Shown piece by piece: positions 1 through 64,000 of a stretch of DNA of 64,000 bases. The notes under the pieces are model-generated. The model was not told the origin of the DNA. It did not search any database and saw only the letters and a list, made by a program, of their open reading frames with translations. The number at the start of each line of letters is the position of its first letter. Within the stretch, counting starts at the first letter, position 1. Source of the DNA: Betaproteobacteria bacterium (GTDB lineage: Bacteria; Pseudomonadota; Gammaproteobacteria; Burkholderiales; Burkholderiaceae_C); contig JBBINW010000009.1 in NCBI GenBank assembly GCA_037443665.1, positions 6,182 through 70,181 of the forward strand, written 5' to 3'. The position numbers were made by a program, and so were the translations under genes.

Positions 1-4
1 GATC

Positions 5-643
5 GTGCGCGGCACCGACCTCACGCGACTGATGGTGACGATGGGCGTGGCCCTGGTGCTGCTCGAGCTGGCCAACAAGTTCGACGACATCACCGGCGGC
101 GCCGACGGCCTGCAGGGCGTGGTCATCGGCCCGTTGCTCGGCCGCTTCGACTTCGACCTTGCCGCCCGGGTGGCGTCGTTCTATTCGCTGGCCGTGCTGT
201 TCCTGGCCTTCCTCGTGCTCAGGCGCGTCGTCCATTCGCCGCTGGGCATCTCGCTGCAGGCGCTGCGCGACAACCGGCTGCGCCTGGCCGCGATCGGCCT
301 GTCGGTCAACGGCCGCCTGGCCGCGGTCTACACGCTCGGCGCAGCGCTTGCCGGCACGGCCGGCGCGCTGCTGGCGCAGACCACCGGGTTCGCGTCGCTC
401 GACGGGTTCGAGTTCCATCGCAGCGCCGACGTGATGCTGGCGCTGGTCATCGGTGGCACCGGCTGGCTGTGGGGCGGGCTGATCGGCGCCATCGCGTTCA
501 AGGTGCTGCACGACCTGATCTCGGCCATCACGCCGCAGTACTGGACGTTCTGGATCGGCCTGTTCCTGGTCGTGCTGATGCTGGTCGGCCGCGAGCGACT
601 GCTGCGGCCATGGACCTGGCGGCGGCCCGGAGGCGCCAGGTGA
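5..643 (+). CDS. Branched-chain amino acid ABC transporter permease (LivM-like), 5'-truncated by the window edge
   Basis: Multi-TM protein with ITGGADGLQG and VIGGTGWLWG motifs; first of three ABC genes. Confidence 0.85.
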   Translation: MRGTDLTRLMVTMGVALVLLELANKFDDITGGADGLQGVVIGPLLGRFDFDLAARVASFYSLAVLFLAFLVLRRVVHSPLGISLQALRDNRLRLAAIGLSVNGRLAAVYTLGAALAGTAGALLAQTTGFASLDGFEFHRSADVMLALVIGGTGWLWGGLIGAIAFKVLHDLISAITPQYWTFWIGLFLVVLMLVGRERLLRPWTWRRPGGAR

Positions 644-1413
644 GTGCCGAGGTCGTGCTGCGCACGCATGCGCTGGTCAAGCGCTTCGGCGGCATCACCG
701 CCACCGACCACGTCTCGCTGGCGATCGGGCGCGGCGCGCGGCATGCGCTGATCGGCCCCAACGGCGCTGGCAAGACGACGCTGATCAACCAGCTTACCGG
801 CGTGCTCGCGCCCAGTTCGGGACGGGTCGAACTGCAGGGTCGCGACATCACGACGCTGACGCCCTACAAGCGTGTCGGCCTCGGCCTCGTGCGCACGTTC
901 CAGATCAACCAGCTTTTCGCCACGCTGACGCCGCTGCAGAGCCTTGCGCTGTCGGTGGCCGGGCGCCGCGGCCGCGCGGCGCGCTGGTGGCAGCCGATGG
1001 GCGCCGACGCCGCCATCGCCGGCGAATGCGAGGCGCTGCTGGCCCAGTTCCGGCTCGAGGCGCACGCCCAACAGCCCACGCGCGAGCTCCCCTACGGCAA
1101 GCGACGGCTGCTCGAGATCGCGCTGGCGGTGGCCCAGAAGCCGAGCGTGCTGCTCCTCGACGAGCCCGCCGCCGGCGTGCCGGCGGCCGAGCGCGCCGAC
1201 ATCCTGGCCACCGTGGCCGCGCTGCCGCAGGAGGTCGCGGTGGTGCTGATCGAGCACGACATGGACCTCGTGTTCAGCTTCGCCACCCGTATCACCGTGC
1301 TCGTCAACGGCGGCGTGCTGACCGAAGGCGAGCCGGCCGAGATCGCGCGCGACCCGCAGGTCAGGGCGGTCTATCTGGGCGGCGTGGGCGGCGCGGAGCC
1401 GGGCCATGGCTGA
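640..1413 (+). CDS. ABC transporter ATP-binding protein (LivG-like)
   Basis: GTG at 640 overlaps upstream TGA; Walker A GPNGAGKT, LLLDEP, EHDM. Confidence 0.9.
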   Translation: MSAEVVLRTHALVKRFGGITATDHVSLAIGRGARHALIGPNGAGKTTLINQLTGVLAPSSGRVELQGRDITTLTPYKRVGLGLVRTFQINQLFATLTPLQSLALSVAGRRGRAARWWQPMGADAAIAGECEALLAQFRLEAHAQQPTRELPYGKRRLLEIALAVAQKPSVLLLDEPAAGVPAAERADILATVAALPQEVAVVLIEHDMDLVFSFATRITVLVNGGVLTEGEPAEIARDPQVRAVYLGGVGGAEPGHG

Positions 1414-2119
1414 AGCGCTGCTCGAGGTGCAGGGCCTGCGTTGCGGCTACGGCGAGTCCGTCGTGCTCAGCGACGTGAGCTTCACGCTGCAGGCCGGTCG
1501 CTCGCTGGCGCTGCTGGGCCGCAACGGCAGCGGCAAGACGACGCTGATCGACACCCTGGTCGGCGTCACCCGCCGGCATGCCGGCACGATCCGCCTGGCC
1601 GGGCGCGAGATCCAGTCGCTGCCGGGCTTCGAGCGTGCCGCCGCCGGCATCGGCTGGGTGCCGCAGGAGCGCAACATCTTCAAGTCGCTGACGGTGGCCG
1701 AAAACCTGAGCGCGGTCGCCCGCGCCGGCCCCTGGACCGAGGCGCGGGTCTATGCGCTGTTCCCGCGCCTGGCCGAGCGCAGGAAGAACCTGGGCACCCA
1801 GCTGTCGGGCGGCGAGCAGCAGATGCTCGCCTTCGGCCGCGCGCTGGTGCTCAACCCCAAGCTGCTGCTGCTCGACGAGCCGCTCGAGGGCCTGGCACCG
1901 ATCATCGTCGAGGAACTGCTGCGCGCCATCCGCCGGGTCGCGCGCGACGACGGCCTGCCGTCGATCGTCGTCGAGCAGCATCCGCACCTCGTGCTCGGCG
2001 TCACCGACGACGCGATCGTCCTCGACCGCGGCGGCATCGCCTATCGTGCCACCAGCGAGGCGCTGCTGGCCGACCCCGCCCCGCTGGACGCCTGGCTGGG
2101 CGTGGCCAGGGCGCCCTGA
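1406..2119 (+). CDS. ABC transporter ATP-binding protein (LivF-like)
   Basis: Walker A GRNGSGKT, signature LSGGEQQ, LLLDEP. Confidence 0.9.
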   Translation: MAEALLEVQGLRCGYGESVVLSDVSFTLQAGRSLALLGRNGSGKTTLIDTLVGVTRRHAGTIRLAGREIQSLPGFERAAAGIGWVPQERNIFKSLTVAENLSAVARAGPWTEARVYALFPRLAERRKNLGTQLSGGEQQMLAFGRALVLNPKLLLLDEPLEGLAPIIVEELLRAIRRVARDDGLPSIVVEQHPHLVLGVTDDAIVLDRGGIAYRATSEALLADPAPLDAWLGVARAP

Positions 2120-2142
2120 ATCCATCGTCCAAGGAGATCACA

Positions 2143-3258
2143 GTGACGCTACGCACCATGCCACCGTTCCGCGCCGACCATGTCGGCAGCTTCCTGCGCC
2201 CGAAGTCCCTGCTCGACGCGCGCGCGCAGAAGGCGCGCGGCGAGATCACCGCCGAGCAGCTGCGCGCGGTCGAGGACAAGGCCATCGTCGAGGTCGTCCA
2301 GATGCAGCAGGAGGTGGAGTTGCAGAGCATCACCGACGGCGAGTTCCGTCGTACCTACTTCCACATCGACTTCCTCGACCAGCTCGGCGGTGTCAAGACC
2401 GACATCCCGGTGACGGTAAGGAAGGCCGACGGCACCGAGGAGCTCGCGCCACCGGTGCTGCGCGTGATCGACAAGGTGCGCCACTTGAAGGACATCCAGC
2501 GCGCCGACTTCGAGTTCCTCAAGCGCCAGGTCGCGCCGGGGATGACGCCCAAGGTCACGATTCCCTCGCCGACGATGCTGCATTTCCGCGGCGGCCGCGC
2601 CGGCATTAGCAGGCAGCACTACCCCGAGCTCGATCCCGACTTCTACGACGACGTGGCCACGGCCTACGGCGAGGAACTGCGCTCGCTGTACAACGCCGGC
2701 TGCCGCTACGTGCAGATGGACGACACCAACATGGCCTACCTCTGCGACGAGAAGATGCGCGAGTCGGCGCGCCAGCGCGGCGACGACCCCAACGAGCTGC
2801 CGCACCGCTACGCCACCTTCATCAACAAGGTCGTAGCGCGCAAGCCGCCCGGCATGGTGCTGGCGATGCACCTGTGCCGCGGCAACTTCAAGAGCACCCA
2901 CGCCGCGGCCGGCAACTACGAGCCGGTGGCCGAGGCGCTGCTGGCGGAGATGAACCTCGACGCCTACTTCATGGAGTACGACGACGAACGCAGCGGCGAC
3001 TTCCGCCCGCTGCGCTTCCTGCCCAAGGGCAAAATCGTCGTCCTCGGCCTGGTGACGACCAAGTTCGGCGAGATGGAGAGCAAGGATGACCTCAAGCGCC
3101 GCATCGACGAGGCTGCGAAGTACGCGCCGCTGGAGCAGTTGTGCCTGAGCCCGCAGTGCGGCTTCTCGAGCACCGTGCACGGCAACAACATCGCGGTGGA
3201 GGTGCAGCGCGCCAAACTCCGCCTGGTCGTGGAGACTGCGCGCGAGGTCTGGGGCTGA
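2143..3258 (+). CDS. Cobalamin-independent methionine synthase II family, single catalytic barrel (YxjH-like)
   Basis: AAGGAG RBS before GTG 2143; RADHVGSFLRP, TDGEFRR, zinc ligands in HLCRGN, MEYD and SPQCGF; about 370 aa with no N-terminal barrel. Confidence 0.85.
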   Translation: MTLRTMPPFRADHVGSFLRPKSLLDARAQKARGEITAEQLRAVEDKAIVEVVQMQQEVELQSITDGEFRRTYFHIDFLDQLGGVKTDIPVTVRKADGTEELAPPVLRVIDKVRHLKDIQRADFEFLKRQVAPGMTPKVTIPSPTMLHFRGGRAGISRQHYPELDPDFYDDVATAYGEELRSLYNAGCRYVQMDDTNMAYLCDEKMRESARQRGDDPNELPHRYATFINKVVARKPPGMVLAMHLCRGNFKSTHAAAGNYEPVAEALLAEMNLDAYFMEYDDERSGDFRPLRFLPKGKIVVLGLVTTKFGEMESKDDLKRRIDEAAKYAPLEQLCLSPQCGFSSTVHGNNIAVEVQRAKLRLVVETAREVWG

Positions 3259-3319
3259 CCCGAGAACGCCGACACCCGAACATGCTCGGCAGCGCTGCGC
3301 GTGCACCGACCTGCGGCTC

Positions 3320-3694
3320 TCAGGCGGCGCGGCCGGGGTCAACGCCCTGGGCAGACGTCGAGCGGAGCATCTCGATCACCTGCGCAGCCTGCGGCTGGGT
3401 GCGCCGCACCCGGTCGTCAAAGTGCTGCCGCGCCTGTTCCCCGTAGCGCTGATAGATCTTCCAGCCGACCCCGCCGATCAGCGCCAGCAGGATCAGGCTG
3501 CGCGCGGCGCGGGCGAACGAGACGATCACCGCGATGCCCATGCCGAACGCGACCCACTTCACCCACCAGCGGCCGTCGAGCGTCATCCAGTTGATGAGCC
3601 CGCAAAGGCCGACCACGAAGAGGGCCTTGAACGGCATGAAGACTGCATCGGTGATGTGCTTGACGGGGCGGATGACGAAACGCAGCGGGTTCAT
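3320..3694 (-). CDS. Hypothetical membrane protein, 124 aa, 2-3 TM
   Basis: GAAGGGAG RBS before ATG; GC3-biased codons; hydrophobic segments. Confidence 0.7.
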   Translation of the reverse strand: MNPLRFVIRPVKHITDAVFMPFKALFVVGLCGLINWMTLDGRWWVKWVAFGMGIAVIVSFARAARSLILLALIGGVGWKIYQRYGEQARQHFDDRVRRTQPQAAQVIEMLRSTSAQGVDPGRAA

Positions 3695-3877
3695 GCAGTC
3701 TCCCTTCGTCCGGGGGTGAGGAAAGCGTAGGCCGGCCTCCCGCAGGCCACAAGTCGGCAGCGACGAACTGCGGCCGGCAGGTGCGGATCGACGGCAACGC
3801 CACCCGAGACGCACCCAGCGGCGACAATCGGCCAGCGCCTCGGCCCGAAATTCCAGCCCCTCGACCCTGACTCCGCC

Positions 3878-5260
3878 ATGACCGTCCACCTCGCCAAGCC
3901 GCGCCGCGGCAGCATCGCCATCTACACGACGACCCGCGCGCAGTTCGCGGTCCATGCCGAGGCGCTGACGCCCGCCGCCCGGCGCTGGCTGCAGACGACC
4001 GGCTTCGACGGCGTGCCCGAAACCCACGCGCTGCTGCCCGGGGACGACGGCGGGATCGCCGCCGTCTGGGCCGGTGTCCGCGACGCCGCTCATCCGTGGG
4101 CACTGGCGGCCTTGCCCAAGGCCCTGCCGGCCGGCGCCTACCACCTGGCGGATGCGTCGCCGCTGGCGCTGGACCCGGCGGCTGCCGCGCTGTCGTGGGA
4201 ACTCGGCGGCTACAGCTTCGACCTCTACAAGCCGGCCGCGCGCGAGCCGGCGCAGCTGCACCTGCCGGCCACCGACGCGGCGCGGCGCGGGCTGATCGTG
4301 GCCGCGGCGATCGCGTCGGCCCGCGACCTCGTCAACACGCCGGCCGAGCACTTGGGCCCGGCCGAGCTGGCCGAGGCGGTGCAGCTGGTGGCGCGCCAGC
4401 ATGGCGCCACCTTCAGGCAGACCGTGGGCGACAAGCTGCTGGAAGCGGGCTTCCCGGCCATCCACGCGGTGGGACGCGCGGCGACCCGCGCGCCGCGGCT
4501 CATCGAGCTGAACTGGGGCAAGCCCAAGCACCCGCGGCTGACCCTGGTCGGCAAGGGGGTGTGCTTCGACAGCGGCGGCCTGGACCTCAAGAGCGCCGAC
4601 GGCATGCGGTTGATGAAGAAGGACATGGGGGGCGCCGCGAATGCGCTGGGGCTGGCGCAGATGATCATGGCGCTGCGACTGCCGGTGCGGCTGCAGCTGC
4701 TGATCCCCGCGGTGGAGAACGCCGTCGCCGGCAACGCCTATCGCCCGGGCGACGTCTTCAAGACGCGCAAGGGCCTGCACATCGAGATCGGCAACACCGA
4801 CGCCGAGGGCCGCGTGATCCTGTGCGACGCGCTGGCCTACGGCGCCGAGACCGAGCCGGCGCTGATGATCGATATGGCCACCCTCACTGGCGCCGCCCGC
4901 GTGGCGCTGGGGGCACAGCTGCCGGCGCTGTTCTGCCGCGACACGGCGCTGGCCCGCGGGCTGGTCGATCGCGGCCTGGCGCTGGACGACCCGCTGTGGC
5001 ACCTGCCGCTGTGGCGCGACTACCACCGCGGCATCGAAAGCGACATCGCCGACATCGTCAACACCGGCAAGGGCGCCCTGGGCGGCGCGATCAACGCGGC
5101 AATCTTCCTCGAGGACTTCGTACCCGAAGACCTGCCATGGCTGCATATCGACCTGTTCGCCTGGAACGACAGCGCGCGCCCCGGCCGACCCGTGGGCGGC
5201 GAGGCCCAGACGCTGCGCACGCTGCTTGCGTACCTGGAGGAGCGCTTCGGCGCCGCTTAA
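3878..5260 (+). CDS. M17 leucyl aminopeptidase family (PepB-like)
   Basis: [29 protein letters not shown]. Confidence 0.92.
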
Positions 5261-6201
5261 GTCGCCTCGGAGGCCAGCCTGCCGAACAGCCGCTCGCCGA
5301 CCGCGGCCGGCTCGCTGAGCGTGCGCACGGCGTCGAATGCCTCCTGCGCTGGCGGGTGTCGGCGCCGCAGCATGTTCAGCCATTGCTTGAGCCTTCCGGC
5401 ACGGTGGCGCGGTGCGACATGGCTGGCGATGCGCGTCCAGTAATGCGCCACCAGCGGCAGCAGCTCGGGCCAGCCGGGCACCGCGGCTCCGCGCAGTGCC
5501 AGCGCCAGGCCCGGGTCGGCGACCATGCCGCGGCCGAGCATGATCGCGTCGCACCCGCTCACCGTCAGGCAGCGCAGCGCGTCGTCTACGGTCCAGACCT
5601 CGCCGTTAGCCACCACCGGGATCGCGACCGCAGCGCGGATGACGGCGATCTGTTCCCAGTACGCCGGGGGTCGGTAGCCGTCCAGCTTGGTCCGTGCGTG
5701 GACGACGATCTCGTCCGCGCCGGCGCCGGCGATGGCCTGCGCGCAATCGACCATGCGCGAGGCGTCGAGGTGACCCAGCCGCATCTTGGCTGACACCTCG
5801 ATCCCGGCCGGCACCGCGCGCCGCACCGCGGCCACGATGGCGTGGACGAGTTCGGGCTCGTCGAGCAGCACCGCGCCGCCGCGATGGCGGTTGACGGTGG
5901 GCGCCGGGCAGCCGAAGTTGAGGTCGATGCCTGCCGGCGCCAGCGTGGCTAGGCGCGCCGCGTTCTCGGCCAGGCAGGCCACGTCGCTGCCCAGCAGCTG
6001 CGGGCGCACCGGGGTTCCGGCGGCGGTGCGGCTGGCCGTGAGCAGCTCGGGCACCACGCGCGTGAAGACGCGCTCGGGCAGCAGCTGGTCCGTGATGCGG
6101 ATGAACTCCGAGACGCAGCGATCGACCCCGCCGACCCGCGTGAGCGTGTCGCGCAGGCTGTGGTCGAGCAGCCCCTCCATCGGGGCGAGCAGGATGCGCA
6201 C
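5257..6201 (-). CDS. dusC: tRNA-dihydrouridine synthase C
   Basis: LAPMEG, NFGCP, HART, ANGEV, MLGRG. Confidence 0.88.
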
Positions 6202-6422
6202 GATCCGGCTCAGGGGATTCAGTGGGAGTCCGGCGCGACGAACTCGCCGGACTCGCGGCGCACACGTCCCATCGGCGCGAGCGGTGGTGGCGGCTGCATG
6301 GTGTCGGACATGCCTTGATTGTGCGCGACGTGATCAATCCCACTGCAGCGATGGCCTGCCGCCAAGCCCGCCCGCCGGCACGTTCGCACTGCGGCCGATC
6401 GGCGACGCCGGGCCAACCCCAC

Positions 6423-6469
6423 TTGCGCGGGCCGGAGCGCCTCGCTTAGATTAGCCGACCGTTCGGTCG
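6423..6469 (+). promoter_or_regulatory. Putative sigma70 promoter of the paa operon with TetR/PaaR-type palindromic operator
   Basis: TTGCGC (6423-28)-N18-TAGATT (6447-52), then palindrome CGACCG-TT-CGGTCG (6456-69). Confidence 0.6.
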
Positions 6470-6490
6470 AACAATCAATCCGGAAACTGG

Positions 6491-7273
6491 ATGTCCGAAG
6501 CGCCCGTTCTCGTTGCCGGCGATGGCGCCGTGCGTGTCGTCACGCTCAACCGGCCAGCGGCCCTTAACAGCTTCACCGCCGCGATGCACGCTGCGCTGCT
6601 GCCGGCGCTGGACGCCGCGGCCGCCGACGCCGAGGTGCGCGCGGTGGTGATCACCGGCAGCGGACGCGGCTTCTGCGCCGGGCAGGACCTGAACGACCCT
6701 GCGATGGTCGGCAATGTTGATGTCGGTGCCGTCATCGAGCGCTTCTACCGGCCGCTGGCCACCCGGGTGCGGACGATGCCGGTGCCGGTGATCGCCGCCG
6801 TCAACGGTGTGGCCGCGGGCGCCGGGGCGAATTTCGCGCTGTGCTGCGATTTCGTCGTCGCCGCCAGGTCGGCCAGCTTCATCCAGGCTTTTAGCAAGAT
6901 CGGCCTGGTGCCCGACTGCGGTGGCACCTGGCTGCTGCCGCGACTGGTCGGCCGCGCGCGTGCGCTGGGCCTCGCGATGACCGGCGACAAGCTGCCGGCC
7001 GAGGAGGCGGCGCGCATCGGCCTGATCTGGCAATGCGTCGACGCCGCGGTGCTCACCGACACGGTGATGGCGCTGGCCGCGCGCCTGGCCGCGATGCCCG
7101 CCAAGGCCCTCGCCGAGACCCGGCGCGTCCTCGACGCAGCGATGCCGCTGGACTTCGCCGACGCCATCACGCTGGAGGCCGACACCCAGCGCGAGCTTGG
7201 CCGTGCGCGCGATTTCGGCGAAGGCGTGGCGGCGTTCTTCGCCAAGCGGCCGCCGGTGTTCAAGGACCGATAG
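6491..7273 (+). CDS. paaG: 2-(1,2-epoxy-1,2-dihydrophenyl)acetyl-CoA isomerase (crotonase family)
   Basis: FCAGQDL, AAVNGVAAGAGAN, PDCGGTW (single catalytic Asp); first gene of the paa cluster. Confidence 0.88.
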   Translation: MSEAPVLVAGDGAVRVVTLNRPAALNSFTAAMHAALLPALDAAAADAEVRAVVITGSGRGFCAGQDLNDPAMVGNVDVGAVIERFYRPLATRVRTMPVPVIAAVNGVAAGAGANFALCCDFVVAARSASFIQAFSKIGLVPDCGGTWLLPRLVGRARALGLAMTGDKLPAEEAARIGLIWQCVDAAVLTDTVMALAARLAAMPAKALAETRRVLDAAMPLDFADAITLEADTQRELGRARDFGEGVAAFFAKRPPVFKDR

Positions 7274-7276
7274 CCG

Positions 7277-7726
7277 ATGACGCCGCAGTTGTTGGCTGAA
7301 GCGTGCCGCGACGCCATGTGGCGCGACGACCGGGCGAGCAAGTCGCTCGGCATGCAGGTGCTGGCCGTCGGCCCGGGCACGGCGACGCTGGCGATGGTGG
7401 TGCGCGAGGACATGCTCAACGGCCACGACATCTGCCACGGCGGCCTCGTCACCACGCTGGCCGACAGCGCCTTCGCCTTCGCCTGCAACGCCTACAACGA
7501 GCTCACCGTGGCCTCGGGCTTCGATGTCAACCTGATCGCCGCGGCGCGGCTGGGTGACCGGCTCACCGCAGTGGCCAGCGAGGTCAGCAAGTCTGGCCGC
7601 ACCGGCGTCTATGACATCGCCGTCAGCAACCAGCGCGGCGAGCCGGTGGCAGCGTTCCGCGGCCGCTCCTACGCGATGAAGGGCAAGCCGCTGATCGCAG
7701 GACTGCCGATGGGCAAGACGACATGA
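7277..7726 (+). CDS. paaI: Hydroxyphenylacetyl-CoA thioesterase
   Basis: MLNGHDICHGG, LADSAFAFACN hot-dog fold motif. Confidence 0.92.
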   Translation: MTPQLLAEACRDAMWRDDRASKSLGMQVLAVGPGTATLAMVVREDMLNGHDICHGGLVTTLADSAFAFACNAYNELTVASGFDVNLIAAARLGDRLTAVASEVSKSGRTGVYDIAVSNQRGEPVAAFRGRSYAMKGKPLIAGLPMGKTT

Positions 7727-7739
7727 AGGAGTCGCCGCG

Positions 7740-9047
7740 ATGCCGGTGAAAACGCCCGCCCCCGGTGACCTCGAGCCGATCGAGGCCGCCAGCCGCGATG
7801 AGCTGCAGGCGCTGCAACTGCAGCGCCTGCGCGCCACGCTGCAGCGGGCCTACGACCACGTGCCGCACTACCACCGGGCCTTCGACGCCGCCGGCGTGCA
7901 CCCGGCCGACTGCCGCACGCTGGCCGACCTGGCGAAGTACCCTTTCACGAGCAAGGCTGACCTGCGCGCGCATTACCCGTTCGGCATGTTCGCGGTGCCG
8001 CGCGAGCAGGTGGTGCGCATCCATGCCTCGTCCGGCACCACCGGCAAGCCGACCGTGGTCGGCTACACGCGGGGCGACATCGACCGCTGGGCCGACCTGG
8101 TCGCGCGATCGATCCGCGCCAGCGGCGGGCGGCCGGGCGACATCGTGCACGTCTCGTACGGCTATGGCCTGTTCACCGGCGGCCTGGGCGCACACTACGG
8201 TGCCGAGCGCCTGGGCTGCACAGTGATCCCGATGGGCGGCGGGCAGACCGAGAAGCAGGTCCAGCTGATCGAGGACTTCAGGCCCGACATCATCATGGTC
8301 ACGCCGAGCTACATGCAGGTGATCGTCGAGGAGTTCATGCGACAGGGCAAGGAGCCGCGCGCGATGTCGATCAGCGTCGGCATCTTCGGCGCGGAGCCAT
8401 GGACCGAGGCGATGCGGCGCGACATCGAGCAAAGCGCAGGCATCGACGCGGTGGACATCTACGGCCTTAGCGAGGTGCTGGGCCCGGGCGTGGCCAACGA
8501 ATGCATCGAGAGCAAGGACGGCCCGGTGATCTGGGAGGACCACTTCTACCCCGAGATCATCGACCCCGACACCGGCGCGGTGCTGCCCGAGGGCAGGGAG
8601 GGCGAACTCGTCTTCACGACGCTGACCAAGGAGGCGCTGCCGGTCATCCGCTACCGTACGCGCGACCTCACACGGCTGCTGCCGCCCACCGTGCGCAGCA
8701 TGCGCCGGATGGGCAAGATCGTCGGCCGCAGCGACGACATGCTGATCATCCGTGGCATCAACTTGTTCCCGACCCAGATCGAGGAGATCGTGTTGCAGCA
8801 GGGGCAACTCTCGGGGCAGTACCAGCTGGTCGTCACGCGCGAGCACCTGCTCGACGAGCTGCAGGTGCGCTGCGAGCTGGCGCTGCAGCACCTGCACGCC
8901 GACCGCGGCGCAATCGCGCACGAGCTGCAGCACCGCATCAAGACGCTGGTAGGCGTGAACGCGCGGGTCGACGTCGGCCTGCCCGATTCGATCGAACGCA
9001 CGCTGGTGGGCAAGGCCCGCCGTGTGGTGGACAAGCGACCCCGCTGA
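7740..9047 (+). CDS. paaK: Phenylacetate-CoA ligase
   Basis: [26 protein letters not shown]. Confidence 0.95.
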
Positions 9048-9090
9048 GGCGGGGTCTGGGCGGCGAACGGCGCCGGAAAGGGAGCATGGC

Positions 9091-10104
9091 ATGTACACGC
9101 AGGCGATGGACCTCGGGCCCGCGGAAGACCACAAGGCGGTGCGCAGCACCGAGGAAGCCGCGCTCGAAGTCCGCTTCGACGACTGCATCGACGCCGGCGG
9201 TTTCATTGAGGCCAAGGACTGGATGCCGGAGCATTACCGCCGGACGCTGGTGCGCCAGATCAGCCAGCACGCGCACAGCGAGATCGTCGGCATGCTGCCG
9301 GAGGGCAACTGGGTCACGCGCGCACCCACCCTCAAGCGCAAGGCGATCCTGCTGGCCAAGATCCAGGACGAGGGTGGCCACGGCCTGTACCTCTACGCCG
9401 CCGCCGAGACGCTGGGCACCAGCCGCGACGAGATGCTGGCCGCGCTGCACGGCGGCAAGGCCAAGTACAGCTCGATTTTCAACTACCCGACGCTGACCTG
9501 GGCCGACATCGGCGTCATCGGCTGGCTCGTCGATGGCGCGGCGATCATGAACCAGGTGCCGCTGACGCGCTGCAGCTACGCGCCCTATGCGCGCGCGATG
9601 GTGCGCATCTGCCGCGAGGAGAGCTTCCACCAGCGCCAGGGCTTCGACGCGCTGCGGGTGATGATGGAGGAGGGCACCGCGGCGCAGCGGGCGATGGTGC
9701 AGGACGCGGTGGACCGCTGGTGGTGGCCGAGCCTGATGATGTTCGGGCCGCCCGACGCGGCCAGCCCGAACAGCGCGCAGAGCATGCGCTGGGGCATCAA
9801 GCGGCTGTCCAACGACGAACTGCGGCAGAAGTTCGTCGATGCCACCGCCGAGCAGGCCCGGGTGCTCGGCGTGGTGCCGCCTGATCCGCTGCTGAAGTGG
9901 AACGCGGCACGGGGCCATCACGACTTCGGCCCCATCGACTGGGACGAGTTCTGGCGCGTCGTCGGTGGCGACGGGCCTTGCAACCGGGAGCGGCTGGCCG
10001 CGCGCGTCAAGGCCTGGGACGACGGCGCCTGGGTGCGCGAGGCTGCGCTGGCGCATGCGGACAAACGGGCGCGCCAGCAGGCGTCGAAGGAGCGGGCGGC
10101 ATGA
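9091..10104 (+). CDS. paaA: Phenylacetyl-CoA epoxidase subunit A
   Basis: GGAG RBS before ATG 9091; [24 protein letters not shown] di-iron motifs. Confidence 0.95.
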
Positions 10105-10421
10105 GCGGGACGCAGACCGAGGCGCCGGGGTCGGGGATGGCGGCGGAGTGGCCGCTGTGGGAGGTGTTCGTGCGCCAGAAGTCGGGTCTGGACCACAAGC
10201 ATTGTGGCAGCCTGCACGCCAGCGACGCGAAGATGGCGGTGCAGCTCGCGCGCGAGGTCTACACGCGGCGCCAGGAAGGCACCAGCGTGTGGGTCGTCAA
10301 GAGCAGCGACATCACCGCCAGCGACCCCGTCGACCGGTCGATGTACTTCGACCCGATGGAAGACAAGGTCTATCGTCACCCGAGCTTCTACAAGCTGCCC
10401 GAGTCGGTGAACCACATGTAG
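10101..10421 (+). CDS. paaB: Phenylacetyl-CoA epoxidase subunit B
   Basis: [27 protein letters not shown]; ATGA overlap with paaA. Confidence 0.93.
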
Positions 10422-11240
10422 GTGGCCGAGATGAGCGCGACCTCCGAATCGATCGCCCTGAACCTGACCCTGCCGGTACGCTACGTCCTGCGCATCGCCG
10501 ACACCTGCCTGATCCACGCCCAGCGCCTGGCCGAGTGGTGTGGCCACGGCCCGGTGCTGGAGGAAGACATCGCGCTGACCAACATGGCGCTGGATCTGCT
10601 CGGGCAGGCGCGCGCCCTGCTCGGCCGTGCGGCGCGCCTCGAGGGGCAGGGCTTGGACGACGATCGTCTGGCTTTCCTGCGCGACGAGCGCGACTTCCTC
10701 AACCTCACCCTGGTCGAGCAGCCGATGCGCCGCAGCAGCGCACACAGCCCGGGCGGCGATTTCGCCGATACCGTGCTGCGCAACTTTTTGCTCGCGACTT
10801 GGCTGAAGGCGCTCTGGCAGGCCCTGACGACGTCGGCCGACGCCGACCTGGCCGCGATCGCCGCCAAGGCGCTGAAGGAGTCGCGCTACCACCAGCAGCA
10901 TGCCGCCGACTGGCTCGTGCGCCTGGGTGACGGCACGGCCGAATCGGCCGCTCGAATGCGCGCCGCGCTCGACCGCGCTTGGCCCTACACGGCGGAGATG
11001 TTCGCCGCCGATGCGGTCGATGCCCAAGCCGCGGCGACCGGCCTGGGCCCGTCGCGCGCGGCGTTGCAGGCCGGCTGGGACGACGAGGTGGCTGGCGTCC
11101 TCGCCGAGGCGACCCTGCAGGTGCCGGCGCGCACGCGTTTCATGAGCACCGGCACGCTGGGCCGGCACAGCGAGCACATGGGCTTCATCCTGGCCGAGAT
11201 GCAGTCACTGCAGCGACTGCACCCGGGAGGGCGTTGGTGA
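10422..11240 (+). CDS. paaC: Phenylacetyl-CoA epoxidase subunit C
   Basis: QRLAEWCGHGPVLEEDIA, KESRYH, HSEHMG. Confidence 0.93.
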   Translation: MAEMSATSESIALNLTLPVRYVLRIADTCLIHAQRLAEWCGHGPVLEEDIALTNMALDLLGQARALLGRAARLEGQGLDDDRLAFLRDERDFLNLTLVEQPMRRSSAHSPGGDFADTVLRNFLLATWLKALWQALTTSADADLAAIAAKALKESRYHQQHAADWLVRLGDGTAESAARMRAALDRAWPYTAEMFAADAVDAQAAATGLGPSRAALQAGWDDEVAGVLAEATLQVPARTRFMSTGTLGRHSEHMGFILAEMQSLQRLHPGGRW

Positions 11241-11752
11241 CGGCCGCCGCAGAGGTCGCCCCTCGCGAAGCCGCGGCCTGGGTCGTGCTCGAGACCGTGC
11301 CCGATCCCGAGGTGCCTGCGCTGTCGCTTTGCGACCTGGGCATCGTGCGTGCTGTGCACGCCGATGCCGGCGGGACGCGCGTCGTGCTCACGCCCACCTA
11401 CAGCGGCTGCCCGGCAACCGAGGTCATCATGCAGAGCGTCGTCGATGCGCTCACGGCCGCCGGCCTGGGCCCGGTGTCGATCACGCAGCAACTGGCGCCG
11501 GCCTGGACCACGGACTGGATGAGCGAGGCCGGCCGCGCCAAGCTGCTCGACTACGGCATCGCGCCGCCGGGGGCGGTGTGCGGCGGCGGCGACCGCGGTG
11601 TCGCGATCAGCATCCGCCCCCGCGGCGTGGACTGTCCGCGCTGCGGTAGCGCCGACACCGAGCGGCTGTCGGCGTTCGGCGCCACCGCGTGCAAGGCGCT
11701 GTACCGTTGCCGCGCCTGCCGCGAACCCTTCGAGCACTTCAAGTCGATATGA
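11237..11752 (+). CDS. paaD: Phenylacetyl-CoA epoxidase subunit D
   Basis: VPDPEVP, TPTYSGCPA, WTTDW, CPRCGS, CRACREPFEHFK. Confidence 0.93.
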   Translation: MTAAAEVAPREAAAWVVLETVPDPEVPALSLCDLGIVRAVHADAGGTRVVLTPTYSGCPATEVIMQSVVDALTAAGLGPVSITQQLAPAWTTDWMSEAGRAKLLDYGIAPPGAVCGGGDRGVAISIRPRGVDCPRCGSADTERLSAFGATACKALYRCRACREPFEHFKSI

Positions 11753-12801
11753 GCGGCCCGCACTTCCATCCATTGATGGTCCGCAGCGTCGAGCGGGTTG
11801 CCGACGATGCCGTGGCGGTCACGTTCGACGTGCCCGCGTCGCTGCGCGAGGCCTATGCCTTCGAGCCTGGCCAGTACCTCACGCTGCGGCATGGCGATCT
11901 GCGACGCGCCTATTCGATCTGTGCGGCGCCGGGCCAGCCGTTGCGTGTGGGCGTGCGCCGCGTCCCCGCGGGGGCGTTCTCGGGTTGGCTGCATGACCAT
12001 CTGAAGGCCGGCGACGTCATCGACGTGATGACCCCCGAAGGCCGCTTCGGCGCAGCGCTGGCGCGGCAACCACGCCATCTGCTGGCCGTGGCAGGCGGCA
12101 GCGGCATCACGCCGATCCTGTCGGTCGTCGCGGCGGCGCTGCAATCCAATCCTTCGGCCGGTTGCACGCTCGTTCTCGGCAACCGCAGCGCGGCGTCAAT
12201 GATGTTCCGCGAAGAGCTGCAAGACCTCAAGGACCGCTTCCTGTCCCGCCTGACACTCCACCCCATGTTTTCCCGCGAGCTGGGCGATGTGCCGTTGCAC
12301 TCTGGCCGGATCGATGCTGAGAAGCTGAAGGCGGTGATTCGGCTGGCTGGCCCCGTCGACGAGGCGTTCGTCTGCGGCCCATACGGGATGAGCGCGAAGG
12401 TCGAGGAGGCGCTGCGCGAGGCCGGACTGGACAGCACGCAGATCCACGTCGAGCGCTTCGGCCTGCCGCCCGAGGTGCTGGCGGCCGCCGAGGCGATGCC
12501 GCATCCCGCTGACGCCGCCAGCGCCCGCGTCCGCATCGTGCGCGATGGCGTCACGCGCGAGATCGCCTTCCTTCCGGGCGACGCGAACATCCTCGCCGCC
12601 GCTGCACGCGCCGGACTCGACATGCCGTATTCGTGCCGCTCGGGTATGTGCGCCACTTGCCGCGCGAAGCTGCTCGAAGGCCGCGTGCGCATGGACCGGA
12701 ACTTCGCGCTCGAGCCGGCCGACCTCGAGGCTGGCTTCATTCTGACGTGCCAGGCGCATCCGCTCACCGAACGGATCGTGCTCTCATTCGACGAGCGCTG
12801 A
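11749..12801 (+). CDS. paaE: Phenylacetyl-CoA epoxidase reductase subunit E (FNR plus 2Fe-2S)
   Basis: RRAYSIC, AGGSGITP, CRSGMCATC, LTCQ. Confidence 0.93.
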   Translation: MSGPHFHPLMVRSVERVADDAVAVTFDVPASLREAYAFEPGQYLTLRHGDLRRAYSICAAPGQPLRVGVRRVPAGAFSGWLHDHLKAGDVIDVMTPEGRFGAALARQPRHLLAVAGGSGITPILSVVAAALQSNPSAGCTLVLGNRSAASMMFREELQDLKDRFLSRLTLHPMFSRELGDVPLHSGRIDAEKLKAVIRLAGPVDEAFVCGPYGMSAKVEEALREAGLDSTQIHVERFGLPPEVLAAAEAMPHPADAASARVRIVRDGVTREIAFLPGDANILAAAARAGLDMPYSCRSGMCATCRAKLLEGRVRMDRNFALEPADLEAGFILTCQAHPLTERIVLSFDER

Positions 12802-12871
12802 TCTTGATCGCCCGCATTCGCCGCTTCCCGCGGGCACGGTCGGCGCTCTTCCTTAGGCCGGGGTTGCGCTG

Positions 12872-13612
12872 ATGGCCCGCCCCCGCTCCTCCCGCTTCGA
12901 CGGTCAGCGCGAACAGATCCTGGCCGCCGCGGCGCAACTCTTCGCTAGCCGCGGTTACATCGCGAGCACGATGAACGAGGTTGCCGCTGCCAGCGGTGTC
13001 TCTAAGGCTACGCTGTACCACTACGTGCGCAACAAGCACGACCTGCTGGCGCAGATCACGCGAAGCCATGTCGCCGTGCTGGAGTCACTGGTCGCCGATG
13101 TCGCCGCCGTTGGCCTGGCGCCTGAGTTGCACCTACGCGCGCTGATCGGGTGTTTCATGCAGGCCTACGTCCGGGCCGGCAATGAGCACCGGGTGCTCAC
13201 CGAGGACGTCAGGTTCCTGCTGCCGCAGGACCGAACCGCCGTGCTGGCGGCGCAGCGCCGCGTGATGGCCGCCGTCGCGGACGCGGTGGCTGCGCTGCGG
13301 CCCGAGCTGCGTGCGCCGCGGCTGCACAAGCCGCTGGCGATGCTCTTGTTCGGCATGATCAACTGGACCTTCACCTGGCTGAAGGTCGAAGGTAGCCTCA
13401 GCCACGCGACCCTGGCGCCGATCGTTGCCGATTTGTTCCTTGGCGGTCTGCCCGCAGTGGCGCCGACGCCGGAGCAGTGTCAGGCTGTGCGAGTCGGCCC
13501 GGGGCTTGCAGACGGTGTGCTCGCGGAGCCCATCGCGGCGTGCGCGAGCGACACCGGACGTCGTGTCGGGCACCGTATGCCGGTGCGTGTCGCGTCGACG
13601 CGCGGCACCTGA
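12872..13612 (+). CDS. TetR family transcriptional regulator, probably PaaR
   Basis: HTH STMNEVAAASGVSKATLYHY; MLLFGMINWTFTW; follows paaE; the last ~50 aa overlap the convergent gene and look non-conserved. Confidence 0.85.
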   Translation: MARPRSSRFDGQREQILAAAAQLFASRGYIASTMNEVAAASGVSKATLYHYVRNKHDLLAQITRSHVAVLESLVADVAAVGLAPELHLRALIGCFMQAYVRAGNEHRVLTEDVRFLLPQDRTAVLAAQRRVMAAVADAVAALRPELRAPRLHKPLAMLLFGMINWTFTWLKVEGSLSHATLAPIVADLFLGGLPAVAPTPEQCQAVRVGPGLADGVLAEPIAACASDTGRRVGHRMPVRVASTRGT

Positions 13613-14649
13613 GCGTCGGGGCCGAGGCCCCAGCCGTCGGTGGCCTGCTCGTCGCCATGGCTGAGCAGGCGGCCCCCGGCCAGTCCCCGCTCGACAACTC
13701 GGTCGAGCAGGCTTGCGGTGGCCACCTCGCCCAGGCTGAGCACGAAATGTTGCCAGCGCCGCTGAACGCGCTCGTGCAGCCAGGCGTCTTCCAAGGCCGG
13801 GCGCAGCGCCGGTCCCTGTGTTCCGGCCTCGAGCACGCGCGGCGCCAGCGCGCCGATGAATAGGTTGTAGTCGTGCCGCAGCGTGTGTGCCGGCAGCCAC
13901 TCGGCCACGGCACGCGTGCGCGCGGCCCAGCCGGGGTTGGCGAACTGCAGGGTCAGCAACGCCTGCAGCCCTTGCGCCGTGTTCAGCAGGCGCACCCGGT
14001 TGGGAGGCAGCGCGGCCAGCGGCAACCACGCGGCTTCGTGAAACGGCAGCGGCGTGGCGAAGGATCGCAGCGCGGCCAGCCGCATCCAGGCCGGCGCGTC
14101 GAGCCCGTCGATCGCCTCGCCCCCGGCCTCGACGCGGTGGGCGCGGCGAAGCGCTTCCAGCACGTCGACGCCGACGCGCACCCGTGCCGCACGCTGGCTG
14201 AGCAGGGCCAGGTTGCCGGCCGCGTAGCCGGCCTGCGGGTTCAGCCGCTCGATCACCGCCGCGTCGGATTGGCCCGCCGCGCCGCCGAGCGGCGTGCGCA
14301 GCACCGGGCAGCGCTCGGCGTGGATCTGCGCCAGGTAGTGCGGAGTGACTTGCTGGGTCTCGAAGGTGATGCCCCCGCGCCAAGCCAGCAGGCGCAGTGC
14401 GAGCCACTGCCGGGTCGCGCGCGACGCCGTCAGCGTCCGGGCGCCGAACACCGCGCGGCCGGCGCGCCAGCCCTGGCCCAGCGGCGTGCACTCGAGCAGC
14501 AACTCGGCCGGCGGCACGAGACCATGGTGAGCATGGTCCCAGCCGATGTCGAATCCCGTTCTCTCGACCTCGTCGGCCGGCCGGCCGGCGGGCTCCAGAT
14601 CCAGGGGCAAGGGCAGGGTGTTGGCGCGTGCCAGCGTGGTCGGGGTCAT
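13480..14649 (-). CDS. Hypothetical protein, about 389 aa, with a degenerate His-Me/HNH-like motif
   Basis: GGAGAC RBS before ATG 14649; GFDIGWDHAHH, CPVLRTPL...ERLNPQAGYAAGNLALLS. Confidence 0.75.
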   Translation of the reverse strand: MTPTTLARANTLPLPLDLEPAGRPADEVERTGFDIGWDHAHHGLVPPAELLLECTPLGQGWRAGRAVFGARTLTASRATRQWLALRLLAWRGGITFETQQVTPHYLAQIHAERCPVLRTPLGGAAGQSDAAVIERLNPQAGYAAGNLALLSQRAARVRVGVDVLEALRRAHRVEAGGEAIDGLDAPAWMRLAALRSFATPLPFHEAAWLPLAALPPNRVRLLNTAQGLQALLTLQFANPGWAARTRAVAEWLPAHTLRHDYNLFIGALAPRVLEAGTQGPALRPALEDAWLHERVQRRWQHFVLSLGEVATASLLDRVVERGLAGGRLLSHGDEQATDGWGLGPDAQVPRVDATRTGIRCPTRRPVSLAHAAMGSASTPSASPGPTRTA

Positions 14650-14859
14650 CGAAGTCTCCGGCGAGCACCCGGGCCCATGCCCGGCGTGCGGGGACAGTGT
14701 CGCAGCCAGGTGGCTCATGGCGTGAGCTACCTCGAGGGCATCGTTCGCGAGGTCGCGCCGGTGTCCGCCACCTTGAGGCTGCTGTCCGTCGACGGCGGAG
14801 CCGGATCCAGGGCCGGCCCGGCGCCCCGGCATGCCAGCGCCGCTGCGGCCGGCTCGCGC

Positions 14860-14865
14860 TAGAAT
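14860..14865 (+). promoter_or_regulatory. Putative -10 box for tRNA-Thr
   Basis: TAGAAT about 50 nt upstream of the tRNA. Confidence 0.5.
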
Positions 14866-14917
14866 CTCATGGGAAGGTTCCGACTGGTGCGGCGCGTGCG
14901 CCCGCTTGTCGGCCCAA

Positions 14918-14993
14918 GCCGGTGTAGCTCAGTTGGTAGAGCAGCGCATTCGTAATGCGAAGGTCACCAGTTCGAATCCGGTCTCCGGCACCA
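14918..14993 (+). tRNA. tRNA-Thr(CGT)
   Basis: 76-nt cloverleaf with GCCGGTG acceptor, TAGCTCAGTTGGTAGAGC D-arm, TTCGTAA anticodon loop, GTTCGAATC T-arm and encoded CCA. Confidence 0.97.
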
Positions 14994-15003
14994 GGAAACG
15001 ACG

Positions 15004-15040
15004 CGGGTCAGCAGGTGAGCATCTGCTGACCCGTTTGTCA
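15004..15040 (+). terminator. Probable intrinsic terminator after the tRNA
   Basis: 11-bp stem CGGGTCAGCAG/CTGCTGACCCG followed by TTTGT. Confidence 0.7.
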
Positions 15041-15117
15041 TTCTCGCCCCCGACGGGTTCGAACGAAGGCGCTGGACGCGTGTCGTCGGCGGGCATCGAG
15101 AGCGGAGTGCAAATGAA

Positions 15118-15747
15118 ATGGGTGAAACGAGAATCGCGCTGCGGTATGTCGCCATCTTGTTTTCGGTTGCCGTCGCTGCCGGCGCACAGGCACAGAGCGA
15201 TGTCAGCCAGAGCACCGATCCGGCGAAGGCGGCTGCAGTGGAGCGAGCCGTTCAGGAACTCAAGGCGCGGCGGGCGCGTGAACCCACGCCTACCTATGTC
15301 CGGTCGCCGGACGGACTGGTGCGCGGGACATCGGCGAGTGGCGTGGCATACGTCTCAGGTGGCGTCACCATAGACGAACGAAAGGCGCTGTATGCGATGC
15401 GCGCGCAATACAACCTGTGGGTGGCCACGGTCGCCAAGCCGTCTGGCGCCTACCTGTCCGACGCCAGGCTGCGGATCACGGACCTATCGGACCAGCGCGT
15501 GGTCATCGAGCAGACGATGTACGGTCCATGGTTCTTCTCAATGCTCCCGCCGGGCCGTTACGAGGTCTCGGGCACCGTGTTCACGGAAGGCACGGATACG
15601 CTGCAGACGATCGCTGCCGAGGTGCGGATCGTGGGCGGTACAACGCGCCAGGCCGTGCTTCGTTTCCCGTCCGCCGCCATCGTAGGGGCAGAGGCCGGAG
15701 CCGCTTTCGGCGGCAATCCGTTCGGAGCCTCGGCGCCGAAGCGCTGA
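15118..15747 (+). CDS. Exported hypothetical protein, carboxypeptidase-regulatory-like (beta-sandwich) domain
   Basis: Signal peptide ending AQA; YVSGG...E, GAYLSD, GPW...LPPGRYEV pattern. Confidence 0.7.
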   Translation: MGETRIALRYVAILFSVAVAAGAQAQSDVSQSTDPAKAAAVERAVQELKARRAREPTPTYVRSPDGLVRGTSASGVAYVSGGVTIDERKALYAMRAQYNLWVATVAKPSGAYLSDARLRITDLSDQRVVIEQTMYGPWFFSMLPPGRYEVSGTVFTEGTDTLQTIAAEVRIVGGTTRQAVLRFPSAAIVGAEAGAAFGGNPFGASAPKR

Positions 15748-15777
15748 TCGTTGGCTGCGATCGGCCGCGGCCCCTTT

Positions 15778-16230
15778 TCAGTGGGCCGCCTGCAACTCGA
15801 CGCCGACCTGGTCGAGCAGGATCTTGGGCCAGTCGGGCGGGAAGTTCAGCGGCGACAGCACGGGTTTGCTCACGATCTCGATCTCCGTGCGGTCGGCGGA
15901 CAGCGGCTTGACGAAGACAGCAATTCGTTCGCCCCAACTCCACAACGTCACACCGTGCGACAGAACGAGCCGACCGCTCGGCTTGTCGTCTTCGACGACC
16001 GCGAGCGCCTTCGCCTTGCCGGCGGCCTTGGTCGCGGCATACACGAGGTCGTAAGGCTTCTCGTAGATCCGGCTCACGCCCTGACCCTGGGCCTGTTTGA
16101 CCGTCTCGGTCGACGCGCAGCCCGCGACGACGAAGGTACAAGCGGCCCACAACGCCCGTCGGCGTGAAAAATCCAAAGGATCGCCTGTAGACCGTCTGTA
16201 TGTCGCTGAGGATCTCGATGATGTGACCAT
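15778..16230 (-). CDS. Hypothetical lipoprotein, possible Tat signal
   Basis: GGAGAGG RBS before ATG 16230; SRRRAL then lipobox VAGC. Confidence 0.65.
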   Translation of the reverse strand: MVTSSRSSATYRRSTGDPLDFSRRRALWAACTFVVAGCASTETVKQAQGQGVSRIYEKPYDLVYAATKAAGKAKALAVVEDDKPSGRLVLSHGVTLWSWGERIAVFVKPLSADRTEIEIVSKPVLSPLNFPPDWPKILLDQVGVELQAAH

Positions 16231-16406
16231 GCCTGCCTCTCCCCCGACGTTGTCGCCCCAGGGCCTCAGTGTCGACTTCTGGCGGGTGTCGAGCTTGAGC
16301 CCGATCACACCCGGCTGGCGGATGCTACCTATTCGGCGTTCGATCGGCCCAGGCCGACTACGTTGGGTGGAAAGGCCCGCGTGCGCCGCTCTCTACAATG
16401 GGCCGC

Positions 16407-17174
16407 ATGCGCATTCTCATCGCCAACGACGATGGTTATCTCGCCCCCGGGCTGGCAGCGCTGGTGCGGGCCTGCGAGGGCCTGGGTCACGTCGACGTGA
16501 TCGCGCCGGAGCAGAACGCCAGCGGCACCTCCAACGCGCTGACGCTGAACCGGCCGCTGCAGATCTTCGAGGCCCGCGGCGAGCACGTGCAGGGCTTTCG
16601 CGTCGTCAACGGCACGCCGTCGGACTGCGTCCACGTCGCGCTCACCGGGGTGCTCGGACACCGGCCCGATCTGGTGATCTCGGGCATCAACAACGGCGCC
16701 AACATGGGCGACGACACGGTGTATTCGGGCACGGTCGCGGCGGCGATGGAAGGCTACCTGTTCGGCGTGCCGGCGATCGCCTTCTCGCAGGTCGAAAAGG
16801 GGTGGAAGCAGCTGGACGCGGCTGCGGCCACGGCGCGCTCGGTGATCGAGCAAGTCCTGGCCGACCCGCCGGCCGGTCCGCGACCTTGGCTGCTCAACGT
16901 CAACATCCCGAATCGCGAGGACGCGGTCAGCCTGCCGCGCGTAGTCACCCGGCTCGGGCGGCGGCACGCCAGCGAGCCCGTTATCCGGCAGACCAACCCG
17001 CGCGGCGAGGCGATCTACTGGATCGGCCCGGCCGGCGATGCGCGCGAGTGTGGCGAGGGGACGGACTTCCATGCGGTCGCGCAGGGCTGCGTGTCGATCA
17101 CACCGCTGCAGGTGGATCTGACCGATCACGCATCGCGTGGCGACTGGGCGTCGCGCCTGGCTGCTCGGCGATGA
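16407..17174 (+). CDS. surE: 5'/3'-nucleotidase SurE
   Basis: [26 protein letters not shown]. Confidence 0.95.
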
Positions 17175-17238
17175 AGGGTGTCCGTTGCCCTGGCAGGCGT
17201 CGGCCGCCGGCGGCGCCGTCCGGTCACCTGGAGCCGCT

Positions 17239-18129
17239 TTGAGCCGGACGCCGCGGTTCCCGCTGGGGCTGGAACGTCTGCAAGGCGGTGGCCAGGGTGG
17301 TTCGGGCGCGCGCCCGCAGCCTGCGGCGCAGGCGTCCCAGGGCGATCGAGGCAACCCGACGGGCCGCAAAAAGGCGGCGGCCGAAGTACTGCGGCCGCAG
17401 CGTCCCCTGCACCAGGCGGCGCAGGATGCCGAGCAGCAGGCCGCAGGCCGAGGCCTGCCCAGTGGTCTGGGTCTGGATTCGGCAGCGGTGCGTGAACGCA
17501 TGGTGAAGCGGCTGCGCGAGGGCGGCATCGGCTGCGAGCAGGTGCTTCAGGCGCTGGCCCGGGTCGAGCGCCACCGCTTCGTTGACAGCGCGTTGGCAAC
17601 CCAGGCGTACGAGGACACCAGCCTGCCGATCGGTCATGCGCAGACGATCTCCAAGCCTTCCGTGGTCGCGCGCATGCTCGCCCTGCTGTTCGACGGTGCC
17701 CACGCGCACGAGCAGGGCGACCTGGGCCGGGCACTGGAGATCGGCACCGGTTGCGGCTACCAAGCTGCGTTGCTGTCGTTGCTGGCGCGCTCGGTGGTGT
17801 CGGTAGAGCGGCTGCGAGCGCTGCACGACAAGGCACGGCTGAACCTGTTCGACCATCGAGGCGGCGAGCTGCACCTGGTCTATGGCGACGGCCGGCTAGG
17901 CCACGCCCCGGGGGCACCCTATCAGAGCATCGTCGCGGCAGCGGGCGGCGATGCACTGCCCGAGGCCTGGATCGACCAACTCGCGGTGGGCGGGCGTCTG
18001 GTCGCTCCGATGCACGACCCCGCGCGTGGCGGCCAGGTGCTGCTGGTCGTGGACCGCCAGCCCGCAGGCCTGGTGCGGCGGTGGCTCGATGCCGTGCACT
18101 TCGTCCCTCTAAAATCCGGCGCTCAATGA
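17239..18129 (+). CDS. pcm: Protein-L-isoaspartate O-methyltransferase (start uncertain)
   Basis: LEIGTGCGYQAA, QTISKP, GGRLVAP; between surE and nlpD; TTG 17239 has GGAG upstream. Confidence 0.88.
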   Translation: MSRTPRFPLGLERLQGGGQGGSGARPQPAAQASQGDRGNPTGRKKAAAEVLRPQRPLHQAAQDAEQQAAGRGLPSGLGLDSAAVRERMVKRLREGGIGCEQVLQALARVERHRFVDSALATQAYEDTSLPIGHAQTISKPSVVARMLALLFDGAHAHEQGDLGRALEIGTGCGYQAALLSLLARSVVSVERLRALHDKARLNLFDHRGGELHLVYGDGRLGHAPGAPYQSIVAAAGGDALPEAWIDQLAVGGRLVAPMHDPARGGQVLLVVDRQPAGLVRRWLDAVHFVPLKSGAQ

Positions 18130-19064
18130 CCTGTCTCGAACCTGTCGAACCGGGCCGCCGCCACATGCCGCGGCCTTCTTGGGCCTGGGCTGTGGCCGCT
18201 GGGCTCGTGGTGCTCGCCGGCTGCGCATCGCCCAGCCACCGCGCGCCCGTGGAAGAGCGCAATCCGGCGCCCGTGCGCCCCGACGCAGCCAACCCTGCCG
18301 CGCCCGCATCGGCCGCCGAGGCAACGGTGGTCAAACCGGCGCCGCCGGGGATCGAGAACGCCGGCAAGCCCGGTTACTACACGGTCAAGCAAGGCGACAC
18401 ATTGCTGCGCGTCGCGCTCGAGAACGGTCAAAACTGGCGTGACCTCGCACGCTGGAACAACCTGGCCAACCCCAACGTGCTCGAGGTCGGCCAGGTGGTC
18501 CGGGTTGTGCCACCGGAACCCAACGCCAACGGCGTCGTCGTGCGCCCGGTGCTGCCGTCGGGCGCGTACGAAAGCCGGGCTGCCGTGGGGCAGTCATCCG
18601 CGCCGAGCGCTGCCGCCTCCGGCGTGGTGGCCGCCGCCGCGCCTCCGGCTGGTGCGGGGTCGGACGCGGCCGGCACCGCGGCGGCTGATTCCGACGAAAA
18701 CCTGCGCTGGGTCTGGCCGTCCGAAGGCCCGCTGCTGGCGCCCTTCGACGAGACCAAGACCAAGGGCCTGGAGATCGGCGGCAAGGCCGGCGACCCGGTA
18801 CTCGCCGCGGCCGACGGCCGCGTCGTCTATGCCGGGGCAGGCTTGCGTGGCTACGGCAACCTCGTGATCGTCAAGCACAACGCCACCTTCCTCAGCGCCT
18901 ACGCGCACAATCAGACGCTGCTGGTCAAAGAGGATGAGATCGTGCGCCGTGGACAGAAGATCGCCGAGATGGGCTCGAGCGACGCCGACAAGGTGGAGCT
19001 GCATTTCGAAATCCGCCGCCAGGGCAAGCCCATCGATCCGATGCGGCTGCTGCCGCCGCGCTAG
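18126..19064 (+). CDS. nlpD: LysM/M23 peptidase lipoprotein NlpD (start may be about 18165)
   Basis: Lipobox LAGC; LysM YTVKQGDTL; M23 GYGNLVIVKH, AYAHN, LHFEIR. Confidence 0.9.
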   Translation: MTCLEPVEPGRRHMPRPSWAWAVAAGLVVLAGCASPSHRAPVEERNPAPVRPDAANPAAPASAAEATVVKPAPPGIENAGKPGYYTVKQGDTLLRVALENGQNWRDLARWNNLANPNVLEVGQVVRVVPPEPNANGVVVRPVLPSGAYESRAAVGQSSAPSAAASGVVAAAAPPAGAGSDAAGTAAADSDENLRWVWPSEGPLLAPFDETKTKGLEIGGKAGDPVLAAADGRVVYAGAGLRGYGNLVIVKHNATFLSAYAHNQTLLVKEDEIVRRGQKIAEMGSSDADKVELHFEIRRQGKPIDPMRLLPPR

Positions 19065-19104
19065 GCGCCTGGCCTCCGCGCCGCCACGCTGATGGGCGAC
19101 GGGC

Positions 19105-20142
19105 ATGGTCACGCGCAAAACCGCACGCAGCCCGACGCCACACGCCGACGCGGCCGCGTTTGGGCGGCTGATGGCAGCGGCTCAGCAGGCCGAGGCAGCG
19201 CACGAGGCAGGTGCCGAGCCGCCACCTGAGGACCAACCGACGTCGGATGCCGACACCGCGCTGCTGGCCCCTTCGGAGCTGGCACGTGCCGACGGCGACC
19301 CCGGCGACACGCTGCAGAGCTATTTGCGCGACATCCGCCGAGCGCCGCTGCTGACGGCCGAAGAAGAGCACGAAACCGCGGTCCGCGCCCGCGCCGGCGA
19401 CTTCGAGGCCCGCCAGTGCATGATCGAGCGCAACCTGCGCCTGGTCGTGAGCATCGCCAAGAAGTATGCGGGCCGCGGCCTGCCGGTCAGCGACCTGATC
19501 GAGGAAGGCAACCTCGGGCTGATGCACGCCACGGCCAAGTTCGAACCCGAACGCGGCTACCGCTTTTCGACGTACGCGACGTGGTGGATTCGCCAGGGCG
19601 TAGAGCGTGCTCTGATGCAGCAGGCGCGGCTGATCCGGCTGCCGGTGCATGTGGTGCGCGAACTCAACCAGGTACTGCGCGCGCGCCGGGCGCTGGAGGC
19701 GGCTGGCAACGGGGCACGCGTGGTCGCCGCCGAGGACATCGCTGCCGCGATGGATCGCCCGGTGGCCGAGATCGCGGCATTGCTGCGGGTGGCCGAGCAG
19801 CCGACCTCGCTGGACGGGGTCCGCGAGGGTGCCGACGGTGAGCCCGGCGACGCGCTGCTCGATCAGGTGGCCGACGATCTGGCAGTGGATCCGCTCGGCC
19901 AGCGCCTGGACGCCGAAGCGCAGCAGTTGCTGGCCGCCGGCCTGGCCGCACTGCAGGCGCGCGAGCGCGAGGTGCTGATCGGCCGCTACGGCCTTCACGG
20001 ACGCGAGCCGCAGACGCTGGAAGACCTCGCCCTGCAGCTGCGCCTGACGCGCGAACGGGTGCGCCAGATCCAGCACGAGGCGCTGGTCAAGCTGCGCCGC
20101 GCGCTGGCGCGCCAGGGCGTGCACCGCGATTCGCTGTTCTGA
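19105..20142 (+). CDS. rpoS: RNA polymerase sigma factor RpoS
   Basis: [31 protein letters not shown], region 4 TRERVRQIQ; downstream of nlpD. Confidence 0.9.
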
Positions 20143-20198
20143 ACGCTGACCGGCGGCAGGCCGCGTCGCGGCCCGGGCGGACCGGATAATCCGCCGTT

Positions 20199-21578
20199 AT
20201 GAGCAGTGGCATGGAATGGCTCGAGGTCGAGTCGCTCGACCTCGAGGCCCAGGGCGTGGCCCACCGCGCCGACGGCAAGGTGGTCTTCATCGAAGGCGCC
20301 TTGCCCGGCGAGCGGGTGCAGGCGCAGGTCTCGCGCAAGAAGAACCAGTGGGAGCAGGGTCAGGTCTCGGCGATCGCGCGCGAGAGCGCGCAACGGGTGC
20401 GGCCGGACTGCCCGCATTTTGGCCTCCACGCAGGCGCCTGCGGCGGCTGCAAGATGCAGCACCTGCACCCGGCGGCGCAGGTGGCGGTCAAGCAGCGGGC
20501 GCTGGAGGACAGCCTCTGGCACCTGGCCAAGGTGCGCGCCGAGCGCCTGCTGCGTCCGATCGAGGGTCTGGCCTGGGGTTACCGCGACCGTGCCCGCCTG
20601 TCGGTGCGCTACGTTGCCCGCAGGCAGACCGTGCTGGTCGGATTCCACGAGCGAAAGTCGCGCTACGTGGCCGACATGCAGGTCTGCCCGGTGCTGCCGC
20701 CCGAAGTCAGCGGCATGCTGATGCCGCTGCGGGCGCTCGTCGGGGGCATGGACCAGCGCGACCGCCTGCCTCAGATCGAGCTCGCCGCCGCCGATGGCGT
20801 GACCGCGCTGGTGCTGCGCCATCTCGAGCCGCTGTCGGACGCCGACCGCCGGCGCATGCGCGATTTCGCCGCCGTCCATGGCGTGCAGTGGTGGCTGCAG
20901 CCCCAGGGACCGGAGACGGTCCACCTGCTGGACGCAGGCGGGCTCGGAGACCGGACACTGGCCTACCGCCTGCCGGAGTTCGGCATCACCATGCCCTTCA
21001 AGCCGACCGACTTCACGCAGGTCAACCCGCATATCAACCGGGTGCTGGTCGAGAGCGCGGTGCGCCTTCTCGACCCGCAGCCGCACGAGCGCGTGATCGA
21101 CTGGTTCTGCGGCCTTGGCAACTTCACGTTGCCGCTGGCGACGCGCGCGTACTCGGTGCTCGGCATCGAGCGCAGCCCGACGCTGGTCGAGCGCGCGCGC
21201 GACAACGCCCGGTACAACGGGCTGCACGAGAGGGCGTCGTTCGAGGCGCGAAACCTGTTCGAGATCGGTTCTGCCGATCTGCAGGCGCTGGGCCCCGCAC
21301 CGCGCTGGCTCGTGGACCCGCCGCGCGAAGGCGCGTTCGCGCTGGCCAAGGCACTGGCCGAAGTTCATGCCGTCGGTGCGGACCGCTGGCTGGCACCTCA
21401 GCGCATCGTCTATGTCAGCTGCAACCCGGCCACGCTGGCACGCGATGCCGGACTGCTCGTGCACCAAGCGGGCTATCGTTGCACGCTGGCCGGGGTCGTC
21501 AACATGTTTCCCCACACCGCGCACGTGGAGAGCATGGCGGTCTTCGAGCGGGATAGCGCGGCTGGAGCCGCGCGTTAG
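20199..21578 (+). CDS. rlmD: 23S rRNA (uracil-1939-C5)-methyltransferase
   Basis: TRAM domain, C-C-GGC-C Fe-S pattern, [31 protein letters not shown]. Confidence 0.92.
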
Positions 21579-21591
21579 ACCATAGAGATTA

Positions 21592-21630
21592 GAGAGAAAA
21601 AGACAACGGGGCCCGGAGGCCCCGTTTCGG
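21592..21630 (-). terminator. Intrinsic terminator between convergent rlmD and yccA-like gene
   Basis: 9-bp stem AACGGGGCC/GGCCCCGTT (21605-21626); U-tract on the minus strand. Confidence 0.8.
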
Positions 21631-21648
21631 TCTTCGATGGTCGCGGTT

Positions 21649-22344
21649 TCAGCTGCGGTCGCCGCCGAAGATGCCCAGCAGCGCGAGCAGGTTGACGAAC
21701 ACGTTGTACAGGCTCAGGTAGACGCCCAGCGTAGCGGTGATGTAGTTGGTCTCCTCGCCGTTCTGCACGCGCTTGAGGTCGTGCAGGATGAAGGCCGAGA
21801 AGATGCCGATGGCGATCACGCTCAGCGTGATCATCAGCGCGCTGCTCTGGATGAAGAAGTTGGCGATGCTCGCCACGATGAGCAGGATCAGGCCGATAAA
21901 CAGGAATTTGCCCATCGAGCTGAGGTCGCGCTTGATCACGCTGGTTAGCGAGGCCATGCCGAAGAAGATCGCGCCGGTGCCGGCGAAGGCCATCATGATC
22001 AGGCTGCCGCCGTTCTTGAAGCCCAGCACAACGCCGACCATGCGGGCCAGCATCAGCCCCATGAAGAACGTGAAGCCGAGCAGGACGGGTACGCCGGCGG
22101 CCGAGTTCTTGGTCTTCTCGACCGCGAACATCAGGCCATAGGCGCCAACCATGAAGACGATCAGGCTGACCCCGGGCGTCATCAGGTGGGCCAGGCCGGT
22201 CGCCACCCCGATCCACGCGCCCAGCACGGTGGGCACCATCGATAGCGCGAGCAGCCAATAGGTGTTGCGCAAGACGCGATTGCGCTGCGCCGCCAAGGCG
22301 CCACCAGCGGCCAGGCCAGGGTAGCTTTGCACGCTTTCGTTCAT
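21649..22344 (-). CDS. Bax inhibitor-1/YccA family membrane protein
   Basis: AGGAGG RBS; VLRNTYWLL, 7 TM, GEETNYITAT, YLSLYNVF. Confidence 0.9.
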   Translation of the reverse strand: MNESVQSYPGLAAGGALAAQRNRVLRNTYWLLALSMVPTVLGAWIGVATGLAHLMTPGVSLIVFMVGAYGLMFAVEKTKNSAAGVPVLLGFTFFMGLMLARMVGVVLGFKNGGSLIMMAFAGTGAIFFGMASLTSVIKRDLSSMGKFLFIGLILLIVASIANFFIQSSALMITLSVIAIGIFSAFILHDLKRVQNGEETNYITATLGVYLSLYNVFVNLLALLGIFGGDRS

Positions 22345-22466
22345 GAAACCTCCTACGGATTGGGTCATGCTCTGTTTGGAGCCCTGCTGCGCATTGTAGG
22401 TTCCATTGGGTCGGCGTGCTCGTGCGGCACCACCGGCTGCGGGCAAGGCAGAGTATCGTCGAGGCC

Positions 22467-22871
22467 ATGAAGACCAAGCCCCTCCTGACGCTGCATGAGA
22501 TCCGGGCGATCGCCGCCGCCGCCGAGATCGAAGCCCTGGCCCATGGCTGGGCGGTGACGATTGCGATCGCCGACGACGGCGGCCACCTGCTGTGGCTGCA
22601 ACGCCTGGACGGCGCGGCGCCGATCTCGGCCGAGATCGCGCCGGCCAAGGCGCGCACCGCGGCGCTGGGCCGGCGCGAGAGCAAGGCTTACGAGGACATG
22701 ATCAACCAGGGTCGCACCGCGTTCCTGAGCGTGCCCCTGCAAGGCATGCTCGAAGGCGGCGTGCCGATCGTCGTCGAAGGCCAGTGCGTCGGCGCGGTGG
22801 GTGTCAGCGGCGTCAAGTCGAACGAGGACGTGCAGGTCGCCCGCGCCGGGATCGCGGCCCTCGGGTTGTGA
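22467..22871 (+). CDS. GlcG/HbpS family heme-binding protein
   Basis: IADDGGHL, RLDGA, AKARTA, GGVPI...GAVGVSG. Confidence 0.88.
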   Translation: MKTKPLLTLHEIRAIAAAAEIEALAHGWAVTIAIADDGGHLLWLQRLDGAAPISAEIAPAKARTAALGRRESKAYEDMINQGRTAFLSVPLQGMLEGGVPIVVEGQCVGAVGVSGVKSNEDVQVARAGIAALGL

Positions 22872-23027
22872 CCCTGGGCCGGTCTGGCCGCCGCGGCCGG
22901 CTAGAATCCGGTGGTTTGCCCGCCAACTGTCGCCCCTAGCGAAACTCCGTCGTCGGTCTCCCCTCGGATCCACCTGCCGCCTTAGGGCCCACGGTGGCGC
23001 TGGGCGCGCGAACCCCGGAGTCATTTC

Positions 23028-27456
<4,429 letters not shown>

Positions 27457-27617
27457 GCCGGTCCGAGGCGCGCACTGCGCCGGCGGTCCGGACGCATGGT
27501 GCGCACCGGCGCGATGTCGGGGCTAAAATCCGCGTCAGCGTTCCGCCGCAGGTTGCCCGTGCAGGGTCCTGCGGCGGCTTCACTTTGAACCCGCCTTTCC
27601 ATCCAGAGTCTCCTGCC

Positions 27618-28094
27618 ATGGCCACCATTCCCCTGACCCGGCGCGGTGCCGAATTGCTGAAGAGCGAGCTCCAGCGGCTCAAGTCGGTGGAGCGCCATGC
27701 CGTCATCCAGGCGATCGCCGAAGCCCGCGCGCAGGGCGACCTGTCGGAGAACGCCGAGTACGAGGCCGCCAAGGACAAGCAGGGCTTCATCGAGGGACGC
27801 ATCAAGGAGCTCGAGTCCAAGCTGGCCGCGGCGCAGGTCATCGACCCGTCAGCGCTGGACGCCGGCGGCAAGGTGGTCTTCGGCTCCACCGTCGACCTCG
27901 AGGACGGCGACGGCGGGGTGAAGGCCACCTACCAGATCGTCGGCGACGACGAGGCTGACCTCAAGCTCGGCCTGATCTCGATCAGCAGCCCGATCGCGCG
28001 TGCGCTGATCGGCAAGGAGCCAGGCGACGTGGCGGAAGTCCAGGCCCCCGGCGGCGTGCGGCGCTGGGAGATCGTCGACGTGCGCTACGTTTGA
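27618..28094 (+). CDS. greA: Transcription elongation factor GreA
   Basis: [23 protein letters not shown]. Confidence 0.96.
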
Positions 28095-28561
28095 CGGTGA
28101 CCCGGGTGGAGAGGGTGCGCCGGCTGCTCCCGGCGCTCTGGGCCGGCTGGCAGCTGTGCGTGGCGCTGCTGGCCACGCCAGCCACATTCGCGGTACTCGC
28201 CCGCCCCGACGCGGGCCGCGTCGCCGGCCGTATGCTGGCGCAGGAAGCCCACACGAGTCTGGCGCTCGGCATCCTGGTGCTGATCCTGGAGCGCGTCGCC
28301 GCGCGTCGGTCCGCGGCGCAAGGGCGGGGCAGCCAGTTCAGCATCGGCATGGCACTGGCGCTCGGCACCTTGTTCTGCACGATTTGCGGCTATTTCGTGG
28401 TCGAGCCGATGATGGTGGCGGCAAGACTGGGCCAGGCCCCCTTGAGCTTCGGCCAGCTCCACGCCATCAGCGCGGGCTTCTTCATCGTCAAGCTCGGCCT
28501 CATCCTGGCGCTGGCCTGGCGCGCGAGCGCCACCGCTACTGTGCCTGCGACTTCTTCTTGA
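28091..28561 (+). CDS. DUF4149-like membrane protein
   Basis: Four hydrophobic helices and FGQLHAIS; usual position after greA. Confidence 0.75.
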
Positions 28562-29012
28562 CGCTGAGCAGCCGCCGCTTGACGCGCTTGATCTGCCCGC
28601 CGGGCGTCACCCGCTCGTTGCCGAAGACCTTGACCTTCTTGACCGTGGCGCGGTGGTTGCCGCTCTTGGAGAAGCTCACGATCTTGACCACGCGCGGGCC
28701 CGGCTGTCGGTCTTCGCGCTCGGCCTTCTCCTTCGGCGGGATTGGCCGCCACAGCACCAGCAGCTTTCCGATGTGCTGGATCGGTGCCGCGCCCAGCGCG
28801 TCGGTCAGGGTGGCGAACATGGCCTCGCGTGCGCTGCGGTCGTCGGAGAAGACGCGGACCTTGATCAGGCCGTGGGCCTTGAGCGCGGCGTCGATCTCCT
28901 TCTCGACCGCGGGCGTGAGCCCGTCGTCGCCGATCATCACCACCGGGTCCAGGTGATGGGCCTCGGAGCGGTGCTCCTTGCGCTGGGCAGGGGAAAGCTG
29001 GATCGCGGTCAT
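28536..29012 (-). CDS. yhbY: YhbY/CRM-domain RNA-binding protein with basic C-terminal tail
   Basis: AHHLDPVVMIG, HGLIKVRV, IGKLLVLWR; divergent from rlmE. Confidence 0.88.
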   Translation of the reverse strand: MTAIQLSPAQRKEHRSEAHHLDPVVMIGDDGLTPAVEKEIDAALKAHGLIKVRVFSDDRSAREAMFATLTDALGAAPIQHIGKLLVLWRPIPPKEKAEREDRQPGPRVVKIVSFSKSGNHRATVKKVKVFGNERVTPGGQIKRVKRRLLSVKKKSQAQ

Positions 29013-29032
29013 GACCGTATTATCGACTGCGC

Positions 29033-29692
29033 ATGAAGATCACGAGCAAGAGCAAGAAGATCAACAAGGCATGGCTCAACGACCATGTCAACGACCCTTA
29101 CGTGAAGATGGCGCAGAGGGACGACTACCGCGCCCGCGCCGCCTACAAGCTCAAGGAGATCGACGAGACGCTCAAGCTGCTGCGACCGGGCCAGGTCGTG
29201 GTCGACCTCGGCGCCGCCCCAGGCGCCTGGAGCCAGTACCTCCGGCGCAAGTTCGCGCCGGCCGGTGCGGCGGTCGGTGCTCTGAACGGCACGATCATTG
29301 CCCTCGACGTGCTGGACTTCGAGCCGATCGAGGGCGTCACCTTCCTGCAGGGCGACTTCCGCGAGGAAAGCGTCGCCCAGGCGCTGGCCGCGGCGCTGGC
29401 CGGACGGCCGGTGGACGTGGTGGTCTCGGACCTAGCGCCCAACCTGTCGGGCATCGAGTCGTCGGACGCCGCCCGCGTGGCGCACCTGGTCGAGCTGGCG
29501 GTCGAATTCGCCCAGGCCCACCTCCGGCCCGAGGGCGCGCTGGTCTGCAAGACCTTCCATGGCAGCGGCTACAGCCAGCTCGTCAAACTGTTCAAGGAAA
29601 GCTTCCGGGTCGTCAAGCCGATCAAGCCCAGGGCCTCGCGCGACAAGTCGGCAGAGACCTTTCTCGTCGGCCTGGGACTCAAGGCTCGCTAA
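29033..29692 (+). CDS. rlmE: 23S rRNA Um2552 methyltransferase
   Basis: [31 protein letters not shown]. Confidence 0.95.
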
Positions 29693-29887
29693 GGTGGCGG
29701 TAGTCGGCTTCGAATCCGCGCGGCTTTGTCCAGAACCCGTGCAGCGCGACACGGTCACTCGCACTTCGCACCCACCGCCAACGAGCCCGGGCAAACCCTT
29801 GACTGAACTAGAATTGGCCTCACATGCCGTGGAATCCGGTGCGGCGCCTTCGCCGCACCGTGCCGCTGAACTGGAAAAGGAGCCGCG

Positions 29888-31798
<1,911 letters not shown>

Positions 31799-31827
31799 TG
31801 ACGGGCGGCATGCAGGTTGCCATCTCG

Positions 31828-31852
31828 ACGGGGCTGCGGCCCCGTTTTGTTT
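31828..31852 (+). terminator. Intrinsic terminator after ftsH
   Basis: ACGGGGC-TGCG-GCCCCGT followed by TTTGTTT. Confidence 0.8.
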
Positions 31853-31868
31853 GAGCGCACGCAGGGCG

Positions 31869-32711
31869 ATGCACTGGCAGACCAGCCGCTTTCGCATCGA
31901 CCTGGCGAGGCCCCTGGTGATGGGCATCGTCAACGTGACGCCCGATTCGTTCTCCGATGGCGGCCGCTTCGCAGCCGTCCGTGCTGCGTTGGCGCATTGC
32001 GAGCGGCTGATCGAAGAAGGCGCCGACATCCTGGACATCGGCGGCGAGTCGACGCGCCCCGGCGCTGCCGCTCCCGGGGTGGCGGAAGAGCTGGCGCGTG
32101 TCGTGCCGGTGCTGCTCGAGGCGGTCAGGCTGGGCGTTCCGATATCGGTCGATACCAGCGAGCCGACGGTGATCCAGGAGGCGCTGGCCCTGGGCGCGGA
32201 CATCGTCAACGACGTGCGGGTGCTGCGCCGGCCGGGCGCGCTGGACGCCGTGGCCGCGCAGCCGCAGGCTGGCGTGTGCCTGATGCACAGCCGGGGCGAG
32301 CCCGGCACGATGCAGTCGCAGGCGAGCTACGACGACGTGGTGCGCGAGGTGGCCGATTTCCTTCGCCAGCGCGCGCTCGCGGTGGAAGCTGCCGGCATCG
32401 CCCACGAGCGCATCGTGATCGACCCGGGCATCGGCTTCGCGAAGACGGCCAATCACAACCTGGCGCTGCTGGCCAGGCAGAGCGAACTCGCGGCGTTGGG
32501 CTGGCCGCTGCTGGTGGGCTGGTCGCGCAAGGGCACCCTCGGCCGCATCACGGGGCGCGAGGTCGGGCAGCGCAAGGCCGCCAGCGTGGCCGCGGCCCTG
32601 GCCGCCGTGGACCGTGGCGCGTCCATCGTGCGTGTGCACGACGTGGCGGCCACGGTCGATGCGCTCAAGGTCTGGCAGGCCGCCGCGCGTGGCTGCATCG
32701 ATGCCGGGTGA
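31869..32711 (+). CDS. folP: Dihydropteroate synthase
   Basis: [33 protein letters not shown]. Confidence 0.95.
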
Positions 32712-32802
32712 TCCGGGACGAATGCGCAGTGTGGTGGGATTGCGCGACGCGCCACGACACGGATCGGACGGCACAACAACGAAAATCAGGCGAGGGAAGA
32801 CG

Positions 32803-34137
32803 ATGATGAGCAGAACCTTCTTCGGCACCGACGGGATTCGCGGCACGGTCGGCCAGCCGCCGATCACGCCCGACTTCATGCTCCGCCTGGGCCACGCCGT
32901 GGGCCAAGTCCTGCGCCGCGGCACGCCGCGCCCGGCGGTGCTGATCGGCAAGGACACGCGGATCTCGGGGTACATGCTTGAATCGTCGCTGGAGGCCGGC
33001 TTCGCCTCGGCCGGTGTCGATGTGCTGCTCAGCGGCCCGCTGCCGACGCCCGGCGTTGCCTACCTCACCCGCGCACTGCGACTGGACCTGGGCGTGGTCA
33101 TCAGCGCTTCGCACAACGCGTTCGCCGACAACGGCGTCAAGTTCTTCTCCGCCCGCGGCGAGAAGCTGCCCGACGAATGGGAGATGCAGGTCGAGGAAGC
33201 ATTGCAGCAGGCGCCGGAGTGGGTCGATTCGGCGGGGCTGGGCAAGGCCCGCCGCCTGGAGGACGCCGGCGGCCGCTACATCGAGTTCTGCAAGAGCACG
33301 GTGCCGCACAGCCTGTCGCTGCGCGGCATGAAGATCGTCGTCGATGCCGCGCACGGTGCCGCATATCACGTCGCTCCCGACGTGTTCCACGAACTGGGCG
33401 CCTCGGTCCACAAGATCGGCTGCCAGCCCGACGGCCTGAACATCAACGCCGGTGTCGGCGCGACGGCGCCGCAGGCCCTGGTCAGGGCCGTGGCCGAGCA
33501 GGGTGCGGACTACGGCATCGCCCTCGACGGCGACGCCGACCGGCTGCAGATGGTCGATGCGCAGGGGCGCCTGTTCAACGGCGACGAACTGCTCTACGTG
33601 ATGGCCGCCGACCGCCTGGCCCAGAGCCGGCCGCTGCCGGGCGTGGTCGGCACGCTGATGACGAACATCGGCGTCGAACAGGCGCTGGCCCGCCTGGGCG
33701 TCGCCCTGGTGCGCGCGAAGGTCGGCGACCGCTACGTGCTCGAGGAGCTGACGGCGCGCGGCTGGGCGCTGGGCGGCGAAGGCTCCGGCCACCTGCTGGC
33801 GCTGGACCGCCACACCACCGGCGACGGCATCGTCAGCGCGCTGCAGATCCTGCAGGCGGTGCGCCGCAGCGGCGGCACCTTGGCCGGCCTGCTCGAAGGC
33901 GTGACGCTGTACCCGCAGACGCTGATCAACGTCCGGCTGCGCAAGGGCGGCGACTGGACGCGCAATGCCCTGCTGGCCGATGCGCGTGCGACGGCCGAGC
34001 GCGAGCTGGCCGACCAGGGCCGCGTGCTGATCCGGGCGTCGGGGACCGAGCCCGTGCTTCGCGTGATGGTCGAATCGCGCGAGGCCGCCTTGGGGCGGCG
34101 GATCGCCGAGCGCTTGGCTGCTGCGGCCGTCGCGTGA
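32803..34137 (+). CDS. glmM: Phosphoglucosamine mutase
   Basis: [26 protein letters not shown]. Confidence 0.96.
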
Positions 34138-34256
34138 AGCCACGTCCGGCCGGCGGGTTCACGCCGCGCGCGCGGCCGTTGCCTGCGGGTGCTGCAGCGG
34201 CAGTGCGCGGGCTACAGTAACGAAGCGTCCGCCACGGCGCCGATGGAGATCTCCCG

Positions 34257-34964
34257 ATGAGCGACAAGCACCTCTCCGCACAGTTCGACGCCGAGCTCAG
34301 CGGCATCTCGACCCGCGTGCTCGAAATGGGCGGCCTCGTCGAGTCGCAGGTCGCGCAGGCGGTGCACGCGCTGACGCAGCTCGACCAGGCCCTCGCGCAG
34401 CGGGTGCTCGACCAGGAGGAGCGCGTCAACCAGATGGAAGTCGAGATCGACCGCGACCTCTCGGCCATCATCGCACTGCGACAACCCACGGCACGCGACC
34501 TGCGGCTGCTGATTGCGATCAGCAAGGCGATCGCCAACCTCGAACGCGTCGGCGACGAGGCCGCGCGCATCGCGCGCACGGTGCAGCGGCTGATCGGCGC
34601 CGGCGTGTCCACGCGCCTGCGACTCCCGCTGGGCGATCTCGGGTTCGAGGCCGACCTCGCCACCGCCCAGTTGCGCAAGGCGCTCGATGCCTTCGCGCGA
34701 CTGGACACGGCGCGTGCGCTGGAGGTGCTCAAGCAGGACGACCAGATCGACCAGGAGTTCGACGGCCTGCTGCGCAAGCTGATCACCTACATGATGGAAG
34801 ACCCGCGCACCATCTCGTCGAGCATCGACCTCGTGTTCGTCGCCAAGGCCATCGAGCGCGTTGGTGACCACGCCAAGAACCTGGCCGAGGCCATCATCTA
34901 CGTCGTCAAGGGAACCGACGTGCGCCACGCGACGGTGGCCGAAGTCGAGAACGCGATCCGTTGA
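34257..34964 (+). CDS. phoU: Phosphate signalling protein PhoU
   Basis: LRQPTARDLR, LERVGD, IERVGDHAKN. Confidence 0.93.
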   Translation: MSDKHLSAQFDAELSGISTRVLEMGGLVESQVAQAVHALTQLDQALAQRVLDQEERVNQMEVEIDRDLSAIIALRQPTARDLRLLIAISKAIANLERVGDEAARIARTVQRLIGAGVSTRLRLPLGDLGFEADLATAQLRKALDAFARLDTARALEVLKQDDQIDQEFDGLLRKLITYMMEDPRTISSSIDLVFVAKAIERVGDHAKNLAEAIIYVVKGTDVRHATVAEVENAIR

Positions 34965-34992
34965 GCGGGCACGTCGCGGCGGCACACAGATC

Positions 34993-36384
34993 ATGGGCTG
35001 GGGACTGACCCGAACCCTCGCGGCGCTGCTGACGGTGGTCGGCGGCGCCATGCTCGGCGCGTTGCTCGGCCGGCTGGTGGAGCAACCCGTGGCCGCGATG
35101 TTCCTGGGCGGTGTGGTCGCCGTGGCAGGGCTGGTGCTGCGCGATTCCTGGCACGGCCAGGGCCTGATGGACTGGCTGCGCGGGCCGCTGACCGGTCCGG
35201 TCCCGCCCGACACCGGCTTCTGGGGCGAGCTGGGCTACCGGATCGAGAAGGCGCTGCGCAGCCGCGAGGCCGACATCCACCGTGAACAGGAAAGGTTGGC
35301 GCAGTTCCTGTCGGCGATCGAGGCCTCGCCCAACGGCGTCATGCTGCTCGACGGCGCCGACCAGATCGACTGGTGCAACGCGGTGGCTGCCGAGCATTTC
35401 GGCCTCGATCCGGTGCGTGATCGCCGCCAGCGCGTGACCAACCTGGTCCGCATGCCGGCGTTCGTGAACCACCTGCAGGGCGGAAACTACGGCGACGGCG
35501 TCAGCTTCAGCGGCCCCCTCGGGCGCACCACGTTGTCGGTGCTGGTGCGGCGCTACGGCGACGGCCAGAAGCTGGTGTTGTCGCAGGACATCACCGAACG
35601 CGAGCGCGCCGACGCCATGCGTCGCGACTTCGTCGCCAACGTCTCGCACGAGATCCGCACCCCGCTGACCGTGCTCGCCGGCTTCGTCCAGACGCTGGCG
35701 CAACTGCCGCTCTCGGAGGCCGAGCGCCGGCGGGTGCTGGCCCTGATGCAACAGCAGGCCGACCGCATGCAGGCCCTCGTTGGCGATCTGCTGACGCTGG
35801 TCCGTATCGAGGGCAGCCCGCGTCCGGCCGTCGACCGCTGGGTGTCGGTGGCCGAGGTGATCGAGCAGGCCCGGCTCGATGCGGTCACGCTGTCGGCAGG
35901 GCGCCACACGATCGAGGCCACCGGCGGGGAGGACGCTGAGGTCGCGGGCAGCCAGAGCGAGCTGCACAGTGGCGTCGCCAACCTGCTCAACAATGCCGTG
36001 CGCTACACGCCCGACGGCGGCCGGGTGCAGATACGCTGGCAATGGCGCGCCGACGGCAGTGGCGAGCTCGCCGTCAGCGACACCGGCATCGGCATCGCCC
36101 GCGAGCACCTGCCGCGCTTGACCGAGCGCTTCTACCGCGTCGACGGCAGCCGCTCGCGCGACACCGGCGGCACGGGACTGGGCCTGTCGATCGTCAAGCA
36201 CGTCGTGCAACGCCATGGCGGCGAGATCGACATCCAGAGCGAACCCGGCAAGGGTTCGTGCTTCAGGCTCGCGTTCCCGGCGTTCCGCCTGCGCGTCAGG
36301 GCGGCAGTTCGGACGCCACCGCCGGTCGGCGCGCCCGCAATGGGCCCGCTCAGCGTCCCGACGAGCGCCGAAAGACCTGGGTGA
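34993..36384 (+). CDS. phoR: Phosphate regulon sensor histidine kinase PhoR
   Basis: N-terminal TMs, PAS, FVANVSHEIRTPL, NAVRYT, RFYRVD, GGTGLGLSIVKH. Confidence 0.92.
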   Translation: MGWGLTRTLAALLTVVGGAMLGALLGRLVEQPVAAMFLGGVVAVAGLVLRDSWHGQGLMDWLRGPLTGPVPPDTGFWGELGYRIEKALRSREADIHREQERLAQFLSAIEASPNGVMLLDGADQIDWCNAVAAEHFGLDPVRDRRQRVTNLVRMPAFVNHLQGGNYGDGVSFSGPLGRTTLSVLVRRYGDGQKLVLSQDITERERADAMRRDFVANVSHEIRTPLTVLAGFVQTLAQLPLSEAERRRVLALMQQQADRMQALVGDLLTLVRIEGSPRPAVDRWVSVAEVIEQARLDAVTLSAGRHTIEATGGEDAEVAGSQSELHSGVANLLNNAVRYTPDGGRVQIRWQWRADGSGELAVSDTGIGIAREHLPRLTERFYRVDGSRSRDTGGTGLGLSIVKHVVQRHGGEIDIQSEPGKGSCFRLAFPAFRLRVRAAVRTPPPVGAPAMGPLSVPTSAERPG

Positions 36385-38011
36385 CCTCTTCTCGGTCGGT
36401 CGGTCGCCGCGCCTCGCCCAGCAGCGACCAGCCGGACGGCGCCGGTGGAAGCGGCCTCACGCGGGTGGCTTGCAGAAGATATGGGCAGGAGCCGTCGACG
36501 GCCTGGGGCCGGGCATCGACATGCAGGTGGCCGACGACCTCGAGTGCCGCCACGGCCGGCGGTGCCAGACCTGGCGCGGCGACGCAACCGCCGTCCGGCA
36601 TCAGCGCCACCAGGCGGTCGACGAGCGGGCGCGGGCTGCGTGCGTAGTCGAGCAGCGGCAGCCACAACGTCATCAGCAGCAGCCAGCACAGCGCCACGCC
36701 TCCGGCGGGCAGCACCAGGCTCTTCCAAAGGGCCTCTCGGTGGCGGCCCGTCCGCCATCGCACGACGGCCACCCAGGCGGCGCTGCCGGCCACCGCCAGC
36801 GCCAGCGCCAGGGCCGAGAAATGCGAGACATAGCCGGGTGCCAGCCGTGCGACGTTGGCCGCCGTCTTCGCCGGCACGCCGGTCTGCAGTGCGAGGTAGA
36901 CGACCCAGATCGCGATTGCGCACAACGTGAAGAAGCACATCGAGAACCAGTCGATCGCAGCCGCCGCGCTGCGCTTGAGCGTGGGCAGGGCGAAGGCGGC
37001 GAGTACGGCCATGCCGGGCAGAGCCAGCATCAGCGCGCGGTCGTTGCCGGCCATCGCGATGTTGGCCGCCAGCGCCGCGACCACCGGCACCAGCGGCACC
37101 GAGAGATGCCGGCGTGTCAGCTGACGGCGCCAGCGCCAGAGTGTCCACAATGCCAGCAGCCACGACGGCCAGAGAAACCACAGCCATTGGCGGGCGAGAT
37201 TGGGCAGATCCTGCGCCGTCAGCGCGTCGGCACGCCAGCGCCAGGCGCCCAGCGCGGCGGCCAGCAACGCCGCCGCCGCCATCGACGCGACGACCCAGCC
37301 CGTCAGTGCACGCACCTGTGGGTAGCGCGATCGACCGCACACGAGCACGGCGCCTGCGCCGACCGCCACCGCGATGCTCGGAGCCCCGCTGCCGGCAAGC
37401 AGGGGCAGGGCGGCGAGCAAGGCCGGCCGCGCCTGCCGAGGCTTGAACGGGGCCGCTGCCAGCGCGTAGAGGAACAGGCTCATCGACGCCAGCTGCGCCA
37501 GCTCGGGCGTCGTCTCGTGCCCGAGCTGCAACAGGCCCAGCGTGGCCATCAGCGCGAGGATCGCGCCGTCGGCGATGGCGCGCGCGTAATCCAGCGGCTG
37601 GGCCTCGCCGCCGAAGGCAAAGGGCACCGGCTGTGCCGCCTCGGTGCGCGCGAGGTGGAAGGTGGTGTACCAGACCAGGGCCAGGGTCAACGCGAGCAGG
37701 ATCGTGAACGGCACGCGCGCAGCCACGGCCGGTTCGAGCCAGGATGAACCGGCACGGATGAAGACGGCCCCCAGCCAATGCGGCAGCAATGCCATGTCAC
37801 CCGGCACGCCGCCCAGGGTCGGCGCCCACCACGACGTGCGTCCGTCGGCGATGGCGGCCATCTGCGCGAAAGCCGTCAGGTCCGCGTTGCGCCACGGATC
37901 GCGTCCGACCAGGCCGGGCAGCAGGTAGGCGGCGCACAGCAGCAGCAGCGGCAGACGTGGCAGCCGTCGCGCGCCGCGCAGCGTCACCAGGGCCGGCTTG
38001 GGAGCGGTCAT
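36350..38011 (-). CDS. ArnT/PMT-like GT-C membrane glycosyltransferase
   Basis: GRDPWRNAD, polytopic membrane protein, HETTPE; usual neighbour of rpmE2. Confidence 0.7.
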   Translation of the reverse strand: MTAPKPALVTLRGARRLPRLPLLLLCAAYLLPGLVGRDPWRNADLTAFAQMAAIADGRTSWWAPTLGGVPGDMALLPHWLGAVFIRAGSSWLEPAVAARVPFTILLALTLALVWYTTFHLARTEAAQPVPFAFGGEAQPLDYARAIADGAILALMATLGLLQLGHETTPELAQLASMSLFLYALAAAPFKPRQARPALLAALPLLAGSGAPSIAVAVGAGAVLVCGRSRYPQVRALTGWVVASMAAAALLAAALGAWRWRADALTAQDLPNLARQWLWFLWPSWLLALWTLWRWRRQLTRRHLSVPLVPVVAALAANIAMAGNDRALMLALPGMAVLAAFALPTLKRSAAAAIDWFSMCFFTLCAIAIWVVYLALQTGVPAKTAANVARLAPGYVSHFSALALALAVAGSAAWVAVVRWRTGRHREALWKSLVLPAGGVALCWLLLMTLWLPLLDYARSPRPLVDRLVALMPDGGCVAAPGLAPPAVAALEVVGHLHVDARPQAVDGSCPYLLQATRVRPLPPAPSGWSLLGEARRPTDREEVTQVFRRSSGR

Positions 38012-38091
38012 TGCGCGCGGATCCGCTGGCGAGCGAGATCCGGCGCCGCAGCCGACGCCGCGGCCAGAACGGCGGCATCGGATGCGGCGCC

Positions 38092-38118
38092 AAAGAAAAA
38101 GGCAGCCGAAGCTGCCTT
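38092..38118 (-). terminator. Intrinsic terminator downstream of rpmE2
   Basis: Minus strand AAGGCAGC-TTCG-GCTGCCTT then TTTCTTT. Confidence 0.85.
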
Positions 38119-38179
38119 GTGCGGTTCGCGCATGGCGCCGGTCACCGCGTCTGGCCCCTGGCGCCGGCCGGCATCGACC

Positions 38180-38440
38180 CTACTTCTTCAGGCCAACGCG
38201 GGCGAACTTGTTGCGGAACTTCTCGACGCGGCCGCCGAGGTTGTCCACGCTCTTCTGGGTGCCGGTGTAGAACGGGTGCGTCTCGCTGGTGGATTCCACC
38301 TTCATCAGAGGCAGGTCACGGCCGTCCTCCATCGTGATCGTCTCCCGGGTCTGCAGGCAGGAGCGGGTGACGAACTTGAAGCCGTTGGACAGGTCCAGGA
38401 AACAGACTTCGCGGTATGCGGGATGGATGCCGTCTTTCAT
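38180..38440 (-). CDS. rpmE2: 50S ribosomal protein L31 type B (86 aa)
   Basis: [27 protein letters not shown]. Confidence 0.92.
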
Positions 38441-38527
38441 GGGGTGCCTCTGATCGGGTTTGGAAGCCACGTTGCCTGTTGTGGATGAAAGGGGCAGCGC
38501 ACTTTCCGAGGTGGAGCGGAACCTCGA

Positions 38528-38533
38528 ATTATA
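38528..38533 (-). promoter_or_regulatory. -10 box for rpmE2
   Basis: Consensus TATAAT on the minus strand about 88 nt upstream of ATG. Confidence 0.65.
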
Positions 38534-38546
38534 GGTGACCGCCGCG

Positions 38547-39809
38547 TCAGCCGCCGCGGCGCATCATGTCGAAGAAGTCGAGGTTGTTCTTCGTCGCCTT
38601 CATCTTCTCGAGAATGAACTCCATCGCCTCGATTTCGTCCATCGGGTACAGCAGCTTGCGCAGGATCCAGCTCTTCTGCAGGATCTCGGGCTTGAGCAGC
38701 AGTTCCTCGCGCCGCGTGCCGCTCTTGTTGATCAGGATCGAAGGGTAGACGCGCTTCTCGGCCATCCGGCGGTCGAGGTGGATCTCGCAGTTGCCGGTGC
38801 CCTTGAACTCCTCGTAGATCACCTCGTCCATCTTCGAGCCGGTGTCGACCAGCGCGGTGCCGATGATGGTCAGCGTGCCGGCTTCCTCGGTGTTGCGCGC
38901 GGCGCCGAAGAAGCGCTTGGGTCGCTGCAGCGCGTTGGCGTCGACGCCGCCGCTGAGCAGCTTGCCGCTGGACGGCAGCACGTTGTTGTAGGCACGCGCC
39001 AGGCGCGTGATGCTGTCGAGCAGGATCACCACGTCCTTCTTCAGTTCGACCAGGCGCTTGGCGCGCTCGATGACCATCTCGGCCACCTGAACGTGGCGCG
39101 CGGCCGGCTCGTCGAAGGTGCTGCTGATGACCTCGCCGCGCACGGTGCGCAGCATCTCGGTCACTTCTTCCGGCCGCTCGTCGACGAGCAGCACGATGAG
39201 GTGGATCTCGGGGTGGTTGGCGACCAGCGCATGCGCGATATGCTGCATCATCACCGTCTTGCCCGTCTTGGGCTGCGCCACCAGCAGCGCGCGCTGGCCT
39301 TTGCCGATCGGTGCGATGAGGTCGATGATGCGGCTGGTGATGTTCTCTTCGCCTTTGATGTCGCGTTCGAGCTTGAACTGCTCCTTCGGGAACAGCGCCG
39401 TCAGGTTCTCGAACATGATCTTGTGCTTGCTCTCCTCGGGCGTCAGGCCGTTGACCCGGTCGACCTTGACGAGAGCGAAGTAGCGTTCGCCGTCCTTGGG
39501 CACCCGCACCTCACCTTCGACCATGTCGCCAGTGTGCAGGTTGAAGCGGCGGATCTGGCTCGGGCTGAGGTAGATGTCGTCGGTGGAGGCCATGTAGCTG
39601 GCCTCGATCGAGCGCAGGAAGCCGAAGCCGTCGGGCAGGACCTCGAGCACGCCGTCGCCGAAGACCTGCTCGCCGCCCTTGGCGCGCTTCTTCATGATCG
39701 CGAACATCAGCTCCTGCTTGCGCAGGCGGGCGACGTTCTCGATTTCGAGCGCCTCGCCCATCGTGATGAGTTCGGCGATGGGCTGGGCCTTGAGTTCGGA
39801 CAGATGCAT
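38547..39809 (-). CDS. rho: Transcription termination factor Rho
   Basis: [39 protein letters not shown]. Confidence 0.98.
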
Positions 39810-39996
39810 GAGGGCACCCTCGGGCAGATGCGTGTGGGCTCACGCGCGACGCGGCGCGGGCCATGCGGCAAGGATCTTGTGGTGTGGCGCCGGACTCACG
39901 CGGTGGGCCGTCTGTGCGCCGGCAGGTCGTGCCGACTGGGCCTTGCGTGGTGGCGGGTCAGCCGGTGGGCGCTCTTGGCTCCCACCGGTGACCGAG

Positions 39997-40002
39997 ATTA
40001 TA
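39997..40002 (-). promoter_or_regulatory. -10 box for rho overlapping the trxA stop codon
   Basis: TATAAT on the minus strand includes the trxA TAA. Confidence 0.6.
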
Positions 40003-40327
40003 GATGACCGTCGAGGAAGGCGGTCAGCTGGGCCTTGGACAGCGCGCCGACCTGCGTTGCCGCGAGCTTGCCGCCCTTGAACAACATCAGCGTCGGGATG
40101 CCGCGGATGCCGAACTTGGCCGGCACTTCGCGATTCTCATCGACATTCATCTTGGCGATCTGCAGCCGACCGTCGTAATCCTTGGAAACCTGGTCGAGGA
40201 TCGGGGCGATCATCTTGCAGGGTCCGCACCACTCGGCCCAATAATCGACGAGCACGGGTTTGTCGGCGGCGAGCACGTCGGTGCCGAACGAGTCGTCGGT
40301 GATGTGTTTGATCAGTTCGCTGCTCAT
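39998..40327 (-). CDS. trxA: Thioredoxin 1
   Basis: WCGPC, IRGIPTL; upstream of rho. Confidence 0.97.
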
Positions 40328-40430
40328 GAGGGCGTCTCTCGGTTTGCCTGGGCGCGACAAGCGCTCGCAAGGCACAATCATTTTGGCACAACGGCCCTTT
40401 CGGGGCCGGGCTGCGGGACGCATTCTCTTC

Positions 40431-42998
40431 ATGGCATCGGTAGAACAAATCTCGCTCCCGGCGGCCGCGTCTGCCGATGCGCTGTGGTCGGCGCTGGCGC
40501 TGCATGCGCGGGCTTGGCTGGCGCGGCGCGGCCTCGATGCGCGCGACGCCATCGTGCTGTTGCCGTTTTCGGCCCTGCTGGCGCCGGCGCGCTCGGCCTG
40601 GACCCGGCTCGGTGGCTGGCAGCCGCGGGTGGAAACCCCGCTCACGCTGGCCGCCACGCTCGGCCCGCCGCCCGCGGCCGCGCTCGGGCCCTGCAGCGGC
40701 GATCCGACGACGGACCGGCTGGGCGCGGCCATGCTGCTGCGCCGACAGGCCTTCGGCGCTGCCTGGGAGCGGCGCGATGCGGCCGGATTCGGGCGCATGG
40801 TCTGCGCCGTGGTGGAAGCGGCGCAGGTGCTGCGCAGCGCCGCGTTCGCGCGTGCCCCGGCGGCCCGCGATGCGTTCTGGGCCGAGGTCCGCAATGCCAC
40901 CACCGCGGTGGTCGGCCCCGCGGCGACCGAAGCCGCGCTGCTGCGCCTGGCCGTGGAATGGGCGGCAGCCGCGGGCGCACCCGCCACCGACCGCCTGTTC
41001 GCGCACCACCCCGAGGCCTGGCTCGTGCTGCGCCTGGGTGGCCCGGATCCGCTGGCCGAGGCCCTGCTGGGGCACGGCGGCATCCCGTCGCTGCACCTGC
41101 TGGCCGATCCGCCGCCGGACGATCCGTTCGCCCCGGCAGCGGCGGCGTCATCCGCCACGCCGCAGCTGTTTCGTCTGCGTTGCGATGATTTCGAAGCCGA
41201 GGCGCAGGCCAGTGCGGCGACGATCATCGAGGCACTGAACGCCGGGCGTACGCCGGTGGCTCTGGTCGCGCTGGACCGCGAATTGCTTCGCCGCGTGCGT
41301 GCCTTGCTGGCGCGGGCCCGGGTACCGCTGCTCGACGAAACCGGCTGGCTGCTCGATACCACGCGCGCGGCGGCCGACGTCGTGGCCTTGCTGCGTGCGG
41401 CGCTGCCGCAGGCGGGTCAGGACGCGCGGCTCGAATGGCTCAAGACCCTGCCCGGCGTCGCCGCCGTCGACCTCGACGCGCTGGAGGCCGTGTGGCGCGG
41501 CCGGCGACACGTACTGCGGCGCAGCGAGGCCGAGCGCCTTTGGCGCCGGGCGCAGGCCTGGCTGGCGCCGCTGCAGGCGCAGGGTCAGCGCACGCTCGCC
41601 GAGTGGCTGGAAACGCTGCGGGCCTGCCTGCAGGCCGACGCCGGTTTCGAGCGGCTCGCTGCCGACGCCGCCGGCAAGCAGGTGATCGCCGCGCTGGGCC
41701 TGGACGCGGAGCCGCCCTGGCGGCCGCTGGCCGATGCCTGGCGGACCGAACTCGCCGGCCTACTGGCCTGGGTCGAATCGACGCTTGCCGACGCGCCTTT
41801 CCTGCCGTCGCCCGATGCCGGCGCGCAGGTGGTGCTGACCCCGTTGGCCCGTGCGTTCGGGCGGCCGTTCGCGCAGGTCGTGGTCCCGGGGGCCGACGAG
41901 ATCCGGCTCGGGCGCATCGAATCGCCGCCCTCGTTGCTCGGGGACGCGCTGGCGGCGCGCCTCGGGCTGGACCATGCCGCCGCGCGCCGTCAGCGCCAGC
42001 GCCTGGCCCTGGCGCAGTTGCTGCGCATGCCGCACTTGACGCTGCTGCGCCGACGGCGCGACGGCGACGAGCCGGTGGCCGACAGTCCCGACGTCGAGTG
42101 GTTGCTCCTCGCCCGCGAGCGCGCCGGTGCGCCGCCGGTGCGCTTGCTCGACTGGCAGCCGCCCGAGATCGCGGTGCCGCTGCGGCCGGTGGCGCGGCCG
42201 CAGCCGAGTGCGCCCGAAGCACTGCCGGCGGCGATCAGCGCCAGCCAGCTCGAGGCGCTGCGTCAATGCCCGTACCGATTCTTCGCCCGAGCCGTGCTGC
42301 GGCTGGACGAGCCCGAGGAACTCGAGGTGGCGCTCGTCAAGCGCGACTACGGCACCTGGCTGCACGCCGTGCTCCACCACTTCCACAGCCGACGCGACGC
42401 CGGTGTCCCGGACGCGCAGCAGCTGCGCCAGGCTGCCGATGCGGTCACGCTCGAGCAGGGCCTGGACGCCGCCGAGCTGCTGCCGTTCCGCGCCAGCTTC
42501 GACAGCTTCGCGCCCGCGTACCTGGACTGGCTGCGCGTGCGCGAAGGCCGCGGCTGGCGCTGGCAGTCGGGCGAGGCCGACCACCGCCTGACGGCGCCCG
42601 TGCTCGCAGGCCTGCGACTGCAGGGCCGCCTCGACCGGCTCGACCAGGGCCCGGGTGCGGCGACCGAGCTGCTCGACTACAAGACCGGCAGCGCGCAGGC
42701 CCTGGCGCGGCGGGTGAAGGAGCCGCTGGAGGACACCCAGCTCGCCTTCTACGCTGCCTTGCTCGGCGGCGCGGAGACGCTGTCTGCCGCCTACCTGGCG
42801 CTCGACGACGCCGGCGCGCCGCGCGAGATCGAACACCCTGCCGTGCACCACAGTGCGGCGGCGCTGCTGCAGGGCCTGGCGGGCGAATGGGCCAGGCTGC
42901 GGCAGGGGGCGGCGATGCCGGCCCTGGGCGAGGGCCCGGTGTGCGAAACCTGCGAATCCCGCGGGCTGTGCCGACGTGATCACTGGAGCCCGGCATGA
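40431..42998 (+). CDS. addB: AddB-like PD-(D/E)XK nuclease with Fe-S cluster
   Basis: [45 protein letters not shown]. Confidence 0.82.
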
Positions 42999-43112
42999 GG
43001 CTGCGGTGCCCCCCGACGGGAAACGCCAGCATTCGCAGACAGGCGCTGCTCTGGCGAGCGTGCCTGGCCGCGCCGTGAGCGCGCGTCGGCGTCGTTCCTC
43101 GAAAGGACGCCG

Positions 43113-46100
43113 TTGAAGCCGCCCGCCTACCGCATCGACGCCACCCCGGTGGCGGCACCGGCCTTCTACGCCGCCGCATGCGACCCGCAGCGCAGCGTCG
43201 TCGTCGAAGCCTGCGCGGGCGCCGGCAAGACCTGGATCCTGGTCTCGCGCATCCTGCGGGCACTGCTGGCTGGCGTCGAGCCGCAGCAGATCCTGGCCAT
43301 CACCTTCACGCGCAAGGCCGCCGGCGAGATGCGCGCGCGGCTCGACGAATGGCTGCTGGCGTTCTCGGCCGGGCACTGCGACGACTCGACGCGCGTGCAG
43401 GCGCTGTGCGAGCGCGGTCTGAGCGCTGCCGACGCCGCGGCGCTGGCGCCGGCGCTCGGCGCCTTGCACGAACGCCTGCTGCGCGGCGGCCGTGGCGTCG
43501 AGGTGCGCACCTTTCATGGCTGGTTCGCGCAGCTGCTGGCGCACGCGCCACTCTCCCTGCTCGATGCGCTTGGCCTGCCGGCGGCCTACGAGACGGTCGA
43601 GGACGCGAGCGGGCTGCGCCCGGCGCTGATGCGCCGCTTTCACCGGGCGGTGCAGGACGATGCGGCACTGCACGCCGGCTATGCGGCACTGGTGGCGCGC
43701 CACCGCCGCGCCACCTTTCTGCAGTGGCTGGACGCCGCCTGGCGCCGCGGTGGTGAGCTCGCGCGCGCCGACGCGGCCGGCCACGCCGCCGACGCGGTGC
43801 CCGCCGCGGCCGCGCTGTGGCCCGCCTGCCACGGCCTCGACGACCCGGCACTGCTGCTGCAGCTTCCGCCGCTGGCGTCGCAGATCGACGGCCTCGCGCG
43901 CCAGCTCGGCGCCACCGGCAAGGCCAAGGCCGAGGCGGCGGCGCAGGGCCTGCGCGATGCGCTCGAGGCGCCCGCCGCGGCGACCGCGTTCGAGCGGGCC
44001 TGGGCGGCGCTCTTCACGCTCGCCGGCGAGCCGCGCAAGCAACTCGGCGACTCGCCGCTGCAGCAGGCGGTGGTCGATGCGCTGCGCGACGTGCGCGCTA
44101 TGCGGCAGCAGCAGCGCGCGCACGAGGACCATGTCGCGATGCTGCGGCTGGCGCGCGTGCTGCTGGTGGAGTACGCGCAGCTCAAGCGTGATCGCGGGCT
44201 CGTGGACATGGTCGATCTCGAGCACGCCGCCGAGGGGATGCTCGGCGACCGCGAGATCGCGGGCTGGGTCCAGGAGCGGCTCGACCAGCGACTGCGACAG
44301 GTGTTGATCGACGAGTTCCAGGACACCAGTCCGCTGCAGTGGCAGGCGTTGCACGGCTGGCTGCAGTCGTACGCTGGCGCCGGCGGCGGCGCCAGCGGCC
44401 AGCGACCGCCCGCGGTGTTCATCGTCGGCGATCCCAAGCAGAGCATCTACCGCTTCCGCGGCGCCGAGCCGCGCGTGTTCGAGGCTGCGCGCGACTTCGT
44501 CGTCGAGGGGCTGGCAGGGAAGGTCCTGCAATGCGACCACACGCGGCGCAACGCGCCAGCGGTGATCGACGCCATCAACGCCGTCTTCGACGATGCCGCC
44601 CAGCGCGACGGGTGGGGGCCGTTCAGGCCGCACAGCACCGGCTCGCAGGCGGCCGGCGCGGTGCGGCGGCTGCCCGGCGTGCCGCGCGCGCCCAGGGAAA
44701 CCGGTGGCGGGCTGGCGACCGACGTCTGGCGCGATTCGCTGACCCAGCCGCGGATCGAGGCCGAGGTTCGGCGGCGCGCCGAAGAGGCGGCGCAGGTGGC
44801 GGCGGCGGTGGCCGACCTGATCGTCACGCAGGGCCTGGCGCCGGGCGAGGTCATGGTTCTCGCCCGCAAGCGGGTCGTGCTGGCCGCGGTGGCCGAAGCA
44901 CTGGCCCATGCCGGTGTGCCGCATGTCGTGGCCGAGCCGCTGGCCCTGCACCAGTCGCCCGAGGTGCTCGACCTGATCGCCGTTCTCGACGTGCTGGCCT
45001 CGCCGGGGCACGACCTGTCGCTGGCGCGGGCGTTGAAGAGCCCGCTGTTCGGCGCCGGCGACGACGACCTGCTGTGGCTGTCGCAGGCGGTGCGCGAGCC
45101 GGCCGACGTCGGCTTCGGCTGGCTGCACCCTTTGCTGGGTGCGTCCGGGCTGCCTTCGGCCGCGCTGGCGCGCGCGCAGGGGCTGCTCGGCGCCTGGGCG
45201 GCCGCGGCGCCCAGTCTGCCGCCGCACGACCTTCTCGATCGCATCGTCCACGAAGGCGAGCTGCTCCAGCGTCTGGCCGCGGCGGTGCCGCCATCGCGCC
45301 GCGCCGGCGCCTTGCATGCGGTCAACGCCGTGCTGGCCGCGTCGCTGGCGCACCAGGGCGCGCGCGTGCCCAGCCTGTACCGCTTCGTGCGCGAGCTGCG
45401 CGCCGGCCGGGTCGAGGCCAGCGGGCTGGCGCCGGCGGCGGCGGTGCAACTGCTCACGGTGCACGGTGCCAAGGGGCTGGAGGCGCGGGCGGTGATCGTG
45501 GTCGATGCCGACCCCGAGCCGCGCCAGGCCGAGCGCGCGACGCTGCTCGTCGACTGGCCGGTCGAGCAGGCCGCGCCGCGCCGCGTGGCCTTCGTGCGCA
45601 GCGAGTCGGCGCTGCCGCCGTCGCTGGCCGGACCCTGGGCAGCGGAGGTCGCGGCGCGCGAGCGCGAGGAACTCAACGGTCTGTACGTGGCGATGACGCG
45701 GGCCCGCGAATGGCTGGTCTTCAGCCGCACCGAGCCGTCGCGCCGCGCGCCGGGCCAGCCGTGGTGGGATCGGGTGCAGGCGCAGGCGCAGGTCTGGGCG
45801 CCGCCGGCGCGTGCGGCGTTGGCCGGGCAGGCCGACGCCCGGGTGCCGACGCTGCCGGCGCTACACTGGCAGGCGTCGCCCGCGACCGGCGAGCCGGCCG
45901 CGGAGGATCCGGCGGCGGCGCGGCTCGGGCAGGCCGTGCACAGGATGCTTGAATGGGCCGGCCAGCCGGGTGCCGCGCTGCCGCGCGAACACCGGCCGGC
46001 GGCGAGCGCCGCAGCGGCAGCCGCATTCGGCCTGCCGACGACGGCCGCGGCGCGCGTGCTGACTTTGGCCGGGCAGGTACTGGATAGCGGGGAGTGCGCG

Positions 46101-46379
46101 CGCTTCTTCGCCGGTCCGGCCCTGGACTGGGCCGGCAACGAGGTGCCGGTCGTGGCCGACGGCGAGCTCTTGCGCATCGACCGCCTGGTGGCGCTGCGCG
46201 ACAGCGCCGGCGGCAGGACCTGGTGGGTGCTGGACTACAAGCTGCAGAGCACGCCGCAGGCGGTGCCAGCATACCGCGAGCAACTGCAGCGGTATGTCGC
46301 CGCCGTGCAGTCGCTGCAGCCTGGCGACCCCGTGCGCGGCGCCTTCATCACCGGCGGTGGCGCGCTCGTGAGCCTATAG
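43113..46379 (+). CDS. addA: AddA-like UvrD helicase/nuclease
   Basis: ACAGAGKT, TFTRKAA, IDEFQDTS, VGDPKQSIYRFRGA, TVHGAKGLE, YVAMTRA, RIDRL, LDYK. Confidence 0.88.
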   Translation: MKPPAYRIDATPVAAPAFYAAACDPQRSVVVEACAGAGKTWILVSRILRALLAGVEPQQILAITFTRKAAGEMRARLDEWLLAFSAGHCDDSTRVQALCERGLSAADAAALAPALGALHERLLRGGRGVEVRTFHGWFAQLLAHAPLSLLDALGLPAAYETVEDASGLRPALMRRFHRAVQDDAALHAGYAALVARHRRATFLQWLDAAWRRGGELARADAAGHAADAVPAAAALWPACHGLDDPALLLQLPPLASQIDGLARQLGATGKAKAEAAAQGLRDALEAPAAATAFERAWAALFTLAGEPRKQLGDSPLQQAVVDALRDVRAMRQQQRAHEDHVAMLRLARVLLVEYAQLKRDRGLVDMVDLEHAAEGMLGDREIAGWVQERLDQRLRQVLIDEFQDTSPLQWQALHGWLQSYAGAGGGASGQRPPAVFIVGDPKQSIYRFRGAEPRVFEAARDFVVEGLAGKVLQCDHTRRNAPAVIDAINAVFDDAAQRDGWGPFRPHSTGSQAAGAVRRLPGVPRAPRETGGGLATDVWRDSLTQPRIEAEVRRRAEEAAQVAAAVADLIVTQGLAPGEVMVLARKRVVLAAVAEALAHAGVPHVVAEPLALHQSPEVLDLIAVLDVLASPGHDLSLARALKSPLFGAGDDDLLWLSQAVREPADVGFGWLHPLLGASGLPSAALARAQGLLGAWAAAAPSLPPHDLLDRIVHEGELLQRLAAAVPPSRRAGALHAVNAVLAASLAHQGARVPSLYRFVRELRAGRVEASGLAPAAAVQLLTVHGAKGLEARAVIVVDADPEPRQAERATLLVDWPVEQAAPRRVAFVRSESALPPSLAGPWAAEVAAREREELNGLYVAMTRAREWLVFSRTEPSRRAPGQPWWDRVQAQAQVWAPPARAALAGQADARVPTLPALHWQASPATGEPAAEDPAAARLGQAVHRMLEWAGQPGAALPREHRPAASAAAAAAFGLPTTAAARVLTLAGQVLDSGECARFFAGPALDWAGNEVPVVADGELLRIDRLVALRDSAGGRTWWVLDYKLQSTPQAVPAYREQLQRYVAAVQSLQPGDPVRGAFITGGGALVSL

Positions 46380-46467
46380 CTCGCCTGCGCCCGGCGCCGA
46401 AGTGCCGCGCGATTCGGCCACTGTTCGCACCTTCGGCGGGCCTCGCTCCGGGGTTCAATCCTCGTCC

Positions 46468-48246
46468 ATGGCTGCCCCGAGCACAGACCCCACCGCGCCG
46501 CCGCGCGCCGCGGCCGTGCGCTGGTTCGGGCGGCTCCAGCTGCTGCGCCTGCTCGGCAAGAGTGACCGCACGATGGCTTGGCGGGTGGCGGATCCGCACA
46601 GCGGCCGGGAGCTGATGCTGGTACTGCCGCGCGTGCAGCCGGCCGACGCGGCAGCCGTGGAGCGCTGGCAGCAAGCCGTGCGCCGGGCGTCGCGGCTGAA
46701 CCATCCGCAGATTGCGGCGGTGGTCGCGAGCGGCGTGCAGGACGGCTGGCCGTATGCGGCCTACGACCCGGGCGACGCCGCGTCGATCACCGAGCGGCTG
46801 CCCAGCCAGGGGCTTGCGGGCCCGGATGCTGCTGCCTGGACGACCCAGCTGCTGCAGGGGCTGGCCTTCGCCCACGAAGCGGGCGTGGCCCACCACGACC
46901 TGCAGCCCTACCTGGTGCTGGTCGGCGACAACGGCGACGTGCGCGTGGCGGGTCTGGCCGTCGCCGCCGAGCTCGCCGATGCGGACGACGGGGCGCGCGA
47001 CCGCGACGCCCTCGGTTCGGCCGCCCTGCGCTCGCAGCGCGCCGCCGCCGAGCGCGACGTGCTCGCCGCGGGCGTGCTGCTGCAGCACATGCTCGCCGGC
47101 CAGCCGGCGCTCGACGAGGCCGACGTCGGCCGCGTCATCGCCCGTCTGCCGCCGCAGGGGCGCGAGGTCGTGCGCCTGCCCTGGGCCACTGCGCAGCCGA
47201 TCGCCGAGCCGCTGCGTGCCATCGCCAACCGCGCCACCGACCGCCAGGAGCGCCAGCGTTACCGCAGCGCACGCACGCTGCTGCGCGCGCTCGAAGGCTG
47301 GCTGCGCACCGAGGCGGATGCCGCCGGTGGGCCGTTGGCGCTGCTGTCCGACCGCCTGCGCCACGCCGGCGTGCTGCCCTCGTCGCCAGGGTTGGCGGCG
47401 CGGGTGGCGCGGCTGGCCCTGATGGAGGGCCAGCGCACGAACGAGCTGGCCGAAATAGTGCTCGAGGATCTCGCGCTTTCCTTCGAGATGCTGCGACTGG
47501 TCAACACGGCTCAGGTGCGCGGCGCGCAGGTCTCGGGCAACGGGCCGGTGCTGACGGTGCGGCGCGCGATCGCGATGATGGGGCTGGACGGCGTGCGTCG
47601 CGCCGCACTCGCGCTGCGCGACTGGCCGGGGCCGCTGGGCGACGCGGGTGCGGCCGAGCTGCAGCGGCTGATCGAACGCTGCAAGCGCGCCGGCTGCGCC
47701 GCGCTCATCCTGCGCCCGCCGGGCTACGACGGCGAGGTGGTGTACCTGATCACGATGTTGCAGAGCCTCGGACGCCTGGTCGTCCACTACCACTTCGCCG
47801 ACGAGGCGCAGCAGATCCGGCGCCTGATGCAGCCGGCGCCGCCGGCGCGTGAAGGCGAGCCCGAGGAACCTGGCATGAGCGAGGAAAGTGCGGCCTTCGC
47901 GGTGCTCGGCGCCGATGTCGAGGCGCTGGGTGCCGCGGTGGCCCGCCACTGGGGCCTGGACGATGGTGTCCTGTCGCTGATCCGTCGCCATCCAACGGTC
48001 ACCGCCGTGCGCAGCGCCGACAACGACGACGAGATGCTGCGCTGCGTGGCAAGTTGCGCCAACGAGACGATCGATGCGCTGGCCTTGCCGGCGCAACGCG
48101 TTCAGGGCGCGCTGCAGCGCGTGGCGCAGCGCTACGGCCGGGTGCTCGGTGTCGGGCTGCGCGACCTGCAGGCCGCCTTGGAGGGCGAGCCGGCCAGTCC
48201 GATCGCCTACACGATGCCGGCACCGCTGGACGGGGAAGCGGCATGA
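46468..48246 (+). CDS. Pseudokinase (degenerate Hanks-type) plus HDOD domain protein
   Basis: Kinase-like N-terminus with HHDLQPYLVL and no VAIK Lys or DFG; HDOD segment EDLALSFEMLRLVN...VRRAIAMMG. Confidence 0.8.
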   Translation: MAAPSTDPTAPPRAAAVRWFGRLQLLRLLGKSDRTMAWRVADPHSGRELMLVLPRVQPADAAAVERWQQAVRRASRLNHPQIAAVVASGVQDGWPYAAYDPGDAASITERLPSQGLAGPDAAAWTTQLLQGLAFAHEAGVAHHDLQPYLVLVGDNGDVRVAGLAVAAELADADDGARDRDALGSAALRSQRAAAERDVLAAGVLLQHMLAGQPALDEADVGRVIARLPPQGREVVRLPWATAQPIAEPLRAIANRATDRQERQRYRSARTLLRALEGWLRTEADAAGGPLALLSDRLRHAGVLPSSPGLAARVARLALMEGQRTNELAEIVLEDLALSFEMLRLVNTAQVRGAQVSGNGPVLTVRRAIAMMGLDGVRRAALALRDWPGPLGDAGAAELQRLIERCKRAGCAALILRPPGYDGEVVYLITMLQSLGRLVVHYHFADEAQQIRRLMQPAPPAREGEPEEPGMSEESAAFAVLGADVEALGAAVARHWGLDDGVLSLIRRHPTVTAVRSADNDDEMLRCVASCANETIDALALPAQRVQGALQRVAQRYGRVLGVGLRDLQAALEGEPASPIAYTMPAPLDGEAA

Positions 48247-50639
48247 CCACCGAGGTGGCACCGCGGCCCAGGTTCGGGCAGCTCGGGCGCTTCGAGCTGC
48301 TGCGCGAGCTCGGTCGTGGCGCGCAGGCCCGGGTCTGGCTGGCGCACGACCCGCGGCTGGATCGCGAGGTGGCGCTGAAGCTGCTGGACGCGGCAGCCGA
48401 CTCGCTGGCGGTCAGCGAATGGCTGCACGAGGCGCGCGCGGTCAGCCGCCTGACCCACCCCAACATCGTGCCTGTGTTCGAGGCCGACGAGCACGACGGC
48501 CAGCCCTACCTCGTGTTCGAGTACGTCGAAGGCCCGACGCTGTCGCAGTCGCGCCGCGGCAAACCGCCGATGCCGCCGCGCGAGGCCGTAGCGTTGCTGT
48601 TGGGCGTGCTTGACGCACTGGCCGCGGCGCACGACCAGGGGCTGGTGCACCGCGACCTCAAGCCGTCCAACATCCTGCTCGGCAGCGACGGCCGGGCGCG
48701 GGTGATGGACTTCGGCATCGCGGCGCGGGTGGCCCACGGCGACCGCCGCGGTCGTCCGGCGACTGACATCGCCGATGGCCGCATCGTGGGCACGCCGGGC
48801 TACATCTCGCCCGAAGCCGCGCGCGGCGAGGTCCCGGTGCCTGCGATGGACGTCTTCGCTGCCGGCGTGATGCTCGGCGAACTCCTCAGCGGCGGTCCGC
48901 TGCTGCGCGAGACCGATCCCTACCGGGCCATCGAGCGCATCCAGCGCGAGGACCTGGAGCTATCGTCGGCGGTGAAGGTCGATGCCACGTTGCGCGGCAT
49001 CGTGCAGCGCGCGCTGGCGCGCGACGTGCACGCACGCTACGACAGCGCGCGCGCGATGCACGCAGCGCTCAGCGCCTGGGCGAAACCGGCGGAGGTTGCG
49101 CCCGCGCAGGCCGGAAACGGCCATGCGACGCTGGACTTCCTGCTGCGCCGCATGCGCCACAAAACCGACTTTCCGGCGCTATCGGCTTCGGTCGTGCGGA
49201 TCCAGCGCGTGGCGACCTCGGAGACGGTGTCGCTGGCCAGCCTGGCCGAAGAGATCCTCAAGGACGTGGCGCTGACCAACAAGCTGCTGCGTATGGTCAA
49301 CACCGCGCATTTCACCGCCGTGGCCGGGGGCGGCATCGCCACCGTCTCGCGCGCGGTGGCGCTGGTCGGCTTCGCCGGCATCCGCAACATGGCCTTGTCG
49401 CTGGTGCTGCTCGAGCACATGAACGACAAGGGGCACGCGGCGCAGCTCAAGGACGAGTTCCTGCGAGCGCTGATGGCCGGCACGCTTGCCGACGAGCTCT
49501 CGCCGCTGGCGCGCGAGGGGGAGGAAGCGTTTCTCGGCGCGATGTTCCAGAACCTCGGCCGCCTGCTGTCGGAGTTCTACTTTCCCGAAGAAGCGCTGCA
49601 GATCCGGCAGCAGCTCGGCGGCGGAGACCCGACGCCGGCGCAGCGCGACGCCGCGGCGCGGCGCGTGCTGGGCATCAGCCTCGAGGATCTCGGCGCCGGC
49701 GTGGCCAAGGCCTGGGGCCTGCCCGACACCCTGCAGCGCGCGCTGCGGCCACCCGCCGGCGACGTGCCCACGCGGGCGGTCGCCCGCGGCGCCGATGGCG
49801 GCGTCGAGCGCCTGCGCTGGCTGGGGCGCAGCGCAAACGCACTGGCCGATGCCTGGCTCGTCAGCGACCCCGCGGCCCAGGCCGCCGCCGTCGAAGCCGC
49901 CGCCGAGCTCTACGCGCCGGCGCTGGGCCTCACGGTAGCGCAGGTCACGACGGCCGCGAACAGCGCGCGCATCCGCGTCGGCCAGCTCGCGCAGGCGATG
50001 GGGCTGCGCCCCTCCCGGGACGCTCCGGCGCGGCGGCTGGTCGACACCGTGCTGCCCACCGGCCTCGCAGCCGGCAGCGCGGCCCTGCCCGATGTGACCC
50101 TTGTGGTCGCGCGGCCGGGGCAGCCAGCGCAGGCGCAGCTGGCGCGGGCGCTGCAGGAGGCACGCGCCGCCGTGGCCGGCAACCGGCTGCGCCTGAACGA
50201 ACTGCTGAGCCTGGTGCTCGAAACGATCCAGCGCGCGCTGGACCTTCGCAGCGTCGTGCTGTGCCTGCGCGAGCCGGCCAGCGGCTGTCTGGTGGGCCGC
50301 CTTGGCCTCGGACCGGGCGGGGCCGAAGCCAGCGCCGTTATCCGCTTCGCGCCCGACGGCGCCGCGGTCGGCGACCTGTTCGCCGTGGTCTGTGCCAAGG
50401 GCGCCGACCTGATGATCGCCGACAGTGCGGCGGTGGCCAACCGGCTGCCGGCATGGTTCCGCGAACGCGTCAACGCGCCCACCTTCCTGCTGCTGCCGCT
50501 GATGCTCAAGGGCGCGCCGATCGGACTGATCTATGCCGACAAGGCGCAGGCAGGAACGATCGCACTGGGCGACGAGGAACTGAAGCTGCTGCGCTCGCTG
50601 CGCGACCTGGTGGCCGCGGCCTTCGGCAAGGGAGGGTGA
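48243..50639 (+). CDS. Ser/Thr protein kinase plus HDOD plus C-terminal GAF-like domain
   Basis: LGRGAQA, VALK, HRDLKPSN, DFG, GTPGYISPE; HDOD KDVALTNKLLRMVN; C-terminal LLPLMLKGAPIGLIYAD. Confidence 0.88.
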   Translation: MTTEVAPRPRFGQLGRFELLRELGRGAQARVWLAHDPRLDREVALKLLDAAADSLAVSEWLHEARAVSRLTHPNIVPVFEADEHDGQPYLVFEYVEGPTLSQSRRGKPPMPPREAVALLLGVLDALAAAHDQGLVHRDLKPSNILLGSDGRARVMDFGIAARVAHGDRRGRPATDIADGRIVGTPGYISPEAARGEVPVPAMDVFAAGVMLGELLSGGPLLRETDPYRAIERIQREDLELSSAVKVDATLRGIVQRALARDVHARYDSARAMHAALSAWAKPAEVAPAQAGNGHATLDFLLRRMRHKTDFPALSASVVRIQRVATSETVSLASLAEEILKDVALTNKLLRMVNTAHFTAVAGGGIATVSRAVALVGFAGIRNMALSLVLLEHMNDKGHAAQLKDEFLRALMAGTLADELSPLAREGEEAFLGAMFQNLGRLLSEFYFPEEALQIRQQLGGGDPTPAQRDAAARRVLGISLEDLGAGVAKAWGLPDTLQRALRPPAGDVPTRAVARGADGGVERLRWLGRSANALADAWLVSDPAAQAAAVEAAAELYAPALGLTVAQVTTAANSARIRVGQLAQAMGLRPSRDAPARRLVDTVLPTGLAAGSAALPDVTLVVARPGQPAQAQLARALQEARAAVAGNRLRLNELLSLVLETIQRALDLRSVVLCLREPASGCLVGRLGLGPGGAEASAVIRFAPDGAAVGDLFAVVCAKGADLMIADSAAVANRLPAWFRERVNAPTFLLLPLMLKGAPIGLIYADKAQAGTIALGDEELKLLRSLRDLVAAAFGKGG

Positions 50640-50734
50640 CGAGCCTTACCCCCGGCACTGGTCGCAACGCTTGGGGCTGCTTGGTTCCCCACCTGACCCG
50701 GTTGGGCGCGCTTCCATGCGGGGAGGCCCGTCGC
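50635..50734 (-). ncRNA. ffs: Signal recognition particle RNA (4.5S)
   Basis: Domain IV-like core GTCAGGTGGGGAACCAAGCAGCC; 5' GGCGACGGGCCT pairs with 3' AGGCTCGTCACC; TACAAT -10 at 50739-44. Confidence 0.88.
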
Positions 50735-50771
50735 CGCGGATTGTAGGCGAGGGGGCCGTGCGCCCCTGCCG

Positions 50772-52016
50772 TCAGGCGTAGACGTAGGCGCGTTCGAAGG
50801 GGTAGTCGCACATCGCGCCCGGCGGGTCGCTGGCCGAAGGGCGGCCGTCGGGGTGGGCGGCCAGCGTCTGGTGCAGCGCCATCCAGCCGCGCTCGAACCC
50901 GAGCGCGCTGACCGCCAGGTACAGCCGGTAGGCACGCAGCGTCTTGGCGCTGCAAAGTGCGGCGGCGCGGTCCAGCTGTGCCTCGAGCGCATCCGACCAG
51001 GCCCATAGCGTGCGTGCGTAGTGGGGGCGCAGGTTTTCAGTGTCCAGGCCTTCGAGCCCGGCCTCGGCCATCACGCGAAGCACGTGCGAGACGTGTAGCA
51101 ACTCGCCGCCGGGAAAGATGTAGCGCTCGACGAAGTCGCCAATGCCCGCGCCGAGCTGCGTGTTGCGCGTTCCCCCGGCCGTGATGCCATGGTTGAGCAG
51201 CAGACCGCCGGGCCGCAACAGGCACCGGATCTTGGCGAAGTACGCCGGCAGCCGCGCCCGCCCGACGTGCTCGAACATGCCGACCGAGGCGATCTTGTCG
51301 TACGGCGCGTCCTCGGGCAGCTCGCGGTAGTCGAGCAGATGCATCTGCACCCGGTCGCCCAGCCCACGCTGCGCGACCAGGGCGTTTACATGGGCGTGCT
51401 GGTTCTTCGACAGCGTGATGCCGGTGGCATGCACGCCGTAGTGCTCGGCCGCCCACAGCAGCAGTGCGCCCCAGCCGGCACCGATGTCGAGGAAACGTTC
51501 GCCGGGCCGCAGCCGCAGCTTGCGGCATACGAGGTCGAGCTTCGCTTCCTGGGCCTGCACCAGCGTCGTCGCACCGGCGCGCCAGTAGGCGCAGGAATAG
51601 ACACGCCGCGGGTCCAGCCACAGGGCATAGAAGTCGTCGGAAACGTCGTAGTGGTGCTGCACCTGGCGCGCGTCGGCCGCGGGCCGGTGCCGCCAGCGCG
51701 AGGCCAGCGCGTTGCGCAGCGGATGGGCGTGGGCGGTTGTGGGCTCCTCGTCAAGGAGCGCGGCGGCGATGCCCGCCACCTGGCGCATCGGCCCGTCGAG
51801 CAGCACGCGGCCTTCGACGATCTCGGTGGCCAAGCGGCCGATGCGGCCATTCGCGAGGTATCGCAGCGATAGCGTGTGCGGCAGCTGCAGCTGCACCGGC
51901 GCGTCGGCGATTCCGATGCGTTGCCCGCCGGGCAGCACCACCTCCAGCACCGCTGCCGCTTCGGCTGGCAGTGTGGCCAGCCGCTTGCGCACGAGGTTTT
52001 CCCAGATCCCACCCAT
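50772..52016 (-). CDS. cfa: Cyclopropane-fatty-acyl-phospholipid synthase family methyltransferase
   Basis: HHYDVSDDFY, YSCAYW, LDIGAGWG, SVGMFEHVG, YIFPGG. Confidence 0.88.
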   Translation of the reverse strand: MGGIWENLVRKRLATLPAEAAAVLEVVLPGGQRIGIADAPVQLQLPHTLSLRYLANGRIGRLATEIVEGRVLLDGPMRQVAGIAAALLDEEPTTAHAHPLRNALASRWRHRPAADARQVQHHYDVSDDFYALWLDPRRVYSCAYWRAGATTLVQAQEAKLDLVCRKLRLRPGERFLDIGAGWGALLLWAAEHYGVHATGITLSKNQHAHVNALVAQRGLGDRVQMHLLDYRELPEDAPYDKIASVGMFEHVGRARLPAYFAKIRCLLRPGGLLLNHGITAGGTRNTQLGAGIGDFVERYIFPGGELLHVSHVLRVMAEAGLEGLDTENLRPHYARTLWAWSDALEAQLDRAAALCSAKTLRAYRLYLAVSALGFERGWMALHQTLAAHPDGRPSASDPPGAMCDYPFERAYVYA

Positions 52017-52073
52017 GAACTCTTGCGTCCGACTGTACGCAATCGGCGCGCCACCCGCCAGAGGCGGAAGACC

Positions 52074-53189
52074 TCAGCGCAACTGCAGCGCCTCGCCCTC
52101 GAAGCGGATGCCCAGCGGCTCGATGAGCAACTGCTTGGGTCCGGCCTCGACCTGCCCGGCGGCCCACGCCGGGACGCCGCAGCCTCGCGCGACGGCGATC
52201 GTGCGGTCGGCATCCGCGGCGGCCACGAACAGCGCAAAGCCGGCCCCCATGTTCAGCGTGCCGTAGGCCTCGGCGTCGTCGAGCTGCGCCTGCCGCTGGA
52301 TGAAGCGCAGCACCGGTGGTACCGGCGGCACGGTGTGGATGCGGTAGCTCAGCGCTTTGGGGTGGCGCAGCAGCTTGCGCCAGCCGTGGCCGGTGATGTT
52401 GGCGGCGTAATGGACCTGCACGCCGGCCGCCCACAGCGCCTCGGTGACGGGGGAGTACAGCGTCGTCGGGGCGAGTAGCGCGGCGCCATAGCGCTGTCCC
52501 GGAGCGACGTCGCTCAGGTAGCCCTGCGGCAGGCGGTCGGCTAGCTTGCGCGCCAGGCTCAGGCCGTTGGCGTGGATGCCGCTGGAGGCGAGCAGCACGA
52601 TCGCGTCGCCGGGGGCCAGCCGCTCACCCAGGCTCAGGCGCGCCTTCGGGCTGATCAGGCCCGTGCATGAGGCGGCGAGGTCGATGCGCCCGGCCTCGAC
52701 GATGCCGGCCAGCGCCGGCGTCTCGCCGCCGCCCCAGGCCACGCCGCAGACGTCGCAGGCAGCTTTCCAGCCCTGCACCAGCGTCTGCGCCCGTTCCGCG
52801 TCGGCGAACCAGTCGCTGCCGCCCGCGGCCCAGTAGGCCTGCACGACCAGCGGCGTGGCGCCGACCGTGGCCAGGTCGTTGACCGCCATCGCGATCGTGT
52901 CCTGTGCGATCGCGGCGTAGAAGCACTCGCCGGTCAGGCGCTGCATCTCGTCGGCCACCAGTGCCTTGCTGCCCAGGCACTCGACGATGCTCGCGAGGTA
53001 GAACGGGCCGACGTCGACCACGTACGCCGACTCGCCACGCGAGGCGGCGACTTCGCTCAGGCCGTGCGCAGCCAGGTGCGCGCCGGTGGCCGCCGCGGCG
53101 CGCTGGGCGGCGATCTTCAGCGGGTCGATGAGGTCGTACTGCACCCCCGCCTGCGCGTAGCTCAACGGGGTGTTCGGGGGCTGCGTCAT
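52074..53189 (-). CDS. Divergent AIR synthase (PurM-like) protein
   Basis: YAQAGV, AMAVNDL, GGETP, GIHANGLSLARK, ANITGHG, LNMGAG; VECLGSK replaces the usual TDGVGTK. Confidence 0.8.
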   Translation of the reverse strand: MTQPPNTPLSYAQAGVQYDLIDPLKIAAQRAAAATGAHLAAHGLSEVAASRGESAYVVDVGPFYLASIVECLGSKALVADEMQRLTGECFYAAIAQDTIAMAVNDLATVGATPLVVQAYWAAGGSDWFADAERAQTLVQGWKAACDVCGVAWGGGETPALAGIVEAGRIDLAASCTGLISPKARLSLGERLAPGDAIVLLASSGIHANGLSLARKLADRLPQGYLSDVAPGQRYGAALLAPTTLYSPVTEALWAAGVQVHYAANITGHGWRKLLRHPKALSYRIHTVPPVPPVLRFIQRQAQLDDAEAYGTLNMGAGFALFVAAADADRTIAVARGCGVPAWAAGQVEAGPKQLLIEPLGIRFEGEALQLR

Positions 53190-53227
53190 GGCGAACGATT
53201 ATCCCTTCCAACCGTAGAATCGAATCG

Positions 53228-53305
53228 ATGGTCCTCCCGCTGCCCGCATCCTCCACCAGCCTCGCGGCCCCGCCGGTGGCGCCCCGCGGCGCCGGGCACA
53301 TCTGA
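53228..53305 (+). CDS. Candidate 25-aa leaderless uORF coupled to dnaX
   Basis: TAGAAT-N7-ATG; TGA overlaps the dnaX ATG (TGATG). Confidence 0.35.
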   Translation: MVLPLPASSTSLAAPPVAPRGAGHI

Positions 53306-55005
53306 TGGCCTACGTCGTCCTGGCTCGCAAGTACCGGCCGCGCCGCTTCGCCGAGATGGTGGGGCAGGAGCACGTCGTGCAGGCGCTGACCAACGCGCTG
53401 CAGCAGCAGCGCCTGCACCACGCGTACCTGTTCACGGGTACGCGCGGGATCGGCAAGACCACGGTTTCGCGCATCCTGGCCAAGAGCCTGAACTGCACGG
53501 GTGCCGACGGCACTGGCGGCATCACCGCCGAGCCCTGCGGCGTGTGCCAGGCCTGCACCGAGATAGATGCCGACCGTTACCTGGACTACATCGAACTCGA
53601 CGCCGCCAGCAACCGCAGCATCGACGAGATCCGCGACCTGATCGAACGTGCCGCCTACAAGCCGGGCATCGGGCGCTTCAAGGTCTTCATGATCGACGAA
53701 GCGCACCAGCTCACCAAGGACGCGTTCAACGCACTGCTGAAGACGCTTGAGGAGCCGCCCGACTACCTGAAGTTCGTCCTCGCCACCACCGACCCCGAGA
53801 AGATGCTGCCGACGGTGCTCAGCCGCTGCCTGCAGTTCAACCTGCGGCCGATGGCGCCCGAGACCGTGCGCGCGCACCTTCAGCAGGTGCTGGCGGCCGA
53901 GGGCGTGGGCTTCGACGACGGCGCGCTGCGCCTGCTCGCCCGCGCCGCGCGCGGCTCGATGCGCGACGCGCTCTCGCTCACCGATCAGGCCATTGCCTAC
54001 GGTGGCGGACAGCTCGACGAGGCGGTGGTGCGCAGCATGCTGGGTAGCGTCGATCGCGGCCACGCGCGCGCCGTCGTCCAGGCGCTGGCCGCGCGCGACG
54101 GCCCGGCGGTGCTGGCCGCCGTTGACGGACTGCGCCAGCTCGGGTTGTCGGCCGCTGGGCTGCTCGAGGAGATCGCCCGCCTGCTGCAGCAGATGGCGGT
54201 GGCACAGGCGGTGCGCGGTGCGCTCGACGCCCAGGACCCCGAGACCGCCGACGCGCTGGCGCTGGCGCCGCTGCTGGCCGCCGACGAGATGCAGCTGCTC
54301 TACAGCATCGTGCTGCATGGCCGCGAGGAACTCGGCCTGATGAGCGACGAATACGGCGCGCTGACGATGGTGCTGCTGCGCTTCCTGGCGTTTCCGGCGC
54401 AGGGCGGCGCGGCGCTCGTGGCCGAGGCTCCGGTGCCCGGACGCGAGCTGCGCGAGCCACGGGCGGCGCCCCTGCGCGCCGCGCCGCCGCCGGCGATCAC
54501 CCTGCCCACCGGCGCCGACGCGCGGTCACGGCCGAGCGCCTTGCCGCCGCCACGGCCGGCCCCGCCTGTGGCTTCGGTGTCGGCCCCGCCGGGCGCCACC
54601 GATCCCGAACTCGGCGCGCGCTGGCACCGCCTCGTCAAGCGCCTGTGCGAAGAGGGTGCGCTGACCGCGCTGGCGCGCGAACTGGCGACCCAGGGTGGCC
54701 TGCGCGCGATCGACGAGGGCGCAACGCCGCCGCGCTGGCATCTGGTGGTCGAGCGCGAGAGCCTGCGCAGTGCGCCGCTGCGCGACAAGCTCGCCGCCGC
54801 GCTCGCCGCCGAACTCGGTCAAGCGATCGAAATCGAGATCGAACCCGGTGTGCCCGACGACTCACCCGCCCGCCGCGATGCGGTCGAACGCCAGCGCCGC
54901 CAGGCCGAGGCCGAAGCGGCGATCCGGGCCGACCCCGTGGTGCGCGAACTACTGGCCCAGTTCAAGGGCGCGCGCATCGTGCCCGGCTCGATCAAACCCC
55001 TCTGA
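53305..55005 (+). CDS. dnaX: DNA polymerase III subunit gamma/tau
   Basis: [16 protein letters not shown]4 zinc motif, [16 protein letters not shown]. Confidence 0.97.
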
Positions 55006-55025
55006 ACAGACAAGGAAGCACGACC

Positions 55026-55352
55026 ATGATGAAAGGCCAACTCGCCGGCTTGATGAAGCAGGCCCAGGCCATGCAGGACAACATGAAGCGCGCCCAGGAA
55101 GAGCTGGCGTTGATCGAAGTCGAGGGCCAGTCGGGAGCCGGCCTGGTCAAGGTGACGATGACCTGCAAGCACGACGTCAAGCGGGTTGCGATCGATCCCA
55201 GCCTGCTCACCGACGACAAGGAGATGCTCGAGGACCTCGTCGCCGCGGCCTTCAACGACGCGGTGCGCCGGGCCGAAGACGTCAGCGCCGAGAAGATGGG
55301 CAAGCTCACCGCCGGCCTGCCGCTGCCGCCGGGCATGAAGTTCCCGTTCTGA
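55026..55352 (+). CDS. ybaB: YbaB/EbfC nucleoid-associated protein
   Basis: [28 protein letters not shown]. Confidence 0.95.
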
Positions 55353-55355
55353 CCG

Positions 55356-55402
55356 GGCCCCCAAGCTTGTCGCTTCGCGCCTTCGCGACCCCCCGGGAGG
55401 GC
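55356..55402. repeat. REP-like GC-rich palindromic intergenic element
   Basis: GCCCCCAAGCTTGTCGCTTCGCGCCTTCGCGACCCCCCGGGAGGG; related CCCCCGACGGG cores at 15046-57 and 43008-20. Confidence 0.4.
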
Positions 55403-55472
55403 TCTGGCAGCGGCCCGGCGGAGCCAGTTCCGCGCCAGGCCTTGATCGTGTCCGCCCGGGTACCTCGTCGCC

Positions 55473-56060
55473 GTGGCTGAAGCCGTCCTCGAGCGCCTGA
55501 TCGACGCGCTGCGCCGTCTGCCCGGCGTGGGGCAGAAGTCGGCGCAGCGCATGGCCTTCCACCTCCTGCAACACGACCGCGAAGGCGCGCGCAGGCTGGC
55601 CGCCGCGCTGACCGACGCCGTCCAGCGCGCGCGGCATTGCGAGCGCTGCTTCACTTTCACCGAAGCGCCGGTGTGCCGCACCTGCCTCGACCCGCGGCGC
55701 GACGCACGGCTGCTGTGCGTCGTCGAGACGCCGGCCGACCAGGCGGCGCTGGAGCGCAGCGGAAGCTACAAGGGCCTGTACTTCGTGCTGATGGGCCGCA
55801 TCAGCCCGCTGGACGGCGTCGGGGCGGGCGAGATCGGCGCTGCCCGGCTGATCGAGCGCGCACAGGACGGCGTGGTCCAAGAGGTCATCCTGGCCACCGG
55901 GTTCACCGCCGAGGGCGAAGTCACGGCGCATGCGCTGGCCACCGCGCTGCGCGAGCGCGGCCTCGAGGTCACGCGGCTGGCCCGGGGCGTGCCTGCGGGC
56001 AGCGAGCTCGAGTACGTGGACCTGGGCACGATCGCATACGCGATGGGCGACCGGCGCTGA
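55473..56060 (+). CDS. recR: Recombination mediator RecR
   Basis: [15 protein letters not shown]...C..C zinc finger, Toprim EVILAT...EG. Confidence 0.96.
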
Positions 56061-56135
56061 GGGCCGCGGCGCCAGGTCCGCCTGCGCAGACCTGGACGGC
56101 CCGAAGGCCCGGGGACTCCGGCACCAGGCTGAGGC

Positions 56136-56930
56136 TCAGTCGGCGACCGCGGCCCGGTAGGCGTGCCAGGAAGCATGCCCGACCACCGGGCCCGCGATCA
56201 GCAGGCCGGCGAACCAGGGCAGCAGCGCCAGCCCCACGATCACCGCGATCAGCAGGCCCCACCAGGCCATCACACCGGCCTGTGCGAGGACCAAGCGGAT
56301 GCTCGTCAGGCCAGCGCTGATGGCGTCGGTCGGGCGGTCCAGGATCATCGGGATCGAGACGACGCTGATGGCGTAGATCAGCGTCGCGAAGAGGGCGCCG
56401 ACGACCGCCCACGCGACGATGAAGGTCAGGTTCTCCGGCGCCAGCAGCGCCAGCAGCGAGCCCTTGAAATCCGGCATCCCGTCGAACGTGACGGCAAAAA
56501 CGACCAGCGTCGTGCGCGCCCACAGCATCTCCAGGATCAGCAGCACGAAACCGAAGATGCCGAGCTGTGCGGTGCGCGTGTCCCAGGCCATCAGCGAGTC
56601 GGCGAGATCGGGCCGCTCGCCCGCCTCGAGCTTCTGGCTGACGCGGTACAGGCCCAGGCACATGAAGGGCCCCACCAGCAGGAAGCCGCCCGACAGCCCG
56701 AGCGTGTAGGGAGGCGCGTGCTCGAACACCGCCAGCAGGGCCCATCCCATGACCGTGAAGCAGCCGCCATAGAACAGCCCGATGCCCGGCGCGCGGACGA
56801 AGTCGCGCCAGCCCAGCGCCAGCCACCGCAGCGGGTCGGCATAGGCCAGGGTCCGCAGGCCCACCAGCGGCAGGTCCGCATCCGGCGGCGCGTTGTGCTC
56901 AGCCGCGGCGGGTTCGACGATTTCGTTCAT
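56136..56930 (-). CDS. DUF2189-like integral membrane protein
   Basis: WLALGWRDF, GPFMCLGLYRVS, GHASWHAYR. Confidence 0.8.
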   Translation of the reverse strand: MNEIVEPAAAEHNAPPDADLPLVGLRTLAYADPLRWLALGWRDFVRAPGIGLFYGGCFTVMGWALLAVFEHAPPYTLGLSGGFLLVGPFMCLGLYRVSQKLEAGERPDLADSLMAWDTRTAQLGIFGFVLLILEMLWARTTLVVFAVTFDGMPDFKGSLLALLAPENLTFIVAWAVVGALFATLIYAISVVSIPMILDRPTDAISAGLTSIRLVLAQAGVMAWWGLLIAVIVGLALLPWFAGLLIAGPVVGHASWHAYRAAVAD

Positions 56931-56994
56931 GGCCGCAGCTTATGCGGCCCGGCGCTGCGCCGGCACCCGGAGATGCCCGCAGGCGCCGGCGGGC

Positions 56995-57528
56995 TCACCG
57001 GCCGCGTCGCACCCGCAGCAGTTCGTCCAGGATCAGGCAGGCCGCACCCAGCGTGATCGCGCTGTCGGCGAGGTTGAAAGCTGGGAAGTAGCCGCCCTCG
57101 AACAGCGGTGAAAGGAAGCGGAAGTGGAACTGCAGGAAATCGACCACGTAGCCGTGGAGCAGGCGGTCGAGCACGTTGCCCAGCGCGCCGCCCATGATCA
57201 TGCTGACCGCGAAGCAGAACAGCTTCTGCGTCGGGTGTTTGCGGATCATCCAGACGATGAAGCCCGACGCCGCCAGCCCGAGCGCGGTGAAGGCCCAGCG
57301 CTGCCAGCCCGAGGCGCCGGCCATGAACGAGAACGCGGCGCCGCGGTTGTGGGCCCGCACGAGGCTGAAGAAGTGCGTCACCGAGCGCACCTCGCCGAGC
57401 GAGAGCGCGGCCACGACCATCGTCTTGGCGACTTGGTCGGCCAGCACCACCATGGCCGACAGGCCCAGCCACAGCCACAGGCCGGGGCCGCCGCCGGCGC
57501 CGCGGCCCGCACCCCCACGCGCGGCCAT
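56995..57528 (-). CDS. lspA: Lipoprotein signal peptidase II
   Basis: [30 protein letters not shown]. Confidence 0.95.
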
Positions 57529-57530
57529 GC

Positions 57531-60395
57531 TCAGGCCACCCGGCGCGTCTCGCCGGCGCCGTAGAGGTTGCTGGTGCAGCGCCGGCACAGCCCGGGGTGC
57601 GCTGGGTCGTGGCCGACGTCGTCGCGCCAGTGCCAGCAGCGCTCGCACTTGACGGCGCCGCTGGCCTTCACCGTGACGCCCAGCGCATCGCCGGCGCACA
57701 GCGTGGCGCGCGAGGTGATGAGCACGAACTTGAGGTCGTCGCCCAGCGATTCGAGCAGCGCGTGGTCTTCGGCGCCGGCGGTGACCGTCACCTCGGCCTG
57801 TAGCGACGACCCGAGGCCGCCGGCGGCGCGCACGGCCTCGATCTCCTTGTTGACCGCGTCGCGCAGCTCGCGCAGGCGCGCCCAGCGGGCCAGCAGCGCG
57901 ACCGAATCCGTGCCCTGCGTGTCGAAGCGTACGAAGGTCTCGGTGAAGATCGTGCCCGAGAAGCCGGGCTGTCCACCGGCGAAGACCTGCCACGCCTCCT
58001 CGGCCGTGAAGCTGAGGAACGGCGCCATCCAGCGCAGCATCGCGTGCGTGATCCGCGCCAGCGCCGTCTGCGCGCTGCGCCGCGCGTGCGAGTCCGGGGC
58101 GGTGGTGTAGAGCCGGTCCTTCAGCACGTCGAGGTAGAACGCGCCCAGATCCTCGGCGCAGAACACCTGCAGCTTTGCAACCACGGGATGGAACTCGTAG
58201 ACGTCGTAGTGCCTCAGCATCTCGGCCTGCAGTTCGGCGGTGCGCGCCAGCGCCCAGCGGTCGATCTCGAGCATCTCGGCCACCGGCACGGCGTTCTTCG
58301 CGGCGTCGAAATCCGAGGTGTTGGCGAGCAGGAAGCGAAGCGTGTTGCGGATCCTGCGGTAGCTGTCCACCACGCGGGCGAGGATCTTGTCGTCGATGCT
58401 CAGGTCGCCCGAGTAGTCGGTGGCCGCGCACCACAGGCGGATGATCTCGGCACCGAGCTGGCTCGTGACGGTGCGCATCTCGACGAAGTTGCCGAGCGAC
58501 TTGCTCATCTTGCGGCCGGCGCCGTCGACCGCGAAGCCGTGGGTCAGCAGGCCGCGGTAGGGCGCGTGGCCCTCGATCGCGCAGCCGATCAGCAGCGACG
58601 AGTGGAACCAGCCGCGGTGCTGGTCGTGACCCTCGAGGTAGAGGTCCGCCTCCGGGCCGGTCGCGTGATGGCCCGGGTTGCCTGGCGGCCCTTCGTGCGA
58701 GCCGCGCAGCACGTGGCTGAAGGTCGAGCCGGAGTCGAACCAGACGTCGAGGATGTCGTTGCTCTTGGCGTAGTGCTCGGCGTCGGCGCCCAGCCACGCG
58801 GCCGGGTCGAGCCGGCTCCAGGCCTCGACGCCGCCTTGCTCGACCAGCACCGCAGCGCGTTCCATCAGCGCCAGCGTGTCGGGGTGCAGCTCGCCCGTCG
58901 CCTTGTGCAGGAGGAAAGGCAGCGGCACGCCCCAGCTGCGCTGGCGGCTGATGCACCAGTCGGGGCGGCCGGCGATCATGTCGCGCAGGCGGGCCTTGCC
59001 GTTGTCGGGGTAGAAGCCGGTCTGCTCGATCGCCGCCAGCGCCGTGCGGCGAAGCGTGTCCGGCGCCTTGTCGGTGGTGAAGACGCCCTCGCCCTCGTCC
59101 ATGCGCACGAACCACTGCGCGGCGGCGCGATAGACCACCGGCGTCTTGTGGCGCCAGCAATGCGGATAGCTGTGCAGCAGTTCGCCCTGGGCCAGCAGGC
59201 GGCCGGCGTCGGCGAGCGCCTTCACGATCGCCGGCTGCGCCTTCCAGATGTGCTGGCCGCCGAACAGCGGCAGCGCCGCTTCGTAGGCGCCGTGGCCCTG
59301 CACCGGGTTGAGGATCTCGTCGGCCTTCATCCCGTGGGCCAGGCACGAGTTGAAGTCATCGACGCCGTAGGCCGGCGACGAGTGGACGACGCCGGTGCCG
59401 TCCTCGGCGGTGGCGTAGTCGGCCAGGTAGACGGGGGCGACGCGGTCGTAGCCTCCGTCGACGGCGGCCAGCGGATGGCGGAACCTCAGGCCTGCGAGCA
59501 TTTCGCCCCGGGCCGTCGCGATCACGCGGCCCTGCAGGCCCCAGCGCGCGAGGCAGGCCTCAACCAGCGCCTCGGCGACCAGCATCACGCCACGCTCGGT
59601 CTCGACCAGCGCGTAGGGCAGGGTGGGGTTGAGGTTGAGCGCCTGGTTGGCCGGCAGAGTCCACGGCGTCGTGGTCCAGATCACCGCGAAGGCGTCGCGC
59701 GGCAGCGACGCGAGGCCGAACGCCGCTGCCAGCTGGTCGGGCTCGGCGGCGTCGAAGGCGACATCGACGGCGATGCTCTTCTTGTCGGCGTATTCGATCT
59801 CGAACTCGGCCAGCGAGGAGCCGCAGTCGAAGCACCAATAGACTGGCTTCTGGCCGCGATAGACGAAGCCGCGCTCGACCAGGCGCTTGAGCACGCGGAT
59901 CTCGCCGGCCTCGTTCGCGAAGTCCATCGTGCGGTAGATGTGATCCCAGTCGCCGAGCACACCCAGGCGCTTGAAGTCCGCCATCTGCTGCGCGATCTGC
60001 TCGCTGGCGTAGGCGCGCGACAGCGCCTGCACCTTCTCGCGCGGCAGGCCGCGGCCATGGTCTTTCTCGATCTGGTTCTCGATCGGCAGGCCGTGGCAGT
60101 CCCAGCCCGGCACGTAGCGGGCGTCGAAGCCGGCCAGCTGGCGGCTCTTGACAACCATGTCCTTCAGAATCTTGTTGACCGCATGCCCGATGTGCAGCTT
60201 GCCGTTGGCGTAGGGCGGACCGTCGTGCAGCACGAACAGCGGCGCGCCTCGGCGCGCAGCGCGAAGCCGCTGATACCGGCCGCCGTCGTCCCAGCCCTTG
60301 ATCCAGCCCGGCTCGCGCTTGGGCAGGTCGCCGCGCATCGGAAACGGCGTGTCGGGGAGGTTGAGGGTGCTGCGGTAGTCAGGCGTGGTGCTCAT
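57531..60395 (-). CDS. ileS: Isoleucine-tRNA ligase (type 1)
   Basis: [34 protein letters not shown]-terminal CERCW zinc finger. Confidence 0.98.
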
Positions 60396-60529
60396 CTGGT
60401 GCTCGTCGGGTGCGCAGGGCTTGGCGCTGGCGCAGGCCGCTGCGCGGCGGCTTGCAGGTCGGTCCAGGGGGCGCTTTGCGGGGTGCTCGTCACCGCAGGT
60501 GCCGGCGCGGCACCTGCGGCGGGCCCGCG

Positions 60530-60649
60530 TCAGGCGACCGACCGGATAATTCGGTCGCGCGTGGCCTGCCGCCGCGTGGTGGCGTGCCAACGCAAGGTCA
60601 TCCGGCAGGGGGCCAGGCGAGTCGGGGACGGCTGCCACATCAGTTGCAT
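60530..60649 (-). CDS. Candidate ileS leader peptide, 39 aa ([39 protein letters not shown])
   Basis: TAAAAT (60657-62)-N7-ATG; tandem ATT ATC codons in a hairpin loop; 12-bp hairpin after the stop. Confidence 0.5.
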
Positions 60650-60780
60650 CCCGCCGATTTTAGCGACCGCCCGCGGGCGACGACGCCGATCGCCGGCAGT
60701 GGCGGTCCGCGCAGGTCACGTGGTTACCATGCAGCATCGCGTGCGGGCGTCGTTCGCGCCCGCCTTGCCGGAGATCCCAG

Positions 60781-61734
60781 ATGCAGAAAGCCTTCGCCTC
60801 CCAGGCCGACCTCGAAGCCAAGCAGGTCAGCTTCACGCAGCTGTCCGCCAACGCCTACGCCTACACCGCCGAGGGCGACCCCAACACCGGCGTGATCATC
60901 GGCGACGACGCGGTGATGGTCATCGACACCCAGGCCACGCCGGTGATGGCGCAGGACGTGATCCGGCGCATCCGCGAGGTCACCGACAAACCGATCGACT
61001 ACGTCGTGCTCAGCCATTACCACGCCGTGCGCGTGCTCGGCGCCTCGGCGTACGGCGCGCGCCACGTCGTCGCCAGTCGCGACACCTACGACCTGATCGT
61101 CGAGCGCGGTGAAGCCGACAAGGCGAGCGAGATCGCCCGCTTTCCGCGCCTGTTCCAGGCCGTCGAGTCGGTGCCGCCGGGCATGACCTGGCCGACCATC
61201 ACCTTCAGCGGCGCGATGTCGATCTGGCTCGGCAAGCTCGAGGTGCAGCTGCTGCAGCTCGGGCGCGGCCACACCAAGGGCGACACGGTGGGCTGGCTGC
61301 CGCAGCAGAAGATCCTGTTCTCTGGCGACCTGGTCGAGTTCGGCGCCACGCCCTATGCCGGCGACGCCTACTTCAAGGACTGGCCGCAGACGCTAGACCG
61401 GCTGGCGGCGCTGGCGCCGGCCAAGCTGGTGCCCGGCCGCGGCGCCGCGCTGACCACGCCCGAGGCCGTGGCTGCGGGGCTGGCCGGCACGCGCAGCTTC
61501 ATCGCGGACGTACGCGACAGCGTCGCCGCCGGCATCGCCGCCGGGAAGGACCTGAACGCGGTCTACAAGGAGACGATGGCCCGCCTGGCGCCGAAGTACG
61601 GGCAATGGGTGATCTTCCAGCACTGCATGCCGTTCGACGTCACGCGCTGCTACGACGAGCTCACGCAGTACCCCGACCCGCGCATCTGGACGGCGGAGCG
61701 CGACCGCCAGATGTGGCTGGCGCTGGAGTCCTGA
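60781..61734 (+). CDS. MBL-fold hydrolase with atypical metal motif
   Basis: EGDPNTGVIIGDD, SHYHAVR in place of HxHxDH, GRGHTKGD, SGDLVE, PGRG. Confidence 0.82.
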   Translation: MQKAFASQADLEAKQVSFTQLSANAYAYTAEGDPNTGVIIGDDAVMVIDTQATPVMAQDVIRRIREVTDKPIDYVVLSHYHAVRVLGASAYGARHVVASRDTYDLIVERGEADKASEIARFPRLFQAVESVPPGMTWPTITFSGAMSIWLGKLEVQLLQLGRGHTKGDTVGWLPQQKILFSGDLVEFGATPYAGDAYFKDWPQTLDRLAALAPAKLVPGRGAALTTPEAVAAGLAGTRSFIADVRDSVAAGIAAGKDLNAVYKETMARLAPKYGQWVIFQHCMPFDVTRCYDELTQYPDPRIWTAERDRQMWLALES

Positions 61735-61781
61735 ACCCTCCTGAACCCGATCGGACCCCCGACCCGCGAGGAGACGCCGCC

Positions 61782-62327
61782 GTGGCCATCGAACGCATCC
61801 ACCACGTCGCCTACCGCTGCCGCGACGCCCGTCAGACCGTGCTCTGGTACCGCGAGCACCTGGGCATGGAATTCGTGCTCGCGATCGCCGAGGACCAGGT
61901 GCCTTCGACGCACGCGCCCGACCCCTACATGCACGTGTTCCTCGATGCCGGCGGCGGCAATGTGCTGGCCTTCTTCGAGCTGCCGAACGCGCCTGCGATG
62001 GGGCGTGACGAGCACACACCCGATTGGGTGCAGCACATCGCGTTCAAGGTCGGCTCGGTCGACGAGCTGATGGCCACGAAGGCGCGGCTCGATGCGGCCG
62101 GGATCGCGGTGGTCGGGCCCACCGACCACACGATCTTCAGCTCGATCTACTTCTTCGACCCCAACGGCCACCGCGTCGAGTTGGCCGCCGACACCGCGAC
62201 GCCCGAGATGAATTCGCGGCTCGACGCCGTGAAGTGGGCGATGCTCGATGAATGGGCGCAGACGCGCCGCGCGCCGCGCCATGCGGCGTGGATGCACGAG
62301 AAGGAGTTCGCTGCCGACGCGAAGTGA
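61782..62327 (+). CDS. VOC/glyoxalase family protein
   Basis: GAGGAG RBS; IHHVAY, QHIAF, YFFDPNGHRVEL. Confidence 0.85.
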   Translation: MAIERIHHVAYRCRDARQTVLWYREHLGMEFVLAIAEDQVPSTHAPDPYMHVFLDAGGGNVLAFFELPNAPAMGRDEHTPDWVQHIAFKVGSVDELMATKARLDAAGIAVVGPTDHTIFSSIYFFDPNGHRVELAADTATPEMNSRLDAVKWAMLDEWAQTRRAPRHAAWMHEKEFAADAK

Positions 62328-62337
62328 AGCGCACGCC

Positions 62338-64000
62338 ATGCTCAGCACCTACACCTACCCTCAATACGCCTACCGGCGGCCGCCCGAGCTCGGCGCGCCG
62401 GGCAGGGCGGTCCGGCGCCCGGTGGTGGTCGTCGGTGCCGGCCCGGTGGGCGTTGCCGCGGCGATCGACCTCGCTCAGCAGGGCCTGCCTGTGCTGCTGC
62501 TCGACGAGGACGACACCGTCAGCGTCGGTTCGCGCGGCCTGTGCTGGGCCAAGCGCACGCTGGAGATCCTCGACCGGCTGGGCTGCGGCGACGCGGTGGT
62601 CGACAAGGGCGTGACCTGGAACGTCGGCCGCACCTTCCACCGCGACGACGAGATCTTCAGCTTCAACCTGCTGCCCGAGGCCGGCCATCGTCGCCCCGGC
62701 ATGGTCAACCTGCAGCAGTACTACCTCGAGCAGACGCTGGTCGAGCGCGCGCAGGTGCTGCCGGCGATCGAGCTGCGCTGGAAGAGCCGCGTCGTCGCCG
62801 TGCGGCCTGGCGACGACGGGGTGCAGATCGAGGTCGAGACCGTCGACGGCCGCTACACGCTGCAGGCCGACTGGTTGATCGCGGCCGACGGCGCGCGCAG
62901 CCCGATCCGCCACATGCTGGGTCTGGACATGGACGGCCAAGTGTTCCGGGACCGCTTCCTGATCGCCGACGTCGTGATGAAGGCCGACTTCCCGGCCGAG
63001 CGCTGGTTCTGGTTCGACCCGCCTTTCCACCCGGGCCAGAGCGTGCTGCTGCACCGCGGGGCCGACAACGTCTGGCGCATCGACTTTCAGCTCGGGTGGA
63101 GCGCCGACCCCGAGGTGGAGCGCCAGCCCGAGCGCGTCGCGCCGCGCATCCGCGCGATGCTGGGCCCCGATCGCGAGTTCGAGCTCGAATGGGTCAGCGT
63201 CTACACGTTCCAGTGCCGGCGCATGCAGCGCTTCAGGCACGGCCGCGTGCTGTTCGTCGGCGACGCCGCGCACCAGGTCTCGCCCTTCGGTGCGCGCGGT
63301 GCCAACTCGGGCATCCAGGACACCGACAACCTGGCCTGGAAGCTCGCCCTGGTGATCGCGGGCCAGGCTCCGCCGACGCTGCTCGACAGCTACAGCAACG
63401 AGCGCGTGGCCGCCGCCGACGAGAACCTGCTCAACTCGACGCGCTCGACCGACTTCATTACGCCGAAGAGCCAGGTGTCGCGCGACTTCCGTAACGCGGT
63501 GCTGACGCTGGCGCGCAAGCACGCCTTCGCGCGCGGACTGGTCAATTCCGGCCGCCTGTCGGTGCCGGCGACGCTGAGCGGCTCGGCGCTGAACACGTCC
63601 GACGTCGATGCCTTCGCGTGCGACCTGTGTCCGGGCGCGCCGATCGCCGATGCGCCGGTGCTGCGCCAGGGCGGCGCCGACTGGTTGCTGCCGCAGACGG
63701 GCGGGCGCTTCTTGTTGATGCTCTTCGTCGCCGCGGCCGAGGGCGTGCCGGCCGCGACCCGACTCGCGCTGCGCGAACTGGCCGCTGCGCCGCTGCCCAT
63801 GCACACGCTGCTCGTGGCCGGCATCGACGGCGATGCACCGGCCGGCTGTGCGCTGGTCGTCGACGGGCAGGGGCTGGTCGCGAAGCGCTTCGACGCCCGG
63901 CCGGGCACGGCCTACCTGCTGCGGCCCGACCAGCACGTGGCCGCGCGCTGGCGCCGCTTTGACGCGGCGACGGTGCGGGCCGCGCTGGCCCGCGCCACCG
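62338..64000 (+). CDS. FAD-dependent aromatic monooxygenase (MhpA/PheA-like), 3'-truncated by the window edge; absent from the ORF track because it has no stop in the window
   Basis: ATG 62338; VVVVGAGPVG, AADGARS, GDAAHQVSPFGARGANSGIQD; C-terminal RPDQHVAAR. Confidence 0.88.
   Translation, partial: MLSTYTYPQYAYRRPPELGAPGRAVRRPVVVVGAGPVGVAAAIDLAQQGLPVLLLDEDDTVSVGSRGLCWAKRTLEILDRLGCGDAVVDKGVTWNVGRTFHRDDEIFSFNLLPEAGHRRPGMVNLQQYYLEQTLVERAQVLPAIELRWKSRVVAVRPGDDGVQIEVETVDGRYTLQADWLIAADGARSPIRHMLGLDMDGQVFRDRFLIADVVMKADFPAERWFWFDPPFHPGQSVLLHRGADNVWRIDFQLGWSADPEVERQPERVAPRIRAMLGPDREFELEWVSVYTFQCRRMQRFRHGRVLFVGDAAHQVSPFGARGANSGIQDTDNLAWKLALVIAGQAPPTLLDSYSNERVAAADENLLNSTRSTDFITPKSQVSRDFRNAVLTLARKHAFARGLVNSGRLSVPATLSGSALNTSDVDAFACDLCPGAPIADAPVLRQGGADWLLPQTGGRFLLMLFVAAAEGVPAATRLALRELAAAPLPMHTLLVAGIDGDAPAGCALVVDGQGLVAKRFDARPGTAYLLRPDQHVAARWRRFDAATVRAALARAT

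Follow-up and report, generated by a model that had tools for sequence, protein, structure and literature searches.

A conserved bacterial gene pair encodes a predicted pseudokinase–HDOD protein and a paralogous Ser/Thr kinase–HDOD–GAF protein

Results

Organization of the o1–o2 gene pair

The window analysed here is a 64,000-nucleotide stretch of DNA, and the host of the gene pair that it contains is a Rubrivivax-like bacterium from a subsurface metagenome. The two genes, hereafter o1 and o2, overlap on the forward strand, with the following features:

46398–46459, + strand: conserved upstream control region of o1, from an alignment of 80 loci
46468–48246, + strand: o1, predicted cytoplasmic pseudokinase–HDOD protein, 592 aa from ATG
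46519–47337, + strand: o1 pseudokinase domain, residues about 18–290, Hanks kinase fold
47374–47991, + strand: o1 HDOD domain, residues 303–508 (Pfam PF08668, 65.9 bits)
48025–48183, + strand: o1 C-terminal three-helix extension, residues 520–572, common to o2
48232–48246, + strand: coupling junction, purine-rich Shine-Dalgarno-like GGGGAAG followed by ATGA
48243–50639, + strand: o2, predicted cytoplasmic Ser/Thr kinase–HDOD–GAF protein, 798 aa
48282–49097, + strand: o2 kinase domain, residues 14–285, Hanks catalytic motifs complete
49173–49745, + strand: o2 HDOD domain, residues 311–501 (Pfam, 106.6 bits)
50124–50636, + strand: o2 C-terminal GAF domain, residues about 628–798

A preliminary description of this DNA had noted two kinase–HDOD paralogues sharing an ATGA. 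The open reading frames, the Pfam domains and a BLASTP alignment of o1 with o2 (34% identity, 544 residues aligned, E 7e-67) all bear this out at these positions. Pfam mapping returned Pkinase and HDOD in both proteins and GAF in o2, all above the cut-offs quoted. Upstream of the o1 ATG there is also an in-frame GTG at 46402. As previously described, both proteins lack transmembrane segments and signal peptides: no transmembrane-like segment was found in either with 19-residue Kyte-Doolittle windows, the highest value (1.93) falling in a conserved core helix of the o2 HDOD that contains Arg and Asn, and no signal peptide was apparent at either N-terminus.

The HD metal dyad is missing from both HDOD domains. 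Its positions, located via the o1/o2 alignment and an alignment of o2 to MmoQ and 3MEM, carry Q-S in o1 and Q-N in o2; the solved structures nearest the o2 HDOD are MmoQ (3P3Q, 3LJX), 3MEM and 9QZK. The neighbourhood is a housekeeping one (rho, AddAB-like genes, ffs, cfa and dnaX). The link to motility or c-di-GMP suggested earlier thus found no support, neither in the dyad positions nor in the neighbouring genes. In the AlphaFold2 models the helices of the C-terminal extension span residues 520–537, 542–560 and 564–572 of o1 and residues 519–537, 543–561 and 565–585 of o2; the BLASTP alignment extends as far as o1 residue 537.

o1 has the fold, and lacks the catalytic residues, of a Hanks kinase

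The N-terminal part of o1 matches Pkinase with 37.5 bits against a cut-off of 31.7 (residues 74–265). Alignments to StkP/PknB and to o2 confirmed the reported loss of its kinase motifs, which read GKSDRT in the loop, LMLV, HHDLQPYL and AGL. V52 occupies the position of the β3 Lys and A70 that of the αC Glu, the catalytic-loop Lys and metal-binding Asn are replaced by Q146 and L149, and G162 takes the place of the DFG Asp. H142 and D144 (His-x-Asp) are retained. The same pattern recurs across 81 o1 orthologues: the β3 Lys is present in none, the αC Glu is replaced in nearly all, the metal-binding Asn is gone and an invariant Gly stands in for the DFG Asp. Not one of 50 family representatives obtained by 50% clustering has a β3 Lys or a DFG Asp. 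Conversely, G30, K31, S32, R34, T35, W38, P54 and R55 are invariant residues specific to o1 (G-K-S-x-R-T, W, P-R).

The AlphaFold2 model of o1 (pLDDT 89.2, pTM 0.86) exceeds a pLDDT of 90 across most of the pseudokinase domain, and its top Foldseek matches in the PDB are the bacterial Ser/Thr kinases Stk1, PknA and PknI and the MviN pseudokinase. Model and matches agree that the N-terminus of o1 is a kinase fold. Under the standard definition, a kinase fold without VAIK Lys or DFG Asp, alignment and model together identify o1 as a true pseudokinase.

The loss of catalytic motifs could suggest a functionless, decaying duplicate of o2, that is, a pseudogene. The conservation data refute this reading, to which we assign a negligible probability. 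The o1 frame is unbroken in 81 genomes, with dN/dS of 0.13–0.31 and family-wide identities of 57–85%, above those of o2; full-length o1 is the better conserved protein in 57 of 64 genomes. o1 also has its own invariant residues and a confident fold prediction. The pseudokinase domain is under purifying selection (dN/dS 0.18–0.31 vs 0.105–0.23 for the o2 kinase domain), and o1-type and o2-type proteins separate cleanly in a neighbour-joining tree. o1 is an old, selected protein rather than a decaying copy.

o2 is a predicted active kinase with a GAF domain

The o2 kinase domain aligns to StkP and PknB with E of about 1e-40 (PknB, 4e-40) and matches Pkinase with 137 bits over residues 17–273. 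It has GRGAQA, VALK (K46), E63, HRDLKPSN, DFG and GTPGYISPE. These catalytic motifs are invariant in 64–65 of 65 orthologues, and every motif is kept in all o2-type family representatives; o2 is predicted to be a fully canonical, active Hanks-type Ser/Thr kinase. Its C-terminal region matches GAF with 27.6 bits against a cut-off of 22.4 (residues 651–793) and is modelled by AlphaFold2 as a helix/sheet fold with pLDDT >90; many o2 homologues carry a precomputed GAF or GAF_2 annotation. These results match the complete Hanks motifs and GAF-like C-terminus that the first reading had assigned to o2.

Coupling, upstream control and conservation of the pair

The GGGGAAG lies within the tail of o1 at 48232–48238, and the ATGA stop/start overlap at 48243–48246. 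Across Sphaerotilaceae, an o2 orthologue lies directly downstream of o1 in 74 of 80 genome loci, and 57 of these 74 paired loci have a 4-nt NTGA overlap. The start codon of this overlap is ATG in 18, GTG in 20, TTG in 19 and CTG in none, despite a G+C content of ~72%. Most loci have a G-rich patch 8–13 nt 5′ of the overlap. The two genes still overlap even where o2 identity has fallen to 47%. Since the o2 start overlaps the o1 stop, the two would share one mRNA with coupled translation, so that the proteins would be made side by side in a fixed proportion.

Upstream of o1 we found an imperfect inverted repeat (CGAAG/CTG...CTGTTCG) at 46398–46427 and a –10-like hexamer, TTCAAT, at 46454–46459, with the ATG 8 nt further. 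In the 80-locus alignment these motifs are conserved irrespective of which gene precedes them: 70 of 80 loci contain T[TGC][CGA]AAT followed by 6–10 nt and ATG, vs 0.2 in shuffles, and 32 of 80 contain GAAC-N18-24-GTTC, vs 0.5. Flanking genes differ among loci; the pair and its upstream motifs persist. A consensus promoter scan under a stricter rule gave no match upstream of o1. No Shine-Dalgarno sequence precedes the o1 ATG, and the transcript is therefore probably leaderless or nearly so.

Pairing is not obligatory, and each family is also found alone. At least 4–6 of the 80 loci (four clear cases and probably two more) have an o1-type gene without an adjacent o2, as do two distant lineages; three further loci have a solitary o2-type gene, and in another the gene upstream of the o2-type gene is unrelated. 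One downstream gene keeps the ATGA overlap and has no kinase domain, indicating that at least one lineage dispenses with o2 kinase activity at the locus. In Amphibiibacter, two pseudokinase-type genes stand side by side with no active one. The earlier proposal of an uncharacterised kinase/pseudokinase pair holds for motifs, fold and synteny, with the heterodimer that it put forward a possible arrangement of the two proteins. We found no paper connecting HDOD with pseudokinases. The pair is a real, conserved and undescribed module.

Interface residues and correlated divergence

R16, L39 and E80 of o2 correspond to R10, L33 and D76 in the back-to-back N-lobe dimer interface of PknB and are invariant in 64–65 of 65 orthologues. 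Mutations of D76 and L33 break this interface in PknB and StkP (PMC13434768). The o1 equivalents are R22 in 74 of 81 and E/D87 in 79 of 81 orthologues, the Leu position being occupied by Ser or Thr; the o1 of this genome has Ala at the acidic position 87. Domain distance matrices of o1 and o2, controlled for AddA, gave a partial r of 0.62–0.76 vs 0.74–0.77 within proteins across only 21 loci, which lends weak support to a complex.

Discussion

Dead kinase paralogues have been selected alongside active kinases in JAK JH2–JH1, STRAD–LKB1, HER3–EGFR, KSR–RAF and plant tandem kinase proteins, and such eukaryotic pairs supply the idea that the dead partner regulates allosterically or as a scaffold. 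They belong to another kingdom and lack HDOD and GAF, whereas o1 and o2 are separate polypeptides from overlapping genes, whose complex we infer. The PASTA kinases PknB and StkP sit in the membrane and form homodimers; we propose here a heterotypic counterpart in which one partner is a pseudokinase.

Seven bacterial pseudokinase families have been published, GLW, DLHK, CP1, DYD and ActPs1–3 (PMC12599244; bioRxiv 10.1101/2025.01.12.632604), and o1 matches none. Like o1, they have conserved, family-specific substitutions and all lack the VAIK Lys, and several are proteobacterial. Unlike all seven, o1 keeps HxD, has lost the Asn, has Gly for the DFG Asp and carries the G-K-S-x-R-T loop. GLW proteins are membrane-anchored with GLW in place of HRD; DLHK proteins keep the catalytic-loop Asn and are associated with DEAD-like helicase or DNA2 domains; CP1 is associated with COG3899, FhlA or PAS domains; and DYD proteins, of Gram-positives, have a β3 Arg. 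Neither HDOD nor a coupled active paralogue is described for any of them. A close parallel is MviN (Rv3910, Mycobacterium tuberculosis; ActPs3), whose Hanks-fold pseudokinase domain has a non-catalytic role beside an active PknB-type kinase, its partners being PknB and FhaA; Foldseek matched the o1 model to its structures 3UQC and 3OTV, among others. MviN differs in being a membrane protein of actinobacteria, in its fusion to a lipid II flippase-like domain, in the missing HRD Asp and in having no adjoining paralogous kinase gene (PMC12599244), whereas o1 is soluble, proteobacterial, HDOD-fused, retains HxD and is coupled to an active paralogue.

We propose that o1 and o2 form one operon under their own conserved, predicted promoter region and encode paralogous cytoplasmic signalling proteins that would assemble into a hetero-oligomer, in which o1 would regulate o2 non-catalytically; we consider the chances of this reading evenly balanced. 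Contacts may involve the homologous HDOD/helical modules and/or the back-to-back N-lobe surface, through which PknB-type kinases are allosterically activated. The kinase output of o2 would probably be gated by a small ligand sensed at its GAF domain, and o1, a degenerate copy that purifying selection has apparently maintained from a time before the family's diversification, could activate or restrain o2, or serve it as scaffold or phospho-acceptor. In this model we infer the ligand, the downstream targets and which way the regulation runs.

It is possible, if rather unlikely, that o1 is instead an independent HDOD adaptor or scaffold whose dead kinase fold binds another client, its place beside o2 being a relic of ancient tandem duplication and of common control, with no complex. 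Its family is wider than the pair and in several lineages occupies the same conserved locus (trxA/rho ... o1 ... ffs, an AIRS-family gene, dnaX, ybaB and recR) without o2, the model is a rigid two-domain unit, and o1 shows the higher average conservation of the two proteins. SadB (YbaK–HDOD) offers a precedent: it misses most HDOD metal-binding histidines, as o1 and o2 lack the HD dyad, and is a pocket- and ligand-independent proteolysis adaptor (PMC12075610). P. fluorescens SadB reportedly binds c-di-GMP (PMC6543031), a binding that P. aeruginosa SadB did not show (PMC12075610). The N-terminal partner is YbaK in SadB and a receiver in MmoQ, vs a kinase or pseudokinase here. Against independence, the adjacency and the overlap with its selected start codon exceed what co-regulation needs, the domain distances correlate, and PknB dimer-interface residues are retained in both proteins.

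Less likely still, and compatible with pairing, is that o1 is not dead: an atypical nucleotide-binding protein or enzyme could use relocated basic residues, of which K31 and R34 lie in the glycine-rich loop and R55 follows β3, together with His142-x-Asp144. WNK, POMK, ULK4 and, as proposed, DLHK are precedents; in published reviews, ULK4 and DLHK are described as binding ATP metal-independently through extra basic residues, and POMK as using a glycine-loop Lys (PMC12599244). H142 and D144 are invariant in the 81 orthologues and found in 50 of 52 family members, in which residue 31 is basic in 47, S32 is present in 49 and R55 in 48; yet R34 is kept in just 27 of 52, and the β3 Lys, αC Glu, Asn and DFG Asp are missing together, leaving none of the metal ligands and an invariant Gly at the DFG position. 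Although o1 and o2 match the PADLOC PD-T4-6, mad6 and MkoA kinase models and NCBIfam MAD6, a role for the pair in anti-phage defence, as a kinase system like PD-T4-6, Stk2 or MADS, is disfavoured as very improbable: the matches span only the generic kinase domain, with 150 bits against an NCBIfam cut-off of 460, and the genes are inherited vertically in a housekeeping neighbourhood throughout a bacterial family, not in a variable island, with no other defence-type genes among their neighbours.

The pairing of a dead with an active kinase is known from animals and plants, and is undescribed for this bacterial protein family.

Domain organization of o1 and o2

The stretch has a G+C content of ~72%. 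Sequencing runs that match it are all of subsurface and freshwater metagenome DNA and none of RNA, with full cover only in a subsurface metagenome. An uncultured betaproteobacterial MAG is the nearest genome, with 85% identity between its o1 orthologue and the o1 described here. The features of the locus that encodes the pseudokinase–HDOD protein (o1) and the Ser/Thr kinase–HDOD–GAF protein (o2) are listed below.

Features of the o1–o2 locus (window positions; domain limits in residues, with Pfam scores and cut-offs)
40260–46379: AddB-like PD-(D/E)XK nuclease and AddA/UvrD-like helicase genes, between rho and o1
46398–46459: imperfect palindrome CGAAC(T/A)G-N15-C(T/A)GTTCG and −10-like TTCAAT, the latter 8 nt before the o1 ATG in the window
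46468–48246 (+): o1, open frame of 592 aa counted from ATG
o1 residues 74–265: Pkinase, PF00069, 37.5 bits (cut-off 31.7)
o1 residues 303–508: HDOD, PF08668, 65.9 bits (cut-off 22.9)
48243–50639 (+, same strand as o1): o2, open frame of 798 aa
o2 residues 17–273: Pkinase, PF00069, 137.4 bits (cut-off 31.7)
o2 residues 311–501: HDOD, PF08668, 106.6 bits (cut-off 22.9)
o2 residues 651–793: GAF, PF01590, 27.6 bits (cut-off 22.4)
50635–50732 (−): bacterial small SRP RNA (ffs), Rfam RF00169, 64.3 bits, E 1e-12

The preliminary description had proposed two paralogous kinase–HDOD proteins without a TM segment. Pfam mapping, in which domain membership was judged against the gathering score, placed a kinase and an HDOD domain in o1 and a kinase, an HDOD and a GAF domain in o2, all above the cut-offs. 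The two proteins align with 34% identity across 544 residues (E 7e-67), spanning the kinase domain, the HDOD domain and the following helical region, and are therefore paralogues as proposed. Likewise, no TM-like segment was detected in either protein with 19-residue hydrophobicity windows; the highest window (1.93) falls on a conserved core helix of the HDOD domain in which Arg and Asn occur. Databases name proteins of these types only "HDOD domain-containing protein" or "serine/threonine protein kinase", and NCBIfam holds no model specific to them, returning only generic kinase matches far under the cut-offs.

A predicted pseudokinase and a canonical kinase

The kinase domain of o2 is similar to the solved bacterial Ser/Thr kinases StkP and PknB (E 1e-40). 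Alignment to these references bore out the earlier claim that the second protein keeps all Hanks catalytic motifs: the catalytic set comprises GRGAQA, K46 (VALK), E63, H136-R-D138, K140, N143, D156-F-G and SPE191, with the catalytic loop HRDLKPSN and the APE-type motif GTPGYISPE, and each canonical residue is kept in 63–65 of 65 o2 orthologues and in nearly all o2-type cluster representatives. Judged by profile, similarity and catalytic residues, o2 is a Hanks-type (eukaryote-like) Ser/Thr kinase. The domains of o2 were well folded in an AlphaFold2 model built from an alignment of 34 sequences (pLDDT 81.5), with a pTM of only 0.43. The GAF domain was modelled with strands 670–676, 683–689, 747–755 and 758–767 and helices on either side (pLDDT >90), and confidence was low for the activation loop, for the initial helices of the HDOD domain (324–375) and for the linker before GAF (604–626). 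Residues 324–375 (window ~49212–49367) had a pLDDT of 36–55, and the equivalent region of the o1 model is confident. This segment could become ordered only upon partner binding, or its low confidence could reflect the shallower alignment.

A pseudokinase is defined here as a kinase fold lacking at least one of the VAIK Lys, HRD Asp and DFG Asp. The degenerate motifs reported for the first protein (GKSDRT, LMLV, HHDLQPY and AGL) proved exact, and the pattern is uniform in 81 o1 orthologues. The protein encoded by o1 carries a GKSDRT loop, V52 (LMLV) at the β3 Lys position, A70 at the αC Glu position, the catalytic loop HHDLQPYL and AGL in place of DFG, with G162 at the Asp position; no APE-like motif was found in alignments to StkP, PknB and o2. 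Across the orthologues, the β3 Lys position is occupied by Val (78), Met (2) or Thr (1) and never by Lys (0/81), Glu occurs at the αC position in only 2/81, and every one of the 81 carries Gly where DFG has its Asp. The HRD Asp (D144) is retained in 81/81, and the catalytic-loop Asn position, L149 in the window, is variable. S32, W38, P54, R55, H142, D144 and D197 are invariant, and further residues, near-invariant or conserved in part, are G30 (78 of 81), K31 (79), R34 (69), T35 (63 Thr, 18 Ser) and Q146 (79).

Whether the N-terminus of o1 is a kinase fold was examined by Pfam, phmmer and AlphaFold2/Foldseek, and a kinase fold was found. A phmmer comparison of o1 with StkP gave an E-value of 5e-15. 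The AlphaFold2 model (52 sequences) reached a mean pLDDT of 89.2 and a pTM of 0.86, and the pseudokinase and HDOD domains are therefore predicted to form a single rigid body. Foldseek against the PDB returned Stk1 (9YMT), PknA (4OW8) and PknI (5M06/5M07) first, with target-normalised TM-scores of 0.66–0.72, and the MviN pseudokinase (3UQC, 3OTV) was also among the matches. By motif and model, o1 is a pseudokinase that keeps the kinase fold and has lost the Lys and the DFG Asp, and it is predicted to be catalytically inactive.

Among solved structures, MmoQ and the YbaK-HDOD proteins 3MEM and 9QZK come nearest to the HDOD domains of both proteins. At the position of the HD dyad, o1 has Q-S (LQSLGRL) and o2 has Q-N (FQNLGRL), compared with H-N in 3MEM and A-D in MmoQ. 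The metal-binding His/Asp set known from the di-iron HDOD structure 3HC1 (PMC12075610) is absent from both domains; it is a trait of some HDOD members, not a requirement for membership. Because both domains lack the HD dyad, a metal-dependent pocket like that of 3HC1 is unlikely.

Conserved overlap of the two genes and its exceptions

For the synteny survey, one genome per species was scanned, yielding 80 loci with o1 orthologues (57–85% identity). All belong to Burkholderiales of the Rubrivivax, Leptothrix and AAP65 type, family Sphaerotilaceae; cultured carriers are R. gelatinosus DSM 1709 and IM 151, R. rivuli and Rubrivivax sp. RP6-9. An o2 orthologue lies directly downstream of o1 in 74 of the 80 loci. 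The co-occurrence expected of the pair was found as adjacency in most loci, but genes of either type also occur alone. The flanks vary: the AddA-like helicase gene precedes o1 in no more than about half of the loci, and a minority have cfa downstream.

In the window, the start codon of o2 (ATG) and the stop codon of o1 (TGA) overlap as ATGA at 48243–48246, just after a purine-rich GGGGAAG. This overlap, already pointed out in the preliminary description, was confirmed and recurs as an NTGA overlap in 57/74 loci, where the o2 start is ATG (18), GTG (20) or TTG (19). CTG is absent from this position, even though these genomes use C more than any other base. Most of the overlap loci carry a G-rich patch 8–13 nt upstream; the remaining 17 loci have short spacers. 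Given the conserved stop/start overlap and a putative ribosome-binding site inside o1, as read from these alignments, o1 and o2 are predicted to be a translationally coupled gene pair.

Genes of the o1 type without an adjacent o2 were found in L044 and L076, in both of which the next genes are an AIRS-family gene and dnaX, in L071 and L049, and probably in L007 and L072, where little downstream sequence was available. More distant lone o1-type genes occur in L083 and in L086, the latter followed by AIRS, dnaX, ybaB and recR. Conversely, o2-type genes lack an adjacent o1 in L084, L085 and L088, and in L087 the upstream gene is unrelated. The lone o2-type kinase–HDOD gene of L088 (2918–3766, −) is divergent from genes for a RIO1-like atypical kinase and a trypsin-like protease. 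In L089 the pair is kept with a GTGA overlap though o2 is down to 47% identity.

Two loci depart from the usual composition of the pair. In a Rubrivivax MAG (L079, 7812–9374), the ATGA overlap with o1 is preserved, but the second gene begins only at the HDOD linker and encodes HDOD–GAF alone (520 aa), with the whole kinase domain cleanly missing. Amphibiibacter pelophylacis (L081, 4158–7773) carries, after trxA, two adjacent and slightly overlapping pseudokinase–HDOD genes, for proteins of 617 and 590 aa. This locus has no gene for an active kinase, and Pfam no longer detects a kinase domain in either protein. From these variants, the recurring unit is a tandem pair of HDOD paralogues in which an active kinase is usual, not obligatory.

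Upstream control region and neighbourhood

The ~70 nt before o1 are conserved whatever gene lies upstream, as seen in an alignment of the 80 loci, and o1/o2 are therefore predicted to form their own transcription unit. A T-n-n-A-A-T hexamer stands 8–9 nt before the o1 ATG in 70/80 loci (0.2 expected), and no Shine–Dalgarno sequence precedes the ATG in the window; the o1 transcript is probably leaderless or near-leaderless. The palindrome, like the −10-like element, is kept in most of the 80 loci and suggests an operator. A consensus promoter scan of 46000–51000 under strict rules returned no promoter, and a terminator scan of the same interval returned a single terminator-like site inside o2, at chance level. 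An Rfam scan of 42000–54000 found no riboswitch or leader, its only match being the downstream SRP RNA, which is convergent to o2 and overlaps its stop by 5 nt. In relatives without o2, o1 is directly followed by an element whose out-of-frame translation equals that of the SRP RNA (seen in L071).

The gene order is rho, AddB-like, AddA-like, o1, o2, SRP RNA, cfa, AIRS-family gene and dnaX. No PP2C phosphatase, FHA, GGDEF/EAL or flagellar genes were found near o1/o2. In some more distant relatives trxA is directly upstream of o1, with rho beyond trxA in one of them.

Selection on both proteins and age of the split

We computed dN/dS per domain for the window against two loci of the survey, L001 and L002.

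dN/dS by domain (window versus L001; window versus L002)
o1 pseudokinase domain: 0.18; 0.31
o1 HDOD: 0.13; 0.13
o2 kinase domain: 0.105; 0.23
o2 HDOD: 0.13; 0.21

Over 64 genomes, mean identity to the window was 67.8% for the o1 pseudokinase domain versus 73.7% for the o2 kinase domain, and full-length o1 was more conserved than o2 in 57 of the 64. The dN/dS values and the conservation across genomes together argue that o1 is selected and is not a decaying duplicate.

Among 1.84 billion cluster representatives, searched exhaustively, 296 clusters matched at E ≤ 1e-30. The 50 full-length o1-type representatives (530–650 aa) contain neither the β3 Lys (0/50) nor the DFG Asp (0/50), with H-x-D, G-[KR]-S, W and P-R retained in nearly all of them. 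The 22 full-length o2-type representatives, mostly of 760–840 aa, have canonical catalytic residues almost throughout, and the tree places one extra protein, truncated at its N-terminus, beside them. The o1 and o2 types are cleanly apart in a neighbour-joining tree, and family members have diverged to ~30–35% identity. The clean split and the uniform motif loss indicate that duplication and catalytic loss predate the diversification of the family.

Discussion

Seven families of bacterial pseudokinases have been named, ActPs1–3, GLW, CP1, DYD and DLHK (PMC12599244; bioRxiv 10.1101/2025.01.12.632604), and o1, compared by their descriptions, fits none of them. GLW pseudokinases have a GLW motif for HRD, poly-Leu/Trp at β3 and a C-terminal TM segment (PMC12599244), whereas o1 has H-H-D and no TM segment. 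DLHK members keep the HRD Asp and the catalytic-loop Asn, have an Arg-rich pocket and are linked to DEAD-like helicase or DNA2 domains (PMC12599244); o1 keeps the Asp, but its Asn position is variable and its fused domain is HDOD, not a helicase. ActPs3/MviN is actinobacterial, lacks the HRD Asp and the DFG Asp and is fused to the MviN membrane domain, in contrast to the betaproteobacterial o1, which is soluble by prediction and keeps the HRD Asp. Retention of HxD distinguishes o1 from GLW and the ActPs families alike. Our literature search found no paper combining HDOD and pseudokinase, and the match for HDOD with "threonine kinase" concerned aspartate-less receiver domains. HDOD is not mentioned in a review of bacterial pseudokinases, nor in the accessible part of a bacterial Ser/Thr kinase atlas. 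On sequence grounds, o1 is an undescribed HDOD-linked family of bacterial pseudokinases, usually coupled to an active paralogue. The nearest functional analogues are mycobacterial MviN/PknB and eukaryotic kinase/pseudokinase pairs.

In the mechanism we propose, o2 would be the active kinase with a GAF sensor, and o1 a non-catalytic paralogue produced in fixed ratio via coupled translation, which would bind and modulate o2 or be modified by it. One candidate interface is formed by the homologous HDOD/helical modules. Evolutionary distances of these modules correlate as strongly between o1 and o2 as within the proteins (partial r 0.76), a signal we rate as weak because it comes from 21 loci with imperfect phylogenetic control. 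On a more tentative reading, the family-wide tendency to tandem pairs, in which a pseudokinase is joined by a kinase, a second pseudokinase or an HDOD–GAF protein, suggests that the HDOD module may serve heterodimerisation. The other candidate is a PknB-type back-to-back N-lobe surface, in which PknB D76 and L33 have a role (PMC13434768). R16, L39 and E80 of o2 match PknB R10, L33 and D76 and are kept in 64–65 of 65 orthologues; at these positions o1 keeps the Arg (74/81) and an acidic residue (79/81) but not the Leu. Residue 87 of the window o1 (46726–46728), equivalent to PknB D76, is Ala, where 79/81 orthologues have Glu or Asp.

A two-protein module is the reading best supported by these data, and the complex within it, which we infer, seems to us evenly balanced between likely and unlikely. 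The fuller reading is more tentative: an ancient HDOD-linked pseudokinase, co-translated with its active paralogue, may activate or silence it by way of a heterotypic interface of the N-lobes, the HDOD domains or both, with small-molecule input through GAF, as the first bacterial counterpart of the eukaryotic allosteric pairs. Lone o1 genes at the same locus would instead fit an o1 that works independently as an HDOD adaptor, for which SadB is a precedent as a ligand-independent HDOD adaptor (PMC12075610); against the recurrent pairing we regard this as rather unlikely. The conserved K31, R55, H142 and D144 leave room for atypical nucleotide binding by o1, which would be compatible with the pairing model and which we hold to be improbable.

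An anti-phage defence kinase (PD-T4-6, MADS Mad6) was also considered, given matches to defence models. PADLOC matched only the generic kinase domain, and this reading was therefore rejected; NCBIfam MAD6 scored 150 bits against a cut-off of 460, there is neither a full-length family match nor a variable island, and the locus is syntenic and made up of housekeeping genes, so that a defence role has a very slight chance. A pseudogene, which motif loss in o1 might bring to mind, is ruled out by dN/dS and conservation, and we assign it next to no probability.

To our knowledge, bacterial pseudokinases, although a recognised class, have seen hardly any experimental work, the sole well-understood case being MviN, which is a phospho-dependent scaffold, and we know of no established mechanism for HDOD, a widespread signalling domain. 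The o1/o2 locus offers a clean soluble two-protein system, with a predicted dead kinase and a putatively live paralogue that share an HDOD module and are encoded by overlapping genes, and one of its carriers, Rubrivivax gelatinosus, is cultivable and genetically tractable. With its family-specific G-K-S-x-R-T, P-R and H-x-D-x-Q signature, o1 is also a protein in which atypical binding of a nucleotide or ligand could be tested. If the HDOD module is a heterodimerisation device, an orphan domain would gain a function. If the o1/o2 complex is true, HDOD would acquire a role in paralogue pairing or as an adaptor, and allosteric pairing of kinase and pseudokinase would have arisen in bacteria too.

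Follow-up and report, generated by a model that had tools for sequence, protein, structure and literature searches.

A conserved, predicted leaderless leader peptide upstream of ileS in Burkholderiales and its proposed role in sensing Ile-tRNA supply

In the 64,000-nucleotide stretch of DNA analyzed here (the window), the isoleucyl-tRNA synthetase gene ileS is preceded by a 39-codon open reading frame (ORF). Comparison with relatives indicates that this ORF encodes a real, translated leader peptide under purifying selection at the protein level. Our comparison set held approximately 170 relatives, and the element is kept in well over a hundred related Burkholderiales. The best explanation for the region, to which we give moderate confidence as a whole, is that it holds the promoter of the ileS-lspA operon together with its 5′ leader and that the window carries a derived, free-standing form of the leader peptide. 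On balance, we favor an arrest-type peptide that would sense the supply of Ile-tRNA at a slow CGA-AUU codon pair, with its output probably passing through Rho. An initial annotation of the window had placed a -10 box, an ATG, the ORF, its Ile codons, two hairpins, and a C-rich spacer in this region, and all of them are indeed present on the minus strand. The features are as follows.

60657..60662, minus strand: predicted -10 hexamer TAAAAT of the leader-ileS-lspA transcript, read in the sequence and in relatives.
60650..60656, minus strand: cggcggg, seven G+C-rich nucleotides that separate the ATG from the -10 box and leave no room for a Shine-Dalgarno sequence.
60647-60649, minus strand: leader ATG, 7 nt past the TAAAAT box.
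60530..60649, minus strand: leader ORF, 39 codons plus a TGA stop (60532-60530), from its translation and a frame kept in relatives.
60548..60589, minus strand: conserved peptide-coding core, W21 to residue 34, from a blastn block and codon-position entropy.
60545..60553, minus strand: proposed sensing site, CGA (Arg33) and ATT (Ile34), then ATC (Ile35) in this clade, from codon conservation.
60534..60558, minus strand: hairpin 1, a perfect 8-bp stem (GCGACCGA/TCGGTCGC) with a 9-nt loop holding both Ile codons; local, not conserved.
60493..60519, minus strand: hairpin 2, which begins 11 nt past the leader stop; its perfect, G+C-rich stem of 12 bp closes a 3-nt loop, and it has no U-tract.
60396..60529, minus strand: untranslated spacer of 134 nt, C-rich and G-poor, a candidate Rho loading region by its composition.
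57531..60395, minus strand: ileS, isoleucyl-tRNA synthetase, 954 aa, the proposed regulated gene (Pfam tRNA-synt_1, Anticodon_1, and zf-FPG_IleRS).
56995..57528, minus strand: lspA, signal peptidase II, the second co-transcribed gene, starting 2 nt past the ileS stop (TIGR00077, 121 bits against a cutoff of 74).

The N-terminus of ileS could be aligned with 80 relatives, and blastn found the core block in common at approximately 70 of 80 ileS loci. Across relatives, the peptide ends in [W/G]HAATRRQ(T/A)TRDR-I, with residues R27, Q28, R31, R33, and I34 invariant and T25, T30, and D32 at least 90% conserved; its N-terminal two thirds vary freely in both sequence and length. Over the last nine codons, the entropies at the first, second, and third codon positions are 0.27, 0.19, and 0.72, respectively, and the stand-alone ORFs taken alone give 0.31, 0.21, and 0.75, a three-base periodicity. 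In all 64 unique loci, the box-proximal ATG shares its frame with the motif and no stop intervenes, despite lengths of 24-40 codons, so the short leader ORF that the initial annotation proposed upstream of ileS keeps its frame in the corresponding regions of relatives. Because the peptide end is conserved and the variation falls mainly at third codon positions, we take the ORF to be translated. The window holds a single copy of the 21-nt motif, where zero would be expected by chance.

This peptide family appears to be unannotated and undescribed. A profile built from 45 leader peptides retrieved about 46 small ORFs from the protein collection, all of them labeled "hypothetical protein" or unnamed, and Pfam and NCBIfam contain no family for the leader peptide or for the RibF tail alone that matches it in other genomes. 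For Betaproteobacteria, our literature search found no ileS leader peptide, no link between ileS and Rho or bicyclomycin, and no instance of the peptide string. An Rfam scan of positions 60100-61000 at E values up to 10 gave noise matches only, far below gathering scores, and the T-box covariance model found no match in that same scan.

The start of the ORF has the geometry of a leaderless mRNA. A TA[G/A/C]AAT hexamer lies 5-8 nt (mostly 7) upstream of the leader ATG in all 64 unique stand-alone relatives, which generalizes the spacing that the initial annotation had read in the window, where TAAAAT sits exactly 7 nt before the ATG. The G+C profile follows the same layout, with 26% in the box, 82% between box and ATG, 49-69% over the initial 30 nt of the reading frame, and a background of approximately 76%. 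We found no conserved -35 element among the stand-alone relatives. A scan for sigma-70 promoters and terminators made no call in the leader region; its promoter search requires a -35 element, which these promoters lack. That a -10 box precedes an in-frame ATG by 5-8 nt in 64 of 64 relatives implies a leaderless leader-ileS mRNA, and since there is no room for a Shine-Dalgarno sequence before the ATG, the transcription start is predicted at or adjoining its A. In the closest relative (L001), the ORF has been lost while the -10 box and the C-rich leader remain, and the ORF is thus dispensable in at least one lineage.

The genomic context of the motif ties it to ileS. In a DNA-only motif scan of metagenome contigs, the motif lay 73-220 nt upstream of ileS in 109 of 111 informative cases, and the two exceptions fall in LacI-type HTH coding sequence. 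In many relatives, the same peptide forms the C-terminal tail of RibF. The distance between motif and ileS nevertheless stays at 69-220 nt whether ribF is fused to the motif, adjacent to it, separated from it by another gene, or absent. Through several independent rearrangements, the leader peptide has stayed with ileS and has not moved with ribF. The fused loci have a particular arrangement of their own: a TAnnnT box made from GGT plus AAA, AGA, or AAG is present in 43 of 43, and a GTG follows 7 nt downstream in 43 of 43. At loci with a separate ribF, TAnnnT occurs in 0 of 34, GGC in 27 of 34, and GTG in 9 of 34. In the fused genomes, a -10 box composed of rare codons inside ribF, together with an in-frame GTG, would thus yield an equivalent, nested leaderless ORF.

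The same comparisons speak to whether the ORF functions at all. It might be what is left of a decaying ribF 3′ end, or it might be open by chance within a DNA or RNA element, for instance a site bound by a protein or a plus-strand promoter (GATAAT) of the divergent MBL gene. The homology of the motif to the RibF tail of relatives, the GATAAT on the plus strand at 60545-60550, and the lack of a database family or Rfam model for the region would all fit such an explanation. However, the third-position periodicity appears in stand-alone copies taken alone, 64 of 64 are in frame with a -10 box and ATG of their own, the element persists at loci without ribF, and the motif is unchanged where the divergent gene is absent. 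The plus-strand GATAAT is itself not conserved, because most relatives have ATTATT, ATTTGA, or ATTCAG in place of ATTATC. As its fallback, the initial annotation had offered that this hexamer is simply a plus-strand promoter for MBL; such a promoter cannot explain the conservation, since the motif sits inside ribF or beside unrelated genes in most relatives. We consider a nonfunctional ORF extremely improbable.

We examined the end of the core at the level of individual codons. The only Ile codons of the window ORF are ATT (60550-60548) and ATC (60547-60545), a tandem pair that the initial annotation had likened to the cognate-codon runs of attenuators. Using a codon-free peptide pattern, we recovered 68 instances of the Arg-Ile pair. 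All 68 of these real motif instances end in Ile (67 ATT and 1 ATC), and the Arg codon that precedes it is CGA. Both codons are rare, with CGA making up 4.2% of Arg codons and ATT 2.8% of Ile codons in the window, and the first Arg of the motif, unlike the fixed CGA before Ile, uses all four CGN codons. Peptides with a single Ile predominate (40 of 62); 17 of 62 have two, as in the window, and 57 of 62 contain no other Ile upstream of the motif. The tandem claim therefore survives in part: the critical Ile codon is invariant in 68 of 68, but the run of cognate codons is not a property of the family. A classical cognate-codon run or enrichment was accordingly rejected, as the conserved elements are the peptide RRQ(T/A)TRDR-I and the rare pair CGA-ATT. 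This pattern points to the Ile codon as the critical position of the leader, from which we infer that the leader senses Ile-tRNA. Judged by classical standards, sensing through one Ile codon is weak. From what is generally known of I:A wobble decoding and of arrest peptides, the CGA-AUU pair and the nascent chain may together sensitize this codon.

An ORF that is translated and important need not be an Ile sensor. It could constitutively bring a ribosome to the 5′ end of the transcript, either shielding the C-rich leader, which lacks a Shine-Dalgarno sequence, from Rho or nucleases or promoting ileS translation. Alternatively, the conserved peptide could work in trans, whether as a small protein or as the tail of RibF. 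Conservation of the amino-acid sequence, which is unusual for leaders that count codons, is compatible with such a role, as are the presence of the same sequence as a covalent part of RibF in many genomes and the small number of Ile codons, just one or two. Yet the peptide tracks ileS and not ribF through the rearrangements described above, and protein function leaves the codon-level fixation of the rare CGA-ATT pair unexplained. The freedom of the N-terminal two thirds also argues against a function of this kind, and the only hydrophobic residue that never varies, Ile, is also the substrate of the synthetase encoded downstream. On these grounds we regard a role other than Ile sensing as unlikely.

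The peptide could also sense a ligand directly, in the manner of TnaC or SpeFL, with the nascent chain binding free isoleucine, a related metabolite, or possibly an antibiotic in the exit tunnel; elongation or termination would then be blocked independently of tRNA charging. The conserved C-terminal peptide, a stall point at or beside the stop in most relatives, and the long C-rich spacer would all suit this mode, and the R-D-R tripeptide fits the +X+ pattern, which reportedly arrests ribosomes carrying macrolides (PMC12583479). Against it, there is no obvious homeostatic logic in a synthetase gene that responds positively to the free amino acid, and tRNA supply explains an invariant rare Ile codon in the A site more simply. 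Moreover, the stop codon is not fixed: it may be TGA, TAG, or TAA, and in many versions its position is shifted by 1-9 codons. Direct ligand sensing thus seems to us very unlikely, and we continue to favor the supply of Ile-tRNA as the signal.

The initial annotation combined the Ile codons with a cascade of hairpins that a stalled ribosome would remodel. In the window, the two perfect hairpins are suggestively placed. Folding of the leader as a whole scores z = -2.0, hairpin 2 brings the first 45 nt past the stop to z = -2.7, and a second sequence 71 nt downstream (repeat I7) can pair perfectly with the 3′ arm of hairpin 1 over 8 nt. Hairpin 1 alone scores z = -1.66 in the window, which is not clearly beyond chance, as 7% of shuffles do as well. 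The distance from the Ile codons is 18 nt to the leader stop and 31 nt to hairpin 2. Hairpin 2 is unique in the window, and we rejected the idea that it is a repeated, REP-like element.

Across relatives, these structures do not hold together. Pairing of the motif block with the next 27 nt is at chance (mean z = -0.13 over 68 loci), so hairpin 1 was rejected as a conserved feature and the cascade is particular to the window. Pairing of the motif block with the whole spacer, as in classical 1:2 pairing, was likewise rejected (mean z = +0.12), as was pairing of the stall site with the ileS start region on the mycobacterial model (mean z = -0.16). The spacers of relatives are more structured than shuffled controls (mean z = -1.0) and frequently contain stable hairpins, but these share neither place nor sequence, and hairpin 2 has no conserved counterpart. 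No covarying helices emerged from the alignment of the "RII" clade, just small subclade-specific hairpins around the stop codon; a covariance model could not be built for this clade because the sequence 3′ of the motif diverges too fast. No Rho-independent terminator was called between the leader ORF and ileS in the window, hairpin 2 included, and an intrinsic terminator was rejected as a general feature, with a hairpin and T-rich tail at only 26 of 168 loci, mostly of the Variovorax type.

A classical structure-switch attenuator, in which the 12-bp hairpin would be a factor-independent terminator or would sequester the ileS start, has to be weighed against these results. The window's hairpins, the fold of its leader, the alternative partner of hairpin 1, the over-structured spacers of relatives, and the terminator-like elements of the Variovorax type all lean toward it. 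The chance-level pairing at each of the three sites compared, and a hairpin 2 that has no U-tract, goes uncalled as a terminator, and is conserved in neither place nor sequence, lean the other way. In addition, the leader stop directly follows the Ile codon in most relatives. A position-based switch is implausible there because stalled and terminating ribosomes differ by 3 nt. The remodeling envisaged in the initial annotation finds no terminator/antiterminator or ribosome-binding-site sequestering logic that we could detect, and we judge a structure switch to be quite unlikely. Since the Variovorax-type subgroup does carry hairpin and U-run elements, the output step may differ between lineages.

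For the favored arrest-type reading, we turned to the spacer. The initial annotation had described C-rich mRNA ahead of ileS; the stretch is present in the window, with C at 0.46, G at 0.33, and a C/G skew of +0.17 that ranks in the top tenth of the window's upstream regions but is convincing only because 65 of 68 relatives share a C-rich, G-poor spacer. Mean spacer skew in the 68 relatives is +0.23, compared with +0.05 in the ileS coding sequence, and exceeds +0.1 in 65 of them. The spacer measures 69-220 nt in all loci and is never shorter than 69 nt. Downstream of it, the ileS start has no Shine-Dalgarno sequence: anti-Shine-Dalgarno pairing of -6 kcal/mol or better occurs at 0 of 157 unique ileS starts, compared with 30-43% of other window ORFs. 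Given an untranslated spacer that is rich in C and poor in G in 65 of 68 relatives and that leads to a gene without a Shine-Dalgarno sequence, Rho is the most plausible output, and we propose from this composition that the output probably acts on Rho-dependent termination. Two further observations concern the spacer: its excess of structure over shuffles is not ideal for Rho loading, and a ribosome parked at the window's Ile codons would cover little of it.

We propose the following sequence of events. Transcription would start approximately 7 nt past TAAAAT, and the ribosome would translate the 39-codon ORF from the 5′ end of the mRNA. Roughly the ten residues that precede the sensing site, ..TRRQ(T/A)TRDR, would form a conserved Arg-rich nascent chain. 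At the end of this chain, the P site would hold the rare CGA, which is decoded by inosine, and the A site the likewise rare AUU. This combination would make elongation there unusually slow and strongly dependent on Ile-tRNA(Ile), the product of IleRS. When charged tRNA(Ile) is scarce, whether through Ile starvation, low IleRS, or an IleRS inhibitor, the ribosome would remain parked at the end of the leader; with ample Ile-tRNA, it would terminate and leave. The output is the least certain step. After departure of the ribosome, Rho may terminate transcription prematurely in the spacer or early in ileS, and a ribosome parked beside the Rho loading region may relieve this termination, as in the tna and speF leaders.

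A more specific version of this mechanism is possible, and we put it forward tentatively. RRQ(T/A)TRDR-I may be a new, sequence-specific arrest module in which an Arg-rich chain and an I:A-wobble CGA in the P site turn a single AUU into a hypersensitive gauge of Ile-tRNA(Ile) that controls the synthetase, in two interchangeable forms: a free leaderless mini-ORF, which is the window's form, and a leaderless one nested in frame in the ribF 3′ end. If so, a single DNA stretch in the nested form would serve as an enzyme tail, a rare-codon promoter, and a regulatory leader.

Leader peptides with cognate codons sense uncharged tRNA in classical attenuators (trpL, ilvL, ivbL, hisL, and pheM), and pheM-pheST provides a precedent for leader-peptide attenuation of a synthetase gene. 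Similar to these systems, the ileS leader has a short ORF in the 5′ leader of an operon with a cognate codon, and we propose that the ribosome acts as the sensor of charged tRNA. However, it offers one or two Ile codons instead of a run, conserves a specific peptide and a rare codon pair, and shows no detectable intrinsic terminator or set of alternative hairpins. It also differs in its predicted leaderless mRNA and in a leader peptide that is the RibF tail in many genomes. TnaC (tna operon), SpeFL (speF), and MgtL/MgtP offer another likeness: C-terminal peptide conservation, a stall point (putative here) near the end of a short ORF, and a long untranslated C-rich segment before the gene without a U-tract terminator. 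None of these peptides is similar in sequence to the ileS leader peptide, for which a role of Rho is a candidate only. TnaC and SpeFL sense free ligands from Shine-Dalgarno-led ORFs, whereas the likely signal here is the A-site Ile-tRNA.

Leaderless short ORFs with polycysteine tracts are found in mycobacteria, where pausing at the Cys tracts reports amino-acid supply and exposes a ribosome-binding site that is otherwise sequestered (Canestrari et al., bioRxiv 10.1101/834739). They share with the ileS leader a short ORF at the 5′ end of the transcript (predicted here) and cognate codons, but the ileS leader has a single Ile codon within a conserved peptide, an ileS gene without a Shine-Dalgarno sequence, and no complementarity between stall site and start. 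The T-box leaders of ileS in Firmicutes and Actinobacteria (PMC1262725) concern the same gene and the same signal, tRNA(Ile) charging, as proposed here; a T-box, however, is an untranslated RNA that binds tRNA directly, whereas the conserved part of the present leader is coding. Finally, experimental data from Alphaproteobacteria point to long ileS leaders: Caulobacter crescentus is reported to have a translated "ileS leader CDS" (CCNA_03934; PMC4117421), and in Methylorubrum extorquens the mapped ileS transcription start lies 150 nt upstream with a TAGAAG-N7-A geometry (PMC9320726). The resemblance, drawn from descriptions and not from sequence, lies in the long leader, the small CDS (Caulobacter), and the TAGAAx-N7-A promoter (Methylorubrum), and the two papers give no sequence comparison, mechanism, or regulation.

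To our knowledge, control of synthetase genes in Gram-negative bacteria is understood in detail for only a few cases, namely thrS, pheST, and the autoregulation of alaS, and we know of essentially no settled account of how ileS is tuned in Proteobacteria. IleRS is also the target of mupirocin. The element described here is concrete, and the comparisons support it with unusual clarity across a large group of environmental Burkholderiales, where it is carried by Sphaerotilaceae- and Comamonadaceae-type genera such as Rubrivivax, Ideonella, Aquabacterium, Caldimonas, Variovorax, and Acidovorax. It further illustrates that an ORF below the minimum length of an ORF list can rank among the best-conserved features of its locus. 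If the proposed mechanism is true, these bacteria would provide a case of leader sensing by one codon in a conserved peptide context instead of a codon run, of regulatory leaderless translation outside Actinobacteria, and of a regulatory leader ORF nested in frame at the end of the preceding enzyme gene.

The initial annotation had proposed a leaderless, isoleucine-sensing leader peptide with a hairpin cascade upstream of ileS. All of the sequence features that it named there (box, ATG, ORF, isoleucine codons, hairpins and C-rich run) are present in the window. They lie on the minus strand inside the 385-nt gap that separates ileS from a divergent MBL-fold gene, and the C-rich run reaches as far as the ileS start.

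Features of the ileS upstream region in the window
60781, plus strand: ATG of the MBL-fold gene, the divergent neighbour of ileS
60662-60657, minus strand: TAAAAT box, followed by seven bases and then the ATG at 60649
60649, minus strand: ATG of the leader ORF, 39 codons as translated from the sequence
60558-60534, minus strand: hairpin 1, perfect, 8 bp
60550-60545, minus strand: ATT and ATC, the leader ORF's only two Ile codons, in the loop of hairpin 1
60519-60493, minus strand: hairpin 2, perfect, 12 bp
60395, minus strand: ATG of ileS

Neither an Rfam search of this region nor a simple promoter and terminator scan returned a match. Downstream, lspA begins 2 nt after ileS. The ileS start itself carries an 11-nt tandem duplication (60383-60407, minus strand; GACGAGCACCA GATGAGCACCA), and a third similar copy, GACGAGCACCCCGC, directly follows the 12-bp hairpin (60478-60491); none of these copies was seen in relatives. 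On the other side of the gap, the MBL-fold hydrolase ORF (60781-61734, plus strand) best matches SoxH-related "quinoprotein relay system" zinc hydrolases, with a score below every family cutoff. It is followed by a glyoxalase/VOC-fold ORF (61605-62327, plus strand) whose true start is probably later, because the last 130 nt of the MBL gene also lie within its longest frame.

Within the Burkholderiales, the source organism is of a Rubrivivax/Caldimonas/Ideonella-like kind, and we compared its ileS locus with those of the 80 closest species-level genomes (IleS N-terminus 74-87% identical). Using blastn with the window's intergenic region, we found a block (window 60598-60548) common to about 70 of the 80 loci, always 70-200 nt upstream of ileS. 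It aligns as CGN CAG ACN ACN CGC GAY CGA ATT, encoding R-Q-T-T-R-D-R-I. Over the last nine codons, entropy at codon positions 1, 2 and 3 is 0.27, 0.19 and 0.72, and it is 0.31, 0.21 and 0.75 in stand-alone ORFs alone, the hallmark of purifying selection on a translated sequence.

Conservation at the end of the motif goes beyond amino-acid identity, as CGA and ATT are fixed at the codon level. A codon-free search for Q-x-x-R-x-R-X gave 68 real instances, every one ending in isoleucine (67 ATT, 1 ATC) preceded by CGA (68/68). Both codons are rare in the window, where CGA makes up 4.2% of Arg codons and ATT 2.8% of Ile codons. Across 62 unique stand-alone peptides, the core never departs from R, Q, R, R and I and keeps T, T and D in at least 90%, with the N-terminal two thirds free to vary in sequence and length. 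There is no isoleucine upstream of the motif in 57 of these 62 peptides; 40 contain a single isoleucine overall, and in 17, including the window's clade, a second one comes straight after that of the motif. The motif isoleucine is followed by a stop or by 1-9 further codons, the commonest stand-alone ending being the one found in the window, five further codons and then TGA. The comparative evidence supports one constant feature of the leader ORF, a defined peptide that closes with the same rare pair of Arg and Ile codons.

The motif occurs in two settings. About half of the loci carry it as the last nine residues of RibF, which ends ...RDRI-stop; this RibF consists of FAD_syn plus Flavokinase, and the motif tail lies outside these domains. 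The other half, to which the window belongs, has it at the end of a free-standing ORF 24-45 codons long. In these stand-alone genomes, ribF may end without the tail 100-300 nt upstream, be separated from the leader ORF by an inserted gene, or be absent from the fetched 2.5 kb; it was not found within the 64-kb window. Because the position of ribF varies in this way, the peptide travels with ileS rather than with ribF.

An independent test started from the bare 21-nt DNA motif, which matched at least 120 metagenome contigs. Among the matches listed, ileS begins 73-220 nt past the motif in 109 of the 111 contigs with enough downstream sequence. The two exceptions among these matches (L116 and L149) are one LacI-type regulator from a lower-G+C organism, in whose helix-turn-helix (…IPQATRDRIHAAARELNYRPN…) the match reads QATRDRI, a coincidental identity of the DNA. 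The motif is absent from Rhodoferax-type genomes in which ribF abuts ileS, with 6-50 nt between them (L030, L041, L075, L077). Two other Rhodoferax-type loci (L052, L076) have a RibF ending ...AARI-stop, a minimal motif that retains CGA ATT TGA and lacks the RRQTT part. The closest relative, L001 (IleS 87% identical), has kept the TAAAAT box and an extremely C-rich leader (L001 2350-2500), and the leader ORF and motif are gone; it is a natural loss of the leader peptide.

We next considered how the leader ORF might begin. A TA[G/A/C]AAT hexamer lies 5-8 nt (mostly 7) upstream of an ATG in all stand-alone loci except two, an interval with no room for a Shine-Dalgarno sequence; no -35 element is conserved among these loci. 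A search in any frame for the hexamer, 5-9 nt and an ATG gave 64 unique cases; every one of them shares the frame of the motif and runs to it without a stop, over 24-40 codons. The leaderless-mRNA geometry that the initial annotation had pointed out in the window thus appears to be a conserved property, and the frame and the Ile codon, whose lack of conservation would have spoken against its proposal, are kept in relatives (64/64 and 68/68, respectively). The first 30 nt of the leader ORF have a G+C content of 49-69%, compared to about 76% around them, as expected if the 5' end must remain unfolded. Between box and start (60650-60656 in the window, with 64 relatives compared at that position), the sequence consists almost entirely of G and C, averaging 82%. 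Stringently controlled promoters have a similar discriminator, and growth-rate or ppGpp regulation of ileS transcription may therefore operate in addition to the leader.

The fused form has a corresponding site inside ribF. There, the codons for Y-G-K/R-I/L (TAC GGT AAA/AGA/AAG ATC/CTC) give TAAAAT, TAAACT, TAGACT or similar in 43/43 unique sequences (for example L032 at about 2200-2215, L044, L056 and L074, at the ribF 3' end). An in-frame GTG follows 7 nt past the box in all 43, and in 36 of them GAA comes straight after it. Loci with ribF apart from the leader have GGC CGC CTG/TGC at this position, with TAnnnT in 0/34 and GTG in 9/34. This comparison indicates that rare codons write a -10 box into ribF only where a promoter is needed there. 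Fused ribF thus looks to hold an internal ileS promoter, with a leaderless ORF of some 50 codons nested in frame; we read the window's mini-ORF as the derived, free-standing form.

Tests for RNA-based logic downstream of the leader ORF were mostly negative, and the hairpin cascade of the initial proposal proved a local detail. For hairpin 1, in which the RDR codons pair with the 27 nt that follow them, z is -1.66 in the window and averages -0.13 over 68 loci. The 12-bp hairpin 2 is unique in the window and lacks a positional counterpart in the closest clade. We found no excess complementarity of the motif block to the spacer between leader stop and ileS (mean z = +0.12), nor between the stall site and the region of the ileS start (mean z = -0.16). 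As a class, spacers fold somewhat more stably than their shuffled versions (mean z = -1.0). Just 26 of 168 loci, almost all of them Variovorax-type, have a hairpin with a T-rich tail. Variovorax-type spacers between ribF and ileS (L029, L032, L039, L044, L046, L054, L074) share a conserved terminator-like element, GCCGCCCTT...AGGGCGRACGGC and then a T run, whose 3' half also supplies the 5' arm of an approximately 24-bp hairpin closing 40-60 nt downstream. This element may be a lineage-specific output module, and output may therefore vary by lineage.

What the loci do keep after the leader ORF is the composition of the spacer and its lack of content: it is at least 69 nt long, C-rich and G-poor. 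Its (C-G)/(C+G) skew is +0.23, compared to +0.05 in the ileS coding sequence, and exceeds +0.1 in 65/68 loci; for the other genes in the window, upstream regions have a mean of 0.01 ± 0.11. At -6 kcal/mol, none of 157 unique ileS starts (L001-L200) has a Shine-Dalgarno match, versus 30-43% of other window ORFs. An essential gene is thus left without a recognisable Shine-Dalgarno after a C-rich leader of 70-220 nt (window 60396-60420 and relatives).

Neither the peptide nor the leader is covered by a family in Pfam, NCBIfam or Rfam. In the protein collection, a peptide profile matched about 46 small ORFs; each is a "hypothetical protein" or unnamed, and Ideonella livida and an Acidovorax strain are among the sources. 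In our full-text literature search, the peptide string appeared in no paper, and none dealt with a betaproteobacterial ileS leader peptide. Related reports describe a Caulobacter "ileS leader CDS" from ribosome profiling, serving only as a control (PMC4117421), a mapped Methylorubrum ileS start site 150 nt upstream, with TAGAAG-N7-A (PMC9320726), translational T-boxes in actinobacterial ileS (PMC1262725) and leaderless Cys-sensing short ORFs in mycobacteria (10.1101/834739).

Taken together, the comparative evidence supports a leader ORF that is translated and bound to ileS, probably from a leaderless mRNA, and conservation strongly supports the initial proposal of a leaderless leader peptide with an Ile codon as its key position. 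CGA is read by I:A wobble and poorly decoded. With CGA in the P site, AUU (a G:U wobble) in the A site and an arginine-rich nascent chain behind, elongation would be slow, and slowness at the Ile codon would report the supply of Ile-tRNA(Ile). Since the stop directly follows the isoleucine in most relatives, the signal would be dwell time, as with TnaC, rather than ribosome position. A parked ribosome could then relieve Rho-dependent termination in the spacer, an option already named in the initial annotation; on composition this is the most likely output, because the spacer is long, C-rich, untranslated and lacks a Shine-Dalgarno. The ileS leader would work like a leader-peptide attenuator, though it falls outside the classical hairpin-switch kind; the arrest-peptide/Rho kind would be the better fit.
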